DNA of 64,000 nt from Planctomycetota bacterium (GTDB lineage: Bacteria > Planctomycetota > UBA1135 > UBA2386), in assembly GCA_046290465.1 (NCBI GenBank), contig JBKAGP010000001.1:1024001-1088000 (forward strand). Direction: 5' to 3'. Both the position numbers and the translations under genes were made by a program. The notes below the pieces were generated by a model. That model searched no databases and was not told the DNA's origin. It worked only from the letters and a program-made list of their open reading frames with translations. Shown piece after piece: positions 1-64,000 of this stretch (the stretch's first letter is position 1; the number at the start of each line of letters is the position of its first letter).

Positions 1-1479
1 CTGGCGCGGCTGCAGCATCCGGGCATCGTCACCGTGCACGACTACGGCCAGGTCGGCGAGCTCGCGTGGCTGGTGATGGAGCTGGTCGAGGGCACCAACC
101 TGCGCACGCTGCTCGACGAGGGCCACCTGCAGCCGTCCGAGGCGCTGGCGATCGTGCCGCCGGTCTGCGAAGCGCTGCAGTACGCGCACGACCGCGGCAT
201 CGTGCACCGCGACGTCAAGCCCGAGAACGTGCTGCTGGACCTCGACGGCCGCGTCAAGCTGGTCGACTTCGGCCTGGCCAAGCTGACCGCCAACGACCCG
301 CACAACCTGACCCGTAGCGACCAGGCGATGGGCACGCCGCGCTACATGGCGCCCGAGCAGCTCGAACGGCCGCTCGAGGTCGACCACCGCGCCGACATCT
401 TCTCGCTCGGGGTCGTGCTCTACGAGATGTTGACCGGCCAGGTGCCGGCCGGCGTCGTCGAGCCACCGTCGCGCAAGGTCGGCAGCGATGTCCGCCTCGA
501 CCAGGTCGTGATGCGGGCGCTGCAGCGCGAACCGGCGCAGCGCTACCAGAGCGCCGCGGAGCTCGAGACCGGGGTCCGACAGATCGAGCCGCGCGCCGCG
601 GCCGGGCCGGCCGGGCCGCGACCGCGCGAGGCCGCTGCCGAGGGCAGCCTGACGGCCAACGGCTGGACGTTCGCCGACCTGGTCGCCGTGCTGGTGCTGC
701 CGGTGACGCTGTTCCTGGTGGCGGCGCTGCAGCCGCGCTACCGCAGCGTCGCCGAGTCCGCAGAGGGCTGGAGCCTGCTGCTGCCGTGGGTGTTCGTCGG
801 CGCGTTCTGGCTGACGCTGCCGTTCACGAGCACGCTGCACTGGCTGTTCGGCCGGCGCCGCACCGTGGCGCTGTCGATGCCGATGGTGCGGGTCGCGGTC
901 ACCGTGCTCGGCACCTGCCTGATGCTGCTGGTCTACGCGTGGACGCGGCAGCGTCAGGGCCTGCCGGCGGCATCGACCGAGAACGGCCACACGATGATCA
1001 CGATGCTGCGCCTGGTGCTGCTGCCTACGATGACGGTCGCGGCGATCGCCGGCGCCTGGAGCCGCCGCGGCGCCCACCGGGTGCTGCTCGCGCCGCCGAC
1101 CGCGGCGCTGCTGACGCTGTGCGCGGGCGCGCTGGCGGCGATCCCGGCGTGCATCGGCCTGGCCGCGTCGCTGAGCACCGCGATCGACCTGGTCTCGCTG
1201 TCGGCCGTGCACTCCCGCAGCCTGCCGATGATGGCGCAGGTGCCGGCGATCCTCGGCGGCCTCAGCGCACTGCACCTGCACCGCCAGGGTCACCGCCGCG
1301 CCGCGACGCTGGCGCTGACGGCCGGCGTCGTGGTCACCGCGGTCGTGCACGTGCTCGCCCAGCTCTCCTACGGCGAATGGACGCTGGCGGCCTACGGCGG
1401 CCTGTTGTTCGCGTCGCTGCTCGGCCTGGTGGCGCTCGCCGGCACGGCGGCGCCGATCGCGCGCGACGCCGACGGCTAG
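1..1479 (+). CDS. Hanks-type Ser/Thr protein kinase with C-terminal multi-TM region (5' end outside window)
   Basis: Frame open from base 1 (LARLQHPGIV...). Motifs HRDVKPEN, DFGLA, GTPRYMAPE and DIFSLG, followed by several hydrophobic helices. TAG stop at 1477-1479. Confidence 0.93.
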   Translation: MARLQHPGIVTVHDYGQVGELAWLVMELVEGTNLRTLLDEGHLQPSEALAIVPPVCEALQYAHDRGIVHRDVKPENVLLDLDGRVKLVDFGLAKLTANDPHNLTRSDQAMGTPRYMAPEQLERPLEVDHRADIFSLGVVLYEMLTGQVPAGVVEPPSRKVGSDVRLDQVVMRALQREPAQRYQSAAELETGVRQIEPRAAAGPAGPRPREAAAEGSLTANGWTFADLVAVLVLPVTLFLVAALQPRYRSVAESAEGWSLLLPWVFVGAFWLTLPFTSTLHWLFGRRRTVALSMPMVRVAVTVLGTCLMLLVYAWTRQRQGLPAASTENGHTMITMLRLVLLPTMTVAAIAGAWSRRGAHRVLLAPPTAALLTLCAGALAAIPACIGLAASLSTAIDLVSLSAVHSRSLPMMAQVPAILGGLSALHLHRQGHRRAATLALTAGVVVTAVVHVLAQLSYGEWTLAAYGGLLFASLLGLVALAGTAAPIARDADG

Positions 1480-1544
1480 GAGCGCGTCCATGTGGTGGAC
1501 GCGCTGCCAACCGTGATCACGGAAGCGGCGTGTACGCGTGCTAG
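1476..1544 (+). repeat. REP/MITE-like repeat copy 1 (short 69-bp form)
   Basis: CTAGGAGCGCGTCCA-TGTGG-TGGACGCGCTGCCAACCGTGATCACGGAAGCGGCGTGTACGCGTG-CTAG. Matches the copies at 18945, 34708 and 55399. Confidence 0.92.
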
Positions 1545-2716
1545 CGGAAGCCGTCGCCGGCCAGGATCGGCTCGCGCCGCGCGCCGATGTTGACGCAGAT
1601 CGCCAGCGCCAGCAGCATCGCCATCGTCGAACTGCCGCCGTAGCTGATCAGCGGCATCGGCAGGCCGGTGCTGGGCACCAGCCAGCCGCAGACCGCGACG
1701 TGGAACAGGCTCTGGGCGCCGAACCACGCGGCGACGCCGACACAGACCAGCTTGCCGAACCGTTCGCGGGTGCGCATCGCGATCGACAGCAGGCCGTAGA
1801 CCAGCGCCGCGACCAGCGACAGCACCAGCAGCACGCCGAGGAAGCCGCCTTCCTCGCCGACCACCGCGAACACGTAGTCCTCGCTGCGGTACGGCAGGAA
1901 GTCGTAGCGGTTCTGCGGCCCCTGGCCGAGGCCGAAGCCCCCGAAGCCGCCGGCCCCCATCGCGATCAGCGCCTGCCACGGCTGGTAGCCGGCGTCGCGC
2001 AGCACGTTGCGCACCTCGTGTGTGTGCAGGTTGCTGTCGTTCCAACCCCAGTGCTGGATCCAGACGTCGATGCGCTCGCGCTGGTACTCGTGCATCAGTT
2101 CGAAGTAGGCGACCACCAGCACCAGCGCCGAGATGCCCATCAACAGCAGGATGCTGCGCGCCGGCGCGCCGGCGGCGAAGCACATCGCCAGCAGCACCAC
2201 GCCGAACACGATCGAGCTGCCGAGGTCCGGCTGCTTGAGGATCAACAGCGCCGGCACCGCCGCCACCAGCATCGGCACCAGCAGCCCGTCGAACGTCCTG
2301 GCGCGGCTCTTGAAGCGCAGCATCGCGGCCAGCGCCAGCACCACCGCGATCTTGGCGAACTCGCTCGGCTGGATCGAGAAGCCGGGGAACGCATACCACC
2401 GCCGCGCGCCGTTGATCTCCGGCGCGAAGAACGGCAGCCCCACTAGCGCCAGCACCGCCGCTCCGTAGAGCACCCACGCGCCGCGCAGGATGTGCACGTA
2501 GTGTGGCAGGATCACGAAGCAGCCGACCCCAAGGCCGACCGCGACGAACAGCGCCTGGCGGCCCTGCTGGGCGCCGAACACGGCGTCGTCGGCGGTCGCC
2601 GAGCCGATGAACACCAGCCCGGTCAGGCACAGCGCCAGCACGGTCAGCACCAGCCAGCCGTCGATGTTCTGCAGCAGGCGGCGGCGCCGTTCGGAAGCAT
2701 CCGAGAACGTGCTCAT
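1541..2716 (-). CDS. rodA: Rod shape-determining protein RodA (SEDS family)
   Basis: GARRW, IQPSEFAK, KQPDLG, GYQ..QALIAMG.GG, P.TGLPMPLISYGGSS. ATG at 2716 overlaps the mrdA stop. Confidence 0.95.
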   Translation of the reverse strand: MSTFSDASERRRRLLQNIDGWLVLTVLALCLTGLVFIGSATADDAVFGAQQGRQALFVAVGLGVGCFVILPHYVHILRGAWVLYGAAVLALVGLPFFAPEINGARRWYAFPGFSIQPSEFAKIAVVLALAAMLRFKSRARTFDGLLVPMLVAAVPALLILKQPDLGSSIVFGVVLLAMCFAAGAPARSILLLMGISALVLVVAYFELMHEYQRERIDVWIQHWGWNDSNLHTHEVRNVLRDAGYQPWQALIAMGAGGFGGFGLGQGPQNRYDFLPYRSEDYVFAVVGEEGGFLGVLLVLSLVAALVYGLLSIAMRTRERFGKLVCVGVAAWFGAQSLFHVAVCGWLVPSTGLPMPLISYGGSSTMAMLLALAICVNIGARREPILAGDGFR

Positions 2717-5097
2717 CGCGGCAGGTACCTCCACTTCAGTTCGGCGTCGCGCGCGACCTCGGCGAACAGGCCCTCGAGCATCTCGCCAGCGGCGCCGGCA
2801 CCGTGGGTCTGGTCCGGCACGTAGTAGACGACGCCGCAGAACGCCAGCTGGTGGCCGCCGGCCGACGGCGCAGGCAGGTAGCCGGCGAACCACGCGTTGT
2901 TGTCGCCGTCGTTGCTGCGCTCGGCGGTGCCGGTCTTGCCGCGCGCGCCGAGGCTCTGCAGCAGATCGAGTTCCTTGCCGGTACCGCGCACCAGCACGTC
3001 CTGCAGGCCGGTGCGCACCAGCTGCATGGTCTGCTCCGAGATCGCCGGCGTGATCCGGTCGCGCTGCTCGCCGGCGCGCAGGCCGAGCGTCGGCAGCGCG
3101 CCGGTCGCAAGCGCGGCATCGGCGCGCGCCACGATCAGCGGCGAGGCCTGCATGCCGTAGCCGATCGCCTGGCTCGGCAGGATCCGATCGCCGTCGAGGT
3201 TGGAGTGCGCAACCGAGATGCCGGGGACCTGGCCCTGCCAGCACGGCTGCCACTTCGGCGCGGTCTCGGTGGGATCGAGCAGCCCGAAGCGATGGTAGGC
3301 GCGCTGCACGCCCTCGACGCCGATGCCGACCCCGACCTGGTAGAAGAAGCAGTTGCACGACTTGGCCAGCGCGTGCCGCGGGTGCTGGCCCTCGCCCCAG
3401 TGCGCACCGTCGCAGCGCAGCCGGTGGCCCTGGTAGACGAACCGGCCGCTGCACATCTCGATGTCCTTGGGCGCGATGTGGGGCCGGCCGAGCCGCAGGC
3501 TCTCGAGGTGTTCGGCCAGGATGAACGGCTTGGCGACCGAGCCGATCGAGCCGTTGCCGACCCACATCACGCCCGGCACGTGGCGCGCGTTGTCGGTCTC
3601 GATCGGCGCGCCGGCGCACGCCAGCACGTCCCCGGTGAGGGCGTCGATGATCGCGATCGCCGCCTCGACGCGCCGCGCCTTGTCCGGGTCATCGTGGCGC
3701 GAACGGTAGAGCTGCCAGTTGGCCTCGACGGCGCGTTCGGCGATCGCCTGCAGCCGCGAGTCGATCGTGATGCGCACGTCGTCGCCGGACTCGACCTGCA
3801 GGTGGCTCCACAGCGCGTGCTCGCGCCGGTTGCCGTCGTGCTCGACGAAGCGCATGCCGAGCTGCCCCATCAGGGCGTCGTTGAACCAGGCTTCGAAGCC
3901 GGTGACCCCGCGCCGTTCGCGCGTCATCAGCTCGCGCTCGTAGCGGCGCCGCGCCTCTTCGATCATCAGCAGGCGGGTCTCGTCGGCGACCAGCCCCTCG
4001 GGCACCAGCTGCCTGGCCCAGCTCGCCGGCATCTGCTCGTCCATGTAGGTCTGCACCCACGTCGGCGGCTTCTGCCCGGTCAGCAGCACGCGCATGCGGT
4101 TGCGTTCGGCGACCGTGCGGTCGAGCCAGTTGACGCGGCCGACCAGCGCGTCGTAGGCGGTCTTCGGCGCCAGCGTCGAGACCCGTCGCACCGACGGGGC
4201 CACCGCGATGCCGGCGTAGCGCCGGTCCTCGACGCGCAGCACCGCGGCGATGTCGAACGACACCTCGTCGGCGAGCGGCGTGCGCAGCTCCTCGACGTAG
4301 CTGCCCTTGCGCTCGACGCCCTGATCGTCCAGCCACGAGACCTGCTCCTTGTTGAGGCTGGCCACGCACAGCTCGTCGAGCTTCTGCAGCAGTGTCGGGA
4401 TCGCCTCGGTCTGCAGGCCGCGACGATCGGCGTAGTCGACCTGCTGCGCGTAGAGCTTGTCGCTGAGGTCCCGCAGGTCTTGGAGCCGGCGGTCGAAGCG
4501 CAGCAGCAGCTGCTCGCGCGGCACGTCGAGCACGTCGCCGATGCCGAGCCGGCGGCCGCTCTGCGCGCCCTCGCGCATGGCCCGGTAGGCGTCGCGGCGC
4601 GACAGGTCGCCGACCAGCGACAGCACCGTGGTCGCGTAGGTCGCCAGCTGCGAGGTGACGTCCTTGGGCAGCACGCCGGGCTCGATCGCGCGCACCGGCA
4701 TCGAGAACAGGTCGCGCACCGCCTCGCGCGGCCCGTTGTCGCGGTCGTAGCCGTAGCGCTGGAACTCCATGCCCGGCTCGAGCCGCAGGCACACGGTGCC
4801 GCCGTGCACCGCCGCACCGATGCAGTTGCGCAGGCGGAAGCGCAGGTAGTGCACCGACACCCGCGTGGTCGGCTCGTCGTAGGCGAGCACCGCGCCGTGG
4901 CGGTCGAGCAGCCGGCCGCGCAGGCTCGGCACCGAACGGAACGCCCAGCGGTTCTCGTAGCTGCGCCGCGCCCAGACCTCCTGGTCGCGCACCATCAACA
5001 GCCACAGGTGCACCAGCACGACGCCGAGCGCCGCGGCGAACACGCCGGCGAGCACCCCGATGCGGGTGCCGGTGGTCGCACGCTGGGACTCGCTCAC
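2713..5097 (-). CDS. mrdA: Class B penicillin-binding protein (PBP2/MrdA-like)
   Basis: N-terminal TM, RG.LLDRHG, G.TGFE. Transpeptidase motifs SVAK, SCN and KTGT are intact. GTG start overlaps the mreD stop. Confidence 0.9.
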   Translation of the reverse strand: MSESQRATTGTRIGVLAGVFAAALGVVLVHLWLLMVRDQEVWARRSYENRWAFRSVPSLRGRLLDRHGAVLAYDEPTTRVSVHYLRFRLRNCIGAAVHGGTVCLRLEPGMEFQRYGYDRDNGPREAVRDLFSMPVRAIEPGVLPKDVTSQLATYATTVLSLVGDLSRRDAYRAMREGAQSGRRLGIGDVLDVPREQLLLRFDRRLQDLRDLSDKLYAQQVDYADRRGLQTEAIPTLLQKLDELCVASLNKEQVSWLDDQGVERKGSYVEELRTPLADEVSFDIAAVLRVEDRRYAGIAVAPSVRRVSTLAPKTAYDALVGRVNWLDRTVAERNRMRVLLTGQKPPTWVQTYMDEQMPASWARQLVPEGLVADETRLLMIEEARRRYERELMTRERRGVTGFEAWFNDALMGQLGMRFVEHDGNRREHALWSHLQVESGDDVRITIDSRLQAIAERAVEANWQLYRSRHDDPDKARRVEAAIAIIDALTGDVLACAGAPIETDNARHVPGVMWVGNGSIGSVAKPFILAEHLESLRLGRPHIAPKDIEMCSGRFVYQGHRLRCDGAHWGEGQHPRHALAKSCNCFFYQVGVGIGVEGVQRAYHRFGLLDPTETAPKWQPCWQGQVPGISVAHSNLDGDRILPSQAIGYGMQASPLIVARADAALATGALPTLGLRAGEQRDRITPAISEQTMQLVRTGLQDVLVRGTGKELDLLQSLGARGKTGTAERSNDGDNNAWFAGYLPAPSAGGHQLAFCGVVYYVPDQTHGAGAAGEMLEGLFAEVARDAELKWRYLPR

Positions 5098-5594
5098 GAC
5101 GGACCTCCCGGCAGCAGCTCGCCCGGTTCGGTGAACGCGCGGAACGGCGGCAGCAGGCGCACGGCCAGCAGCACCGGCGGCAGCAGCAGCGCCGCCCAGA
5201 CCACCTGCCAGCCGTCCAGCGTGGCGCTGGCCGACGGCTGGTCGAACAGGTGGCCACACAGCCGCGACAGCTGCGGGATCAGAATCGCCAGCAGCGCCGC
5301 CGCGACCGCCTGCCACAGCCAGCGCTGCGCGACGAACAGCGCGCGCAACGGCAGGAACGCGGCGACCGGTACGCCGACCACGAGCAGGTGCACCGGCAGC
5401 GACGCCTGGTCGACCAGGGCGCGGCCGATCGCCACGCCGAGCAGCAGGAACGGCAGCGTCGAGACCTGCGCGAACCACGCCAGGAACAGCGCCGACAGCA
5501 CCGCCATGTCGAGCGTCGGCAGCCCGAGGTCGCGCAGATAGCCGACCAGCAGGAAGCCCTGCGGCACGATCAGGAACCACCACAACCAGCGCAT
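5094..5594 (-). CDS. mreD: MreD-like integral membrane protein
   Basis: 166-aa very hydrophobic ORF (MRWLWWFLIVPQG...) lying between the mreC-like gene and mrdA. Assigned mainly by synteny. Confidence 0.72.
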   Translation of the reverse strand: MRWLWWFLIVPQGFLLVGYLRDLGLPTLDMAVLSALFLAWFAQVSTLPFLLLGVAIGRALVDQASLPVHLLVVGVPVAAFLPLRALFVAQRWLWQAVAAALLAILIPQLSRLCGHLFDQPSASATLDGWQVVWAALLLPPVLLAVRLLPPFRAFTEPGELLPGGPS

Positions 5595-6973
5595 CAGCGC
5601 GGCTCCTCCCCGACCAGCACCTCGGCGGCGCGCGGCCCGGTCTCGCCCGGCACGTGCACCTCCAGCAGGTTGCGGTCGAAGCGGTCGGGCGTGGCGCGGC
5701 CGATCCACAGGCCGGCCGGGCAGAAGCGGCCGTTGCTGCCGGTGAACAGGAAGCCCGGCGTCAGCCGCAGCAGTTCCTTGCGCTTGGGCCCCTGCCAGCG
5801 GATCCACGCGGCATTGCCGTCGCTGCGCTCGACGCGGCCGCTCAGCTCGATCGGCTCGCCGTCGTCGCCGTCCGGCAGGAACAGCAGGCTCCAGCGCTGC
5901 CGGGACGCGACGAACGAGGTCACCAGGCCGCTGCCGAAGCAGAGCCCGCGGGCGGTGCCGACGAACAGCCCGTCCTGCACCACCGCCGCACCGTCGGGCA
6001 CGTCGCGCGGCGCGACCAGCAGGTGGCGGCCGTGGTGCGCCCCCGGCAGGTCGTAGACGACCGCGGCGACGCGACGGTAGGCCCGCAGCGGTGAGGCCGG
6101 CGACCGGCGGGCGCGGCCGGGCTTGCGCCAGACGACCACGTGCGAGAGCGCGCTCGGCTCGAAGGCCGGCTCGACGTAGACGCCGATCGTCAGCACGTCG
6201 TCGGACTCGCGGTCGTCGTAACCCCACACCCGCGCCCAGCCGAGCGACAGCCCCGGCGGCACCTCGTAGCGCTTCTGTCCGAACGGCAGCTCGCGCGTGC
6301 GCACCTGCAGGCCGACCTCGTCGAGGCGGGCCGCGCGATACGGGTCGTCCCACATGTCGACGCGCAGCGGCGCGGGATCGGCCCTTGAGCCGGGACGCAC
6401 CACGAACCGCAGCGGCGGCGCCTGCATCAGCCCGTCGCCGACCAGGTCGATGCCGGCATATAGCCGCGGCGCGTCGCGGTGGTTGCACAGCATCACGCGC
6501 GCCGGGTCGTCGGCTCGGTCGTCGACGGCCCGGCCCATGCCGCGCGTCATCAGGAAGCCGATCAGCTGGTCGCCCTTGGTGACGATCACCTCGCACCCCT
6601 CGAGCTCGGCGTAGCTGTGGTCGAGCAGCAGCTCGCTGAGGCGGCCACCACCGCCGCGGCGCGAGGCCGACAGCACGCCGCACAGCACCTTCTCCGAGCC
6701 GATCGGCATCAGCATGCCCTCGGCGGCGAAGTCGTGCCGTTCGACCCGTTGGCGAAGGTCCTGGCCGAGCTGATCGATGCGCGCGAGCGAGTCCCGGTCG
6801 GCGGCCGCCGCCGGCTGGCCGAACCACAGCGAAGCCATGCGCGGCACCGCGGTCGCCGAGCCGACCAGCCAGCGTTCGAGCGGCGCGAACACCGCGGGCA
6901 GCGTCAACCACGCCAGCGCGAACAGCAGCATGGCGTAGAGACCCACCGGGAACGCAGCCGACTTCTTCACCAT
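5594..6973 (-). CDS. mreC: Divergent MreC-like protein
   Basis: N-terminal TM, short coiled coil, beta-rich body ending FTGS.G...PAGLWIG (MreC-like tail). Directly downstream of mreB. Confidence 0.65.
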   Translation of the reverse strand: MVKKSAAFPVGLYAMLLFALAWLTLPAVFAPLERWLVGSATAVPRMASLWFGQPAAAADRDSLARIDQLGQDLRQRVERHDFAAEGMLMPIGSEKVLCGVLSASRRGGGGRLSELLLDHSYAELEGCEVIVTKGDQLIGFLMTRGMGRAVDDRADDPARVMLCNHRDAPRLYAGIDLVGDGLMQAPPLRFVVRPGSRADPAPLRVDMWDDPYRAARLDEVGLQVRTRELPFGQKRYEVPPGLSLGWARVWGYDDRESDDVLTIGVYVEPAFEPSALSHVVVWRKPGRARRSPASPLRAYRRVAAVVYDLPGAHHGRHLLVAPRDVPDGAAVVQDGLFVGTARGLCFGSGLVTSFVASRQRWSLLFLPDGDDGEPIELSGRVERSDGNAAWIRWQGPKRKELLRLTPGFLFTGSNGRFCPAGLWIGRATPDRFDRNLLEVHVPGETGPRAAEVLVGEEPR

Positions 6974-7087
6974 CGACGAACCAGGATCACCCCCACATGG
7001 AGACCGGACGGCTGCATACGAACGCGACGTGCCGCGCGCGAGCTGCCGTCCACGAAACCGCGCCCGGCGCGGTCGCCGCGGCGCGCG

Positions 7088-8146
7088 CTAGCCGAGGTCT
7101 TCGCCGCCCTCGAGGAACTGCGAGTACAGCTCGAGGTTCTCGAGGAAGATGCCGGTGCCGCGCGCGACCGCTTCGAGCGGGCGCTCGGCGACGCGCACGT
7201 CGAGCTCGGTCTCCTTGGCGATCAGCTCGGGCAGGCCGCGCAGCAGCGAGCCGCCGCCGCACAGGGTGATGCCGGAGTTGATCAGGTCGGCGGCGAGCTC
7301 GGGCGGGGTGCGCTCGAGCACCGCCTTGATCGCGCCGATGATCTTGCGCACCGGCTCCTGCAGCGCCTCGCGCACGTCCTCGGAGCTGATCACGGCGCGC
7401 CGCGGCAGGTTGACCAGCGAGTCGCGGCCGCGCACCTCGACCTGGATCTCCTCCTCGAGCGGGATGCAGCTGCCGGCGGCGATCTTCAGCCGTTCGGCGG
7501 TGATCTCGCCGATCAGCAGGTTGTACTTGCCGCGGATGTACTGCGTGATCGCTTCGTTGAAGTCGTCACCGGCGACGCGCAGGCACTCGGCCATCACGAC
7601 GTTGGCTAGCGAGATGACCGCGACCTCGCAGGTGCCGCCGCCGATGTCGACGATCATCGTGCCGTGCGGCTCGTGCACCGGCAGGCCGGCACCGATCGCT
7701 GCCGCGGTCGGCTCGTCGACCAGGAAGACGCGGCGCGCGCCGGCCCGCTCGGCACTGCCGATGACGGCGCGCTTCTCGACCATCGTGATGCCCCACGGGA
7801 CCGCGATGACCAGCCGCGGCTTGACCAGGCGGTTGGCGCCGGTGGCCTTCTTGATGAAGTACCGGAGCATCTTCTCGGTGACCTCGAAGTCGGCGATGAC
7901 CCCGCTCTTCATCGGGCGCACCGCCTGGAAGCCGGGCGGCGTGCGGCCGAGATACTCGAGCGCCGCGTCGCCGACGGCCATGCCGTCGAGCAGCACCTCG
8001 GTCGAGCCCTTGCGGACCGCGACGACGGACGGTTCGTCGAGAACGACTCCCTTGTCGCGGACGAACACCAGCGTGTTGGCGGTTCCCAGATCGATCCCCA
8101 GATCGACCGAGAAGCCGCGCAGCAGCCACTCGAACGGTTTCAGCAT
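7088..8146 (-). CDS. mreB: Rod shape-determining protein MreB
   Basis: DLGIDLGTANT, DEP.AAAIGAG, VDIGGGT, LCGGGSLL, PPELAAD. Confidence 0.97.
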   Translation of the reverse strand: MLKPFEWLLRGFSVDLGIDLGTANTLVFVRDKGVVLDEPSVVAVRKGSTEVLLDGMAVGDAALEYLGRTPPGFQAVRPMKSGVIADFEVTEKMLRYFIKKATGANRLVKPRLVIAVPWGITMVEKRAVIGSAERAGARRVFLVDEPTAAAIGAGLPVHEPHGTMIVDIGGGTCEVAVISLANVVMAECLRVAGDDFNEAITQYIRGKYNLLIGEITAERLKIAAGSCIPLEEEIQVEVRGRDSLVNLPRRAVISSEDVREALQEPVRKIIGAIKAVLERTPPELAADLINSGITLCGGGSLLRGLPELIAKETELDVRVAERPLEAVARGTGIFLENLELYSQFLEGGEDLG

Positions 8147-8342
8147 GCGATGCCCCTCAGGGCCTTCCCGATTTGTGGATGGCTCGGGATCCATTGACCT
8201 AGCAGACACGTGCGACCGGGACCAATCGGTGCACTCCGCCCAACGTAGCAGGCGATCCTCCGGTCGCAACGTATTCTTGGCACGGTTCCGTCGCGGAGGA
8301 ACGCGCAGCCTACGCGACCGATGAGCACGGTGCAAAACCGAG

Positions 8343-8377
8343 CGAGCCCGGCTCGCGCAGCGCGCGAACCGGGCTCG
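8343..8377 (-). terminator. GC-rich hairpin downstream of the small membrane protein gene (possible terminator)
   Basis: CGAGCCCGG-C-TCGCGC / GCGCGA-A-CCGGGCTCG stem, with only a short T run beyond it on the minus strand. Confidence 0.4.
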
Positions 8378-8462
8378 TCAGGTTGCCTTCTGTTTGGTGG
8401 CCTGGTCACTCCCATACCGAGCGGGACCGGGCCGAAGGGACGCTTCGATGCAGGCTCGAACC

Positions 8463-8630
8463 TTAGTTGTAAGCCTGACCCGCCATGATCACGCAGGTGA
8501 GCGCGCAGGCGAGGATGAAGAAGGTGAAGAGCACGATGCCTTCGTCGATGCCCATGCCGGGCTTGTCGATGGCTTCGACCTCAGCGGCCGGCGCCTCGGC
8601 GGCGGCGCGACGGTTGTTCTTGCGGGCCAT
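8463..8630 (-). CDS. 55-aa small membrane protein (below ORF-track cutoff)
   Basis: MARKNNRRAAAEAPAAEVEAIDKPGMGIDEGIVLFTFFILACALTCVIMAGQAYN*. AGGAG RBS upstream, one TM helix, GC3-rich codons. Confidence 0.8.
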   Translation of the reverse strand: MARKNNRRAAAEAPAAEVEAIDKPGMGIDEGIVLFTFFILACALTCVIMAGQAYN

Positions 8631-8680
8631 GATTCAGCTCCTGGATTGCTTGGATAGCAGGGAAGGGAACGTCGACCGCC

Positions 8681-9547
8681 TTACGGCTGCGTCGACGCCT
8701 TGTCACCCGTGCGGATCTGGGCGTTGCCGTTCTTGACGCGGACCGTGCAGAGCACGGCGTTGGCGCTCGGCTCGTACTTCGTGGCGATCGCCTCGGCCTT
8801 GTAGCCGTTGGCGTCGTAGATCGCGAAGCTGAACGTGCGACGGTTGATCTGGTCCTGGATGTCGACGTTGCCGGGGTTGTCGGCGATCGAGATCGTGCAC
8901 AGACGGCCCGACGCGTTGGTGACCGTGCCGGCCAGGTTCGGGGCGGCCATCGCTTCCGAGAAGCCACGAACCTTGGCAGCGGCGATCAGGAGGTCCTTCT
9001 CGCTGTTGTCGCGCTCGAGCGAGGCGATCTGCTGGTCCTTGCCGTCGATCGTCTCGTTCAGCGAGGCGATCTCGTTCTTCAGGTTGCGGTTCTCGGCTTC
9101 GGCCGTGTCCTTCGAGCGGACGGCGTCGTCGCGGACCTTCTGGGCTTCGATCGAAGCCTGGTAGGCGGCCTGCGAAGCATCGAACGCGGCCTTGGCCTGC
9201 GTGTTGGCGGCTTCCTGCAGCGAGACGGCCTTCTTGACGTCCACGACCAGCGAACCGTTGGTCTGCTCGAGACGCTTGTTGTCGTCCTGCAGCTTGGCGA
9301 TCGTGTTCTGCGCGGCGGCGAGCTGCGTCTCGAACGACGTCTTGGCGTTCTCCGCGTTGCCGCGCTCCGTCTTCAGATCTTCGATCTGGTTGGTGAACTT
9401 GGTGGTGGCTTCGGCAAGCTCGGTCTCCTTGTCAGCGAGTTGCTGCTTGTAGTTGGCTTGCTTGTTCAACAGCTGCCCACCCATGACGGCGAAGCCGACG
9501 GCGAGAGCGAGGTTGACGACGATGAATACGCGACCGATGGGACTCAT
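8681..9547 (-). CDS. Membrane-anchored coiled-coil protein with C-terminal beta domain
   Basis: N-terminal TM, ~170 aa of heptad-rich sequence, strong codon bias, AGGAG upstream. Confidence 0.85.
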   Translation of the reverse strand: MSPIGRVFIVVNLALAVGFAVMGGQLLNKQANYKQQLADKETELAEATTKFTNQIEDLKTERGNAENAKTSFETQLAAAQNTIAKLQDDNKRLEQTNGSLVVDVKKAVSLQEAANTQAKAAFDASQAAYQASIEAQKVRDDAVRSKDTAEAENRNLKNEIASLNETIDGKDQQIASLERDNSEKDLLIAAAKVRGFSEAMAAPNLAGTVTNASGRLCTISIADNPGNVDIQDQINRRTFSFAIYDANGYKAEAIATKYEPSANAVLCTVRVKNGNAQIRTGDKASTQP

Positions 9548-9745
9548 GATGACCAGATGGCTCCTAACTTGCGTGCTGCGCTGGACTGTCGGGAGAGATC
9601 AGTGCGCAGTTCGGTAACCAGAGGGGATGAAAAGACGCCAAACAGAAAAGGACAAACGGTGGCCGATCGGCACCTCCTTCTTGGCCGGACGACCAGGCAG
9701 GAGAGAACCGCATCCCAGAGCGAGAGGGGCCTTGGGGGCTGCGGA

Positions 9746-9773
9746 ATCCTAACTCCATGCCCGGCACCGTCAA
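9746..9773 (-). promoter_or_regulatory. Putative sigma70 promoter (TTGACG-16 bp-TAGGAT)
   Basis: Near-consensus -35/-10 on the minus strand ~200 nt upstream of the 9547 start. Confidence 0.55.
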
Positions 9774-9805
9774 GAACCACCTGAGCGCTCTCCGGAAGGG
9801 CCGGA

Positions 9806-11404
9806 TCACGCCCCGGCGGCGGATGCCGTTCGGGCTGTAGCGAGTCTAACCCGAAGCACCAGGGCGTGCGCTGCTCCGAGCGCCGTCAGCAGCGCCAGCA
9901 GGGGTCCGGTGAGCCGACGCAACCATGCCAACGGCGGGACGTTGCCACTGCCACGATCGAGCGAAACCTGCAGAATTCTCGCGTCGGCGCGCGGCGCGGG
10001 CTGCAGCGGCAGGCCGGCGTCGACGACGCCCGAAGATCGCACCGCGACCGAGTGCCCGTCCATCGTGCAGCGAACGATCGGCACGACATTCTCACAGGCG
10101 CGCACGACGGTCATTGCGACCATCTGGCTGAGTTCGGCGCCGCCGCGATACCAGGCCTCGTTGGACAGCACGACCAGGAACTCGGCGCCCTGCTCGACCT
10201 GCGCCGCTGCCGGCGCGGGGAACGCGTTGTCGTAGCAGAGCAGCGCGCCGAACTTCAGGCCGGCGGCGGTCGTCATCGGCGGCCGCGGGACGCCGGGACG
10301 GCAGTCGGGCGGCGCGCCGAGCGCTTCCTGGAACGTCGCGCGCAGCGACGCCGCCATGCCGTCCGGCAGCAGGCCGACCAGCGGCAGGAACTCGCCGCCG
10401 GGCACGAGCCGCTGCTTGTCGTGGTGCGCGAGGATGCGGCCGTTCGGCAGCTCGAGCAGGTACGCGGTCGGCGTCGTCTCGTCGCCGGTGCGCAGGTTCG
10501 CCCCCACCACCAGGCGCGCGGCCGTCGCCGGAAACCGCCCGCCGAGCATCGCGATGCGCCCGGCCTCGACCTCCCGCACGTCCGGCGCCTCGTCGACGCT
10601 GCTCTCCGGCCACAGCACCAGGTCCGGCGTCGGCTGCGCCGCGAGCGCGCGCCGCGTCGGCTCGAGGAAGCGCCGGGAGAACTGCCGGCCGCGCTCGGCG
10701 CGCGACATCTGCCACAGATCGAACGGATGCAGGCCCGGCTCGATCGCGGCGATGCGGATCGGATCGCGATCCTGCTGCGGCGCGCCGAGCCCGCTGGCGA
10801 GCCACGATCCGGTCGCCGCGACCGCGACCAGCAGCAGCCACGCGAGCCCGAGCCAGCTCCCCGCACGCCGCCACGACGGCTTCGCCACCCGCCAGCTCGA
10901 CCAGACCCCGACGGTAGTCGCCGCGCACAGCGCCAGCAGCCCGTTCATCAGCGGCTCGCCGCCGACCGTGACGATCCGCATCAGCGCCGGCCACTGGTAC
11001 AGGCAGTGGCAAGGCTGGCCGTGCGGATAGTGGATCTCCGGCATCGCCGCGCGCAGCCAGAACGTTCCGGCCACCGCCACCGCGAAGCCGACCGGCCGCC
11101 ATACCTTCGGCGTGCCGCGCACGCACGCGGTCGCCAGCAGGTAGTAGAGGCCACCGACGACGACGATGGCGACGTAGGCCGGCAGCAACACGTGGCGCAC
11201 CGACCACGAGAACCAGGCCATGTGCACGCAGCCGAACAGGTAGCTGTGCAGCAGCGGTCGGCGGCCGCCGCTCGCGATCGCGAACCAGACCGCCAGCGCC
11301 GGCACGACCAGCCACTCCCCCAACGGCACGATCGCCGGTGGCGTCGCCAGGCCGAGCAGCAGCCCGCCGACCAGAGCGACGAGCAACCCCGGCCCCGACG
11401 TCAC
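9806..11404 (-). CDS. lnt: Apolipoprotein N-acyltransferase
   Basis: N-terminal TMs plus nitrilase-fold motifs WPES, K.RLVP.GE, LLCYD, VVLSNEAW. GTG start overlaps the moeA stop. Confidence 0.9.
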   Translation of the reverse strand: MTSGPGLLVALVGGLLLGLATPPAIVPLGEWLVVPALAVWFAIASGGRRPLLHSYLFGCVHMAWFSWSVRHVLLPAYVAIVVVGGLYYLLATACVRGTPKVWRPVGFAVAVAGTFWLRAAMPEIHYPHGQPCHCLYQWPALMRIVTVGGEPLMNGLLALCAATTVGVWSSWRVAKPSWRRAGSWLGLAWLLLVAVAATGSWLASGLGAPQQDRDPIRIAAIEPGLHPFDLWQMSRAERGRQFSRRFLEPTRRALAAQPTPDLVLWPESSVDEAPDVREVEAGRIAMLGGRFPATAARLVVGANLRTGDETTPTAYLLELPNGRILAHHDKQRLVPGGEFLPLVGLLPDGMAASLRATFQEALGAPPDCRPGVPRPPMTTAAGLKFGALLCYDNAFPAPAAAQVEQGAEFLVVLSNEAWYRGGAELSQMVAMTVVRACENVVPIVRCTMDGHSVAVRSSGVVDAGLPLQPAPRADARILQVSLDRGSGNVPPLAWLRRLTGPLLALLTALGAAHALVLRVRLATARTASAAGA

Positions 11405-12642
11405 GGCAGGTCGACGCCGCGGGCGCCGCCGGACAGCTCGATCGAGTCGACCTGATCCCGGGCCGTGTCCGACGGCACCAGCGCGTAGCACGAGCCGAGC
11501 AGCAGGCTGAACGGGTCGCCGCTCGGCGACGGCCTGGCCAGCTCCGCGGCGAGCCCGCCGTCGGCGCCGGCGACCAGGCGCGCCGGCACCGCCTGCATGC
11601 GCCAGTTCTTCTTCCAGGTGGTGTCGGCCAGCGGGACGCGCAGGCCCCAGCTGCCGGGTTCGCTGCCGTGCCAGCGCTTCAGCGCCGGGCGCACCAGCAG
11701 GTCGAACACCGTGAACGACGACGCCGGGTTGCCCGGCAGGCCGAACACGTACTGCTCGCGTTCGCCGTGCTTGCGCACGCCGAAGTAGGTCGGCTTGCCG
11801 GGCTTCAGCTTGATGCCGTGGAACTCCGTGTGCACGCCGAGCTCGGTCAGCGTCTGGTGGACCAGGTCGTGCGTGCCCTTGCTGATGCCGCCGATCGTCA
11901 CCACGAAGTCGGCGTCGGTGAGCGCGGCCTCGAGCATCGCGCGCAGGCCGGCCGGTTGGTCCGGCGCGATGCCACAGCGCGTCGCGACCCCACCGCACTC
12001 GGCGACCTGCGCGGCGAGCGCCCACGAGTTGGACTCGCGCACCTGGTGCGGCAGCGGCGTGCGTTCGACCGGCACGACCTCGTCGCCGGTCGCAACGATC
12101 GCGACCTTCGGGCGGCTGGCGACGTCGACCTGGTGCTGGCCGAGCACCGCCAGCACGCCGATCTCGGCCGCCTGCAGCAAGCGGCCCGGCGCCAGCACCT
12201 CGACGCCGGCGTCGCGTTCGCTGCCCTTCGGCCGGATGTTGGCGCCCTGTGCCAGCGCCTCGGTGACGGTGACCTGGTCGCCCTCGTAGCCGGACGTGAT
12301 CTCGACCGGCGCGACCGCGTCGCCGCCCTTCGGCACCACCGCGCCGGTCATGATGCGGATCGCCTGGCCCGGCTGCAGTTCGCCGTCGAACGGCTTGCCG
12401 GCGAGGCTCTCGCCGACGACCGGCAGCGTGGTGCCGGCGTCGAGGCCGTGCAGGCCGACGCAGAACGCGAACCCGTCCATCGCCGAACGGTCGGTCGCCG
12501 GCCACGGGCCGTCGGTGCGGATCGACGCGGCCAGCACCCGGCCGTGGGCGTCGGCCAGCGACGCGCGCTCGACACGGTGGCCCGGGGTGATGCGCGTGAG
12601 CACGTGCTCGCGCGCGGCGTGCAGTTCGAGGGGGGTCGCCAT
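11401..12642 (-). CDS. moeA: Molybdopterin molybdotransferase MoeA
   Basis: SAMDGFA, IMTGA.VP, TGDEV, KPGKP, GLPGNP. Confidence 0.95.
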   Translation of the reverse strand: MATPLELHAAREHVLTRITPGHRVERASLADAHGRVLAASIRTDGPWPATDRSAMDGFAFCVGLHGLDAGTTLPVVGESLAGKPFDGELQPGQAIRIMTGAVVPKGGDAVAPVEITSGYEGDQVTVTEALAQGANIRPKGSERDAGVEVLAPGRLLQAAEIGVLAVLGQHQVDVASRPKVAIVATGDEVVPVERTPLPHQVRESNSWALAAQVAECGGVATRCGIAPDQPAGLRAMLEAALTDADFVVTIGGISKGTHDLVHQTLTELGVHTEFHGIKLKPGKPTYFGVRKHGEREQYVFGLPGNPASSFTVFDLLVRPALKRWHGSEPGSWGLRVPLADTTWKKNWRMQAVPARLVAGADGGLAAELARPSPSGDPFSLLLGSCYALVPSDTARDQVDSIELSGGARGVDLP

Positions 12643-12697
12643 ACGTGGGGCAACCTATGCGCCGGCTGCCGGCCGACGCAACCCGGGACCGCGCGGA

Positions 12698-13162
12698 TCA
12701 GTCGTTGGCGATGGTGACGATCAGGTCGCCCATGTCGCTGCTGACGATGCAGGTCACGCCGTCCTTCAGGGCGCGGTCGGTCATCCGGCCGGCCTCCTCG
12801 TCGGCCAGCTCCTGCGGCAGGCCGATCAGCAGCGACTCCTCTTCGGTCGACATCTGCATCACCAGTTCGCCGCCGAACACGTTGGCGAGTTCGGAGACCG
12901 CCGCGCGGCCGTGGTCGTCGACGTCGATCTCGTCGGGCTCGCAGCCCATCATGCCCGACGCGACCTCCTGGATCAGGCCGGCCGTCGCCGAGACGGTGAC
13001 GGTGTAGCTGCGTGGGCCGCGCAACTCGATCGACGAGTGCGCCGCGGCCCGGGCCAGCACCTCACCGGCGGTGAGCTCGCTGTCCTCGGTGAACACGAAC
13101 GCCATGCGCTCGAGGGCGTTGGTCACCAGGCCCTGCAGGTTCTCGTAGGAAACGGTCAGCAT
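12698..13162 (-). CDS. CheX/CheC-like chemotaxis phosphatase
   Basis: AVSELANVFGG (E-x-x-N motif). Last gene of the che cluster. Confidence 0.7.
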   Translation of the reverse strand: MLTVSYENLQGLVTNALERMAFVFTEDSELTAGEVLARAAAHSSIELRGPRSYTVTVSATAGLIQEVASGMMGCEPDEIDVDDHGRAAVSELANVFGGELVMQMSTEEESLLIGLPQELADEEAGRMTDRALKDGVTCIVSSDMGDLIVTIAND

Positions 13163-13171
13163 GTTGATCTC

Positions 13172-13552
13172 CTACGACTCCCCGAACAGGCTTTCGACGA
13201 GGTCGCGCAGCTCTTCGGGTTCGAAGGGCTTGCGCAGATAGTGCTCGACGCCGAGTTCGGTCATCCGCGCGAGGCGCTTCTGGTTGCCCTCGGTCGTGAC
13301 CAGGGCGACCTTGATGTCGGCGAGCGCCGGGTCCTTGACCTTCTCCTCGACGAACTGGAAGCCGTCCATCACCGGCATGTTGATGTCGAGCAGCACGATG
13401 TCGGCCGGTTCCTGGCGCAGCTTGTCGAGCGCCTCCTGGCCGTTGGTGGCCTCGCGGACCAGCGTGGCGGTGGCGCCCGCCTGCAGCGCGGCCCGGCGCG
13501 CCGTGGCGCGCAGCAGCGGAGAGTCGTCGACGATCAGAATGCGGTAGTTCAT
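13172..13552 (-). CDS. cheY: CheY-like single-domain response regulator
   Basis: ILIVDDS, LLDINMPVMDG, VTT, YLRKPF. Confidence 0.9.
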   Translation of the reverse strand: MNYRILIVDDSPLLRATARRAALQAGATATLVREATNGQEALDKLRQEPADIVLLDINMPVMDGFQFVEEKVKDPALADIKVALVTTEGNQKRLARMTELGVEHYLRKPFEPEELRDLVESLFGES

Positions 13553-13553
13553 G

Positions 13554-14087
13554 CTATTTCCCCCTGACCAGCTGCGAGGCGTCCGCCGACTGCCACAGCT
13601 GCTTGTCGTGGCCGCGCGCGCGCACGTCGACGGCGCCGGTCACGAGATCCAGACACATGGTGCGCGCGTGCGCACCGCCGATGTCCTCCGCGGCGAGTTG
13701 GAGGTTCATCTTCCAGAGCACCTTGCGCAGCATGGTGCGGTTGCGCTTGCCGATCGCCATGTTGGCGGCCCCCTCGAGGATCTCGGCGCCGCCGGCGGCG
13801 ACCAGCACGAGGCGGTTCTGCAGCGCCCCCCGCTCGACCAGCCGACGGAACATGTAGGGGATCCCGGTGGTCGCGTACATGAACTGCTTGAGCTGCTTGG
13901 GGTCGGACTTGACGCTCGGCTGCGGCAACATGAAGTGCAGCATGCCGCCGACCTGCGCCGCCGGATCGTAGGCCGTCAGGCCAATGCACGAACCGAGCGC
14001 GTAGGTGACGATGCGCTGGTCCTGCGCCGAGCCGATCGCCATGTCCGCGACGCCGACGACCAGGTCGTTGTGCCGGGTGTCGCTCAT
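13554..14087 (-). CDS. cheD: Chemoreceptor glutamine deamidase CheD
   Basis: TYALGSCIG, GGMLHFMLP, IGKRN, AEDIGG..AR. Confidence 0.93.
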   Translation of the reverse strand: MSDTRHNDLVVGVADMAIGSAQDQRIVTYALGSCIGLTAYDPAAQVGGMLHFMLPQPSVKSDPKQLKQFMYATTGIPYMFRRLVERGALQNRLVLVAAGGAEILEGAANMAIGKRNRTMLRKVLWKMNLQLAAEDIGGAHARTMCLDLVTGAVDVRARGHDKQLWQSADASQLVRGK

Positions 14088-14587
14088 TGTGCGGCGCCCT
14101 GCGGCAGCGCCGACGGATCGATGTCGCCGATGACCTTGTCGATGTCGAGCAGGATCAGCACGCGGTCCTTGAGCTTGGCGAGGCCGTCGATGTAGTCCCC
14201 CGACGAGTTGGCGCACCGCGGCGGCCCCTCGAAGTGCTCGGCACCGATCGTCAGCACCTCGCTGACGCTGTCGACGATGCAGCCGACGCGGAACGCCGAC
14301 TCGGAGTCACTGCCGCAGTCGACGACGACGATGCAGGTCTCGTTGGTGAACTCGGTCGGCTCCATGCCGAACTTCCGGCGCAGGTCGATGACCGGGATGA
14401 TGCGGCCGCGCAGGTTGACGACGCCGAGCACGAAGTCGGGCGTGCGCGGCAGCGAGGTGACCTCGACCATGCCGATGATCTCGCGGACCTTCAGGATCGC
14501 GATCCCGTACTCCTCCTTGGACAACTGGAAGGAGAGGAACTTGCCGCCGGCGAACGTCGTGGCCGCGCTTTCGATCGTGGTGCTCAT
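14084..14587 (-). CDS. cheW: Chemotaxis coupling protein CheW
   Basis: KFLSFQL..EEYGI.ILKVREI, GVVNLRGRIIPVIDLR. Confidence 0.95.
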   Translation of the reverse strand: MSTTIESAATTFAGGKFLSFQLSKEEYGIAILKVREIIGMVEVTSLPRTPDFVLGVVNLRGRIIPVIDLRRKFGMEPTEFTNETCIVVVDCGSDSESAFRVGCIVDSVSEVLTIGAEHFEGPPRCANSSGDYIDGLAKLKDRVLILLDIDKVIGDIDPSALPQGAAQ

Positions 14588-14606
14588 CGTGGGTTCGGTT
14601 TCTGCG

Positions 14607-17093
14607 TCACACCGTCAGGATGGAATCGACCAGCGTGCCGACGTCGATGATCAGTGCGACGCGGCCATCGGTCATGATCGCGCCGCCGGACAGGCCGACG
14701 ATGCGGTCGCGGGACATGCCCAGGGACTTGATGACGACCTGCTGCTGGCCGACGATCTCGTCGACGAACAGGCAGCTGCGCTGGCCGTCGACCTCGACGA
14801 CGATCAGGATGCCCTCGTCGAGGTCGTCGGTGCCGTCGACCTGGTCGAACACGTCCTTCAGCCGGTAGATCGGCAGCACGGCGCCGCGCACGTGCACGCA
14901 CTCGCCGCGGTCGACCACGTGGTGCACGTCGTCGACGTTGGGACGGAAGCTCTGCTCGATGCTCAGCGTCGGCACCACGTAGCGGCTCTTGCCGACGCGC
15001 ACGATCATGCCGTCGATGATCGCCAGCGTCAGCGGCAGGCGCAGGCGGAACGTGGTGCCCTCGCCGAGCACGCTCTCGATCTCGATCTTGCCGCGCAGCG
15101 CCTCGATGTTGCGGCGCACGACGTCCATGCCGACGCCGCGACCACTCAGGTCGGTGACCTTCTCGGCGGTCGAGAAGCCCGGCAGGAAGATCATGTTGAA
15201 GACTTCGCTGTCGCTCATCGACTGCGCGTTGGTGTCGGCGGCGATCAAGCCCTTCGACACGGCCTTCTCGAACACCTTGCTGCGGTCGATGCCGCGGCCG
15301 TCGTCGCGGATCTAGATGACGATCGAACCGCCCTGGTGGTAGGCGCTCAGCGACAGCTGGCCTTCCTCGTCCTTGCCGACCGTGCCCCGGTCCGCGGGCG
15401 CTTCGATGCCGTGGTCGATCGCGTTGCGGATCATGTGCACCAGCGGATCCGAGATCTGCTCGACGACGTTGCGGTCGAGCTCGGTGTCCTCGCCGGCGAT
15501 CGTCAGGTTGACGCGCTTCTTGGACTTGCTGGCGACGTCGCGCACCAGGCGCGCCATCTTCTGGAAGGTCGACTTGACGGTGACCATGCGCAGCGACATC
15601 GCCGCCTCCTGCAGGTCCCGCGTGATCTTGCCGACCTGGCCGATGTTGCGCGACAGCCCCTGGCTGTCGAGGCGCTGGATCGCCGGGTCCTGCAGCACCA
15701 TCGACTGCGCGATGACCAGTTCGCCGACCATGTCGACCAGCATGTCCAGGCGCGTCGTGCTGACCTTGATGGTGCGCTCGACGCGCGCGGCCTTGACCTC
15801 GACCTTCTTCTTGGCCGGCGGCTGCGGCGTGACCACGGCCGGCCCATCGCCGGCGGACGAACCTCCAGCGGGCCCATCCCCGGCGGGCGACGCACCGGCG
15901 GGCGTTTGCTCGGATGGCGTCGCCCCCGCGGGCGTCGCCGCGGTCGCCTGGCTCTTCGCGACGGCCAGCTTCTCGGCAGCCTCTTCGGCCGGCTCTTCGG
16001 CCGGCTCTTCGCCCGGCTTCGGCCCGTCCTGCTGCGACGCTTCCGGCGGCGCCGACTCGGCGTCCACCCGGCGATCGGCGCGTTCGGCCAGCTGGTCCTT
16101 GAGCTGCTGCCACGCACCGACGGTCGGCGCGTCCTGGCCCTCGAGCGCGGCGATCATCTGCGTGATCATGTCGCCGGCCGCGAGCACCAGATCGATGTCC
16201 TCGGCGTCGAACACGAAGCGCCCGGAACGGCCACCGTCGAGCAGCGTCTCGGCGACGTGCGCCAGCTCCACCACCGCCGTCAGGTTCAGGAACCCGGCGA
16301 CGCCCTTGATGGTGTGAAACGCGCGGAACGTCAGGTTGAGGTTCTCGACGTTGTCGGGCTCGCGCGACAGCTCGACCATCGCGACCTCGGCGTCCGCAAG
16401 GTGCGAGCGCGCCTCCGAGACGAACTCCGCCTTGACGTCGTGCGTCAGCCGTTCGACGAACTGCTTGATCTGGTCGCCGAACGCCAGCAGCGTGTCGACC
16501 GGGAACGGCTGGCCGCTCTCGACGATCGCGTCGATCGTCGTCTCCGCCTGGTGGCAGAGCGTCTGCGGCGTGAGCATGTTGAGCACACCGAACTCGGCCT
16601 TCAGCGTGTGCACCGTGCGACGGATGCCCGACACGGTCTCCTCGAAGCGGTCGCCGGCCGACTCGACCGACAGCAGCTCCTCCTCGAGATCGGTCAGCGC
16701 ACCGAGCGCGTTGCCGACGAACATGCCGACGGTCTCGGCGAACTGCTGGTCCTCGGCGTCGCTGCCGACCGACAGCACTTCCGGCGCCTGGATGCCGTCG
16801 GTCGCGTCGCCGTTCTCGGCGGCCGCGGCCCACTGCTCGGCGAACGTGACGACCTCGTCGAGGTGCCGCTGGATCAGCTCCGCGTGCTCGGCCAGCTGCT
16901 CGTTGCCGAGCAGCGTCGTGATGGTCTCGGCGCCGGCCTCACACAGCAGCGCGAGCTGCTCGCAGGCCTCTTTGCGCGCCTCCTTCTCGACCTCGCGCAT
17001 CTTGCTGGCGACGTCTGCCGCGAGCGCGGTGCCGCCGTCCTGGAAGCGGTCGACGAGCTCACGAAGGCTCTGGATTCCCGTAGCGATCGACAT
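14607..17093 (-). pseudogene. cheA: Chemotaxis histidine kinase CheA (two HPt motifs) interrupted by one in-frame TAG at 15312-15314
   Basis: HTLK and HTIKG HPt motifs, LDMLVDMVGELV, HMIRNAIDHG. Then GSIVI*IRDDGRGID continues in frame to GFST, SGRGVGMDVV and a CheW-like domain. Confidence 0.85.
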
Positions 17094-17187
17094 GGGCGTT
17101 GTTCGCCCCAGTCATCGGTTTCCCCTGCTCGCCGACTTGAGAGTCCCGCGCTGCGCAAGATGCCGTCAGGAACAACCCTACGGTTGC

Positions 17188-18198
17188 TCAGCGACCGCTG
17201 CGCAGCGCCGCGCCACACAGCTTGTACAGCACGCGCGCGCCGACGTTGGCGTCCCACTCGTCGTCGCCGGGCGCGACCTCGACCAGATCGAAACCGACCA
17301 CCTGACGGCCGCTGTCGGCGAGCCGCTGCAGCAGGTGCGCGAGCTCGGCGAACTGCAGCCCGCCCGGCACCGGCGTGCCCGTGTTGGGGCACAGCGCCGG
17401 GTCCAGGCCGTCGATGTCGACGCTGATCCAGACCCGCTGCGGTAGCGCCTGCAGCGCCTCGTCGACCAGCGCATCGAACGTCACGCCGGCGAAGCGCCGC
17501 CGCTGCCAGTCCGCGTCGAAGTGCGTCACGACCCGGCCGTCGCTGCCGTGGATCGCGCGCAGCTCGCCTTCGCCGTAGTCGCGGATGCCGACTTGCACCA
17601 GCCGCTGCACCCCGGGGCAGTCGGCCAGCACGTTGTGCATGATCGACGCATGGCTCCAGCGAAACCCCTCGTAGGCGTCGCGCAGGTCGGCGTGCGCATC
17701 GACGTGCAGGATGCCGAGCGGCTGGCGCGCGGCCGCCGCAGCGATCGCGGCGTACGGGATCGAATGGTCGCCGCCGAGCACCCCGACGATCTGGCCCGCA
17801 TCGAGCAGCGGCTCGACCTGCGCCCGCAGCGAACGGTTGACCCGTTCGCCCGCGGCATCGACGTCGCGGACCCGCGCGTCGCCAGGCTCGACCCCGCCGG
17901 CCGCGAGGATCGGCGCCGCCAGCTCCCGCGCCTGCTGGTGCGCCTCGACGACCGCCGGATCGGCCTCGAGCAGGTGGATGCCCGCCTCGTAGACCCGGCC
18001 GAAGTGGAAGTCGAACAGGTCGACCTGGTGGCTGGCGGCGAGCATCGCGTCCGGCCCGTTCTCGGCGCCGCCGCCATACGACACGGTCGCCGCAAACGGC
18101 ACCGGCACCAGCACGATCCGGGCGTCCCCGACCGGGCAGTCGAGGCCAAAGATGCCGCTGTCCGGCGTGGCTGCCGCGTCAGGATCGAAACCGCTCAT
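17188..18198 (-). CDS. speB: Agmatinase / ureohydrolase family
   Basis: GGDHS, HVDAHADL, DIDGLDP, TGTPVPGG, GFDLVE. Confidence 0.88.
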   Translation of the reverse strand: MSGFDPDAAATPDSGIFGLDCPVGDARIVLVPVPFAATVSYGGGAENGPDAMLAASHQVDLFDFHFGRVYEAGIHLLEADPAVVEAHQQARELAAPILAAGGVEPGDARVRDVDAAGERVNRSLRAQVEPLLDAGQIVGVLGGDHSIPYAAIAAAAARQPLGILHVDAHADLRDAYEGFRWSHASIMHNVLADCPGVQRLVQVGIRDYGEGELRAIHGSDGRVVTHFDADWQRRRFAGVTFDALVDEALQALPQRVWISVDIDGLDPALCPNTGTPVPGGLQFAELAHLLQRLADSGRQVVGFDLVEVAPGDDEWDANVGARVLYKLCGAALRSGR

Positions 18199-18256
18199 GC
18201 AGGCCGATTCAGCAGGTTCGGCGGCGCGGCGCAAGGCGCCAGGCGCGGTAGACGGT

Positions 18257-18354
18257 AAAAAAAGGCTCCCTGGCTGGGGGTTGTTCGGTCTTGCGCGTCA
18301 GGAGGAAGTCGAAGCGTCGTTCGAACGGGGAGGAGAGAATCCAGCCAGGGAGCC
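18257..18354 (-). terminator. Terminator-like stem in the agmatinase leader (14-bp stem, 63-nt loop, U7)
   Basis: Minus strand GGCTCCCTGGCTGG...CCAGCCAGGGAGCC-TTTTTTT, ~60 nt before the ATG. Confidence 0.7.
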
Positions 18355-18536
18355 CACCTCGTCTCGTTTGCGGGTCCATGCCACCCGCACCCGCATCTAC
18401 TCATAAATCGCAGGAGAGTTACACCCCCTGCAGGAGACTTTTTGGCAACGGCTTGCTACCGGGGCCTCGGAGAACGTGGTTTTGCCCCTTGAGTCCGGGC
18501 GAACGATCTGCTTTAACGCTTCGCCCGAAACGGTTT

Positions 18537-18613
18537 GGCAGGATAGCTCAGTCGGTTAGAGCGAAGGCTTCATAAGCCTTAGGTCCCCGGTTCAAGTCCG
18601 GGTCCTGCTACCA
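18537..18613 (+). tRNA. tRNA with CAT anticodon (probably elongator tRNA-Met; Ile2 not excluded)
   Basis: GGCAGGA/TCCTGCT acceptor stem, D-arm AGCTCAGTCGGTTAGAGC, AAGGC-TTCATAA-GCCTT, GTTCAAGTC T-loop, encoded CCA. Confidence 0.96.
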
Positions 18614-18944
18614 CTTCGCGGAGCGGAACGGGCGTTCGCTCGCGTCCGACTGCGCCTCGCGACCGCGCGTCTGCCAGGCCGCGGGACCCGCGCGCTGCAG
18701 CGTCGCGATCCCTCCGGATCGACCATGGCTCGAGATGCTCAGCGGGCCTGCAGCGTGGTCCACTCAAGGCTGCCGAGTCGAAGAGCCCTCGACACCCAGC
18801 CTGGGCTCCGGCAGCGCGTTGTGATCAGGCGGGAAGACACCCTCGACGGAAGCGCGCCATACGATTCCGTGGCCGCCCAGCACGGGCAGCACGATGTCCG
18901 TGAGGCCGTCGCCGGTGGCGTCGCCGGTCGCATGGCACCCGCCG

Positions 18945-19030
18945 TAGCGGGCAAAGCCCCGTCCGCACGCGTACACGCCGCTTCCGCGATCACGGTCGGC
19001 AGCGCGTCCACTACATGGACGCGCTCCTAG
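18945..19030 (-). repeat. REP/MITE-like repeat copy 2 (86 bp)
   Basis: Reverse complement is identical to 34708-34793. Confidence 0.95.
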
Positions 19031-19205
19031 AGGCGGAAAGCGGGCAGGACGCGGTTCGTGTCGGCAAGGCTCGGAGCCTCTACGGCGCCGAAGGCACCCC
19101 AGGCGGCGGTCAGCACGAAGCAGAGCGAATTGGTCATGTCGGGTTCCCCTCGAGGGTGTCCGTTTCTCGACGCGCGCAGCGAGCAAGGCGAGGTCGTAGT
19201 CGCCT

Positions 19206-20162
19206 ATGCTGGCCGTCATGCAGTCCAAGGCTCTCCGACCGCTCGCCGGCCTGACGCTCGCCGCAGCCGCGCTTCTGGCCGACCCGCTGGCAGCGCAGCA
19301 GGACGACGAACCCACGCGCCGCTCCCTCGCCGACGGCCTCGTGCGGCAGCGCATCGAGATCGACCGGCTCGCGCCGCTGAAGCTGACCGTCGGCAAGGAG
19401 CTCGCCAGCGGCAACGTTCCGATGGTCCTGCTGGTGCGCCGCGGCGGCGGCAAGCTCGAGCCGTACACAATCGAGCGCGGGCTCGGCGACCACGGTGCCT
19501 CGCCCGAACCGGAAGGCGTGGAGCTCGCACCCGAGCAGGAGATCGAGGTGCGCAAGCCGGGGGCGAAACGACAGCCGAAGCCCAAGGGCAAGGCGAAGCC
19601 ACGCGAGAAGGTGCGGCAGGCGTCGCTGGACGTCGTGCGCAAGACGCCCGACGGCGCGGCGCCGTTCGTGAACGTGGCGGGCATCCGTCTCGAGTTCGAC
19701 GCGGGCACCCTGCAGACGAAGCGCCTGCGCCCGCTGCTGCAGCGGCTGTTCGACAAGCGCAAGGGCACAGGCGTCGCCGACGTGATGGTGCTGCGCGCGA
19801 CCAACGACACGCCGCTGCAGGACGTGCTGGCGGTCTGGGAGCTCGCGCACGACGTCGGCTTCCGTAAGCCGCTGTTCAGCGGTCTGCAGGGCATCCGGCC
19901 GATGGACGCGGACGCCAAGAAGGTCCTGACCGGGCTACCCAAGCGCTTCGCCTGGCCCTCGCGGCGCCTGCGTGCCAACAACCAGAAGGTCTTCGAAGGT
20001 GAGCTGCTGCTGCTGCTCGAGAAGGCGACCACGTGGGGCGACTTCGTCTCCATCTACGCGCAGTGCGCGCAAACCGGCATCTGGCGCATCTCCCTGGTCG
20101 GACAGCGCGGCAAGGAACGCGTCAAGCTGCCGATCGACCTGCCGTTCGACGGCGGCATGTGA
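19206..20162 (+). CDS. Secreted protein with two ExbD/TolR-like C-terminal motifs
   Basis: Signal peptide (..PLAA-QQ). VLRATNDTPLQDVLAVWELAHDVG and LLLEKATTWGDFVSIYAQCAQTG resemble the ExbD periplasmic motif. Confidence 0.6.
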   Translation: MLAVMQSKALRPLAGLTLAAAALLADPLAAQQDDEPTRRSLADGLVRQRIEIDRLAPLKLTVGKELASGNVPMVLLVRRGGGKLEPYTIERGLGDHGASPEPEGVELAPEQEIEVRKPGAKRQPKPKGKAKPREKVRQASLDVVRKTPDGAAPFVNVAGIRLEFDAGTLQTKRLRPLLQRLFDKRKGTGVADVMVLRATNDTPLQDVLAVWELAHDVGFRKPLFSGLQGIRPMDADAKKVLTGLPKRFAWPSRRLRANNQKVFEGELLLLLEKATTWGDFVSIYAQCAQTGIWRISLVGQRGKERVKLPIDLPFDGGM

Positions 20163-20175
20163 CAGCCGGCGCGGA

Positions 20176-20640
20176 TCAGCGCCGGACCAGCTTCATGTAG
20201 ACGTTGCGGTCGAGCTCGAACCGCTCGACCTGCTTGCCGACCGCGACGTCGACCGGCTCGGCGCCGACCTCCGGGGCCGCGCCGAAGTCGCCCAGGTCGA
20301 CGTTGCCTTCGCGCTCGAACGGCGGCTCCTGGCCCGCGTGCACGACCCCGGTGACCTTCAGCGGCGGCTGCAGGTCGACCTGCATGCGCGTCGCCTCGGC
20401 GACGACGCGGAAGGTGATCTTGTTGCTGCCCTCGATGCGCTTGTCGCCCGGAAGGACGCGGAGCGAGAGCGCGAAGTGCTGCACGTCCCACCAGGCGCGC
20501 TCGGCCACGACGGAGCCGCGCAGGCGGGCCTGGCGGTCGCCGGGCTTGTCCTGCGAGCCTACCGGAATGGCATACAGGGCAAGGAAGAGCGTGACCCCAA
20601 GTCGTTGGACCAGCGAGTTCGCGGTTCGCAGTATGCGCAC
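20176..20640 (-). pseudogene. Internally deleted M1-family aminopeptidase remnant
   Basis: Signal peptide + LRGS...ERAWWDVQHF.L...IEGSN.I..MQVDLQ.P...REGN (M1 N-terminal domain) joined to a short tail. No HEXXH. Confidence 0.6.
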
Positions 20641-20661
20641 AGTCCATGCGCGGCGGCGCTG

Positions 20662-21504
20662 CTACCGGCCAGACTCACCCCGAAGGTGCATGGCCATACC
20701 CTCGTCTACCGCGAACCGGTCCGGGATCAGCGCTGCCTGTAGCGCGTCGATACGACGGGACTTCTCCGCCTCACTCAGGCTGCGGTCCCTACGAATGGCG
20801 CCGATCTGCGACCTTGCGGAACGATGCGCTTCCAGGCGTTCGACGCGATTCTGGTAGTCCAGGTTGTTCCAGTTGCCGATGTACTCCTCATCGACGGCCA
20901 CCTGGAGCTGGTCCCGTTGTGCGATCAGCGCCGCCAGATCGCGGGCGACGTGAACCGCAATCGACAGCTCACAGACCGTATCGCGATTCGTCCGGTAGGG
21001 CCCGGACATCAGTTGTTGCACGCCAAGGGGAAGGTTCCGCGGGGACTCCCCCGACGAGAGGATCTCATAGTGCCCCGCTTCGATGGCGAGCACAGCCGCG
21101 TCAGCCTTGCCGGCCAACAACAGCAGCTCGGACTGGCGGAGCAGCCGCTGCAGGTCGGTCTCCTTCGGATCCTCGCGACTCTCGAGCACGCTCATCGCGT
21201 CCTGCCGATAGCCGGCTGCCGTTTCGCGCCAGGCCGCCGCAGCCCTGAGGGCTTCACCATCCGCCAAAAGCAGCCGCGCCGCGGAGCGACCCGCAGCAGA
21301 CGCGCGCTCCGGCGCCCCATCAACCGGCCTACTCACTTCGTGCTGCTCGCCCCGTTGTGAACCATTCCGCCCGCCAGAAGCAACCGCAGCCTCACCGCCA
21401 GGCGGCGCCGCACCCGTGGATCCCAGCGTCCACCAGACCACAGCCGCAGCGCCTGCGGCCATGGCCCCCAGCGCGACGACGGACCGGTAGGCGCTAGCGC
21501 GCAC
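20662..21504 (-). CDS. Hypothetical membrane-anchored protein (atypical codon usage)
   Basis: N-terminal TM. Start overlaps the stop of the upstream Cys-rich ORF. Confidence 0.65.
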   Translation of the reverse strand: MRASAYRSVVALGAMAAGAAAVVWWTLGSTGAAPPGGEAAVASGGRNGSQRGEQHEVSRPVDGAPERASAAGRSAARLLLADGEALRAAAAWRETAAGYRQDAMSVLESREDPKETDLQRLLRQSELLLLAGKADAAVLAIEAGHYEILSSGESPRNLPLGVQQLMSGPYRTNRDTVCELSIAVHVARDLAALIAQRDQLQVAVDEEYIGNWNNLDYQNRVERLEAHRSARSQIGAIRRDRSLSEAEKSRRIDALQAALIPDRFAVDEGMAMHLRGESGR

Positions 21505-21895
21505 TATCGTCCTTCTTCGCCTTGCACTGCCGACAGCGGAAGATGGCGCTGATCTCGAATCGAAGACCGTTGTCGGCCGAGCAGACGGCCGAGAGCTTCT
21601 TGGTTACGTCGCCCTTGTCATCACAGGCGAGACCTCCGGGCACACTGAGCGTCTTCGTGATGTCCTCACCAGCACACCGGGTCCCTACAGAAACGCCGTC
21701 CTGCTGGATATCCAAACAACCCACACCATGCGGAGTAGTCCGACTCGTCGAGCAGCAGGTTGTCTGCTGAGCTCCGCAGCCAAATACCGTCAGCTTGACG
21801 GAGTAGCTCTTGTGTTTGCAGCTAACCGCATCGTCGGGACACTCTTCGAGCTTGTGACACCTTCCAGGCGTGTCTGCGCCCGACGGCGGGACCAC
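21494..21895 (-). CDS. Cys-rich hypothetical protein, probably 5'-truncated
   Basis: 12 Cys in ~120 aa, lower GC. Only a doubtful GTG start. Confidence 0.45.
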   Translation of the reverse strand: MVPPSGADTPGRCHKLEECPDDAVSCKHKSYSVKLTVFGCGAQQTTCCSTSRTTPHGVGCLDIQQDGVSVGTRCAGEDITKTLSVPGGLACDDKGDVTKKLSAVCSADNGLRFEISAIFRCRQCKAKKDDSAR

Positions 21896-22143
21896 CGCGC
21901 GATCGGTCTGACGCTGCTGCACGTGCGCTTCCGCGTGCACCGGCCCGCGGGCGAACTCCGCTCGGTGCTCGGCGGCTACCGCAACCGCTTCCAGGCGCTC
22001 GCCGACGCGGTCACCGAGACCGAGCCGACGCTCGACGAGGCGCTGCTGGCGTCGATGCCGGTCGTCGCCCTGCTGTGCGAGCCGATCGACTCGCTCGCGG
22101 ACCGCTGGCGGAACGGCACGCTGCAGGCCCTGACGGCGCGGGG

Positions 22144-24825
22144 TCATTCCTTGCCGGCGCCCGGGGACGCCGTCACCGTGTCGGCCTCGTCGTCGCGGCC
22201 GAGTTCGCGCAGCAGCGCCACCAGCCGGACCCGCTGCACCTCGGCTTCGCCGTCGCGGCCCGCCGCCAGCGCCTGCCGCCGCGCCGTCCGCAGCAGGTCG
22301 ACGGCATGCTCCCGGTCGCCGCGCTGCGCCAGCATGAACGCGAGGTTGGTCATGCTCACCGTGCGCACGAAATGGTCGTCGGACAGGTGGCGCTCCGCCA
22401 TTTCGACCGCGCGCCGCTGGGTCGCGACCGCCTGCTCGGCGTCCCCCGCGCGCCACTGCACGCTGGCCAGGTTGCCGAGCGCGCCGATGTGCCCGTCGCG
22501 TCGCTGGTCGCCAAGTTCGCCGTAACGCTGGACCGCCTCGCGCAGGATGCGCTCTGCCGCCGGCAGGTCGCCGGCCTTGCCGAGCACGGCACCGAGCCGC
22601 TGCAACGTCTCGACGACATGCAGGTGGCCGTCACCGAACTCCGCCCGCAACGTCGCGAGCGCCGCCCGTAGCAGCCGTTCGGCCTCGCCCAGCTGACCGC
22701 GTTCCTGCAGCAGCCAGGCGAGGTCGGCGCGGCTGCGCGCGACCAGGGTGTGGCCTTCGCCGAACACCCTCACCCGCCCTTGCAGCAGTTCGCGGAACGC
22801 CCGCTCGGCCTCGTCGACGTCGCCGCGCCGCTGCAGCAGCACCGCCCGGTGCTGCCGTGCCGCGAGCACGTCCGGATGGTCGTTCCCCAGCGTGCGTTGC
22901 TGCGCCAGAGCCAGGTCCAGCGCAGCCAGGGCCTCGTCGACCCGGCCGAGCGAGCCGTGCAGGTTGGCGACCTGCAGGTAGCTGCGGGCGAGGTCCACCG
23001 GGCGGCCCTCGCGCAGCGCCAGCGCGCGCTCCGCGTGCTCGAAGGCCACGCGTTCGTCACCGCGCCGCTGTGCGACCTCGGCCAGCAGCGCGTGGCTCTG
23101 CGAAAGCAGTTCGGCGAGCTCCGGATCCTCGGCCGCCGCCGCCAGCCCGGTCGCGGCAGCGGCGGCCGAGTGCTCGGCGTCCTGTGGTCTGCCCAGTGCC
23201 AACAGCGCCCGCGCGCGCTGCAGGACCGCGACGGCACGGTCCCGTTCGTCGCCGAACTCCGTCGCCAGTTCGACCGCGCGGTCGGCGTGTCGCAACGCGA
23301 TCTCGCCGTGGCCGAGGAACCGCTGCAGACCGGCTAGCGTGCGCTGCACCCGCATCTCCAGCAGCGGGTCGCCCGCGGTGCGCGACGGCAGCTCGCGCAG
23401 CAGATCGGCCAGCACCTCGCGGGTCGGCCGCGCGGCGTCGCCGAGGCCGCTCGGATCGAGACGCGTCCACGCCTCCTCGAGCAGGTCCAACGCACGATCG
23501 GCGCGCGCGCTGGCGCGCTCCGCAGCGCGTTGTTCGGCGCGCGCCTGCCGTTCGGACTGCAGCGCGTGCCACCACCCCAGGCTCGCCACCGCGCTGCCGA
23601 TCACGAGCGTGGCGCCGACCGCGAGCACCGCGAACGCGGCCGTCCGGTGGCGGCCGACGAAGCGCCGCAGCCGATAGAGATGCGACGGCGGTGCGGCCGC
23701 GACCGGCCGACGCTGCAGCAGGCAGTGCACGTCCGCCACGAGCGCCGCGACCGTCGGGTAGCGCGCCGCCGGCCGCTTCTCGAGCGCGCGCGCCGTGATC
23801 CACACCAGCTCGACCGGCAGCTCCGGGCGGAACCGACGCGGCGACGGCGGTGCTTCGCCGCGGACCGCCGCGAGCAGCGCGTCGAGGCCGCCGCTCGCGC
23901 GTTCGCGCACGAACGGCACGCGACCGGCGACCAGTTCGTAGAGCAACACACCGAGCGAGTAGACGTCGCTGCGCGCGTCGACCATCGCGTGCGCGCCATC
24001 GGCCTGCTCCGGGCTCATGTATTCGGGGGTGCCGAGCAGTTCGGAGCCGGCGCCGCCGTCGCCAGAACCGCTGATGGCCGAACCGCCGACGACCGAGCCC
24101 CCGAGCACCGAACCACCGATCACCGACCCCCCATCGAGCGACCGCGCGACCCCGAAGTCGATCACGATCGGACGCGGGTCGGCAGCGCCGCCGGACACCA
24201 GCACGTTCGACGGCTTCAGGTCGTAGTGCACGATGCCCTTGTCGTGCGCATGCCGCACCGCGTCGCAAACGGCCGCGAACAGCTCGAGTCGACGCTCGAG
24301 CGGCCATCCTTGCTGGCGACAGAACGACGTGATCGTCGGGCCGTCGACGAGCTGCATCGCCATCCACGCGTGGCCGTCGTCGGTGATTCCGGCGTCATAG
24401 ATGTGCGCGATCCCGGGGTGCTGCATCCGCGCCAGCACCTGACGCTCGGCGAGCGACGCGGTCCCGGCCGCCCGCGGCCGATGCAGCACCTTCAACGCGA
24501 CCCGTCGCTCGACCGGCGCGTGCTGCTGCGCGAGCCAGACGGTGCCGAAGCCGCCGCGGCCGAGCGGCTCCAGCAGCTCGTAGTCGGCGATCCGGTCGCC
24601 GACCTCGTACGACGGGCCGGGTGTCGGATCGGCGCACGCGGCCGCGACCAGCCCGCTCGGGTGTTCGAGGAACGCGCCGGCGCGATCGTGCGCGGCGAGC
24701 AGCCGTTCGAGTTCGCCGGCCAGTGTGCGATCCTCGAGCCCAGCGACGAACGCCGGCCGCGCGTCGGCCGGCAGCTCGAGCGCCTCGGCGAAGCGCTGCT
24801 TCAGCAGGTCGCCGCGCTCACCCAT
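22144..24825 (-). CDS. Ser/Thr kinase with TM and C-terminal TPR repeats
   Basis: LGRGGFG.V, VALKV, HYDLKPSN, DFGVA, GTPEYMSPE, TM, then TPR-like repeats. Confidence 0.92.
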   Translation of the reverse strand: MGERGDLLKQRFAEALELPADARPAFVAGLEDRTLAGELERLLAAHDRAGAFLEHPSGLVAAACADPTPGPSYEVGDRIADYELLEPLGRGGFGTVWLAQQHAPVERRVALKVLHRPRAAGTASLAERQVLARMQHPGIAHIYDAGITDDGHAWMAMQLVDGPTITSFCRQQGWPLERRLELFAAVCDAVRHAHDKGIVHYDLKPSNVLVSGGAADPRPIVIDFGVARSLDGGSVIGGSVLGGSVVGGSAISGSGDGGAGSELLGTPEYMSPEQADGAHAMVDARSDVYSLGVLLYELVAGRVPFVRERASGGLDALLAAVRGEAPPSPRRFRPELPVELVWITARALEKRPAARYPTVAALVADVHCLLQRRPVAAAPPSHLYRLRRFVGRHRTAAFAVLAVGATLVIGSAVASLGWWHALQSERQARAEQRAAERASARADRALDLLEEAWTRLDPSGLGDAARPTREVLADLLRELPSRTAGDPLLEMRVQRTLAGLQRFLGHGEIALRHADRAVELATEFGDERDRAVAVLQRARALLALGRPQDAEHSAAAAATGLAAAAEDPELAELLSQSHALLAEVAQRRGDERVAFEHAERALALREGRPVDLARSYLQVANLHGSLGRVDEALAALDLALAQQRTLGNDHPDVLAARQHRAVLLQRRGDVDEAERAFRELLQGRVRVFGEGHTLVARSRADLAWLLQERGQLGEAERLLRAALATLRAEFGDGHLHVVETLQRLGAVLGKAGDLPAAERILREAVQRYGELGDQRRDGHIGALGNLASVQWRAGDAEQAVATQRRAVEMAERHLSDDHFVRTVSMTNLAFMLAQRGDREHAVDLLRTARRQALAAGRDGEAEVQRVRLVALLRELGRDDEADTVTASPGAGKE

Positions 24826-25414
24826 CGACGCCGCCCATGGCCGCGAACAGCCGCGCCCGCGCGAACGCCCACTCGCGCAGCACCGTGCGCCGCGACAGCC
24901 CGATCGCCGCCGCGGTCTGGTCGACGTCGAGGCCGGCGAAGAACCGCAGCCGCACGATCTCGCCGGCGCGCGGGTCGTCACGCTCCAGCGCTGCGATCGC
25001 CTCGTCGAGCTGCAGGAACGTCGCGGCGTCGCCGAGGTCCGGTTCGCCGGCGGCGAGCCCGCCGACCGAGACCGGTTCGTGTGCCTGCGGGCCACCGCGC
25101 TTCAACCGGCTGCGGCGGCGCGCGTGGTCGACCAGGATCCGCCGCATCGCGGTCGCCGCCGCCCGGAAGAACGCGTGCCGGTCCTGCCACTCCGCGCCGT
25201 GCACGCCGACCAGCTTCAGCCACGTCTCGTGCACGAGCGCGGTCGCCTGCAGCGTGTGGTCGTCGCGCTCGTTCGCCATGCGCCGGCGCGCCAGCTCGCG
25301 CAGCTCGCGATAGACCAGCGGCAGCGCCGCGTCCCCGGCATCCGGCTGGCCCTGCGCGGCCCGCCGCAGCAGCTCGGTCAGCGGCGGCTCCCCTTGCAGA
25401 TCGTCACGCGACAT
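24818..25414 (-). CDS. ECF-type sigma factor (kinase-associated, TIGR02999-like)
   Basis: LPLVYRELRELARR.M..ER.DHTLQATALVHE.WLKL, LRFFAGL, REW.FARARL. Confidence 0.92.
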   Translation of the reverse strand: MSRDDLQGEPPLTELLRRAAQGQPDAGDAALPLVYRELRELARRRMANERDDHTLQATALVHETWLKLVGVHGAEWQDRHAFFRAAATAMRRILVDHARRRSRLKRGGPQAHEPVSVGGLAAGEPDLGDAATFLQLDEAIAALERDDPRAGEIVRLRFFAGLDVDQTAAAIGLSRRTVLREWAFARARLFAAMGGVDG

Positions 25415-25476
25415 CTCGGCCGCGAGCATACGCGACCGCGGACGACGCCGGCGCGGACATGTGCGTACGGTCGCGG

Positions 25477-27132
25477 TCACGGCTGCTGGCGGCAGTAGCA
25501 CGAGGCGCCGATCTCGACCGAGGCGTTTGCCCAGGCGGCCGCGAAGCGCGTCCGCAGCGCGGCGGCGCGGGTGTCGCCTCCCGCGCGTTCGGCGCACTCG
25601 ACGAGGCCGCGCAACGCCCACCCGTTGTCCGGGTTGTGGCGCAGGTCCTGTTCGTAGACCGCGCGCGCCTCGGCGACGCGACCGTGCTCGAGCAGCAGCG
25701 CGCCGAGCGCGTGGCGCGGCGGCATCATCCACCCCCACGGCTCGTCGTAGCGCAGCGCGTCGGCGCGCTCGACCGCCAGCCGCAGCGACGCGAACGCGGC
25801 CTCGCGGTCGCCGTCGCGGAACGTGATCTCGCCGTCGAGGAACGCAGCGCCGATCGCCAGCACGGTGCGCGTCGGGTTGTTGCCGATCGTCCACGACTCG
25901 GGCACCTGCGCCGCCAGCTCCGTGAACGCCCGCTGCTCGTCGCGCGCTTCGACGACGCGCCCGAGCGCAGCCAGCGCGATGCCGCGGGCGTAGTGCCGCA
26001 CCGCGCGCGTGCTCAGCTGCCATTCGGGCGGCGCGGGCCGCGCCAGGATCTCCTGCCAACGGCCGAACCGCACCAAGGCGTGGAACGGCACCGCCAGGAA
26101 CCCCTCCAGGAACTCCGGCAGCTCGCGCACGACGTCGGCGGGCAGTTCTTGCACCATCTCGTCAGCCGCCGCGATCGCCTCGTCGGCGCGCCCGGCGAAC
26201 ATCGCCGCATAGACCAGGAAGTGGTAGTTGTGCGCGCGGTAGAGTTCGTAGAAGCCGACCCGACCGGTGCGTGCGAGGATGCGCTGGTCGGCGGCGATCG
26301 CCCGGCGGTTGGCGGCGGCGGCGTCCTCGTAGCGGCCGACGCGGACGAACACGTGCGACGGCATGTGCGTCAGGTGGCCGGCCGCCGGCGCCAGGTCGAT
26401 GAGCCGTTCGGCGCACGGCAGCGCGCACTCCGGCTGCGGCGACGCCTCGACGGCGTGGATGTAGAGGTGGTTCGCCTGTGGATGATCCGGGTGCTCGCGC
26501 AGGGTGCGTTCGAGCACCGACAACACCACGTCCGTGCCGGGCTGGGGCTCGCCGTCCGCGGTCCACAGGTCCCACGGGCGCAGGTTCATCAACGACTCGG
26601 CGTAGAGCACCGCGACGTCGCCGTTGCGGCCGTGCCGTTCGTAGACGGTCGTCATCGCGTCGGCGTAGTCGCGGTCGAGCTGCGCGCGGTCGTCGGGCGC
26701 GGGCCAGCGATAGCGTCGGCCGACCGCCGCGATGAGCGCGCGCTCCATCTGCGTGCAACGGGCGCTGCCGGCCGCGGCGCGCTCGGCGGCCTCGTGCGCC
26801 CGCTCGGCGGCGGCGTCGTCCATCTCCATGTTGTTGATGTTCGGGCCGGCCGCGTAGGCGATGCCCCACCACGCCATCGCGCAGTCCGGGTCGTGCTCGA
26901 GCGCGCGACGGAAGCAGCGCGTCGCCTCGTCGTGGTGGAACGCGTAGCACCAGCCGAGGCCGCGATCGAACCAGCGCTGCGCCCGATCCGACGCGCAGGT
27001 CACCGGCAAGTGCGCGCCGCCGAGCTGCGCGGCGGTCGGTTCGCCGTCGACGGCGGTGGGCGTCACGCCGCACGCCGCCAGCGCGAGCAGCAGCGGGATT
27101 GCCCGCGGGAAGGAAGGCAGGGAGTGGCTCAT
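25477..27132 (-). CDS. TPR-containing lipoprotein
   Basis: Lipobox LAAC. AQRWFDRGL..YAFHHDEA, HLYIHAVEAS, GHL.HMPSH, YDEPW.W..P.RH. Confidence 0.85.
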   Translation of the reverse strand: MSHSLPSFPRAIPLLLALAACGVTPTAVDGEPTAAQLGGAHLPVTCASDRAQRWFDRGLGWCYAFHHDEATRCFRRALEHDPDCAMAWWGIAYAAGPNINNMEMDDAAAERAHEAAERAAAGSARCTQMERALIAAVGRRYRWPAPDDRAQLDRDYADAMTTVYERHGRNGDVAVLYAESLMNLRPWDLWTADGEPQPGTDVVLSVLERTLREHPDHPQANHLYIHAVEASPQPECALPCAERLIDLAPAAGHLTHMPSHVFVRVGRYEDAAAANRRAIAADQRILARTGRVGFYELYRAHNYHFLVYAAMFAGRADEAIAAADEMVQELPADVVRELPEFLEGFLAVPFHALVRFGRWQEILARPAPPEWQLSTRAVRHYARGIALAALGRVVEARDEQRAFTELAAQVPESWTIGNNPTRTVLAIGAAFLDGEITFRDGDREAAFASLRLAVERADALRYDEPWGWMMPPRHALGALLLEHGRVAEARAVYEQDLRHNPDNGWALRGLVECAERAGGDTRAAALRTRFAAAWANASVEIGASCYCRQQP

Positions 27133-27286
27133 GACCGTGGAGGCGACGTCGGCGGCGTCCGGGTGCCAGGAATTGTGCGATTCCGCGGCGCGCGGTCGCC
27201 GCGACAAATGTTGGCACCGGCGGCGGGGCGCTGGCGCCGACCCGCGTGCGGCGCCACGACGGCGACCGAACAAGGACCCCGACCGT

Positions 27287-28192
27287 ATGCCAATCAACCC
27301 GCAGATCTCGTTCTTCTCGCTGCTCGCGCTGGCCTCCTGCGCGTGGACCCCGCTCGCGACCGCACAGAGCCCGTCGCCCGAACTCATCACGAACGGCACG
27401 TTCGACGCAGGCTTCGCCGGCTGGAATCCGCAGGGGTTCGCCGGCAACCCGACCATCGAGACGTTCGACACCACGGGGCTCGGCGCCTCGCCGTGCTTCG
27501 CGGCCGATCCGAACGTCGCGTTCGTCGGCTTCTCGGGGTTCACGATCGAGCAGGACGTGCCGGTCGTCGCCGGCCGCCGCTACGCGTTCGCCGTCGACAC
27601 CAGCTACGCGGCGCCCGCGAGCTCGGTCGCGGACACCGGCCTGCTCACGGTGCAGGTCGACAGCGCGATCCTGATCCAGAAGGCCTACGGCCAGCTCGCC
27701 GCCGGGCAGCTCGCGCGCGACGCGCTGTGCGCGACCTTCGTCGCGACGCAGACCGGCGTGGCCAACATCAAGTTCACGCTGCACAAGCTGATCTTCCCGT
27801 TCGTGCCGGTGGCGCGGATGCGCGTCGACAACTTCTCGGTGCGGCGCATGCACGGCCCGGTGGTCGGAGTGCGCGGCGATCGGCGGCCCGGCGACACCGC
27901 CACGCTCGAGGTGCACGGCGAGTCCGGCGACGGCTTCGCGACGTTCGCGGCGACGCAGCGCGCAGCGGTGCCGGTGCCGTTCGCCGGGCTCTCGGGAGCG
28001 CTCGAGCTGGAGTCGCCGACGCCGTTCGGCAGCGGCGTGCTGCCGAACGACGGTGTGCATCGCTCGCAGCTGCTGATCCCCGCGATCCCCGCGCTGGCCG
28101 GGCTGCCGGTCGAACTGCAGGCCGTGCGCATCCCGACCGCATCGCCGAACGGCGGCTTCGGGCCGGCTCGTTCGCTCGGCGTGCAGAACTGA
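27287..28192 (+). CDS. Secreted protein: CBM-like/jelly-roll domain + shared C-terminal domain
   Basis: Signal peptide (..ATA-Q), ELITNGTFD..FAGW, C-terminal IP..PAL.G....Q motif. Confidence 0.8.
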   Translation: MPINPQISFFSLLALASCAWTPLATAQSPSPELITNGTFDAGFAGWNPQGFAGNPTIETFDTTGLGASPCFAADPNVAFVGFSGFTIEQDVPVVAGRRYAFAVDTSYAAPASSVADTGLLTVQVDSAILIQKAYGQLAAGQLARDALCATFVATQTGVANIKFTLHKLIFPFVPVARMRVDNFSVRRMHGPVVGVRGDRRPGDTATLEVHGESGDGFATFAATQRAAVPVPFAGLSGALELESPTPFGSGVLPNDGVHRSQLLIPAIPALAGLPVELQAVRIPTASPNGGFGPARSLGVQN

Positions 28193-28199
28193 GGCGTCG

Positions 28200-28739
28200 A
28201 TGCAACCGCTCGTCTACCACGTCGCCGCGAGCCTCGACGGCTTCCTCGCCCAACCCGACGGGTCGTTCGACGGCTTCGCGTGGGACGACGAGGTGGTCGC
28301 CGACTTCGAACGCGCCTGCGCCACCTACGGCACCGTCCTGATGGGCCGCAAGACCTACGAGGTCGGGTTGGCGGAGGGCAAGACCAGCCCCTATCCGTCG
28401 ATGCGCCAGGTGGTGTTTTCGCGCAGCATGACGCAGTCGCCCGATGCGGCCGTCGAGCTGGTCGGCGGCGACATCGCTCCGTTCGTGCGCAGCGCCAAGG
28501 AGACCGCCGAACGGCCGCTCTGGCTGTGCGGCGGCGGCGAGGTCGCGGCGCAGCTGCTCGACGCCGGGCTCGTCGACCGGGTCGTCGTCAAGCTCAACCC
28601 GGTGGTGTTCGGGGCGGGTGTGCCGCTGTTCGCCGCGGGCATCCGCACCGCGTCGCTTCGGCTGGAGGGCCTGGAGCGCTTCGCCTGCGGCATCACCGTG
28701 CTCCAGTTCGCCGTCCCGGGTCGCGAAGTTGTCAGGTAG
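28200..28739 (+). CDS. Dihydrofolate reductase / RibD C-terminal family protein
   Basis: A.SLDGF, LMGRKTYE, WLCGGG, LVD......PVV.G.G. Confidence 0.9.
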   Translation: MQPLVYHVAASLDGFLAQPDGSFDGFAWDDEVVADFERACATYGTVLMGRKTYEVGLAEGKTSPYPSMRQVVFSRSMTQSPDAAVELVGGDIAPFVRSAKETAERPLWLCGGGEVAAQLLDAGLVDRVVVKLNPVVFGAGVPLFAAGIRTASLRLEGLERFACGITVLQFAVPGREVVR

Positions 28740-28994
28740 ACACACGCCTGGGCCGATCGGCGGCAACCGAACGCCCTGACTGTCCACGCCCCAGGGCATC
28801 GGCACCACGGCGCTTCCATGCAGCGTGGCGCTGCATCGCTAAGGCGTTCCCTCCGCGCCGTCCGCCGGCACGCCTCTCACCCCGAAGCAGAAGGAGATCT
28901 CGTGATGATCCGTTCGACCACCCTCGCCGCCGCCGCGATCGCGTCCCGGAGCCAGCCCGTTCCGCTGCATGAGCCTCGGGTCAGGCAAATGGAC

Positions 28995-29969
28995 CTACCG
29001 GTCCTCTAGGATCTCGATCGGGTTGCTGCCAAGCGCAGGCACGAGATCGACCAACGGATAGGGCGCGAGATCCAGATCGAGGCGAACGCGTGGGCCATCG
29101 CGCTTCACGTCGATCGACTGTGCCAACCGACGGTAGACCAGCGTCCACCAGAACGGATCACGGCGACCGCGCTGCTCGATCTCGCCCCAGGTCGTCCCGA
29201 AACCCTCGATCGCCACACCCTCTGGCTCATGCCTGCGCGCCTTCTGCCAACCGATGACGTTCGCGTAGAGGGAGTCTGCCGCATCTGCATCGGGGCAACG
29301 CGCATCGATGACCAGCGAACGCGGCGCGACGCGGAAGCGCACATCGACCTCGGCGCCGGCCGCTCCGATACGCGGGCCGATGCGGCTCGCCTTCGGCAGG
29401 TTCAGCCATATCGGGGCCTCGTCGGTGCCGGCGCGCGCATGCAAGTGCTGGCCCCACGCCCCACGCGGCCCGACGTCGAGGTCTTGCGACCAGACCTCCA
29501 GTGCAGTGTCCGTCACCACGATCTCGCAACCGCACAGCGAACCTTTCACGGCACCCGATTCGTCTCTGCGCGCAACACCGCCGGCGGCCTCGATGCCCTG
29601 CTCGAAGAGCCGCGGCTGGAACCGTCCGCCGAGGTGGACCCACCAGTGCGCGTGCTTCTCGACGCGCGCAGCGAGCAAAGCCAAGTCGACGCGGAAGTTG
29701 CCGAACTGCACCGCGAGTTCGTACGGCAACTGCGCCGGCGTGTCGCCCGACACGAGCCACGCGTGCCTCCTGGCCGGGCTCACGTTGCCGCCGGCGGCGG
29801 CCAGGAGCGAGCTCGACTGGTATCCCATGAACTGCCGCCACGCGGCCAGCAAGGGCGCCGCGCTGTCGAGGCGGGCGCCGTGCACGCCGAGCACGACGTC
29901 GACGTCGTTCGGCAGCAGGTGCTCCACCACCATCAGGGAGCCGGCCTCAAAGCCCGCACGCACTGCCAT
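28995..29969 (-). CDS. Hypothetical protein (start uncertain)
   Basis: Protein-like composition filling the gap between well-supported genes. Confidence 0.5.
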   Translation of the reverse strand: MAVRAGFEAGSLMVVEHLLPNDVDVVLGVHGARLDSAAPLLAAWRQFMGYQSSSLLAAAGGNVSPARRHAWLVSGDTPAQLPYELAVQFGNFRVDLALLAARVEKHAHWWVHLGGRFQPRLFEQGIEAAGGVARRDESGAVKGSLCGCEIVVTDTALEVWSQDLDVGPRGAWGQHLHARAGTDEAPIWLNLPKASRIGPRIGAAGAEVDVRFRVAPRSLVIDARCPDADAADSLYANVIGWQKARRHEPEGVAIEGFGTTWGEIEQRGRRDPFWWTLVYRRLAQSIDVKRDGPRVRLDLDLAPYPLVDLVPALGSNPIEILEDR

Positions 29970-30065
29970 GAGAAGCGCGGTGACGAGCCGGAGAAGGGAG
30001 GCGTCGTCGGGGCTGTGCCTTGCGGCGCGGGTGCGGCGCAGCCGCAAACCGGTAGAGTCTCCGCC

Positions 30066-32501
30066 ATGCGGACCAACTGGCTGCCGATCCTCCTGCTGCT
30101 CGCCACCGCGCTGCACGCCCAGTGTCCCAACCACTGGCAGCAACAGACCGTGCTCGACGACATCGCGGGCTCGGTCTTCGCGGTGCACTACTGGGATCCC
30201 GACGGCGCGGGGCCGGCGCCCGAGTCGATGGTCGTCGCAGGTGCGTTCACGTTCGCCGGCGGCGCAGCAGCCAACAACATCGCCTTGCTCGACCCCGTGT
30301 CGGGTCAGTTCTCTGCGCTCGGCGACGGCACCGACGGGCGCATCTTCTCGCTGAGCACCGCGGCCAACGGGGACCTGATCGCAGCAGGTGAGTTCGCGAT
30401 GGCGGGCGGCACGCTGGCACTGCACGTCGCGCGCTGGAACGGACAGAACTGGAGCGCGATCGGCAACACGCTGCTCGCGCCGGTTGCCAAGGTCGCAGCG
30501 CTCGACAACGGTGATCTGATCGCGACGGGTAGCTTCTTCGGGCTGATCGCGCGCTGGGACGGCTCGAGTTGGCAGAACGTGTCGCTCGGGCTGCCGGGAC
30601 TGACGGGTGCCGGGGCGATCACCCCGCTCGACAACGGCGGCTATGCAGTGGCCGTGCGCAGCGGCTTCGACGGCTACGTCTTCGCCGACGACGGCACCGG
30701 CAGCGGGCCGCAGCAGGTCGGCGGCACGATCGGCGCGAACCTGAGCAACCTGGTCGTCGCGCCCGGCGGGGAGCTGCTGATCACGGGCTTCGACGTGCTC
30801 GGGTCGTTCCCGTTCCAGGACGTCGCGACGTTCGACGGCAACACCTGGGTGCCGTTCCCGGCGCTCGACGCCGGTCCGGACGGCGTCGCAAAGATGGCCA
30901 ACGGGGACCTGCTGTTCCTGGACGTGCGGCTGTCCGGACAGTTCCAGACGAGCGAGCTGGTGCGATGGGACGGCGTGCAGGCGGTCGACCTCAACGCGGG
31001 TCCGGAGTCGCAGCAGATGCAGCAGATCGCGGTCGCCAGCGACGGCCGCATCGCCGCGTTCAACCCGCTCCTCGGCATGCTCGTGTTCGACGGCACGTCG
31101 TGGCAGTCGGTGGTCGCGCGCCGCGGTCCGTCCGGGCCGGTCGAGAAGATGACGTCGTGGAACGGGGACACGGTCGTGGTCGGCGACTTCTTCGCCGTCG
31201 ACAACATTCCGGCACGGCAGGTCGCGCGGCTGGTGGACGGCCAGTGGCAGACGATGGGCGCCGAGGTGATCGGCGGCACGGTGCGCGCAGTCGACGCGAT
31301 CGACGGCGGCGAGCTCTTCCTTGCCGGCAGCTTCGACTCGATCGCGGGCACCCCGACGACCTTCATGGCGCGCTACGACGGCAGCCAGTGGCACGCGTTC
31401 GGCGGCAGCGTCGACAACTGGGTCAACGCCATCGCGGCGACCCCGAGCGGCGAGGCGTTCTTCGGCGGCTACTTCACGTCGGTCGACGGCCAGCTCGCGC
31501 GCCACATCGTGCGATGGGACGGCACGCAGCGCACCGAGGTCGGGGGCGGCGTGGACGGACCGGTGTTCGCGCTCGAGCTGCTGCCCAACGGCGACCTGCT
31601 GGTCGGCGGCGACTTCGACAACGCGGGCGGCCAGCCGATCGCCAACCTCGCGCTGTGGGACGGCCAGCAGTGGTCGGCCGTCGGCAACCCCGACGCGACC
31701 GTGCGAACGATCTTCCGGGCGCCCGGCGGCGAGGTGCTGATCAGCGGCGACTTCCAGACCGTCGGCGGCGTCGCTGCTGCGTGGGTCGCTTCGTGGAACG
31801 GCACGTCCTGGTCGTCCATGAGCAACGGCGAGGTGCTGCCGGTCACGGAGTTCGCAGCGTTGCCCGACGGCGACATCATCGCTGCCGGCACGTTCACGCC
31901 GTCGTCCGGTGGCCCCGCTTCCTACCTCGCGCGCTGGGACGGCAGCGTGTGGTCCGCCCTGCCCGAAGAGATCGACGGGCGGGCATCGAGCGTGCTCTGG
32001 CGACCCGACGGCCGCTTGCTGGTGGGCGGCAACTTCCTGTTCGTCGGCGCTCTGCCGAGTCCGCTGTTTGCGTCGCTCGAGCCTTCGTGCCCGGCACCTG
32101 CCGAAGAATACGGCGCCGGCTGCAATGGCAGCGTCGGCCCGGTGACGCTCACGACGATCGAACGCGCATGGACCGGCGGCTCCCTTCGCGCGGTCGCGGA
32201 CGGCCTGCCGCCGCTGTCGATCTGCCTCGCCGTCTACGGCACCCAGACGGCTGCGCTGCCGTTGCCGACGGTGGCGCCGTTCGGGGCGAGCGGCTGCCAA
32301 CTGCTCAGCACGGCCGACATCTTGATCGACGCGCTGCTGGGCAGCGGCTCGCTGACCACCGCCGTCGCGATCCCGAACTCGGCTTCCCTGGTCGGTGCGC
32401 AGTTCCACCATCAGGTGGCGCCGCTCGAACTGGACGCGAACGGCAGCATCGTCGAGCTGACCAGCAGCAACGGCGTGCGCGCGACGATCGGCAGCTTCTG
32501 A
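30066..32501 (+). CDS. Secreted beta-propeller repeat protein + shared C-terminal domain
   Basis: Signal peptide (..LHA-Q), repeated G.F......IARWDG..W units, C-terminal YGAGC domain. Confidence 0.9.
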   Translation: MRTNWLPILLLLATALHAQCPNHWQQQTVLDDIAGSVFAVHYWDPDGAGPAPESMVVAGAFTFAGGAAANNIALLDPVSGQFSALGDGTDGRIFSLSTAANGDLIAAGEFAMAGGTLALHVARWNGQNWSAIGNTLLAPVAKVAALDNGDLIATGSFFGLIARWDGSSWQNVSLGLPGLTGAGAITPLDNGGYAVAVRSGFDGYVFADDGTGSGPQQVGGTIGANLSNLVVAPGGELLITGFDVLGSFPFQDVATFDGNTWVPFPALDAGPDGVAKMANGDLLFLDVRLSGQFQTSELVRWDGVQAVDLNAGPESQQMQQIAVASDGRIAAFNPLLGMLVFDGTSWQSVVARRGPSGPVEKMTSWNGDTVVVGDFFAVDNIPARQVARLVDGQWQTMGAEVIGGTVRAVDAIDGGELFLAGSFDSIAGTPTTFMARYDGSQWHAFGGSVDNWVNAIAATPSGEAFFGGYFTSVDGQLARHIVRWDGTQRTEVGGGVDGPVFALELLPNGDLLVGGDFDNAGGQPIANLALWDGQQWSAVGNPDATVRTIFRAPGGEVLISGDFQTVGGVAAAWVASWNGTSWSSMSNGEVLPVTEFAALPDGDIIAAGTFTPSSGGPASYLARWDGSVWSALPEEIDGRASSVLWRPDGRLLVGGNFLFVGALPSPLFASLEPSCPAPAEEYGAGCNGSVGPVTLTTIERAWTGGSLRAVADGLPPLSICLAVYGTQTAALPLPTVAPFGASGCQLLSTADILIDALLGSGSLTTAVAIPNSASLVGAQFHHQVAPLELDANGSIVELTSSNGVRATIGSF

Positions 32502-32551
32502 TCGCACGACGCACATCCCTGACAGAGCCCCCTATCGATGCCCCTCTATCG

Positions 32552-34711
32552 ATGACGATGTCGATGCACCACACGCTCCGCGTTCTCACCACCCTCGCCT
32601 GCGCGGTCGCGCTCGCCCACGCACAGGACCACCACCGCGGTTGGGGATCCATGACCGTCGACTCCCGCTGGCACGATCGCACCGACCACGTCGCCGTCGT
32701 CGCGCGCAACAGCCGCACGACCGTGCTGCGCGCCAACGGCACGATCGAGCAGATCGGCTTCGTCGCAAACCCGGTGCCGGCGCCGCCGCCCGGCCTCACG
32801 TTCACGCAGGTCGCCGACTCCGGCACCCAGCTGGTCGCGCTGCGCTCCGACGGGGCCCTGACGACGTCGCCGGCCTCCGCCTACGTGCCGACGCTGCCCG
32901 CCGGCCTGACGTGGACGCAGGTCGACGGCCGGAGCGGGCGCTTCCTCGCGCGCCGCAGCGACGGCGCGCTGGCGTTCTGGAACTCCAATGGCCCACTGTC
33001 GCTGCCACCGGTCGCGCTCGCCCAGCCCGTCGTGCAGGTTGCCGTCGGCGACGGTTTCCAGCTGATCCGCTGGCCGAACGGCTTCGTCATCGGCTGGGGC
33101 ACGATCACCGCACCGCCACCCCTGCCCGGCGAGACCTGGGTCGACATGGCCGCCGGCGGCTCCCACGCGCTTCTCCTGAGTTCTGCTGGCGAGATCTTCG
33201 CGCTCGGCGACAACTCGGTCGGCCAGGGCGACGCGCCGCCGCTGCCAACGGGCATGACCTACACCGACGTCTGGGCGGGCAGCAACCACAGCTTCGCGCT
33301 GCGCTCGGACGGCGCGCTGCTCGGCTTCGGCGACAACGGCTCGGGCCAACTCGACGTGCCGCCCGCAGTCACGGCGACCGGGATCGCCTCGCTGTCGGCG
33401 AGCTCGATGCACACGGCCGCCGTGCTCAACGACGGCCGCATCCTGGCGTGGGGCCGCAACCGCTCCGGGCAGTGCAACATTCCGGCGCTACCGCCGGGCG
33501 CGACCTACGAGTCGTTCGACACCGAGGACGACGTCGTGCTGGCGCTGCGCAGCGACGGGCAGCTGGTGCACTGGGGCGAACGCACCAGCGACGGCCTCGA
33601 CCAGATCCTGCCGCTGCCCGCCGGTCTCACCTACACCGACGTCGCGATCGGCGACCGGCACGTGGTCGCGACGCGCTCGGACGGCTCGGTCGTCGCGTGG
33701 GGCAACAACGCACAGGGGCAGCTCAACGTGCCGGCGCTACCGACCGGCGTGACCTACGACCTGGTGACCGCCGGCGACCACGCGTCGCTCGCGCTGCGCT
33801 CCGACGGCACGATCACGTTCTGGGGCGCCGTCGGCGACCCGCTGACTTCGCCGCCGACGCCGGCCCCGGGCACCCGCTTCGTCGCGGTGAGCGCCGGCAG
33901 AAGGCACGCCGTCGCGCTGCGCGACGACGGCGTCGTGGTCGCCTGGGGCGACAGCTCCGACGGCAAGCTCAACGTGCCGTCCTTGCCCGCAGGGGCCGCC
34001 TACGCGCGCATCGCCTGCGGCCAGGACCACTCGCTCGCGTGGCGCACCGACGGCGAGGTGGTCGCGTGGGGCGCGAACTTCTTCGGGCAGTCGACGGTGC
34101 CGGCGCTGCCGGCCGGCGTGACCTACACGGCGATCAGCGCCGACAAGCTCGGCAGCGCGGCGGTCCGGACCGACGGCATGCTGCGCGTCTGGGGCAACAA
34201 CCAGTTCGGCCAGCTCGACGTGCCGCAGCTCGCCGCCGGCGAGGTCTACGCCGACGTGCTCGCGGGCGACACCTGGATGCTGGGGCGCGTCAGCGCGTTC
34301 GGCAGCTACGCGTCGATCGGCGCGGGCTGCGCGGGCAGCCAGCCGCCGTCCGTCATCGTGCCGTTCGAGAACCCGCGCATCGGCCGCACCCTGGCGCACT
34401 CCGTGCGCGGCCTGCCGGCGAACTTCGCGCTGCTGCTCACGGGCTGGAGCGCGGCGACCTCGTCGCTCGGCCCGCTGCCGCTGCCCACCGACCCGTTGGG
34501 CATGCCGGGCTGCACGCTCTACACCAGCGCCGACGTGCTCGAGCTGGTCTCCGGCACCTCGGGCACGGCGACCTGGACCGCCGCGCTGCCCGCGGTGACG
34601 TCGCTGATCGGACAGTCGTTCCATCAGCAGGCGCTGGTCGTGGACCCCGGCGCCGGCAACGCCCTGCAGGCGGTCCTCTCAAGAGCCTACACGGCGACGA
34701 TCGGCGGCTAG
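32552..34711 (+). CDS. Secreted RCC1/BLIP-II-like repeat protein + shared C-terminal domain
   Basis: Signal peptide (..AHA-Q), ~40-aa repeats ALRSDG....WG.N..GQ..VP.LP.G..Y, C-terminal IGAGC domain. Confidence 0.92.
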   Translation: MTMSMHHTLRVLTTLACAVALAHAQDHHRGWGSMTVDSRWHDRTDHVAVVARNSRTTVLRANGTIEQIGFVANPVPAPPPGLTFTQVADSGTQLVALRSDGALTTSPASAYVPTLPAGLTWTQVDGRSGRFLARRSDGALAFWNSNGPLSLPPVALAQPVVQVAVGDGFQLIRWPNGFVIGWGTITAPPPLPGETWVDMAAGGSHALLLSSAGEIFALGDNSVGQGDAPPLPTGMTYTDVWAGSNHSFALRSDGALLGFGDNGSGQLDVPPAVTATGIASLSASSMHTAAVLNDGRILAWGRNRSGQCNIPALPPGATYESFDTEDDVVLALRSDGQLVHWGERTSDGLDQILPLPAGLTYTDVAIGDRHVVATRSDGSVVAWGNNAQGQLNVPALPTGVTYDLVTAGDHASLALRSDGTITFWGAVGDPLTSPPTPAPGTRFVAVSAGRRHAVALRDDGVVVAWGDSSDGKLNVPSLPAGAAYARIACGQDHSLAWRTDGEVVAWGANFFGQSTVPALPAGVTYTAISADKLGSAAVRTDGMLRVWGNNQFGQLDVPQLAAGEVYADVLAGDTWMLGRVSAFGSYASIGAGCAGSQPPSVIVPFENPRIGRTLAHSVRGLPANFALLLTGWSAATSSLGPLPLPTDPLGMPGCTLYTSADVLELVSGTSGTATWTAALPAVTSLIGQSFHQQALVVDPGAGNALQAVLSRAYTATIGG

Positions 34712-34793
34712 GAGCGCGTCCATGTAGTGGACGCGCTGCCGACCGTGATCGCGGAAGCGGCGTGTACGCGTGCGGACGGGGCTTTGCCCGCTA
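34708..34793 (+). repeat. REP/MITE-like repeat copy 3 (86 bp)
   Basis: Starts on the CTAG stop of the RCC1 gene. Identical to copy 2. Confidence 0.95.
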
Positions 34794-35084
34794 ACTGTGC
34801 AGACGAGGGACGTTGGTCCATCGAGTAGAAGTCGAGCCTTCGGTCTGCCGAGTGACCAAGATCCACGGTCTTCCCAGCTGGCTTGCGAGACCGTTCTGGC
34901 GGCGAGTAGCGCATCTCGACCGCGGAGCGCTGCAGTTGCACACCCGACCACGGAGCATCGGCGCGGGCAGCACCCACCGCGCCCGACCATCCACGGCCCC
35001 GGTCGCGCCCGAGGGGCTTTACGGCCCACACGCGCCCCCTACGCTGCTCCCGTCCACTACCGGACTTCGAAGGAAGAAGAGAAC

Positions 35085-36392
35085 ATGCCCAGCCTGCGTC
35101 CGTTCGCCATCCCTTTGCTCCTCGCGAGCACCGCCATCGCGCAGATCCCAGCCGGCCACTACGTGGTCAGCTCCCTGCGAACCAGCGCCAGCGGCACGGG
35201 CGGCCTGACCATCGTGCACCCGACCGGCGCGGTAGCGCCGCAGCCGATCACCGGCCTGCCGCCCGCACTGGCTGGAGCCGGCAGCGCCAACACGTCCGGC
35301 GCCAACAGCGTTCTCGATGCGAAGGACGGATTCCTGCTCGCCGGCAACCTCTCCAGCACCGGGACGCCCGTCAATCTCTACGAGCTCGTGGTCGTCAATG
35401 GCGTCGTCGTCTTCAGCCAGACCACCAACGTCGGCATCGGCGGCAACCGCGCAGAATCGCCGACCGTCAACCAGATGGCGCTGCTGTCCAACGGCAACGT
35501 CGTGTTCTCGGTCCTCAACATCGACCCGGCTGGCCCACTCGGCGGCCAATCGATCGGCTTGTGGGATCGCAGCACGGCAACGGTGACGGGCATCCCCATT
35601 CCGATGCCGACCGGATGGATCAACGGCCTCACGGTCGACGAGGCCAACAGCACGATCTACTTCGGCATGTGGTCGGCCAACGACATCTACTCGGCGCCGA
35701 TCACGGGCGGCAACCCGACGCTCGTCACCTCGGTGCCCGGCAACTTCTGGAACCTCACGCGCGACCAGGACGGCAACCTGCTCGCCGCCGCCGGTTCGAA
35801 CCTCTATCGCATCGATCCGCAGACGGGCCAGACGCTCGAGACGATCCCGAGCGGCGCCGGCAACCTGCTCGGCATCTCGATCGAACGACCGACCGCCGAT
35901 CCCATCGGCTGCGCCGGCAACAGTGCCGGCGGCCAGGTCGTGCGGCTGCAGGCGAGCGGCGCGCAGACCATCGGCCCGATCACCGGACTGGTCTCGGGCA
36001 TCACGGTGGTCGACAGCGTGCTCGAATACGGCACCGCCACACCCGGGAGCACGGACTACGCGTTCCGCACGTTCCCCGGCGTCGGTGGCCTGCCAGTTGC
36101 CGGCAACGCGAACCACGCCGTCCAGATCGACGCGGCCAACGGCAACACCAACCTCGGCGTCCTGGCGGCGAACTTCGGTTCGGCCTCCCTGCCCCTGCTC
36201 GGCTTCCAACTGCTGGTCGACCCCGCCGGTGCGGTCGCGCTCGGACCGTTCCCTGCCGGCTCGCCGATTCCGTTCGCGCTGCCGCCCGGACTGCCGCAGA
36301 CCAGCGTCTTCCTGCAGTCGATCCACCTCGATGCAGGTGCGCCTCAGGGCTTCGCTGCATCGCGCGGCCTGAACCTCACGACGATCGAGTGA
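35085..36392 (+). CDS. Secreted beta-propeller-like protein + shared C-terminal domain
   Basis: Purine-rich RBS, signal peptide (..AIA-Q), C-terminal YG....G...P..GN...Q......SRGL. Confidence 0.88.
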   Translation: MPSLRPFAIPLLLASTAIAQIPAGHYVVSSLRTSASGTGGLTIVHPTGAVAPQPITGLPPALAGAGSANTSGANSVLDAKDGFLLAGNLSSTGTPVNLYELVVVNGVVVFSQTTNVGIGGNRAESPTVNQMALLSNGNVVFSVLNIDPAGPLGGQSIGLWDRSTATVTGIPIPMPTGWINGLTVDEANSTIYFGMWSANDIYSAPITGGNPTLVTSVPGNFWNLTRDQDGNLLAAAGSNLYRIDPQTGQTLETIPSGAGNLLGISIERPTADPIGCAGNSAGGQVVRLQASGAQTIGPITGLVSGITVVDSVLEYGTATPGSTDYAFRTFPGVGGLPVAGNANHAVQIDAANGNTNLGVLAANFGSASLPLLGFQLLVDPAGAVALGPFPAGSPIPFALPPGLPQTSVFLQSIHLDAGAPQGFAASRGLNLTTIE

Positions 36393-36478
36393 CGGCTCCG
36401 CCCCACCGGCGCACACGGCTGGCAGCTGATCGCCGAGCAGCCCCACGGGCATCGTCGACGGTCGCTATGCTCGCCTCG

Positions 36479-38260
36479 ATGAGGGTCCTGCTGCCATCGC
36501 TCCTGCTGCTCGGCCTGCTCCAGCCGGCGGCCGCACAATCCGAACGCGAACCGTTGCGCGGCACCGCGACGCTCGCCGACGGCACACCATGGGCTGGCGC
36601 GACCGTGCACCTGTTGACGCGCCCGATCGCCAACAGCGAACGCATCGGCAAGCCCGACCAACGAACCGCGACGACCGACGCACGCGGCCGCTTCCGCGCG
36701 TCCCTGTTGGTGGGCCGCTCGTACGTCGCCTGGGCCACCGAAGAACTCGACGGCGGCTCGGTGCGCATCTCGGAGGCCCGCGAACGCGTGCTCGCCGGCC
36801 AGCCGCTGCAGCTGGCCGCGAACTCGGAACGGCGGCCCGTGCGGCTGACGTTCGAAGGCCTCGACGTCTGGCGGCAGCAGGGCCGCGTCTCGGCGTCCTG
36901 CTTCTCGACCACGCTGCCGGTGATCGCCACCACCACCGCGCTCGAGGGCGACGATTGGCGCGTGCCGGTGCTGCCCGGCAGGATCGGCTACCTCGAACTG
37001 CGGTGCGACGGCGTGCCGCTGCTGCCGTGGCCACGGCAGGTGTCGCTGACCCAGGATGGCGCGCGCGCGATCCGGGTGGCGCCCCCGCGCCGCGTGCTGG
37101 TCGAGGTCCTCGACGGCAACGGCGACCCGGTCGCCGACGCCGAACTGGCCCTGGTGACCTCCAACCGCTTCGAGTTGCGCGGCAACGAGGCGCACCTCGG
37201 CCGCACCGATGTCGACGGCCGCGCCGTCGTCACCGTGCCGATGCGCTCGACGCGACCGTTCCGATGGGTCAACTACGGCTTCGGCGTGCGCGCTGCCGAG
37301 CACGCCCCGATCGCCAACCTCTCGCGCGTCGAAGTCGCCACCGATCACGACCCCGACGGCGACGAGCCGGCCATCTCGATCCAGCTGCCAGCCGGCTCGA
37401 CGCATCGCGTGCGGGTGCACCACGACGGCACCCCGCAGCGCGGCGACGTGCTGGTCTCGAGCGAGCCGACCTCGGTCGGCGGCATCGGCCGGTTGAACTT
37501 CCATGCACCGCTGCGCCTGCAGACGACCGATGCAGACGGCCACCTGCGCGTGCTGCGCTGCAGCGACCGCCGCGCGATGCTGCTGCTCGCGACCGAGGAT
37601 CTGCCGAACGGCGCCACCCGAGCGCGCAACGTGCATCCGGTCGCGCTCGCGGGCGTGATCGGGATCGAGGAAGCGCGCGAGGAGCTCGACATCGACCTGG
37701 CCAGGCTGCGTCGCGTGACCGTCGCGGTGACGCGCGAGCAGGTCCCCGTCGACGCAGCGCGACTGGCCGTCGTCATCGGAACGGGCCGCAGCGTGGCATG
37801 CGCCCTGTACGACGTGCTGACCGATCGCACCGGCCGCGTCACCCTGGTGCTGCCACGCGGCCAGGCCCTGCACCTGGTCGCGTGGACCGACCGCGCCGTG
37901 GCACACCTCGCGGAGTTCGACGCCAGTGACGCCGATCACGTGCAGCTCGAGCTGGCATCGGTGCCGCTGCTGCGCGGCACGTTGGCCGGCGTCGACGGCA
38001 AGCCGGTCGCCCACGCCGGCCTGCGCAGCGTGGTCTTCGGCCAGACGGACGACGCCTCCCACATCCTCGGCTGCGCCATGCAACGGGTCGAAGCGACCAC
38101 CGCAGAAGACGGCAGCTTCGTGATGCCGCTGTTCTCCGGCGTGCACTACCTCGGCGTTCGCCGCATCGGCGACAACAGCGGCCCCAGGCTGCACGATGGC
38201 TGGGTCGTCGGCAGCGACGAACCACGCACGCTGCAGCTCGAGATGCCGAAACCGCGGTGA
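36479..38260 (+). CDS. Secreted protein with carboxypeptidase-regulatory-like (prealbumin-fold) repeats
   Basis: Signal peptide (..AAA-Q), repeated DG.P..GA.V....TD..GR motifs. Confidence 0.8.
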   Translation: MRVLLPSLLLLGLLQPAAAQSEREPLRGTATLADGTPWAGATVHLLTRPIANSERIGKPDQRTATTDARGRFRASLLVGRSYVAWATEELDGGSVRISEARERVLAGQPLQLAANSERRPVRLTFEGLDVWRQQGRVSASCFSTTLPVIATTTALEGDDWRVPVLPGRIGYLELRCDGVPLLPWPRQVSLTQDGARAIRVAPPRRVLVEVLDGNGDPVADAELALVTSNRFELRGNEAHLGRTDVDGRAVVTVPMRSTRPFRWVNYGFGVRAAEHAPIANLSRVEVATDHDPDGDEPAISIQLPAGSTHRVRVHHDGTPQRGDVLVSSEPTSVGGIGRLNFHAPLRLQTTDADGHLRVLRCSDRRAMLLLATEDLPNGATRARNVHPVALAGVIGIEEAREELDIDLARLRRVTVAVTREQVPVDAARLAVVIGTGRSVACALYDVLTDRTGRVTLVLPRGQALHLVAWTDRAVAHLAEFDASDADHVQLELASVPLLRGTLAGVDGKPVAHAGLRSVVFGQTDDASHILGCAMQRVEATTAEDGSFVMPLFSGVHYLGVRRIGDNSGPRLHDGWVVGSDEPRTLQLEMPKPR

Positions 38261-38267
38261 GCCGCCG

Positions 38268-38930
38268 TCATTCGACGGCCAGCGAGCCGTGCGCGACCAG
38301 CACGTCGTGCACGACGTCGGCGAAGCGATCGCGCGCGGCGATCAGCTCGAGCACGAACACGACGTCGCCGAGGCGACGCGTGACGACCCGCCCGTAGCGG
38401 TCGCCGCCGTCCGCGGCGTCGCGCCAGCGCACCAACACGTCGCCGTCGACGTCCGCGCCCGAACGCATCGGTCGACTCGACAGCTTCTCGCAGCCGCGCT
38501 GGCTCAGCCAGGCATCGAGCCAGTCCGGCAGCGCCGCCTGCTCCGGCACGGCCTGCACATGCAGGGCGAGCCGCGCTTCGTCGCGGTCGTCTGGCAGCAG
38601 ATCCCAACAGCAGCGACCGACGGCCGCCGCCGGGAGCGGCCGCACTCCGACGCGCAATCGCAGCCGCAGAGGCCAGGACGGCTGCCCCGCGCCGAGCGTG
38701 ATCACCGCCGAGACGAACGCGTAACCGCGCTCGATCTGCTCGGGCGACAGGCCATGCGTGCTCGGGAACGGCAGCATCGGGGCCCGCTGGACGCGGTGCA
38801 GCCAGCCGACCAGCTGCGCATCGTAGCCATCGCCTTCGGGGTCGGTCTCGATGATGACGATCGCCTCGGACAGGTCGATGGGCTCGTCGTCGCTCGACGC
38901 GTCGGGGGCTGGTTCGGGGTCAGGGGGCAT
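38268..38930 (-). CDS. Hypothetical protein
   Basis: ORF convergent with the previous gene, GC3-rich codons. Confidence 0.55.
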   Translation of the reverse strand: MPPDPEPAPDASSDDEPIDLSEAIVIIETDPEGDGYDAQLVGWLHRVQRAPMLPFPSTHGLSPEQIERGYAFVSAVITLGAGQPSWPLRLRLRVGVRPLPAAAVGRCCWDLLPDDRDEARLALHVQAVPEQAALPDWLDAWLSQRGCEKLSSRPMRSGADVDGDVLVRWRDAADGGDRYGRVVTRRLGDVVFVLELIAARDRFADVVHDVLVAHGSLAVE

Positions 38931-39033
38931 CGACGGACTGCGGGCCTCGGCCCGGCCCGAGATTGTGCCATCGAAGCCCGTGTTCCGCTGCCCTTTCGGC
39001 TGATCCGCAACGTTCGCAGCACAGCCGGCGATC

Positions 39034-39324
39034 GTGCCCGGCCCGCAGACGGACGTTGCGATGTATGGCCCGGCCCGCGGTCCGACTGGATCGTGTGAGG
39101 TGGCGCCGGTGCGCGCCGACGGCACGTTCCGCATTCGTGCGCCTGCCGGCGAGAACCGCATCTACCTGCGCGGCCAGCCAGACGGCTACGGCTCCGCGTC
39201 GGAGGTCGTGCGCGTGATCGAGGGCGAACAGGTCCAAGTGGTCTGGAAGCTCGGCAAGCCGAAGATGCGGAAGCGCGCCGCACCGCGCGGCGGCGGCATC
39301 GGCCTCGGCCAGCTGCCCGGGTGA
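39034..39324 (+). pseudogene. 3' remnant of a carboxypeptidase-regulatory-like domain gene
   Basis: ADGTFRI....GENRIYL...V.VIEGEQ resembles the C-terminus of such proteins. No signal peptide or clear RBS. Confidence 0.4.
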
Positions 39325-39636
39325 GCGGCTGCGCGGGTGAGCGGCGGGCCGGCGCAGCCGCCGCGACGCCACCACCGCGCAACCCTGGTGAGGAGTCCGG
39401 GCCCCCGCGGCTTTGCAGGCCGCGTGCCAGCCGATCCCGGGCTTGGTCGGGGTTGGAGCTGCTGACACAAGGCGCGGCACGGCCACGCCTTGCAAGCTCG
39501 TGCCTGCGGTTCGTCGCGGCGATCCCGGCCGCAAAACAGGCAATCGATGTCCAGCGGCTCGCTGTCGAGGCACTGACGGAGGGAGGCGGAACGGGCTGCG
39601 GATGCCCGGGCCGCCGACCATTCCCGAGATCCCCCC

Positions 39637-41790
39637 ATGCGCGAACGACTTCTGTTGGTTCCTCTCGCGGTGTTGCTGTGCTTCGTCGACGTCGTTGGCC
39701 AGGCGCCTGCGACCGCCGACGCAATCCAGCGCGCCATCGCGGCCGCAACGATGGTGCCGCTGCACACCCATCCGTCCGTCGCCGGCCAGCCGGACTACGG
39801 CTGGTGGGCCGGCGGTCCATCGTGGAAGGCGTCGTTCCACGACGGCCTCGCCTTCTATCCGTATCGCGGCAGCGAACGCGAACGGGTGCAGTTGCACTGG
39901 CGCACGGCGTCGATCACGGCGGGCGGCGAGGCGCTGCCGCTCGACGCGTGCGGCTCGTCGCAGACCGACGATTGCTACCAGACGCACTACCCGGGCGTGA
40001 CCGAGCTGTACGAGCTGAGCGAGCATGGCGTCGAACAGAAGTTCGTGTTCGATCGCCGGCCGGCACGGCCTGGCGCGATCGTGGTCACCGGTCGGCTGTC
40101 CGGCGACTTCGAGGTCGACTCGCGCACGGCGCGACACGAAGAACTGCTGTTCTGCGTCGACGGCGAACCGACGGTGCGCTACGGCAAGGCCTTTGCGATC
40201 GGCGCCGACGGCCGCCGGGTCGCGGTGCCGGCGAGCGTCGACGGCGACCTGCTGCGGCTGCACGTGCCGGCCGAGTTCGTCGCGGCGGCGCGCTTCCCGC
40301 TGACCATCGACCCGCTGATCGGCAACGCGCTGATCAACTCCAACTTCAACGCCTCGCCCGCGACCACGGTCGAGGTCGCGTGTTCGACCGAACTCGACCA
40401 GATGGTCGTCTCGTTCGTGCGCCAGTTCTCGCTGTTCGACCGGGATGCGTTCTCGCTGGTCGGCAAGCAGGACTTCACCGGGTTCACGTACCACTGGATC
40501 GAGAACAGCGCCAGCTACGGCGTCTCCGACCTCGACGTCGCCTACTGCCAGGGCCAACGCTCGTACGTGATCGCGTCCTATCGCGTGTCCGCGTTCGTGA
40601 CGATCCCGTTCGTCTACGTGCAGCGCGACGACCAGATGCAGAACAACGCCGGCACCACCACGCTGATCTCGACGCCGGTGGCGGGCTACTCGTGGACCGA
40701 GCCGTCGGTCGGCGGCGGCTACGGCACCTGCGGCAAGGCGCTCGCAGCCTGGAAACGGACCGGCTCCTCCCCCACGCAGATCGCGTGCTGCGTCGTCGAC
40801 TGCGCCAACCCTTCGGCCGTGCCGGCGTGGTTCGATCCGCACGGCGTGTCGACGCTCGACGACAGCGACCAGCCGGACGTGATGCCGATGACCAGGGACG
40901 GCTTGCCGTGGCGCGTCGTGTGGCGCAGCGAGGTCGGCGGGATCCACGAGATCCGCGCCGCCACCGTGTCGCAGTCGGGCAGCAGCCTGGGGTTCGTCGG
41001 CTACGACGGCACGGTCGCCGAGCTCGAGGCGCCACAGATCGCCGGCAGCTACGACGCCAGCGGCACGCTGCGCCAGGTGATGGTCTGGCAGCGCAACTCG
41101 TTGCTGCTCGACGCCGTGCGCGCCTACGACTTCTCGCTCAACCTGCCGATCCGAACCATCGCCAGCGGCCCGTCCCTGAGCCTGCGCGACGTGGTCGCCG
41201 ATCACCTCACCGGTTCGAACTTCCTGATGGCGTATTCGACCGTGCTCGGGCTCGTGCCGGAGATCTACGTCGCTCGCCTCGGCGGCACCGGGGAGGTCGT
41301 CGATTCAGAAGTGCTCGGTCCGTACGGCAGTGTCGGCATGTGCTTCGAGACCACCGGCGCACCGGACTTCCTGTTCGCCTACGACGACACCGGGCCGCTG
41401 CGGCAGATCCGCGGCGCGACGTTCGTGTATCCGGCCGACGCCGAGTCGGTGCCGTACGGCGCCGGTTGCGCGACGTCGACGCTGTCGGCGCCGTATCCGT
41501 TTGCTGGCAACCACAACTTCGCGGTCCACGTCGGCGGCCTCGCCCCCAACACCCTGCTGATCCTGGCGGCCGGCGTCGCGACCGCCAACGCCTCCCTGCA
41601 ACCGCTCGGCATCCCGTGCCCGCTGCTGGTGTCGCCAGTGGCGACCTTCGGCGCGGTCGGCGGCAGCAACGGCGCGACGTTCCCGATCCCGCTGCCGGAC
41701 GATCCGGCGTTCCTCGGCGACCTCTACGTGCAGGCGATCCTGCCGTTCGACATGCAGGCGACCGAGGGCCTGCGCATCCAGGTCAGGTAG
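39637..41790 (+). CDS. Secreted protein, tandem paralog A (+ shared C-terminal domain)
   Basis: Signal peptide, N-domain ending FPLTIDP, beta-rich middle, YGAGC C-terminal domain. Confidence 0.9.
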   Translation: MRERLLLVPLAVLLCFVDVVGQAPATADAIQRAIAAATMVPLHTHPSVAGQPDYGWWAGGPSWKASFHDGLAFYPYRGSERERVQLHWRTASITAGGEALPLDACGSSQTDDCYQTHYPGVTELYELSEHGVEQKFVFDRRPARPGAIVVTGRLSGDFEVDSRTARHEELLFCVDGEPTVRYGKAFAIGADGRRVAVPASVDGDLLRLHVPAEFVAAARFPLTIDPLIGNALINSNFNASPATTVEVACSTELDQMVVSFVRQFSLFDRDAFSLVGKQDFTGFTYHWIENSASYGVSDLDVAYCQGQRSYVIASYRVSAFVTIPFVYVQRDDQMQNNAGTTTLISTPVAGYSWTEPSVGGGYGTCGKALAAWKRTGSSPTQIACCVVDCANPSAVPAWFDPHGVSTLDDSDQPDVMPMTRDGLPWRVVWRSEVGGIHEIRAATVSQSGSSLGFVGYDGTVAELEAPQIAGSYDASGTLRQVMVWQRNSLLLDAVRAYDFSLNLPIRTIASGPSLSLRDVVADHLTGSNFLMAYSTVLGLVPEIYVARLGGTGEVVDSEVLGPYGSVGMCFETTGAPDFLFAYDDTGPLRQIRGATFVYPADAESVPYGAGCATSTLSAPYPFAGNHNFAVHVGGLAPNTLLILAAGVATANASLQPLGIPCPLLVSPVATFGAVGGSNGATFPIPLPDDPAFLGDLYVQAILPFDMQATEGLRIQVR

Positions 41791-41801
41791 CTGCGATCCC
41801 C

Positions 41802-43958
41802 ATGCTCCACCGTCCATGCATCCACGTGCTGTTCGCCGCCATGGCAGCAGCTTCTCCGTGCGCCCAGCAGACTGCGGACGATTCCGCCTCGCTCGACCGT
41901 GCGATCGCCACCGCGCGGCTGGTGCCGCTGCACACCCAGGCGGCCGTCGCCGACCAGCCGGACTACGGCTGGTGGGCCGGCGGCCCGTCGTGGAAGGCGT
42001 CGTTCCACGACGGCTTCGCCTTCTATCCGTATCGCGGCGGCGAACGCGAACGGGTACAGCTGCACTGGCGCACGGCGTCGATCACGGCAGGCGGCGAGGC
42101 GCTTGCGCTCGACGCGTGCGGCTCGTCGCAGACCGACGACTGCTACCAGACGCACTATCCCGGCGTGACCGAGCGGTACGAACTGCGCGAGCAGGGCGTC
42201 GAACAGAAGTTCGTGTTCGATCGCCGGCCGGCAAGGCCCGGCGCGATCGTGGTCACCGGCCGCTTGTCCGGCGACTTCGAGGTCGACTCGCGCACGGCGC
42301 GACACGACGAACTGCTGTTCTCCATCGACGATGAACCGACGGTGCGCTACGGCAAGGCCTTTGCGATCGACGCCGACGGCCGCCAGGTCGCGGTGCCGGC
42401 GAGCGTCGACGGCGACCTGCTGCAGCTGCACGTGCCGGCCGAGTTCGTCGCGGCCGCGCGCTTCCCGCTGATCCTCGACCCGCTGGTCGGCAATGCGCTG
42501 ATCAACTCCAACTTCAACAGCGCACCTGCGACCTCGATCTCGGTCGCGTGCTCCACCGTGCTCGACCAGATGGTGGTCACGTTCGTGCGCAAGTTCGCCG
42601 CCAACGACCTCGACGCCTACTCGCTCTCAGGCAAGAAGGACTTCACCGCGTTCACCTACCACTGGATCGACAACTCGGCCAGCTGGACGACGCCCGAGGT
42701 CGACGTCGCCTACTGTGCCGGCGAGCGCAGCTACGTGATCGCGTTCGTTCGTGCCGGCGGGTCGTTCGATCTCCCGTACCTGTATGTGCAGCGCGACGAC
42801 CAGATGCAGAACAACACCGGCGCGACCACGTCGTTCACGCTGGGAGTCCCCGGCAACCAATGGGCGGAACCATCCGTCGGCGGTGGCTACGGTTCGTGCG
42901 GCAAGGCGCTCGCGATGTGGACGTTCTCGACCGCCGGCAGCAAGCACGTCACGTGCGCCGTCGTCGACTGCGCCAACCCGCTTGGCGGCCTCACGTATTG
43001 GAATCCGAGCACCGTGCTCCCGTACGACGAAGCCGACCAGCCGGACGTGATGCCGATGACCAGGGACGGCCAGGCGTGGCGCATCGCCTGGCACGCGATC
43101 GCCGGCGGTGAGCACGAGATCCGCAGCGCCGACGTCGCGCAGAACGGCGGCACCTTCGGCCCGTTCATCCTCGAACGCACCGCCGCGACGATGGGCTCGC
43201 CGCAGATCGCCGGAACGATCACCAGCTCCGGCGGGCTCTCGACCGTGCTCGTGTGGGAACGCGCCGGGCCGTTCAACCCGGTGATCCGCATGACCGACTT
43301 CTCCCTGAACCCGCCGCGCACCATCGCGACGGGGCCGCTGCTGCGGCTCCGCGACCTGGTCGCAGACGCAACCACTGCCGCCAACTACCTGATGACCTAC
43401 TCGGCCGTCGTCGGCCTCAACCTCGATGTGTTCGTGGTGCGGCTCGGCGGCACCGGCAACGACGTGCAGACCGAAACCCTGGGTCCGTATGGCAGCGTCG
43501 CCATGTGCTTCGAACCGGCGGGAGAACCGGACTTCCTGATCGCCTACGACCATGCGGGGCCGCTGCGGCAGATCCGCGGCACGACGTTCGTCTATCCCGC
43601 CGGCGCGCAGTCGGTGCCGTACGGCTCGGGCTGCTCACCGGCTTCGCTGTCGGCGCCGTATCCGTTCGCCGGCAACCACAACTTCGAGGTCACCGTCGGC
43701 GGCCTGACGCCCAACACACCGGTGGTCCTGGCCGTCGGCGTCGCGGCGGCCAACGTCAGCCTGCAGCCGCTCGGGATCCCGTGCCCGCTGCTGGTTTCGC
43801 CGACCGTGACCTATGCAGCGGTCGGAACGGCTGGCGCCGGCGTGTCGTTTCCGATCCCGCTGCCGGACGACCCGGTGTTCGTCGGCGACCTCTACGTGCA
43901 GGCGATCCTGCCGTTCGCGTCGCAAGCTACGGCTGGGATGCGCATCCAGGTGCGGTGA
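41802..43958 (+). CDS. Secreted protein, tandem paralog B (+ shared C-terminal domain)
   Basis: Colinear with paralog A. YGSGC C-terminal domain. Confidence 0.9.
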   Translation: MLHRPCIHVLFAAMAAASPCAQQTADDSASLDRAIATARLVPLHTQAAVADQPDYGWWAGGPSWKASFHDGFAFYPYRGGERERVQLHWRTASITAGGEALALDACGSSQTDDCYQTHYPGVTERYELREQGVEQKFVFDRRPARPGAIVVTGRLSGDFEVDSRTARHDELLFSIDDEPTVRYGKAFAIDADGRQVAVPASVDGDLLQLHVPAEFVAAARFPLILDPLVGNALINSNFNSAPATSISVACSTVLDQMVVTFVRKFAANDLDAYSLSGKKDFTAFTYHWIDNSASWTTPEVDVAYCAGERSYVIAFVRAGGSFDLPYLYVQRDDQMQNNTGATTSFTLGVPGNQWAEPSVGGGYGSCGKALAMWTFSTAGSKHVTCAVVDCANPLGGLTYWNPSTVLPYDEADQPDVMPMTRDGQAWRIAWHAIAGGEHEIRSADVAQNGGTFGPFILERTAATMGSPQIAGTITSSGGLSTVLVWERAGPFNPVIRMTDFSLNPPRTIATGPLLRLRDLVADATTAANYLMTYSAVVGLNLDVFVVRLGGTGNDVQTETLGPYGSVAMCFEPAGEPDFLIAYDHAGPLRQIRGTTFVYPAGAQSVPYGSGCSPASLSAPYPFAGNHNFEVTVGGLTPNTPVVLAVGVAAANVSLQPLGIPCPLLVSPTVTYAAVGTAGAGVSFPIPLPDDPVFVGDLYVQAILPFASQATAGMRIQVR

Positions 43959-44073
43959 CGCGCGAGCTCGGCTCCGCCCACCGATCGCGTCCCCTCGCCC
44001 CATCCCCGGCGATGCCAGGCGATCGGCCAGGAACGCCACTCGGCGGCACGCGCGCACTGCCGGCGATCGCCGA

Positions 44074-44571
44074 CTAGAACCTCTTCACGATGCGCAGCAT
44101 GCGCGCCTGCGCCGCGTCGACCGAGAGCTGCTCCTGGGCCTCGTTGGCGAGATGCAGCGCGCCGGAGGCCAGCTTCGGCCGCACGATCCAGCGACCGCGT
44201 TGCTCGGCGAACGACTGGAGCTCCTGACGATGGCCTTCGAGCCATCGCTCGACGTCGGCCCCCTTGTCGGCACCGGGCTCGATGCGCAGCTCGGGCAGCA
44301 CCACCAGCAGGTCGCCCCGATCCTCGAAGATCGGCAGCAGCGCATCGCCGGCCTCGAGCGACGCGCGATCCTGGTCGACCAGCCCCCCTGCCGGCACGAC
44401 CGCGACGCCGCGCCGCGAACGCAGCGACTCCTGGATCTCGCGCTGCGCGCCGTCCGAGACCTTGCACGACGACGCACGGTGCTGGTCGACGGCGACGAAG
44501 TCCCGGCTCGGCGTCAGCTCGATGCGCTTGCCGTCCGCGTAGTAGTAGTCGCCCGAGTGCTGCTCGCTCAT
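44074..44571 (-). CDS. Stand-alone subtilase-propeptide-like protein
   Basis: ATGA overlap with the S8 stop. Motif-level similarity to the upstream S8 N-terminal region. Confidence 0.7.
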   Translation of the reverse strand: MSEQHSGDYYYADGKRIELTPSRDFVAVDQHRASSCKVSDGAQREIQESLRSRRGVAVVPAGGLVDQDRASLEAGDALLPIFEDRGDLLVVLPELRIEPGADKGADVERWLEGHRQELQSFAEQRGRWIVRPKLASGALHLANEAQEQLSVDAAQARMLRIVKRF

Positions 44572-46043
44572 GGATGGCGTCGCGCCAGCCACAGGGCGCG
44601 GTAGACGTTGAGTCTACCGTGACCGACGGTCGGGTTGGGGAACGACGATCCCCCGACGTGGTCGCAGCCGTCGACGATCAGCTGCCGCACCTGCTGCTCG
44701 TTGAGGTCGGGCCGCAGGCTCAGGATCAACGCCGCCGCGGCCGCGGCCTGCGGCGTGGCGCTCGACGTGCCGTTGAACGAGTCGGTCCACATGCTCGCCG
44801 AGTAGCCGCGGCTGCCGCGGATGTCCGCCGTCCGGATCCCCACTCCCGGGGCGACCAGGTCGAGCTCGGGGCCGTGGCTGCTGGCCCACCAGTTCTCCCC
44901 GTCGGCCGAGGTCTTCGTCTTGCGCTTGTCCCACTGGTTGCTGGCCCCAACCGTCAGCATGCCGGGCAGGTCGGCCGGGAAGCCGATGGCGACGTCCTCG
45001 TTGCCGGCCGCGACCGCCACGACCGCCCCCAGACCACCGCGCCCCTGCGTGCGCGCCCGCTCGAACGCGCGGATGATCGCGTCCGACGGCAGACCGCCGC
45101 CCCACGAGTTGGACAGCACGTCGCAGTTCTGGTCGTCCCACGACCAGTCGATCGCGTCGGCGGTGTCGAAGTCGTCGAAGATCCAGAAGCCGAAGTTGTC
45201 GCTCTTGGCAATGCGGACCCCGACGATGCTGACCCCGGGCGCGACGCCGCGGCGGTCGGCGTGACGTGATGCGATGATGCCGGCGCAGGCGGTGCCGTGC
45301 GCGTCGTCACGGTCCGGCCGAGCCGTCGCGTTGTTGTCGACGAAGTCCGCCTCCGCAACGACCGGAAGCCACGGGTGCGTCGAGTCGACGCCCTCGTCGA
45401 GAACGGCGACGCGGATCGCCGCGTCGCCTTCGGTGATGCTCCACGCGGCCAGCGCGTGCACGTCGGCGCCGGGCACTCCCGGAGAACCGTCGTTGCGCAG
45501 GTGCCACGACGACGTCGCCGTCGACGAACTCGGGGCCGGCCGCTGCACGGCGCGCAGCAGGTTGGGACTCGCCGACGCGCAGGTGCCGAGCTGGGTCAGT
45601 TCCTGGGCAGCATCGAACACACTGCGGATGCCGACCTCGTCGCCGTCGGGGGCCTGGAACAGGGACTTGTCGCGCCGTCCTCCCTGCACCTCGACGAAGC
45701 CCCGGTCGGCCAGCCAGCGCAGGGCGGCAGCCCGCGGTTGTTCGACGATCAGGCTCTGCGTCGGGATATGGATGACGCCGCGCTCGCCCTGCGGTGGCAC
45801 CACCATCAGGGCGTCCTCGCGGATCTCGTGGAAGCGCGCCTTCAGGCGCGATGCCTGGTGGTGCAGCGTCGCGGCGACCCCTGCGAGCGCCTGCTTCACC
45901 GGCGCCGACTTGCGCACCCCGCGCAGTCCCTGCGGGCCGGGGGACGACGGCCCGAACGAGGACAGGCTGCGCATGCGCAGTTCGACGGTCTTGCCGGCTG
46001 CCCGGAACTTCAACGAGAGACCCTTCTTGCTCTTGGTTGCCAT
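44568..46043 (-). CDS. S8 (subtilisin-like) serine peptidase, no signal peptide
   Basis: Catalytic triad VAVLDEGVD, HGTACAGII, FNGTSSATP; oxyanion AAGN. Confidence 0.95.
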   Translation of the reverse strand: MATKSKKGLSLKFRAAGKTVELRMRSLSSFGPSSPGPQGLRGVRKSAPVKQALAGVAATLHHQASRLKARFHEIREDALMVVPPQGERGVIHIPTQSLIVEQPRAAALRWLADRGFVEVQGGRRDKSLFQAPDGDEVGIRSVFDAAQELTQLGTCASASPNLLRAVQRPAPSSSTATSSWHLRNDGSPGVPGADVHALAAWSITEGDAAIRVAVLDEGVDSTHPWLPVVAEADFVDNNATARPDRDDAHGTACAGIIASRHADRRGVAPGVSIVGVRIAKSDNFGFWIFDDFDTADAIDWSWDDQNCDVLSNSWGGGLPSDAIIRAFERARTQGRGGLGAVVAVAAGNEDVAIGFPADLPGMLTVGASNQWDKRKTKTSADGENWWASSHGPELDLVAPGVGIRTADIRGSRGYSASMWTDSFNGTSSATPQAAAAAALILSLRPDLNEQQVRQLIVDGCDHVGGSSFPNPTVGHGRLNVYRALWLARRHP

Positions 46044-46047
46044 CTTG

Positions 46048-46899
46048 CTAGTTGCCTCCGAGCTGACGGAGAATGCGGTGCCGCGAGGCCACGCGCGCCG
46101 GATCGTGGGCGCCCGCCGCGGCCGCAGCGCCCGCCGCGGCCGGACCGGCACCACCCCAGTTGGGGAAGAAGCGGAGGTTGGTCTGGGCCTCGATCGTCGC
46201 GACATCGACGACGAGCTCGTCGAGCGGCGTCCACTTGTCCTCGTCCTGCTCGATGCGGAAGGCGACGACGTCGACGTTGCTGCGACGGTCCCACGGATAG
46301 CGGAACGGGTCGACGGTGATACAGAAGTAGGCGTCCGGGATCGGCACCTTCTTGCCACCCGCACGATCGAGCGTGTCGGGATCGTCCCCGAAGATCGGCC
46401 CGACGATGCACCACACGTGATCGCGCTCCGAGGTGTTCTCGATGTTGCGGATCGCGTTCTCGAGCTTGGCCCACACCCCGGTGTTGAGCGTGCCGCGCTG
46501 CGGACTCATGTTGGACATGAAGAACGTCTCCATCTGCGCGAGGCGCCCGAACTGCAGGTTGATGACCTCGTTCGGCACCATGTGCCCGACGTGGTAGGCG
46601 ATGTTGTTCTTCTTGCCGAACGTCTGCGGCCCGATGCGCTCCGCCGCCGCCAGGCGGGGATCGTCGTAATACAGATGGGGCCGGTCGTACTTCACGTCCC
46701 TGGTCGCGAGCGCGACCCGATCGGCCGTCCACGCGGGCTGCAGCCGCTCGGCGCAGTAGCCGACGACGAAGCCGTGGTTGACCAGGATCTGGATCGGACG
46801 CTGCGCATCCTGATTCTGTGGAGCGCCCTTGAAGACGATCAGGTCGATCAGGTGCGCCATCGGCTGGCTGCTCGGATGGATGGTCGTGTGGTCGGTCAT
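46048..46899 (-). CDS. DNA/RNA non-specific endonuclease (NucA/EndoG-type His-Me), no signal peptide
   Basis: YHVGHMVP, ETFFMSNMSPQ...LN.GVW..LE..IR, GPIF, VPIP..YF. Confidence 0.9.
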   Translation of the reverse strand: MTDHTTIHPSSQPMAHLIDLIVFKGAPQNQDAQRPIQILVNHGFVVGYCAERLQPAWTADRVALATRDVKYDRPHLYYDDPRLAAAERIGPQTFGKKNNIAYHVGHMVPNEVINLQFGRLAQMETFFMSNMSPQRGTLNTGVWAKLENAIRNIENTSERDHVWCIVGPIFGDDPDTLDRAGGKKVPIPDAYFCITVDPFRYPWDRRSNVDVVAFRIEQDEDKWTPLDELVVDVATIEAQTNLRFFPNWGGAGPAAAGAAAAAGAHDPARVASRHRILRQLGGN

Positions 46900-46937
46900 G
46901 GCGCGAAGTCACCGGGCGAATGGGGCGGCACGTTCCA

Positions 46938-46969
46938 CCAATTGGGAACCCACCCAATTGGGAACCCAC
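46938..46969. promoter_or_regulatory. Perfect tandem 16-bp direct repeat (CCAATTGGGAACCCAC x2), candidate operator
   Basis: 39-70 bp upstream of the nuclease start. Each unit contains the palindrome CCAATTGG. Confidence 0.6.
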
Positions 46970-47422
46970 TCCGACCAACGCATTCCCGCCGCCATACCTG
47001 ACAACTTTTCTCGCGATCCCGGCCCGCCCGGATCGCGAGCGGCGACGGGCGCACCGCTGGCACGATCTCGAGGCCGGCGCGCGCGATCTCGCCAAACCGC
47101 CGTAGCGACGTCTCGGCGGCATGCACCGCGTCGAGCGTGTCGACGTTCCACGCACGGGCTCTCGCCAGTGCCGCAAGTCGTTGCCGCCGCCCCTTGCGAG
47201 CAGTTCGATGCTACTGAAGGCCCCGCAGACGACCAGACAGGTCCCTGGCGCCGCGAAGCCGAACGGCAGGTCCTGCTCGTCGCGGCCCTCGGCGCCGTTC
47301 TCGCGTGACCGCCAGCGCAATTGCTGTTCCTCGCCACGGACTTGCCGAGACAGCAGCGGCAGCGGTTCGCCGGCCCGGCCGCGCGATTCCAACGGGTCGC
47401 GAGGTTAGCATGCTGCGCAACC

Positions 47423-48292
47423 ATGCATGACTCGCCGACCTCGCGCTTCCATTGCCGCTTGCTCGCCCTCGCCCTCGGCCTGCTGGTGACCAGTGCCTGC
47501 GGAACGACGACCCCGACGGTCGCCGCTGGTTCCAAGCTGGAAACCGGCATCGGGCTGACGATGATCCGGGTGGCTGCCGGCAAATTCTATATGGGGAGTC
47601 CGGAGTCCGAAGCCGGGCGAGATGGCGACGAGCTACGACACGAGGTGGAATTGACCGAGGGGTTCTGGCTCGGGCAGACCGAAGTCACGCAGGGACAGTG
47701 GCGAGCAGTGATGGGCACCGAGCCGTGGAAGGGGCTGGCCTACGAGCACAACCACGATCAGGTCGCGGCAACCTATGTGTCCCACGACGACGCGCTTGAG
47801 TTCTGCCGCAAGTTGACCGAACGCGAACGAGAGGCGGGCCGGTTGCCCGATGGACACCGCTTCACCCTGCCTACGGAAGCCGAGTGGGAGTTTGCGACGC
47901 GAGCGGGCTCGGACTCGCCCTACCCGTCTGGGGACGACGCCAGCGAACTGCGCGCGTTCGCCGTCTATCCGGGAGCCAGGGATGGCGAGCACGCCCATGC
48001 GGTCAAGGGCCGCCGCCCCAACGCCTGGGGATTCTACGATCTGATCGGCAACGTCTCCGAGTGGTGCGCCGACTCCGGCGCTTCCAAGGACGGCGTCGTC
48101 ACCAATACGTACACGCCTGGCGTGGTCGATCCGCTGGGGCTGGAGGGCCCGCTGCGCGTTCACCGAGGCGGCAGCTGGTATTCGCCCGCATCCGGCAGCC
48201 GGCCCGCGGATCGCAGCTGCGCGACCCCCGACCACGCCGACTTCCGGGTCGGCTTCCGCCCCGTTCTCACGCGAAGGCAAGAGATCAAGTAG
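47423..48292 (+). CDS. FGE-sulfatase domain (SUMF1-like) lipoprotein
   Basis: Lipobox TSAC. F.MGS, TEVTQ.QW, LPTEAEWE, PNAWG.YD..GNV.EW, RGGSW, GFR. Confidence 0.92.
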   Translation: MHDSPTSRFHCRLLALALGLLVTSACGTTTPTVAAGSKLETGIGLTMIRVAAGKFYMGSPESEAGRDGDELRHEVELTEGFWLGQTEVTQGQWRAVMGTEPWKGLAYEHNHDQVAATYVSHDDALEFCRKLTEREREAGRLPDGHRFTLPTEAEWEFATRAGSDSPYPSGDDASELRAFAVYPGARDGEHAHAVKGRRPNAWGFYDLIGNVSEWCADSGASKDGVVTNTYTPGVVDPLGLEGPLRVHRGGSWYSPASGSRPADRSCATPDHADFRVGFRPVLTRRQEIK

Positions 48293-48372
48293 ACAGCCGG
48301 CCAGGGCTGCCGGTTCAACGGATCTTGCCACGTGACTCGGCCACGAGGTGCTCGATGGCCGATGGCGCGCGG

Positions 48373-50553
48373 CTATCTGCCGTCGATCCAGCGCTGCAGT
48401 CTCTGGCGCCGTCGCTTGTCGTCGAGGGCATCGACGGCGCTCTGCAATGCCGGCAGATGCCCGTCCGCCCGAAACCGGGCGACCCATGCGACGAACCGTC
48501 GCTTTGTCGCAGCGAGACTGGTGCCATTACTCAGCCGATCCCACTCGATGATCCTGGCAGCGGTCGCTTTGCCCGTCGGCTCGTCGCCTATGGCGCGCGC
48601 GAGCTGCTCGCTCTGCAGCGCCCGCGTCGCGGCTGGGCGCAGTTCGGTGTAGCCGTCCGGCGCGCTGCCTCCCGACCCGAACCACCAGCGCAATCGGTCG
48701 ATCTCGAGGTCGAGCGCCGCGCCCGCCAGCGGGCCCCGGCGTAGCTCGGTCTCGAGTTCGTCGACACGGCGCGCAATCCACGCCGCTGGATCCGCGGGCG
48801 CTGCGCCGGCGAGATCATTGGGAGCGATTCGCAGACCGAGACTGGTGACGACCGGGCTGCTGCCGAACGTCTCGGCAAGCAGCTGGTCCGCAAGCCTGCG
48901 GTCGTCGACCGAAAACGGGGGAAGCACCCGGTCGAGGTACGGAGAGAGCGCGTGGAGCGCGCGCAGTTCGGGTCGGTCCGAATCGCCGCCTCGCCGTGCG
49001 TCGCCGACGTCGAGCGGCGGCATCCAGCTGCGTTCGAGGATCGATGCGACCTGAAGGTACTGTGCAGCGGCGACAGCACGCTGGCCCCGCTCGAGGGCCG
49101 ATCCCGCCGCCGCCCGCAGCGGCGCGCATGCCTCCTGCATCACCGTGCTCAAGAACTCGTCGGCGACGCGCCGCACGGCCGAGGAAGTTCGCACGTTTTC
49201 CATCCTGGTCAGCTCGAATCGCTGGCGGTCGATCGAGGCGATGCGCTCTTCGAGCGAACCGGCACGTTCATAACGCGCACACCATGAGAGCATGCTGTCC
49301 AGCAGCGAAGGCGGCAGGTCCTGCGGCCGCAGCTGACGAACGCGTCGCGCCTCGAGCGCCACGTAGCGGGCTGCCCGCAGCCTGCCTTCGTTGCGAAGGC
49401 GGATCGCCTGACGGTCGATGGCGTCGGCGAGGCCGTCCTCCAGGACGCTTGGAGCAAGAAACTCCGGGCGATCGCGGTCCCGCCGCAGCTTCATCAGCAG
49501 ACCGCGGGCTTCGCCATAGTCGCTGCTGCGCGCGAACGCATGCACGACGCGCGCCCGCTCGACCAGCCGCTGGTCGGCAAGCGTTTCCGCGGTCAGGATC
49601 CAGCGCCAGAAACCTCGCTCGATGGTCGTCAGCGCATCTCGTGTGGTCGCGCGACGCGCCGCGGTCATCAGGTCGGCTACCAGAGGATCGTTGCGGTCGC
49701 GGCGCCGCACCCGTTGCGCTAGCAACGCGTCGCGCCGTGGCCGCACGTCGGACCAGGCGAGTAAGCGCTGCCACGCCGGCAGCTGCCGCCAGGCGGTCAG
49801 GGCCTGCTGCTCCAGCGATGCGACTCGTTCAAGCAGAGCCTCATCGTGCGCTGTGATCCGGGGCTCCAGCAGGCGGCGCGCTGCGTCGAGCCGCTCGTCG
49901 GCCGTGGTTCCGTGGGCGCCACCACTTGCAAGGCTGCTCCGGATCCGGGATTCCGCGAGCGCAGCGGCCGCAATGTCCGGGCCCGCGATCGCGTCGAACA
50001 GCACGTCCAGCGCCACGCCCTCGATGGCGGCGACCGCGTCGGCATCGGCCAGCCGCACCACGCTGTCGACCGTTCCTTCGTGGACGAGCAAGAACACGCC
50101 TTCGCAGGAACAGGACCACAGCAGTGCGTCCCGACGCAAGTCGATCAGATGCTGTCGGGACATCGTCCCGCGATCACGCGCGACGGGCACCCGGACCGCT
50201 GCGACCGGGAAGCCAACGGTGATGTCGGCCTGGGCCGCATACGCGCCCAGCGGCAGCTGTGCTTCGTCGGGGTAGCACCACTGCGACACCTCGGCGCGGT
50301 TGCCTCGCCCTACCGCGCGCACGAAGTAGGCGTGAGGCATCGGATCCGGCGCGTAGCGGACCTTGACGCCGCGCCATGTGTCCGACAGCGGATCTCCGAT
50401 GCGCAAGCCCGCAGGGAACGACGTGTGGACCACCTCGGCAGGCGTCCGGGCCGCTACCGCAGGCAGGGGCTCGTCGGGAGCCGGCGCAATGCCACAGCTG
50501 CTCATGATCAGAGCAGCCATGCCGAGACCTGTCTGTTGGCAGCGATCGAACAT
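48373..50553 (-). CDS. Hypothetical protein, possible lipoprotein (start may be 50520)
   Basis: Long ORF, lipobox-like MSSC, helical composition. Confidence 0.65.
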   Translation of the reverse strand: MFDRCQQTGLGMAALIMSSCGIAPAPDEPLPAVAARTPAEVVHTSFPAGLRIGDPLSDTWRGVKVRYAPDPMPHAYFVRAVGRGNRAEVSQWCYPDEAQLPLGAYAAQADITVGFPVAAVRVPVARDRGTMSRQHLIDLRRDALLWSCSCEGVFLLVHEGTVDSVVRLADADAVAAIEGVALDVLFDAIAGPDIAAAALAESRIRSSLASGGAHGTTADERLDAARRLLEPRITAHDEALLERVASLEQQALTAWRQLPAWQRLLAWSDVRPRRDALLAQRVRRRDRNDPLVADLMTAARRATTRDALTTIERGFWRWILTAETLADQRLVERARVVHAFARSSDYGEARGLLMKLRRDRDRPEFLAPSVLEDGLADAIDRQAIRLRNEGRLRAARYVALEARRVRQLRPQDLPPSLLDSMLSWCARYERAGSLEERIASIDRQRFELTRMENVRTSSAVRRVADEFLSTVMQEACAPLRAAAGSALERGQRAVAAAQYLQVASILERSWMPPLDVGDARRGGDSDRPELRALHALSPYLDRVLPPFSVDDRRLADQLLAETFGSSPVVTSLGLRIAPNDLAGAAPADPAAWIARRVDELETELRRGPLAGAALDLEIDRLRWWFGSGGSAPDGYTELRPAATRALQSEQLARAIGDEPTGKATAARIIEWDRLSNGTSLAATKRRFVAWVARFRADGHLPALQSAVDALDDKRRRQRLQRWIDGR

Positions 50554-50639
50554 ACCATCTCATCGTCCACGGCAACGCGACGACTTGCGACCGCCGAGTT
50601 TCCTTCACCGCAGGCACCGCAGAGACCGATCTTCCTCCG

Positions 50640-52310
50640 ATGCACCGATCGATTCCGGCCGTCGTCGCGATGCTCTGGATGCTGGCTGCATGCGGCCTGC
50701 ACGCGCCCGCCGGCTACCGGGAGCCGCGCTGGTTCGCAACCCTGTCGGTGCCCGCAGCGCATGTCGTGGGCGGCGAGCCTGGGCAGAAGGTGCGCGTCAA
50801 GAAGATCGTGGCCCGACCCGAGCGCGGCACCGACGGCCCGGATCTGTTCGGGCTGACGACGCACGAAGGCGGCACGCTGCTGTCACCACGCTACACGGCC
50901 TTGAGGGTCCTGCGTGGCGACCTCGCCATCGCACGCCACCGCGACGCCGCGACCTGGTGTCGCATCAACCTCGACACCGGGGAGGAACGGGGGCTGCCGT
51001 TTGCCGAGACGCGGTCGGTGACCAGCGCCGTGCGGCCCCAGGACGGCCCATCTGCCGTGATCGGCGTGCAGCGCGAGCAGAACGGCCGCTGGACCGTCTA
51101 CCTACTCGACGACGAGGCCAAGGTCGCCGCGACACTGCGGCATGTGCAGGGCAACGAGTTCGACGCGGACGTGCCGCCAGTCGATTACCTGGCCGACGGC
51201 GGCTACGTGGTGCGGTTCGATCCCGTTGGCGGCGAACGATGCGACATGCTGTTCGATGCTTCGGGCGAGGCGCTCAGCCCGGAACTGCCGCCGCTGGTTC
51301 GCCTCCTGCCCGCGACCGATACCGGCACATCGCTCAAGCAGCACGCGATCGTCGTCGACGAGGCCGCGGGACTGCTCTGGCCGGTGCTGGCCGACGGCTC
51401 GACCTATCCGATGGCCGACGAAGCGATCGGGCTGCGCGTGCTGCCGGACACACAAACCCCGCGCGGTTGGGCGATCGGCTGGCAGACCGACGAAGGCGAT
51501 CGCTGGGCGATCCACCCGGAGATGGCGATCGACGCGGCAACGCTGCTGGACAGCCGCAGGCGTGCGCTGTTCTCGGATGTCGCGCTGGTGATGCGCGACG
51601 CCACCCGACGCACGACCTACACCAAGAAGGTGCCGACCTGGATCGGGCGGGACGCGGCCAGCGGCACGACGATGGCGTACGAGCGCGATGGCCGCGAGCT
51701 GCTGGCGATCTTCTCGTCACCCCACCCATCGATGAGCGGCGCGTTGCGCGAGCTGCGCAAGATGTCGAGCAGCGCGCGCCACGAGGCCCGCGCGCTCGCG
51801 CAGAAAGCCCGTGAGCTGTGGGAGCAGCGCAAGCGCGAAGCAGAGCAGCGCGCCGCCGCCGAGGCGGCAGCGCAGCGCCAGCGCTACCTCGCCAACCGGC
51901 GGCGCGTCGCCGAGTTGATCGCGGAGCAGGCTTTTGCTACGGCCGAGCAACTGGCATGGAACACCAGCCGACAGTCAATGATCGACGTCGTGGTCGCAGC
52001 GCAACGGTCGGGCTGCGTCGACCAACTGCTCCTCTCCACGATCGAGGTCGCTCTGCACGCCGCGAGCCGCAAGGACCGCGGCGCGATCCGGATGGCGATG
52101 TCGACGCGGCGCACACAGCTGCACCGCCAGCGCATGGCGGCGTTGCCCTCCACCCCTCGGACGACATTCCCCAGCAGCAGCCAACGCACGACCAGCTTCC
52201 GCCCGGCTCCGCAGCGGAACTACATGCAGGAGATGCGTGACCGCGTGCGCATGAACTACCTCAGCGGCAAGCAGAACTGGTACTTCAGCGGATCGGTCGT
52301 GCGTCGCTGA
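50640..52310 (+). CDS. Hypothetical lipoprotein
   Basis: Lipobox LAAC, beta-rich N-half, coiled-coil C-half. Confidence 0.75.
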   Translation: MHRSIPAVVAMLWMLAACGLHAPAGYREPRWFATLSVPAAHVVGGEPGQKVRVKKIVARPERGTDGPDLFGLTTHEGGTLLSPRYTALRVLRGDLAIARHRDAATWCRINLDTGEERGLPFAETRSVTSAVRPQDGPSAVIGVQREQNGRWTVYLLDDEAKVAATLRHVQGNEFDADVPPVDYLADGGYVVRFDPVGGERCDMLFDASGEALSPELPPLVRLLPATDTGTSLKQHAIVVDEAAGLLWPVLADGSTYPMADEAIGLRVLPDTQTPRGWAIGWQTDEGDRWAIHPEMAIDAATLLDSRRRALFSDVALVMRDATRRTTYTKKVPTWIGRDAASGTTMAYERDGRELLAIFSSPHPSMSGALRELRKMSSSARHEARALAQKARELWEQRKREAEQRAAAEAAAQRQRYLANRRRVAELIAEQAFATAEQLAWNTSRQSMIDVVVAAQRSGCVDQLLLSTIEVALHAASRKDRGAIRMAMSTRRTQLHRQRMAALPSTPRTTFPSSSQRTTSFRPAPQRNYMQEMRDRVRMNYLSGKQNWYFSGSVVRR

Positions 52311-52361
52311 GACAACGGCGCCGTGTGAACTGAGGTTGCTCCGCATCGCGGCGCGCGACGC

Positions 52362-52847
52362 TTACAGGCCGGGGTGGCTCTGCCAGACGATGTGCAGGAT
52401 CTTCCACTCGCCGTCGAACCTGGCCAGCTGCATGTAGTCGACGCCCCACTCGGCCGTGACCTTCGCCGCGGCCGTCTGGTCCAGGACGTCCAGCACCTCG
52501 ACCTGCTTCGGCGAGTCCGCCGTGGTCTTGGAGCCATCCCGGTTCCAGCTGCCCGCCAGTTCGACCAGCTGCGCGAACGTCATCGCGCTGCCGCGGTAGA
52601 CGTCGTCGTCCGCCGGTCGGTAGAAGCCGTATTTCTTCAGGTCCGGGTGCACACTCCGCCGGATCCGATCGGGCTCGGCATCGTACAGCGCCTCCACGTA
52701 GTCGAGCGCCACACGGCGCACGGCTTCGCGGTCGTCGGCGCTGCCGCCGGCCGCGTGAGCATCGAGACCGGTGCAGCCGGTCGCGCAGAAGACCAACAGC
52801 GACGCAGCCAGCGTCAGGCCGGTCCTGGAACGGATCGTTGCGAACAT
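52362..52847 (-). CDS. NTF2-like (lumazine-binding-2-like) lipoprotein
   Basis: DYVEALY, VHPDL.K.G, A.AKV.AEWGVDYMQL....GEWKI..IVW. Confidence 0.82.
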   Translation of the reverse strand: MFATIRSRTGLTLAASLLVFCATGCTGLDAHAAGGSADDREAVRRVALDYVEALYDAEPDRIRRSVHPDLKKYGFYRPADDDVYRGSAMTFAQLVELAGSWNRDGSKTTADSPKQVEVLDVLDQTAAAKVTAEWGVDYMQLARFDGEWKILHIVWQSHPGL

Positions 52848-52949
52848 GCGCGCATCATGCACGCTACCGTCGCGACGATCCCGCCTTCTCAGCGATTGCG
52901 CGGCAACCAGCCGCGCGTGCAGCGCGCCGAAGCGAGGGACGGACGACGT

Positions 52950-53327
52950 TCAGCAGGCCGACGATTCGATCAAGCCATCACCTGCCAGCGACAAGATCGA
53001 TGCCGGCTCCCCCTGCTTGGCCGACTTCGACGGCCGCTGCGAGCGGCAGCGCGACAGCTCCCCGCCCACCGCCCGCACGCGGCGGAGCGTGCGGTCGCGA
53101 CGTTCGGCAGCGTCTTCGATCAGTCGCGAGCTGCAGCTCCACTGCACGTCGCGCTCGACGTCACAGGTGTCGCGCAGGATCGCGACGGCAAAGTCGTGCA
53201 AGACGTCCATCGACGCCGGGTCGGCGCCGGCATCGGAACCGTCGCGCACCTCCTCGAAGTAGAGACAGAACGCGGCGAGCTGTTCGCGCAGCGAGGAGAG
53301 TGGACCGTTCCAGTAGTCAGCGGGCAT
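52950..53327 (-). CDS. Hypothetical protein
   Basis: 125-aa helical-looking ORF. Confidence 0.45.
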   Translation of the reverse strand: MPADYWNGPLSSLREQLAAFCLYFEEVRDGSDAGADPASMDVLHDFAVAILRDTCDVERDVQWSCSSRLIEDAAERRDRTLRRVRAVGGELSRCRSQRPSKSAKQGEPASILSLAGDGLIESSAC

Positions 53328-53723
53328 GGGACGTGGTCGGGGGCGCAGGAGTTCGAACGATGGTTCGACCGCGGCGGCGCGGCCGGGCCGCGCGCGAAGC
53401 AAGGACCGTGCCAGCGAGCACGCAATGCCAGTCCCGGTGTCGCCGCCTGGCCCGCGCCGGCGACGACGACGAAGCTGCCGCCATGGGTGGAAGAATGTGC
53501 ATAGGTGTCCCGCGCGTGCCTGGGTCGACGCGCGGCGGCCCGAAGCGCCGCCATGCTGCCCGACGGGGTGGCATCGTCAGCATCCGCGCGCCGCAAGGTG
53601 CGCGGCTGCGCCCATCGCGTCGACACCGCGGCGGCACGTCGGTTGCACCTGCCATCGTGCCGCCGCGGCTTGCGGTCGCGCGGCCTTCCCAGAGATCGCC
53701 CGGCAGATCGGGCCCCACCATTC

Positions 53724-54086
53724 ATGACCACCACCAACTTCCTGACCCTCTCCGCCTCCAGCATCATCGGTGACGCCGTTCGCAACAGCCGCGGCGAAGA
53801 CCTCGGCAAGATCGAGGAGCTGATGCTCGACCCGCAGACCGGCAACATCCGCTATGCGGTGCTGTCCTTCGGCGGCTTCCTCGGCATCGGCGACAAGCTG
53901 TATGCGATCCCGTGGCGCAAGCTGCGCCTCGACCCTGCCAACAAGTGCTTCGTGATGGACGTCACCAAGGGGCGCCTCGAGGACGCCGACGGGTTCGACA
54001 AGGACAACTGGCCGGACTTCGCAGAGGAGTCGTTCCACACGACGACGTTCGGCTACTGGGGCGAAACGCCGGACTGGGCGCAGTAG
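53724..54086 (+). CDS. PRC-barrel domain protein
   Basis: SIIGD.V.N..GE.LG.IEELM.D...G.I.YAVLSFGGFLGIG.K..AIPW. Confidence 0.93.
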   Translation: MTTTNFLTLSASSIIGDAVRNSRGEDLGKIEELMLDPQTGNIRYAVLSFGGFLGIGDKLYAIPWRKLRLDPANKCFVMDVTKGRLEDADGFDKDNWPDFAEESFHTTTFGYWGETPDWAQ

Positions 54087-54397
54087 CGCGCGAGGGCGCG
54101 GACGCGCAGAGTTCGTCGACATCGCATCGAGGTGTCGACACGAGGTGCCGATGCGTCGAGGCAGTGGCCGACCGAGCCGCGGATCGGATCACGCCCGGTA
54201 GACACCAAGCCGGCATCCGCCCGGCGCATGTGGCGCCTGGACGCATGCCCCTCGGCTTCGCCCGATTGCGTCTGCGTGCCCCCTCCGCCGCAGAAGGCAG
54301 GGGTTGCAGCTTCCGCGCCGACGTCTAGCTTCCCGCTGCCCCCAACTGGAAGAAGCCCCGGACGGCATCGACCGGGAAGGATCCGAGAACGCGGAAG

Positions 54398-55402
54398 ATG
54401 GAACTCGAACAAACAGGCGGATCCGCCATTCCGGCGATCGAGCTGCGGCGTCCCGATGGCCTCGAGGCGATCGGCAACATCGACTTGATCGCCGAACTCG
54501 CGCGTCGCGTCGAGGATGCCGGACTGACGCGGCGGGAGATCCGTCTGCTGGAACTGTTCCACCGCAGGCTCGGCATCGCACTCGACACCGACAAGAACCG
54601 TTTCTCCCGCGAGTTCCTCTCCCGCAGACTCGACACCTACTACGGCTTCCATCGCGCCATCAAGGACAACCTCGCCGGCGAGACGGTGCTCGAACTGGGT
54701 GCCGGTCCGGAGAACCCGCTCGGGACCGTGTTCGCCATGGTGCTGCTCGGCGCGGCACGCGGCATCGCGCTCGAACCGAGTCACCTGCAGTCCGAGGCGC
54801 GTCAAGCCAGCGCCCTGCTCGACACCGTGCACTGGCTGTCGGTGCTGCCCGAGTCGTTCCCGCGGATCGCCCCGGTCGACCGCGCGGAGATCCTGCGACG
54901 CGCAGCGCAATTCCCGCTGCGCGACTACGCGCACGGCAGACTGACTGCAGATCCGCGCCTCCAGCTGATCCAGGGCGTTGCCGAGGACGTTCCGGTGGCG
55001 ACGGGCTCCGTCGACCGCACCATGTCCGTCGCCTTCCTCGAGCACGTCGAGGATGCCGACGCCTGCCTCGCGGAGATGGCGCGGGTGACCAGGCCAGGAG
55101 GCGGCGGGGTCCACCTCGTCGACATGGCGGATCACGGTTTCTACACCAAGGCCGTACCGAGCCCGATCACGTTCCTGCTCGAACGACCGGACGCGGCCAT
55201 GGTGCGGCACAGCAACCGGCTACGCGGCCACGAGTGGGACGCCGCGTTCGAGCGACATGGCTTCGAGATCCTGTCCAAGAACACATTCCAACGGCACGCA
55301 TGGACCGCCGACGAACTGCGTAGCCGCGTTGCACGGTTCGCCGAGATGACGACCGAGCAGCTCGAGCCGCTCGGTACGACCTACGTCATCCGGCGCCGCT
55401 AG
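54398..55402 (+). CDS. Class I SAM-dependent methyltransferase
   Basis: VLELGAG, GVAEDVP..GSVD..S...LEHV, RVTRPGG. Confidence 0.85.
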   Translation: MELEQTGGSAIPAIELRRPDGLEAIGNIDLIAELARRVEDAGLTRREIRLLELFHRRLGIALDTDKNRFSREFLSRRLDTYYGFHRAIKDNLAGETVLELGAGPENPLGTVFAMVLLGAARGIALEPSHLQSEARQASALLDTVHWLSVLPESFPRIAPVDRAEILRRAAQFPLRDYAHGRLTADPRLQLIQGVAEDVPVATGSVDRTMSVAFLEHVEDADACLAEMARVTRPGGGGVHLVDMADHGFYTKAVPSPITFLLERPDAAMVRHSNRLRGHEWDAAFERHGFEILSKNTFQRHAWTADELRSRVARFAEMTTEQLEPLGTTYVIRRR

Positions 55403-55484
55403 GAGCGCGTCCATGAAGTGGACGCGCTGCCAACGGTGATCGCGGAAGAGGCGTGTACGCGTGCGGAAAGGGCTTTGCCTGCTA
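55399..55484 (+). repeat. REP/MITE-like repeat copy 4 (86 bp, diverged, CTAG at both ends)
   Basis: Starts on the methyltransferase CTAG stop. Hairpin loop TGAAG. Confidence 0.92.
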
Positions 55485-55577
55485 GGCCGTGAACCTCGCC
55501 CGGTTCGCCGTCCCGCGGCAGAGCGTGCCGGCTTGTTCACCGAGCCCGACCTGCAGACCGGTCGCCCCGCCGCGGCC

Positions 55578-57797
55578 TCAGCGCCCGCCGCCCGGCACCG
55601 TCGTCTCGTACTTCGTGCCGCGCGGCACCGGCACCGCCACCGGCACCGTCGTGCCGAACTCGCCGTCGGTCGTGCGGCTCGCGTCGACGGCGACGAACGA
55701 CGTGACCTCGGAAGCGAGGCCGTGCGCCAGCGCCAGCTGCAGGATCTCCTGCCGCAGTTTGTCCGGGGTCGCGACCCACGCGACCGCATCGGCCAGCGTG
55801 CGGATGCGAGCACGCGCCCACAGCTTGGCGATCGCCGGATGTTCGCGCGTCGCCTGCACCGGCAACGCGACCGACACGTCGTCGCGGCCGGCCTTGCCGC
55901 GCAGCGTCACGGTCTTCGGCAGGGCGTTCTTGACCCGACCGTGCACCAGGATCGGCCGACCGCAGAACAGGTCCGGCAGGCGCTGCGGTTCGACGTCGCA
56001 GACCTCGGCGCCACCCCAGTCGATCGAGAGATCGGCCAGCGCCGGACGCTCGATCCGGCGGAACAGTTCGTCGACCTGCCGTTGCCCCGACTCGGAGACG
56101 TCGATGTAGGCCGCGACGCCGCGGCCGACGTCGGCCATGCGTTCGAGCAGGTAGCGGTTGACCGACGTGCCGACGCCGAAGCTGAAGATGCGCGACCCGC
56201 CGACGTGCCGCCGGACGATGCCGAGGATCTCGCGTTCGTTGCCGATGAAGCCGTCGGTCATGAACGTCACGATGCGGCGCCGACCTTCGGCGACCCGCGG
56301 CTGTAGCGCCGCCCGCACGCCTCGCGACATCATCGTGCCGCCGCCGCCGCCCAGGGACTCGACGTAGGCCATCGCCCGACGCACGTTCTGCGGCGTCGCG
56401 TGCAGCGGCGCCTCGCCGAGCGACGAAGCCGCGTCGCTGAAGCGGATCACCGTGAACGTGTCCTCGGGCCTCAAGCGCTCGAGGCAGCTGCGGATCGCGC
56501 GCTTGCAGACGGCGATCGGCTCGCCCGACATGCTGCCCGAGCAGTCGACGACGAACACCATCTCGCGCGGCATCGCCTCGCCGTCGACGGCGCCGGCCGG
56601 CGGCTGCAGCAGGACCGTGAACCAGCCGTCGCCCGAGTCGCCGCCGAGTTGCATGCTGACCGCCCCGCCGAGCTGTTGCTGCTTCGGCGCATAGCGCAGC
56701 ACGAAGTCGCGATTGGGCACCGCCTCCCCGTCACGCAGGGCGACCGTCGCTCGCTGCTCGCCATCGCGTGCGATCGCGACCTGGTGGCTCTTGCACGCGA
56801 TCTCGCCGAGCTCGATGCCGGCGTCGAGCGCGACCTCGATCGCGATGCCCGGGCCGTCGCCGGCGGCATCGACCCGATACGGGACCTCGACCGGCTGGCC
56901 GGAGGTGCCGGGCGCGTCGGCCGCGATCGCGCCGACCCCGTCGTCGCGGCCGGCAGGCTGGAAGCGCGGACCGACGACGGTCGGTACCACCATCTCGAAG
57001 GCGCCATCGCGCCACGGCAAGGTCTGGAAGTAGGTCGTCGCGACATCGATCGTCTGGTCGGGTTCGATGTTGGCGACCGACTGGGTAAAGATGTTCGGGC
57101 GCTCCTGCTGCAGCAGCGATGCGTTGTAGCCCTGCGCCCTGGCCTGTTCGTAGATGCGGCGCGCCTCGTCGCGCTCGCGCACGATGCCGCGGATCCGACG
57201 GTCGCCGAGCTTCATCACGAAGTCGCTGACGGCGGCGTCCTGCGGCAGCGGGAACACGTAGACCGCTTCGATCTTGCTCGCGAACGGGTTGTGAAACGTC
57301 TGCGTGACGGTGACCGACGAGATGTTCAGCGCGACCTTCGCGGCGACGTCGGTGTGCTGCAGCGGCAGCGGCTGGCCGAACGCCTTGCCGTCGACCTTGG
57401 CGCGCAGCGCGGCGATGCGGTCGGGACCGTAGAGCTGCTTGTGGCCGTCGGCACGCTCGACGACGACCAGCTCGTCGATGGCACCACCGGGAGAGACGCC
57501 ACCGGCCTTGCCGAAGTCGACGCCCTGCAGGACATCACCCAGATCCTCGGCCAGGTAGCGTTCGGTCCGCGCCCGGATGTCGCCGTCCTCGCCGTCGTTG
57601 AAGAAGGCGCCGGCCAACGGGTGGCTCGCCGGATCCCGGTGGTCGTAGAGCCCTCGGCTGCCGCCAGGAAGCTGCCGGACGGACGGGTCCGCGGCCCCCT
57701 CGGTCGCGTGCTGGCAGCCCCACGCGGCCACCATCGCCAACCCCACGAGCAGCAGCGCGCCCGCCGCGAACAGATCCCGAATCGTCGTCTTCGTCAT
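55578..57797 (-). CDS. VIT + von Willebrand A domain protein (exported, possible lipoprotein)
   Basis: LPL..T.V, QTF.NP...IEAVY.FPLP, MIDAS DCSGSM, GGT, TDG. Confidence 0.92.
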   Translation of the reverse strand: MTKTTIRDLFAAGALLLVGLAMVAAWGCQHATEGAADPSVRQLPGGSRGLYDHRDPASHPLAGAFFNDGEDGDIRARTERYLAEDLGDVLQGVDFGKAGGVSPGGAIDELVVVERADGHKQLYGPDRIAALRAKVDGKAFGQPLPLQHTDVAAKVALNISSVTVTQTFHNPFASKIEAVYVFPLPQDAAVSDFVMKLGDRRIRGIVRERDEARRIYEQARAQGYNASLLQQERPNIFTQSVANIEPDQTIDVATTYFQTLPWRDGAFEMVVPTVVGPRFQPAGRDDGVGAIAADAPGTSGQPVEVPYRVDAAGDGPGIAIEVALDAGIELGEIACKSHQVAIARDGEQRATVALRDGEAVPNRDFVLRYAPKQQQLGGAVSMQLGGDSGDGWFTVLLQPPAGAVDGEAMPREMVFVVDCSGSMSGEPIAVCKRAIRSCLERLRPEDTFTVIRFSDAASSLGEAPLHATPQNVRRAMAYVESLGGGGGTMMSRGVRAALQPRVAEGRRRIVTFMTDGFIGNEREILGIVRRHVGGSRIFSFGVGTSVNRYLLERMADVGRGVAAYIDVSESGQRQVDELFRRIERPALADLSIDWGGAEVCDVEPQRLPDLFCGRPILVHGRVKNALPKTVTLRGKAGRDDVSVALPVQATREHPAIAKLWARARIRTLADAVAWVATPDKLRQEILQLALAHGLASEVTSFVAVDASRTTDGEFGTTVPVAVPVPRGTKYETTVPGGGR

Positions 57798-58249
57798 CAC
57801 TTGTTCTCCGTGCGGCGGACCTCGACGTCCACCTCGATGCGGTTGCCGCGAACGTCGACGGCGACCGCCGACCGCAGCTCGTGCGCCGGCAGACCCGGCT
57901 CGCGCGCCATCACGTGCAGCCTCGCCGTGCGCACCCGACCGTTCGGCAGCTGCGCCGTCGCCTCGCGCGCCAGTGCCGCCAGCACCACGCGGCCACCGCG
58001 CAGCGCCCTGCTGTCGTAGGTCGGGGCCGCCCGAAACGCGGCCGGCTCGCCGCCCTCGACCCCGACCAGCGTCGCGCTGCCGAACGTCACGTCGAGCTGC
58101 CAACCGGCCAGCGTGTGCTCGCCGGCATCGACGAACACGTCGACCGCGACGAAGCGCGGCTGTGGCTCCTGCTCCACCGCAGCCCGCCCGCCTGCGGCCG
58201 CGAACAGCGCGATCAACGCGAGCGCCAGCGCCGGGCGACGGCGCCTCAC
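57797..58249 (-). CDS. Small secreted cohesin-like beta-sandwich protein
   Basis: Signal peptide. V.VDVFVD....LAGWQLDV.F...L.GVEGG pattern. Overlaps both neighbours. Confidence 0.6.
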   Translation of the reverse strand: MRRRRPALALALIALFAAAGGRAAVEQEPQPRFVAVDVFVDAGEHTLAGWQLDVTFGSATLVGVEGGEPAAFRAAPTYDSRALRGGRVVLAALAREATAQLPNGRVRTARLHVMAREPGLPAHELRSAVAVDVRGNRIEVDVEVRRTENK

Positions 58250-58617
58250 GACCCCCTCCGTGCCGGCAGGGCCACGATCGCCTGCAGCATCAGCTCGGCA
58301 TCGGAGCCGTCGACGCGACCGTCGCTGTTCTGGTCGTAGCGGGCACTGGCATCGAGGCCGCGGGCCACGCGCCACGCATCGACCACGTCGAAGCGCCGCG
58401 GCTCGCCATCGCCACCGAAGCCCGACCAGAACAGAAGGACCGCCGCCGCTGCCGCCGCCAGCCCACCGCCGCGCAGCAGGACCAGCCGCCGTCGCCGCCG
58501 CCGGAAGCCGTGCGCCGCCCTGGCGCCGGCCGCCCGGATCGCGGCGTCGACCGCTGCGGGCACCTCGGGATCGGGCGTGCGCAGGCGAGCCCGCAGTTGC
58601 CGTTCGAAGTCGTGCAT
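58246..58617 (-). CDS. Putative anti-sigma factor with extracytoplasmic dockerin/EF-hand-like motif
   Basis: Short cytoplasmic helix, Arg cluster, single TM, then DVVDAW.VAR...DQNSDGRVDGSDA. Confidence 0.7.
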   Translation of the reverse strand: MHDFERQLRARLRTPDPEVPAAVDAAIRAAGARAAHGFRRRRRRLVLLRGGGLAAAAAAVLLFWSGFGGDGEPRRFDVVDAWRVARGLDASARYDQNSDGRVDGSDAELMLQAIVALPARRGS

Positions 58618-58650
58618 CGCCGACGTGAGGGGCCGCGCCGGCCGGAAGGT

Positions 58651-59202
58651 TCACGATTCCGCAGGAAAATCGCGGTCGATCGCGCCTGCGCGCGCGCGCA
58701 GCTTCTGGATCGCGTGGTGCAGGCGCGACTTGACGGTGCCGAGCGGCACCTCGAGCGCCGCCGCGATCTCGTCGAGGCTCAGGTCCTCGGCGAACCGCAG
58801 CAGCACCACCTCACGGTGCAACGGCGACAGGCCGCCGAGCAGGGCTTCGAGGTCCTCGCCGGCTGCGACGGGAGGTCCGCCCGCCGCGACCTGCTCGGGT
58901 CGCGACAGCTCCGCGGGCGCCCGCTCGCGCCGCACCCGGCGATCGCGCGCCAGGTGCCTGGTGACCGGATACAGCAGCGTCGACAGGCGGTGCTCGAGCC
59001 GCAGCGTCGGCGCCTTCTGGATCAACCATGCAAAGGCCTCCTGCAGCACGTCGAGCGCGTCGTCGGGATCGCGCGACCCGAACCGCTGGGCGATCCGCAT
59101 CACGAACGGTCGGTAGCGCTGGTAGAGCCGTTCGAAGGCCGCCGCCTCACCGCGCACGAAGCGGTCGAGCAGGTCCTGGTCGCTGTCCGGGTCGGCCGCC
59201 AC
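58651..59202 (-). CDS. ECF RNA polymerase sigma factor
   Basis: AFERLYQRY, DALDVLQEAF, LS..HREVVLLRF, EIA..L.VPLGTVKSRLH. Confidence 0.93.
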   Translation of the reverse strand: MAADPDSDQDLLDRFVRGEAAAFERLYQRYRPFVMRIAQRFGSRDPDDALDVLQEAFAWLIQKAPTLRLEHRLSTLLYPVTRHLARDRRVRRERAPAELSRPEQVAAGGPPVAAGEDLEALLGGLSPLHREVVLLRFAEDLSLDEIAAALEVPLGTVKSRLHHAIQKLRARAGAIDRDFPAES

Positions 59203-59348
59203 GCTGTCGACCTCTATCCGATTCCGGTTGCGAGGTCGCGCGATCGGTCCGGCAATGCGCGGCGCAGCAGGGCCGGCCCTTGGTTCGATCCGATCGCGTG
59301 GCACCGCCTACGACAGCGCGATCGCGGCGTGGGGCCGCGGGTTGCGGA

Positions 59349-60137
59349 TCATCCGGCGTCGGGCAGCACGATCCGGTCGCTGGACGGTTCCAGCGTGCCT
59401 CGGCGCTGCAGGAAGCGCACCGCGAGCCAGACGAAGCACGCCCAGCCGGTGCCGGCGATCCAGCCGCCGAGCACGTCGCTCGGCCAGTGCACGCCGAGGT
59501 AGACGCGGCTGACGCCGACCGCGAGCGTCACGACGACCGCGGCCAGCAGCACGAAACCGCGCAGGGCGGCACCTCGCGCCATGCGCATGATGACGGCCCC
59601 GATGGTCAGGTAGGTGACGGCGGCGAGCATCGCGTGGCCGCTCGGGAAGCTGCTGGTGTAGACCAGCGATCCGTGGGGCACGAGGTCGGGGCGAGGGCGA
59701 TCGAACGAACGCTTCAACAGCAGCGAGACCGCGGTCGCGCCGACGATCGCGAGCATGACGAGCGCGGCGGTTCGACGGCGACCGCTCATTCCGAGCAGGC
59801 CGACCGTCAGCAGGGTCACACCGACGATCACGCCGACGCCGCCGAGCGCCGTCATGTCGCGCCCGAGCTCCTGCAACCACGGCGGCCCGATCGGGTCGTT
59901 CGCATCGACCCGGCTACGCAGAGCCAGCAGCACCGTGGTGTCGAACGACTCCACCGAGCCCGCACCGACGGCCCACCAAAGGCGCAGGAAGGCCCATGCC
60001 GACGCCAGCAGCAGGAACACGGCGACCAGCCCCTGGAACTCGAGCTTGGCGAACGCCGGGCGCCGGCGGTTCGCAGGCCGGCGGGATGTTCGCGAGCGGT
60101 CGAGATCGATCGCCGGCGATGCGCCGGGATCGCCCAC
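59349..60137 (-). CDS. PAP2-family phosphatase (start uncertain)
   Basis: K....RPRP, SFPSGH, SRVYLGVHWPSDV. Confidence 0.9.
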   Translation of the reverse strand: MGDPGASPAIDLDRSRTSRRPANRRRPAFAKLEFQGLVAVFLLLASAWAFLRLWWAVGAGSVESFDTTVLLALRSRVDANDPIGPPWLQELGRDMTALGGVGVIVGVTLLTVGLLGMSGRRRTAALVMLAIVGATAVSLLLKRSFDRPRPDLVPHGSLVYTSSFPSGHAMLAAVTYLTIGAVIMRMARGAALRGFVLLAAVVVTLAVGVSRVYLGVHWPSDVLGGWIAGTGWACFVWLAVRFLQRRGTLEPSSDRIVLPDAG

Positions 60138-60407
60138 TTCGCTCCGCTCCCGGTGCAGGACCCGCGAGGCACGAAACGGCGGCGGAGGAGGTGGACTGGT
60201 CAGCGGGTCGGTCACGGGCCACGCGAAGAGCAAGGCTCGTACCGATCGCTCGCATACCGGTGACCGGCGGCGCGACGCCGCCAGCCGCCGTCGAGCGGCA
60301 GAACCTGGCGACGGGCCGGTGCAAATCCGCGCATGCGAGCGCATGGCAGATTGCACGTACGCCACTTCGTCGGTGCGGCGGCCGCCTTGGCCGTGCCGCG
60401 GCGCCCT

Positions 60408-60442
60408 GCCGATCGGAGCGTGGCCGATCGGAGCGTGGCCGA
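60408..60442. repeat. Tandem 15-bp repeat (GCCGATCGGAGCGTG x2.3)
   Basis: Lies in the divergent intergenic region. Confidence 0.7.
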
Positions 60443-60507
60443 CGGCATCGATCTTGCGACGCCGGAGCAATCGCAGATTCCGCACGACCGCCGCCAGCCG
60501 CGCCCCC

Positions 60508-61542
60508 ATGACCCGCACCTCGCCACCCACGCTCCGCCTGCTCGCAGGCTGCCTGCCTCTGCTTCTCACCATCGCGAGCGCCGCTCCGGCCGCGATCGGC
60601 CAGCACCAGCGGTCGACCCTGCAGGCCCACGGCGGATCGCACCGGTCATCGCGGCCGCAGGACGAGCAGCAACCGACCGCGGGCAACGGCACGATCGCGC
60701 GCTTCCGGCGCGCGCACGGCGACTTCTTCGCCGGCTCGGGCGTGCGCGCGCCGATCCGCCTCGCGTACAACTATGTGCCCGACGCCTCCCTCGAGCAGGA
60801 GCAGGGGTCGTTCGACCTGATGGAGTGGGACTTCAAGGCGACGGTGCCGATCCCGATCTCGCGCGACTGGTTCGTGGTCGGCGGTGCCCTGGCGGGCCAG
60901 CGACGCTACCAGTTCGACGGCGTGGCCGGCCTGTTCGACGAGACCCTGCACCGCTACGACCTGCGGCTCGGCGTCGGCCACTTCGTCGACGACGACCTGA
61001 TGGTCCAGGCCTACTGGCAGCCGGGTATCTACTCGGACCTCGACGGCACCCTGCACGCCGAGGACTGGCGGCTGTGGTATGCCCGCGCGTTCGCCGTCTG
61101 GCGCACCGGTGAGGACCTGTTCCTCAAGGTCGGCGCGCTCGTCACCGACGCCATCGACACGACGGCCGTGCCGGCCGCCGGCTTCGCGTGGCAGATCGAC
61201 GACCGCTGGCGGCTCGACGTGCTGCTGCCCAAGGACGCCGAACTGTCCTACCAGGCGACCGACGGCTTGCGTCTGTTCGTCGGCCTCGACGTCGAGGCGG
61301 ACGAGTACCACATCCGCAATCCGGCGGCGTTCGGCAAGATGCGCCGCAGTGTCAACGTGCAGGAGGTCTACGCGTTCGCCGGCTTCGAGCAGATGCTCGA
61401 CGCACACTTCTCATTCTTCTTCCGCGGCGGCACGACCGTCACCGGCCGCTACGAATGGGGCTACGGCCCCGGCACCCCGAACTACGAGGGCGAGCTCGAG
61501 CCCGGCTGGTTCGGCAACTTCGGCTTCGGCTTCCGCTTCTGA
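60508..61542 (+). CDS. Outer-membrane beta-barrel protein
   Basis: Signal peptide, alternating aromatic strands, terminal GFGFRF. Confidence 0.82.
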   Translation: MTRTSPPTLRLLAGCLPLLLTIASAAPAAIGQHQRSTLQAHGGSHRSSRPQDEQQPTAGNGTIARFRRAHGDFFAGSGVRAPIRLAYNYVPDASLEQEQGSFDLMEWDFKATVPIPISRDWFVVGGALAGQRRYQFDGVAGLFDETLHRYDLRLGVGHFVDDDLMVQAYWQPGIYSDLDGTLHAEDWRLWYARAFAVWRTGEDLFLKVGALVTDAIDTTAVPAAGFAWQIDDRWRLDVLLPKDAELSYQATDGLRLFVGLDVEADEYHIRNPAAFGKMRRSVNVQEVYAFAGFEQMLDAHFSFFFRGGTTVTGRYEWGYGPGTPNYEGELEPGWFGNFGFGFRF

Positions 61543-61551
61543 TCGCCAACC

Positions 61552-62496
61552 ATGAACCGCACTGCGAACGCCCCCCACGCCGGCCGCGCCGACGCCGCGC
61601 ACCCCGCGCCAGCCGCGGCTGCTGCGGCGACCGAGCACTGTTCGGCGCTGCTCTCGATGCGACGCGACGGCGCGCGACGGCCCGACATCTTCGTTCGCTG
61701 GCGCGAACCCGCGCCCGGCGCACGGCCGGCGCGCCCCCCGGTCGTCGTCGTGCACGGCTTCGGCGAGCACTCGGGTCGCTACCTGCGCGTGCTGGACGCG
61801 ATCGCCGAAGCCGGCCACGCGGTCGTCGCCCTCGACCGACGCGGCTACGGCCGCTCCGCCGGCCGCCGCGGCTTCGTGCGCAGCTTTCACGACTACCTCG
61901 AAGACGTCGACCTGGCGCTGCAACACGCGGCGCGCCTGACCGGTGATGCGACCCGACCGATCCTGCTGGGACACAGCATGGGCGGACTGGTGGCGCTCGA
62001 CTACGCGCTCGCGCACGGCGAACGCCTGGGGGGCCTGGTCCTCAGCAGCCCGGCGCTGCGGTTCCGGGTCGAGGTGCCCGCCTGGAAGCACCTGATCGGG
62101 CTCGCCGCCTCGCGCCTCTGGCCGACGCTGTCGCTCCCGACCGGCAGGGACCCCAGCCTGCTGAGCCGGGATCCGCGCAACGAGCGGGAGATCCACGCCG
62201 ATCCGTGGATCGTCGCTCGCGCCACGGCCCGTTGGTACACCGAGAGCCGGCGAGCCCAACGCCGCGTGCTCGCTGCCGCAGGCACGCTGCAGGTGCCATC
62301 GCTGTTCCTGGTCGCCGGCGACGATCGGGTCGTCGACCCCGAAGCCACGCGCCGCTTCTACGCCGGCGTGCCGTCGTCGCAGCACAGCTGGCATCGGTTC
62401 GAAGACGGCCGCCACGAGCTGTTCCAGGAGCTGCCCGAACTGCGCGACGAGGTGCTGCGCACGATGCTGCAGTGGCTGGCCGCGCAGCGACCGTGA
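61552..62496 (+). CDS. Lysophospholipase-like alpha/beta hydrolase
   Basis: VHGFGEHSGRY, D.RG.G.S, GHSMGG, D.VV, RHEL. Confidence 0.92.
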   Translation: MNRTANAPHAGRADAAHPAPAAAAAATEHCSALLSMRRDGARRPDIFVRWREPAPGARPARPPVVVVHGFGEHSGRYLRVLDAIAEAGHAVVALDRRGYGRSAGRRGFVRSFHDYLEDVDLALQHAARLTGDATRPILLGHSMGGLVALDYALAHGERLGGLVLSSPALRFRVEVPAWKHLIGLAASRLWPTLSLPTGRDPSLLSRDPRNEREIHADPWIVARATARWYTESRRAQRRVLAAAGTLQVPSLFLVAGDDRVVDPEATRRFYAGVPSSQHSWHRFEDGRHELFQELPELRDEVLRTMLQWLAAQRP

Positions 62497-62633
62497 TCCC
62501 GGCGAACCGAAGCCGATGGCACGGACCTTGCGAAGCACCACGAGACAACGACGCGGAAGCGTAGACAGGGACAAGAGCACGCGCTTCCACGTTGGCCGTT
62601 CCCGCGTCCTGGACAGATGTCGATACGGCCCGG

Positions 62634-62681
62634 CGGGCGGGCAGGTCAGCGGGGGCTGACCTGCCCGCCCGTCTTCTTTCC
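62634..62681 (+). terminator. Perfect 17-bp hairpin with pyrimidine tail (intrinsic terminator-like)
   Basis: CGGGCGGGCAGGTCAGC-GGGG-GCTGACCTGCCCGCCCG followed by TCTTCTTTCC. Confidence 0.7.
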
Positions 62682-62697
62682 TGTTCCGACCACGACC

Positions 62698-62756
62698 ACC
62701 AACCCCAGCGCACCAACCCGGCGCACCAACCCGGCGCACCAACCCGGCGCACCAAC
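62698..62756 (+). repeat. Tandem 13-bp repeat ACCAACCCGGCGC abutting the start codon
   Basis: Three perfect units (62712-62750), plus a degenerate 5' unit and a partial 3' unit. Confidence 0.85.
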
Positions 62757-63203
62757 ATGGAACCCGCACCCCACTACCTCCCCGAGACGTCCGCGGGACT
62801 CGACGACCTCGTCGAGATCAGCCTCGACAGTTCCCGCGGCTTCGAGCAGGCCGCGGAGTCGATCGACGACCGCGCACTCGCCGCCCTGTTCCGCGAATGT
62901 GCAGAGGAGCGACGCGGCCACGCCGACGCGCTGCAGAGGCTGTTGCCCGGATACCACCCCACCGGGTCCTTCGAGGGCACGATGCACCGCTGGTGGCTGC
63001 AGCTGCGCGGCACGCTCACCGGCGGCGATGCGCAGGCCATCCTCGAGGAGGTCGACCGCGGTGAGCAGGAGATCCTGACGCGCTACGAAGAGGTGTTGCA
63101 GGACCACCCGGCCACCCCGTTCCACGCGCGCCTGCATCGCCTCTACCTCGAGGTGATGGAACGTCGCGACATCCTGCGCAGCCTGCGAACGGCGCGCTCG
63201 TAG
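62757..63203 (+). CDS. PA2169/DUF2383-like ferritin-like four-helix bundle
   Basis: L.DL.E...D...GF..AA, ER..HA..L, G.MHR.W..LR, IL.E..RGE. Confidence 0.85.
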   Translation: MEPAPHYLPETSAGLDDLVEISLDSSRGFEQAAESIDDRALAALFRECAEERRGHADALQRLLPGYHPTGSFEGTMHRWWLQLRGTLTGGDAQAILEEVDRGEQEILTRYEEVLQDHPATPFHARLHRLYLEVMERRDILRSLRTARS

Positions 63204-63438
63204 CGAGCCGCCTGCGGGCGCCGCGCGCGACCGACCCAGCGCCCGCCCCCACGCGCCGGGCCGCCACCGCGCGCCAACACCCCACACCCTCGACCGGGTC
63301 AGGCCCGGGGCAAAGTGCAGAATGCGCAATCGGCCGCGCCTTCTGGCGCGCCTGCGACGGCGGCGCCAGCCGATCCTGCCGCCAACCGCGCACAGCACGA
63401 AGAGCCCCGCCACGGCACGGAAGTTGGTTGCTCAGGGC

Positions 63439-64000
63439 ATGGCCTCGCCCTCGTCCGACACCCCGGTGGCAACCCCGCGCTGCGACCCGCAGCCGCGCGG
63501 TCGCTGGATCGGCTGGCTCGGACGCATCGGCTACCTGTCGAAGACGGTCGTGTTCACCGTGCTCGCGGCGCTCAACTTCGCCGCGCTCGCCGGCTGGGCC
63601 GGACCTGCCGACGACGCGGCCGACGCCCTCGAACGCGTCGCGCAGATGTGGGCAGGTCGCGCCCTGCTCGCGGTGCTCGCCGTCGGCCTGCTGCTGCACG
63701 GCCTGTGGCTGATGTCGGACGCGGTGCTCGATCCGACCGGCCGCGGCCGCAGCGCCGGCGCCCGCTTCCGCCGCGCGTGGATGAGCCTGTTCGGCGTCGT
63801 CTACCTGATGCTCGCCGAAGCGGCATGGAGCACCAGCACCGGCCAGACCAGTCGCTCGGCGCGCAGCGTCGAAGGCATGACCCAGTGGCTGGTCGGCGAA
63901 CAACCCGGCGCCGTCGCCATCGCGCTGCTGGCGGCGACCATCCTCGGCGTCGGCATCTACCGGGTCCAAAAGGGCCTGCGCGGCTCGTTCCTGAAGCACT
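63439..64000 (+). CDS. DUF1206-like membrane protein (3' end outside window)
   Basis: LGRIGY.SK.VVF, AL......GRALL..LAVGL...GLW, open to window end. Confidence 0.7.
   Translation, partial: MASPSSDTPVATPRCDPQPRGRWIGWLGRIGYLSKTVVFTVLAALNFAALAGWAGPADDAADALERVAQMWAGRALLAVLAVGLLLHGLWLMSDAVLDPTGRGRSAGARFRRAWMSLFGVVYLMLAEAAWSTSTGQTSRSARSVEGMTQWLVGEQPGAVAIALLAATILGVGIYRVQKGLRGSFLKH

What the first reader, a model, noticed from the sequence alone, without database searches (positions are those of the whole stretch)
44074..46969. Candidate new protease-gated system: cytoplasmic nuclease + subtilase + stand-alone copy of the protease's propeptide
Seen: three tightly coupled genes (4-nt gap, then ATGA overlap). 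They encode a NucA/EndoG-type nuclease, an intact S8 protease and a 165-aa ORF. None has a signal peptide, although both enzyme families are usually exported. The small ORF echoes the S8 N-terminal prodomain at motif level: YYYADGKRIEL vs KFRAAGKTVEL, LVVLPELRIE vs IHIPTQSLIVE, and ALHLANEAQEQLSVDAAQARMLRIV vs VFDAAQELTQLGTCASASPNLLRAV. The nuclease ends in an exposed Gly/Ala linker (GGAGPAAAGAAAAAG) plus a short basic tail. Established: subtilisin propeptides inhibit their proteases, and protease-activated effectors occur in bacterial immunity. Inference: a trans-acting propeptide inhibitor restrains the protease, which on triggering would clip the nuclease tail and cause abortive infection or cell death.
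Basis: partly seen in the sequence, partly recalled or inferred. Interest (0 to 1): 0.85.

Follow-up and report, generated by a model that had tools for sequence, protein, structure and literature searches.

The report
Cytoplasmic protease with separate propeptide twin
A signal-less subtilisin-type protease is followed, across several bacterial phyla, by a small unannotated gene related to protease propeptides that is predicted to plug the protease's active site and likely keeps it in check, while the nuclease next to them here is probably an occasional passenger rather than a fixed third part.

Summary
The three genes are real and tightly coupled. Two form a conserved unit: the 165-aa gene lies just downstream of this S8 clade in 20 of 22 loci with room to see it, and the two co-diverge (Mantel rho 0.70). 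The small protein has no Pfam match but is a true prodomain homologue (HHalign 96.6%, same predicted topology). It is modelled on the catalytic domain with its C-terminal strand in the active site (ipSAE 0.92, controls 0.00). It is an ancient paralogue, not a copy: it matches the full two-lobed prodomain of partner-less sister S8s, whereas its own protease has a remodelled N-lobe.

The nuclease is not co-conserved: absent from all 107 other S8 loci and from 7 of 7 pair-bearing genomes; no sensor or defence island. It belongs to its own signal-less EndoG-type subfamily with a conserved linker plus RHRLL tail, some members fused to a zinc protease. One related S8 sits beside a different signal-less nuclease, so occasional protease gating stays possible (about 20%).

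Verdict: an undescribed cytoplasmic protease/trans-propeptide cassette, a variant of ASP-ORF2 and SpeB-Spi. The three-gene defence system is not supported as a conserved system.

The parts
46048..46899 (-). Signal-less EndoG/NucA-type non-specific nuclease, 283 aa; H106, N139, E147 intact; member of a ~277-aa subfamily; accessory here
46051..46155 (-). Nuclease residues 249-283: variable low-complexity linker and conserved C-terminal RHR(I/L)LxQL motif (R275 invariant in 41 aligned sequences)
44568..46043 (-). Signal-less S8 subtilase, 491 aa, with prodomain and intact D216/H249/S427 triad; ends at the catalytic domain
45528..46043 (-). S8 prodomain (about residues 1-172): N-terminal hairpin, basic low-confidence loop (34-45) where the ancestral N-lobe was, conserved alpha/beta C-lobe
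44074..44571 (-). Stand-alone two-lobed prodomain homologue, 165 aa, no Pfam family; predicted trans inhibitor/chaperone of the S8; start overlaps the S8 stop (ATGA)
46938..46969 (.). Exact 16-bp tandem duplication upstream of the nuclease start; single copy in five other strain data sets; role unknown

Best explanation
The locus holds a conserved two-gene cassette, a signal-less subtilase followed by a stand-alone relative of subtilase prodomains that is predicted to bind the catalytic domain and likely acts as its inhibitor in trans, plus an upstream nuclease that is not conserved with the pair and is probably an accessory gene. Steps: (1) shown: both genes lack signal sequences, are adjacent (stop and start overlapping here) and co-occur and co-diverge across phyla. 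(2) Predicted: the protease folds as a zymogen with its own prodomain. (3) Inferred from subtilase biology: that prodomain is cut and lost on maturation. (4) Predicted: the small protein occupies the same surface, with its last strand (157-165) in the substrate groove touching H249 and S427, so it would silence mature enzyme in the cytoplasm. (5) Inferred: because it keeps the N-lobe that the protease's own prodomain has remodelled, it may also serve as an external folding helper, as ORF2 does for ASP. (6) Inferred: loss of the small protein would release a toxic cytoplasmic protease, giving toxin-antitoxin-like behaviour that fits the patchy spread and the unrelated insertion sites.
For: Small gene directly downstream in 20 of 22 loci with S8-profile score >=400 bits and >=200 bp downstream (18 of 20 after merging two near-duplicate pairs; 2 of 24 dropped for no room), and in none of the lower-scoring S8 loci. 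Record titles span Planctomycetota, Actinomycetota and Proteobacteria. Mantel Spearman 0.705 over 18 pairs, 0 of 5000 permutations as high (shared descent of adjacent genes gives this too). 158 family representatives at E<=0.001. Profile homology to the cognate prodomain 96.6%, E 6.5e-10; the small-family HMM's best hit lies in the first 200 residues in 120 of 120 S8s hit, of 121. AF2 pLDDT 94.4 and 88.4 with the same strand/helix order. Among Foldseek rows, the ASP chaperone ORF2 (3wqb_B) has prob 0.97, though E 0.055 and rank 15. Complex score 0.92, best of 3 controls 0.00; the mark was reached by 116 of 157 solved complexes and 2 of 215 mismatched pairs; runs agree in >=97% of contacts, partner pLDDT >=90; contacts include residues 249, 313-322, 347-349, 425-427. 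The small family aligns over 151 columns to the full prodomain of 11 partner-less sister S8s but over only 81 columns to the cognate prodomain. Found in 1 of 339 genomes of the own class and the S8 in 1 of 401 of the phylum; flanking genes are unrelated from locus to locus.
Against: Binding is a model, and propeptide-subtilase complexes are solved, so the pass may come from likeness. The protease keeps its own prodomain, so a second inhibitor is not obviously needed. L039 has a related S8 with a remodelled N-terminus and no small gene in locus or genome. Fold-library matches of the small protein are generic (best VIA Z 7.4, none >=8; no Foldseek E<=0.001). Toxicity and the trigger are not shown. 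The nuclease is coupled by a 4-nt gap and is kept with the pair in other strains, which a mere passenger need not be.
Confidence: 0.65

Rival explanations
1. One reading: the protease/inhibitor pair is a switch that has recruited a latent nuclease. When the small protein is lost, the protease cuts the nuclease linker, removes the RHRLL tail and causes cell death, for example during phage infection.
For: 4-nt gap. The nuclease subfamily has intact catalytic motifs (VGH in 121 of 121), no signal sequence and a conserved tail behind a variable 12-47 aa linker. Members are fused to a C-terminal HExxH zinc-protease-like domain (L210, P0381; P0389 carries only the start of that region; Pfam M8/M10/M43 hits weak, E 0.003-0.03). 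In L039 a signal-less S1/P1 nuclease with an 83-aa extension before the mature-equivalent start sits between two S8 genes, 9 nt upstream of a relative of this protease. NucA-peptidase coupling, sometimes with S8, is described (PMC7159879 section 32), and proteolytic activation of a nuclease zymogen is shown for MBL, one clade of which goes with S8 (PMC12642450 passages).
Against: No sensor domain, and no PADLOC hit within 19 kb. A basic tail is not an obvious DNA mimic (inference). The one other nuclease context read has no S8 neighbour and no small gene in that genome.
Confidence: 0.2
2. The small protein is mainly a folding or assembly partner that supplies the lost N-lobe function to the zymogen and is then released or degraded. 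It does not restrain the mature enzyme, which does housekeeping or non-classically exported proteolysis.
For: The partner gene goes with the remodelled N-lobe: 11 sister S8s with a full prodomain lack it. ORF2 is described as a chaperone and only temporary inhibitor of ASP (PMC5638518 passages).
Against: The cognate C-lobe is intact and well predicted in place, so the docking site is taken in the zymogen; the model puts the small protein on that same site and into the active site. L039 lacks the partner yet has an intact-looking protease.
Confidence: 0.12
3. The small ORF is unrelated to the protease's control and the three genes are chance neighbours.
For: Pairwise similarity is not significant; no Pfam or solved-structure sequence match.
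Against: 20 of 22 adjacency, co-divergence, profile homology and the complex model.
Confidence: 0.03

Closest known systems
Aeromonas sobria serine protease ASP and its external chaperone ORF2 (PDB 3wqb; PMC5638518)
   Same: S8 protease followed directly by a small gene; ORF2 inhibits ASP and its C-terminal region contacts the catalytic site (passages); structural likeness of the small protein to ORF2 (Foldseek prob 0.97, E 0.055).
   Different: ASP is secreted and is called propeptide-deficient (reference title); here the protease has no signal peptide and keeps a prodomain. No ORF_2_N Pfam hit for the small protein.
SpeB-Spi of Streptococcus pyogenes
   Same: Protease gene next to a gene for a propeptide-analogue inhibitor (PMC2873492 passage).
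   Different: C10 cysteine protease; exported (recalled). Here both partners appear cytoplasmic and the protease is a subtilase.
Stand-alone subtilisin propeptide-like inhibitors, MEROPS I9 (POIA1, yeast PBI2; names recalled, POIA1-subtilisin complex 1v5i seen)
   Same: Propeptide-type alpha/beta fold and predicted C-terminal insertion into the active site.
   Different: About twice the size, with an extra N-lobe; no PF05922 hit; bacterial and operon-linked to one protease clade.
NucA-peptidase conflict system (System 3 of Kaur et al. 2020, PMC7159879)
   Same: Endonuclease_NS domain coupled to peptidases, S8 in some cases, with proposed proteolytic deployment.
   Different: Its core peptidase is trypsin-like, which was not found here; no propeptide-like gene is mentioned in that section; the coupling here is not conserved.
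IetAS-type subtilase/AAA-ATPase toxin-antitoxin and defence pairs (PMC8562856)
   Same: Two-gene module with a toxic intracellular S8 held by a partner (passages).
   Different: The partner is an AAA ATPase and the protease about 750 aa; only a 50-residue weak IetS hit here.

Membership tests
Propeptide-like subtilase inhibitors (I9-type) | Homology to subtilase prodomains | tested here: met
   HHalign 96.6%, E 6.5e-10; 95.6% over 151 columns to sister prodomains
Propeptide-like subtilase inhibitors (I9-type) | Match to Pfam Inhibitor_I9 (PF05922) | tested here: not met
   0 Pfam families at E<=1
Propeptide-like subtilase inhibitors (I9-type) | Propeptide-type alpha/beta fold | tested here: inconclusive
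   Same topology as the cognate prodomain model, but library hits are generic: Z<=7.4, lanthipeptide protease chain 4zoq_A Z 6.1, rmsd 2.3, 58 aligned
Propeptide-like subtilase inhibitors (I9-type) | C-terminal strand occupies the protease active site | tested here: met
   Prediction only: score 0.92 vs best control 0.00, residues 157-165 against 249 and 425-427; may reflect solved complexes
Propeptide-like subtilase inhibitors (I9-type) | Measured inhibition | not testable with these tools
   needs an assay
ASP-ORF2 type external chaperone operons | Partner gene directly downstream of the S8 gene | tested here: met
   20 of 22 loci
ASP-ORF2 type external chaperone operons | Protease lacks a propeptide | tested here: not met
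   Conserved, well-predicted prodomain in residues 80-167
ASP-ORF2 type external chaperone operons | Secreted protease | tested here: not met
   No hydrophobic signal stretch, family-wide, by proxy
NucA-peptidase System 3 (Kaur 2020) | Endonuclease_NS domain | tested here: met
   E 5.6e-27
NucA-peptidase System 3 (Kaur 2020) | Trypsin-like peptidase in the same operon or protein | tested here: not met
   No trypsin family among 12 called neighbours in window 36-55.4 kb or in the three genes
Protease-effector antiviral modules (PMC12642450) | Conserved pairing of effector with protease | tested here: not met
   0 of 107 other loci, 0 of 7 genomes
Protease-effector antiviral modules (PMC12642450) | Protease fused or linked to a sensor (STAND, Hachiman etc.) | tested here: not met
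   S8 ends at the catalytic domain; no PADLOC hit nearby
Protease-effector antiviral modules (PMC12642450) | Effector activated by cleavage; anti-phage activity | not testable with these tools
   needs experiments
IetAS toxin-antitoxin/defence | AAA ATPase partner gene | tested here: not met
   No AAA gene adjacent in the window; IetS hit only 50 aa, E 2.7e-5

The most novel reading that the evidence does not exclude
The subtilase and its detached prodomain twin form a sensor-free proteolytic switch that spreads between phyla and picks up interchangeable nuclease zymogens: an EndoG-type enzyme held by a C-terminal tail here, an S1/P1 enzyme held by an N-terminal extension in L039. Decay or sequestration of the trans-propeptide during infection or translation arrest would be the trigger for DNA destruction and cell death.
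Probability: 0.2. Interest if true: 0.8.

Novelty: new variant of a known kind. Interest (0 to 1): 0.55.

Why it matters
It gives a function to an unannotated family (158 representatives at 50% identity) and defines a compact, cross-phylum cytoplasmic protease cassette controlled by a detached prodomain. Known trans-propeptides mostly serve secreted enzymes; here both partners look cytoplasmic, the protease keeps part of its own prodomain, and the partner keeps the lobe the protease has remodelled, a testable case of a prodomain's jobs being split between cis and trans. The nuclease subfamily with its conserved tail and protease fusions is a separate lead for protease-activated effectors. Earlier unchecked notes of this scan report similar stand-alone prodomain pairs, so the theme is recurrent rather than unique.

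Tried and rejected
Recent duplication of the neighbour's propeptide: rejected. True fusion of S8 and small domain: P0164 looks like one, but it loses the catalytic-Ser region just before an internal MSDYFYY start, so it reads as a frameshift run-through; fused forms were not searched by length. Conserved three-gene system: rejected. Defence island: only generic kinase hits at 1-1.5 kb and 22-25 kb among 46 other window proteins. Phage or plasmid carriage: viral contigs gave only distant nucleases (24-34% identity in the 80 kept of 125); no plasmid match for the nuclease at 1e-20 or for one small-protein relative; the small-family alignment could not be run on viral contigs. Contexts of stand-alone nuclease relatives: not reached; 0 of 251 and 0 of 401 sampled genomes, 1 other in 339 (the fused form), 0 in 5 and in three tiny genera. 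NuiA inhibitor in the own genome: no match, but the control rang nowhere, so uninformative. Promoter/terminator scan: none. No RNA holder listed. Cleavage register: the contact list does not fix P1, so no claim on Pro at 163/165 or Arg at 164 is made; a recalled Xaa-Arg preference of mirolase was dropped because the passage found concerns mirolysin. Sequence look-ups in earlier scan notes gave nothing.
Full report
1. Observation. The coordinates are right. On the minus strand lie a 283-aa ORF (46899-46048), a 4-nt gap, a 491-aa ORF (46043-44568) and, overlapping its stop as ATGA, a 165-aa ORF (44571-44074). Pfam names the first Endonuclease_NS (E 5.6e-27) and the second Peptidase_S8 (E 3e-42) and finds nothing for the third. 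Each is single-copy in the 6.59-Mb genome, apart from distant S8 paralogues. A hydrophobic-stretch proxy finds no signal sequence in the three and flags only 2 of 121, 1 of 150 and 1 of 121 relatives. Contigs from other studies span all three genes (X6 43939-47032, X8 43838-46943); of 18 listed strain differences inside the genes, 10 are synonymous (best-supported subset only).

2. The small protein is a real, unannotated family. A word-based search found only itself, but HMMER over 1.84 billion representatives found 158 relatives at E<=0.001, nearly all 160-190 aa; I aligned 122 of the 151 listed, leaving out fragments and long forms. Pairwise likeness to the neighbouring prodomain is at chance level. 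Profile comparison is significant (96.6%, E 6.5e-10), and the family HMM's best hit falls in the first 200 residues for 120 of 120 S8s hit, of 121 (91 at iE<0.01; the cognate protein itself only iE 0.15). The reverse test works too: an HMM built only from 44 S8 prodomains picks 17 of the small ORFs out of 5378 ORFs at iE<=0.02. AF2 models (pLDDT 94.4 and 88.4) show the same N-terminal hairpin and the same order of elements over the last 85 residues. The Atlas's structural neighbours include S8 N-terminal regions at TM 0.61-0.72 by query. Foldseek gave no E<=0.001; among its rows is the ASP chaperone ORF2 (prob 0.97, E 0.055). VIA hits are generic ferredoxin-like domains (best Z 7.4).

3. Protease and small gene travel together. 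From 107 loci fetched with the S8 alignment, 24 score >=400 bits on the S8 profile; 2 end at the S8 gene. Of the other 22, 20 carry the small gene directly downstream on the same strand (18 of 20 after merging two near-duplicate pairs); the exceptions are L039 and L073, and no lower-scoring locus has it. Titles cover Planctomycetota, Actinomycetota and Proteobacteria. Pairwise identities of the two proteins correlate over 18 pairs (rho 0.705, 0 of 5000 permutations), as expected of genes inherited together. The cassette is rare: S8 in 1 of 401 genomes of the phylum, small gene in 1 of 339 of the class (only 3 and 10 candidates scored per genome), and no cassette-length DNA match in 14 congeners. 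Flanking genes differ at every locus and are mostly metabolic (127 proteins).

4. Not a copy but a split. Eleven sister S8s, also without signal sequences by eye, begin with a complete ~175-aa prodomain and have no partner gene of this family. The small family aligns to their prodomain over 151 columns (95.6%, E 1.2e-8) but to its own protease's prodomain over only the C-terminal 81 (97.2%, E 3.6e-11). In the cognate model the first lobe is replaced by a basic low-confidence loop and a helix. So the stand-alone gene keeps the ancestral two-lobed form while the cis prodomain is remodelled. L039 breaks the pattern: remodelled N-terminus, no partner.

5. Predicted binding. The small protein (5-165) on the catalytic domain (176-491) scored 0.92, best of 3 controls 0.00; that mark was reached by 116 of 157 solved complexes and 2 of 215 mismatched pairs; runs agree in >=97% of contacts, partner pLDDT >=90. 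Residues 157-165 pair with strand 286-292 and touch 249, 313-322, 347-349 and 425-427, and the conserved YYYA hairpin is in the interface. Propeptide complexes are solved, so this shows likeness more than affinity. The P1 residue is not fixed by the output.

6. The nuclease is not a conserved third part. phmmer with it hits only the own locus among 108; 15 of the 20 pair loci have >=1 kb upstream. A 41-sequence profile finds nothing at E<=1e-10 in 10 genomes, 7 of which carry the pair (incomplete MAGs, no positive control in those calls). PADLOC gives only generic S8 hits for the trio and only kinase hits, 19 kb away or more, for 46 other window proteins.

7. The nuclease is nonetheless unusual. 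It has 213 relatives, the best 120 at 50-65% identity (one identical), mostly over full length. They share a non-signal N-terminus, intact VGH (121 of 121) and LNxGxWxxLE (116 of 121) motifs matching Serratia nuclease (residue roles recalled), a variable linker and a terminal R-[LIMF]-[LMIA] motif, typically RHRLLxQL (111 of 117). Some continue into a HExxH zinc-protease-like domain (Pfam hits below cut-off). In L039 an S1/P1 nuclease without signal sequence lies between two S8 genes; its G88-H89 aligns with G5-H6 of solved mature chains, leaving an 83-residue extension; that the mature N-terminus binds zinc in this family is recalled, and one search found no paper to confirm it. That is one unascertained case among about 22 loci. 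I read only one other context of the nuclease subfamily (the fusion, no S8 nearby). In other strains the trio stays intact while both flanks change (at 47032 and between 43958 and 44055).

8. Mechanism. Most likely (0.65): a zymogen matures, loses its cis prodomain, and the co-produced twin plugs the mature enzyme and perhaps helps it fold; loss of the twin would free a harmful cytoplasmic protease. Coupling, homology and co-divergence are shown; docking is predicted; processing, inhibition and toxicity are inferred. A pure chaperone role gets 0.12, chance 0.03.

9. Known systems and papers seen. PMC5638518: passages, ORF2 downstream of asp, chaperone and temporary inhibitor. Kobayashi 2015 JBC and Kagawa 2005: titles in reference lists only. 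PMC2873492: passages. PMC7159879: passages and section 32. PMC12642450: passages. PMC8562856: passages. PMC8259862: passages. PMC9890683 (potempins): start of abstract in a listing. No supplements were read; those of PMC7159879 and PMC12642450 may list these clades. Searches returned no description of this pair, within an open-access library only. It works like ASP-ORF2, SpeB-Spi and I9 inhibitors but fails defining tests for membership in ASP-ORF2 operons, System 3, IetAS and sensor-linked protease-effector modules.

10. Verdict. Observation confirmed; interpretation partly supported. New variant of a known kind; interest 0.55. Earlier scan notes describe similar modules; they are unchecked and were not used as evidence.

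Noticed in passing
L039:3390-7164: Three co-oriented genes S8 - S1/P1 nuclease - S8 in a Nannocystaceae MAG; the nuclease has no signal sequence and an 83-aa extension before the mature-equivalent start, which looks like a protease-activated zymogen.
   Followed up: partly
L210:346-2127 (G1088:C191); proteins P0381, P0389: Members of the nuclease subfamily fused through a helical linker to a HExxH zinc-protease-like domain; the tail motif is retained internally.
   Followed up: partly
window 46938-46969: Exact 16-bp tandem duplication upstream of the nuclease; single copy in strains of runs X3, X4, X5, X6 and X7.
   Followed up: partly
window 43958-44055 and 47032: Both flanks of the three-gene block differ between strains (other sequence after 47032 in X5, X6, X7; other sequence between 43958 and 44055 in X4, X5), suggesting a variable region.
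   Followed up: partly
window 39670-41790 and 41802-43958: Two tandem ~710-aa secreted-looking paralogues (75% DNA identity over the compared part) with no Pfam match; a further copy at G000:C1:1584335-1585264.
   Followed up: no
L073, L042, L011, L010, L018, L013, L019, L012, L026, L082, L074: A sister clade of apparently signal-less S8 proteases with a complete two-lobed prodomain and no partner gene of this family; function unknown.
   Followed up: partly
L091:2063-2749 and L012:8682-9146: Other stand-alone prodomain-like ORFs downstream of S8 genes, not members of the small family by its HMM.
   Followed up: no
protein P0164: Apparent S8-small fusion (621 aa) that lacks the catalytic-Ser region; probably a frameshift run-through.
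   Followed up: yes
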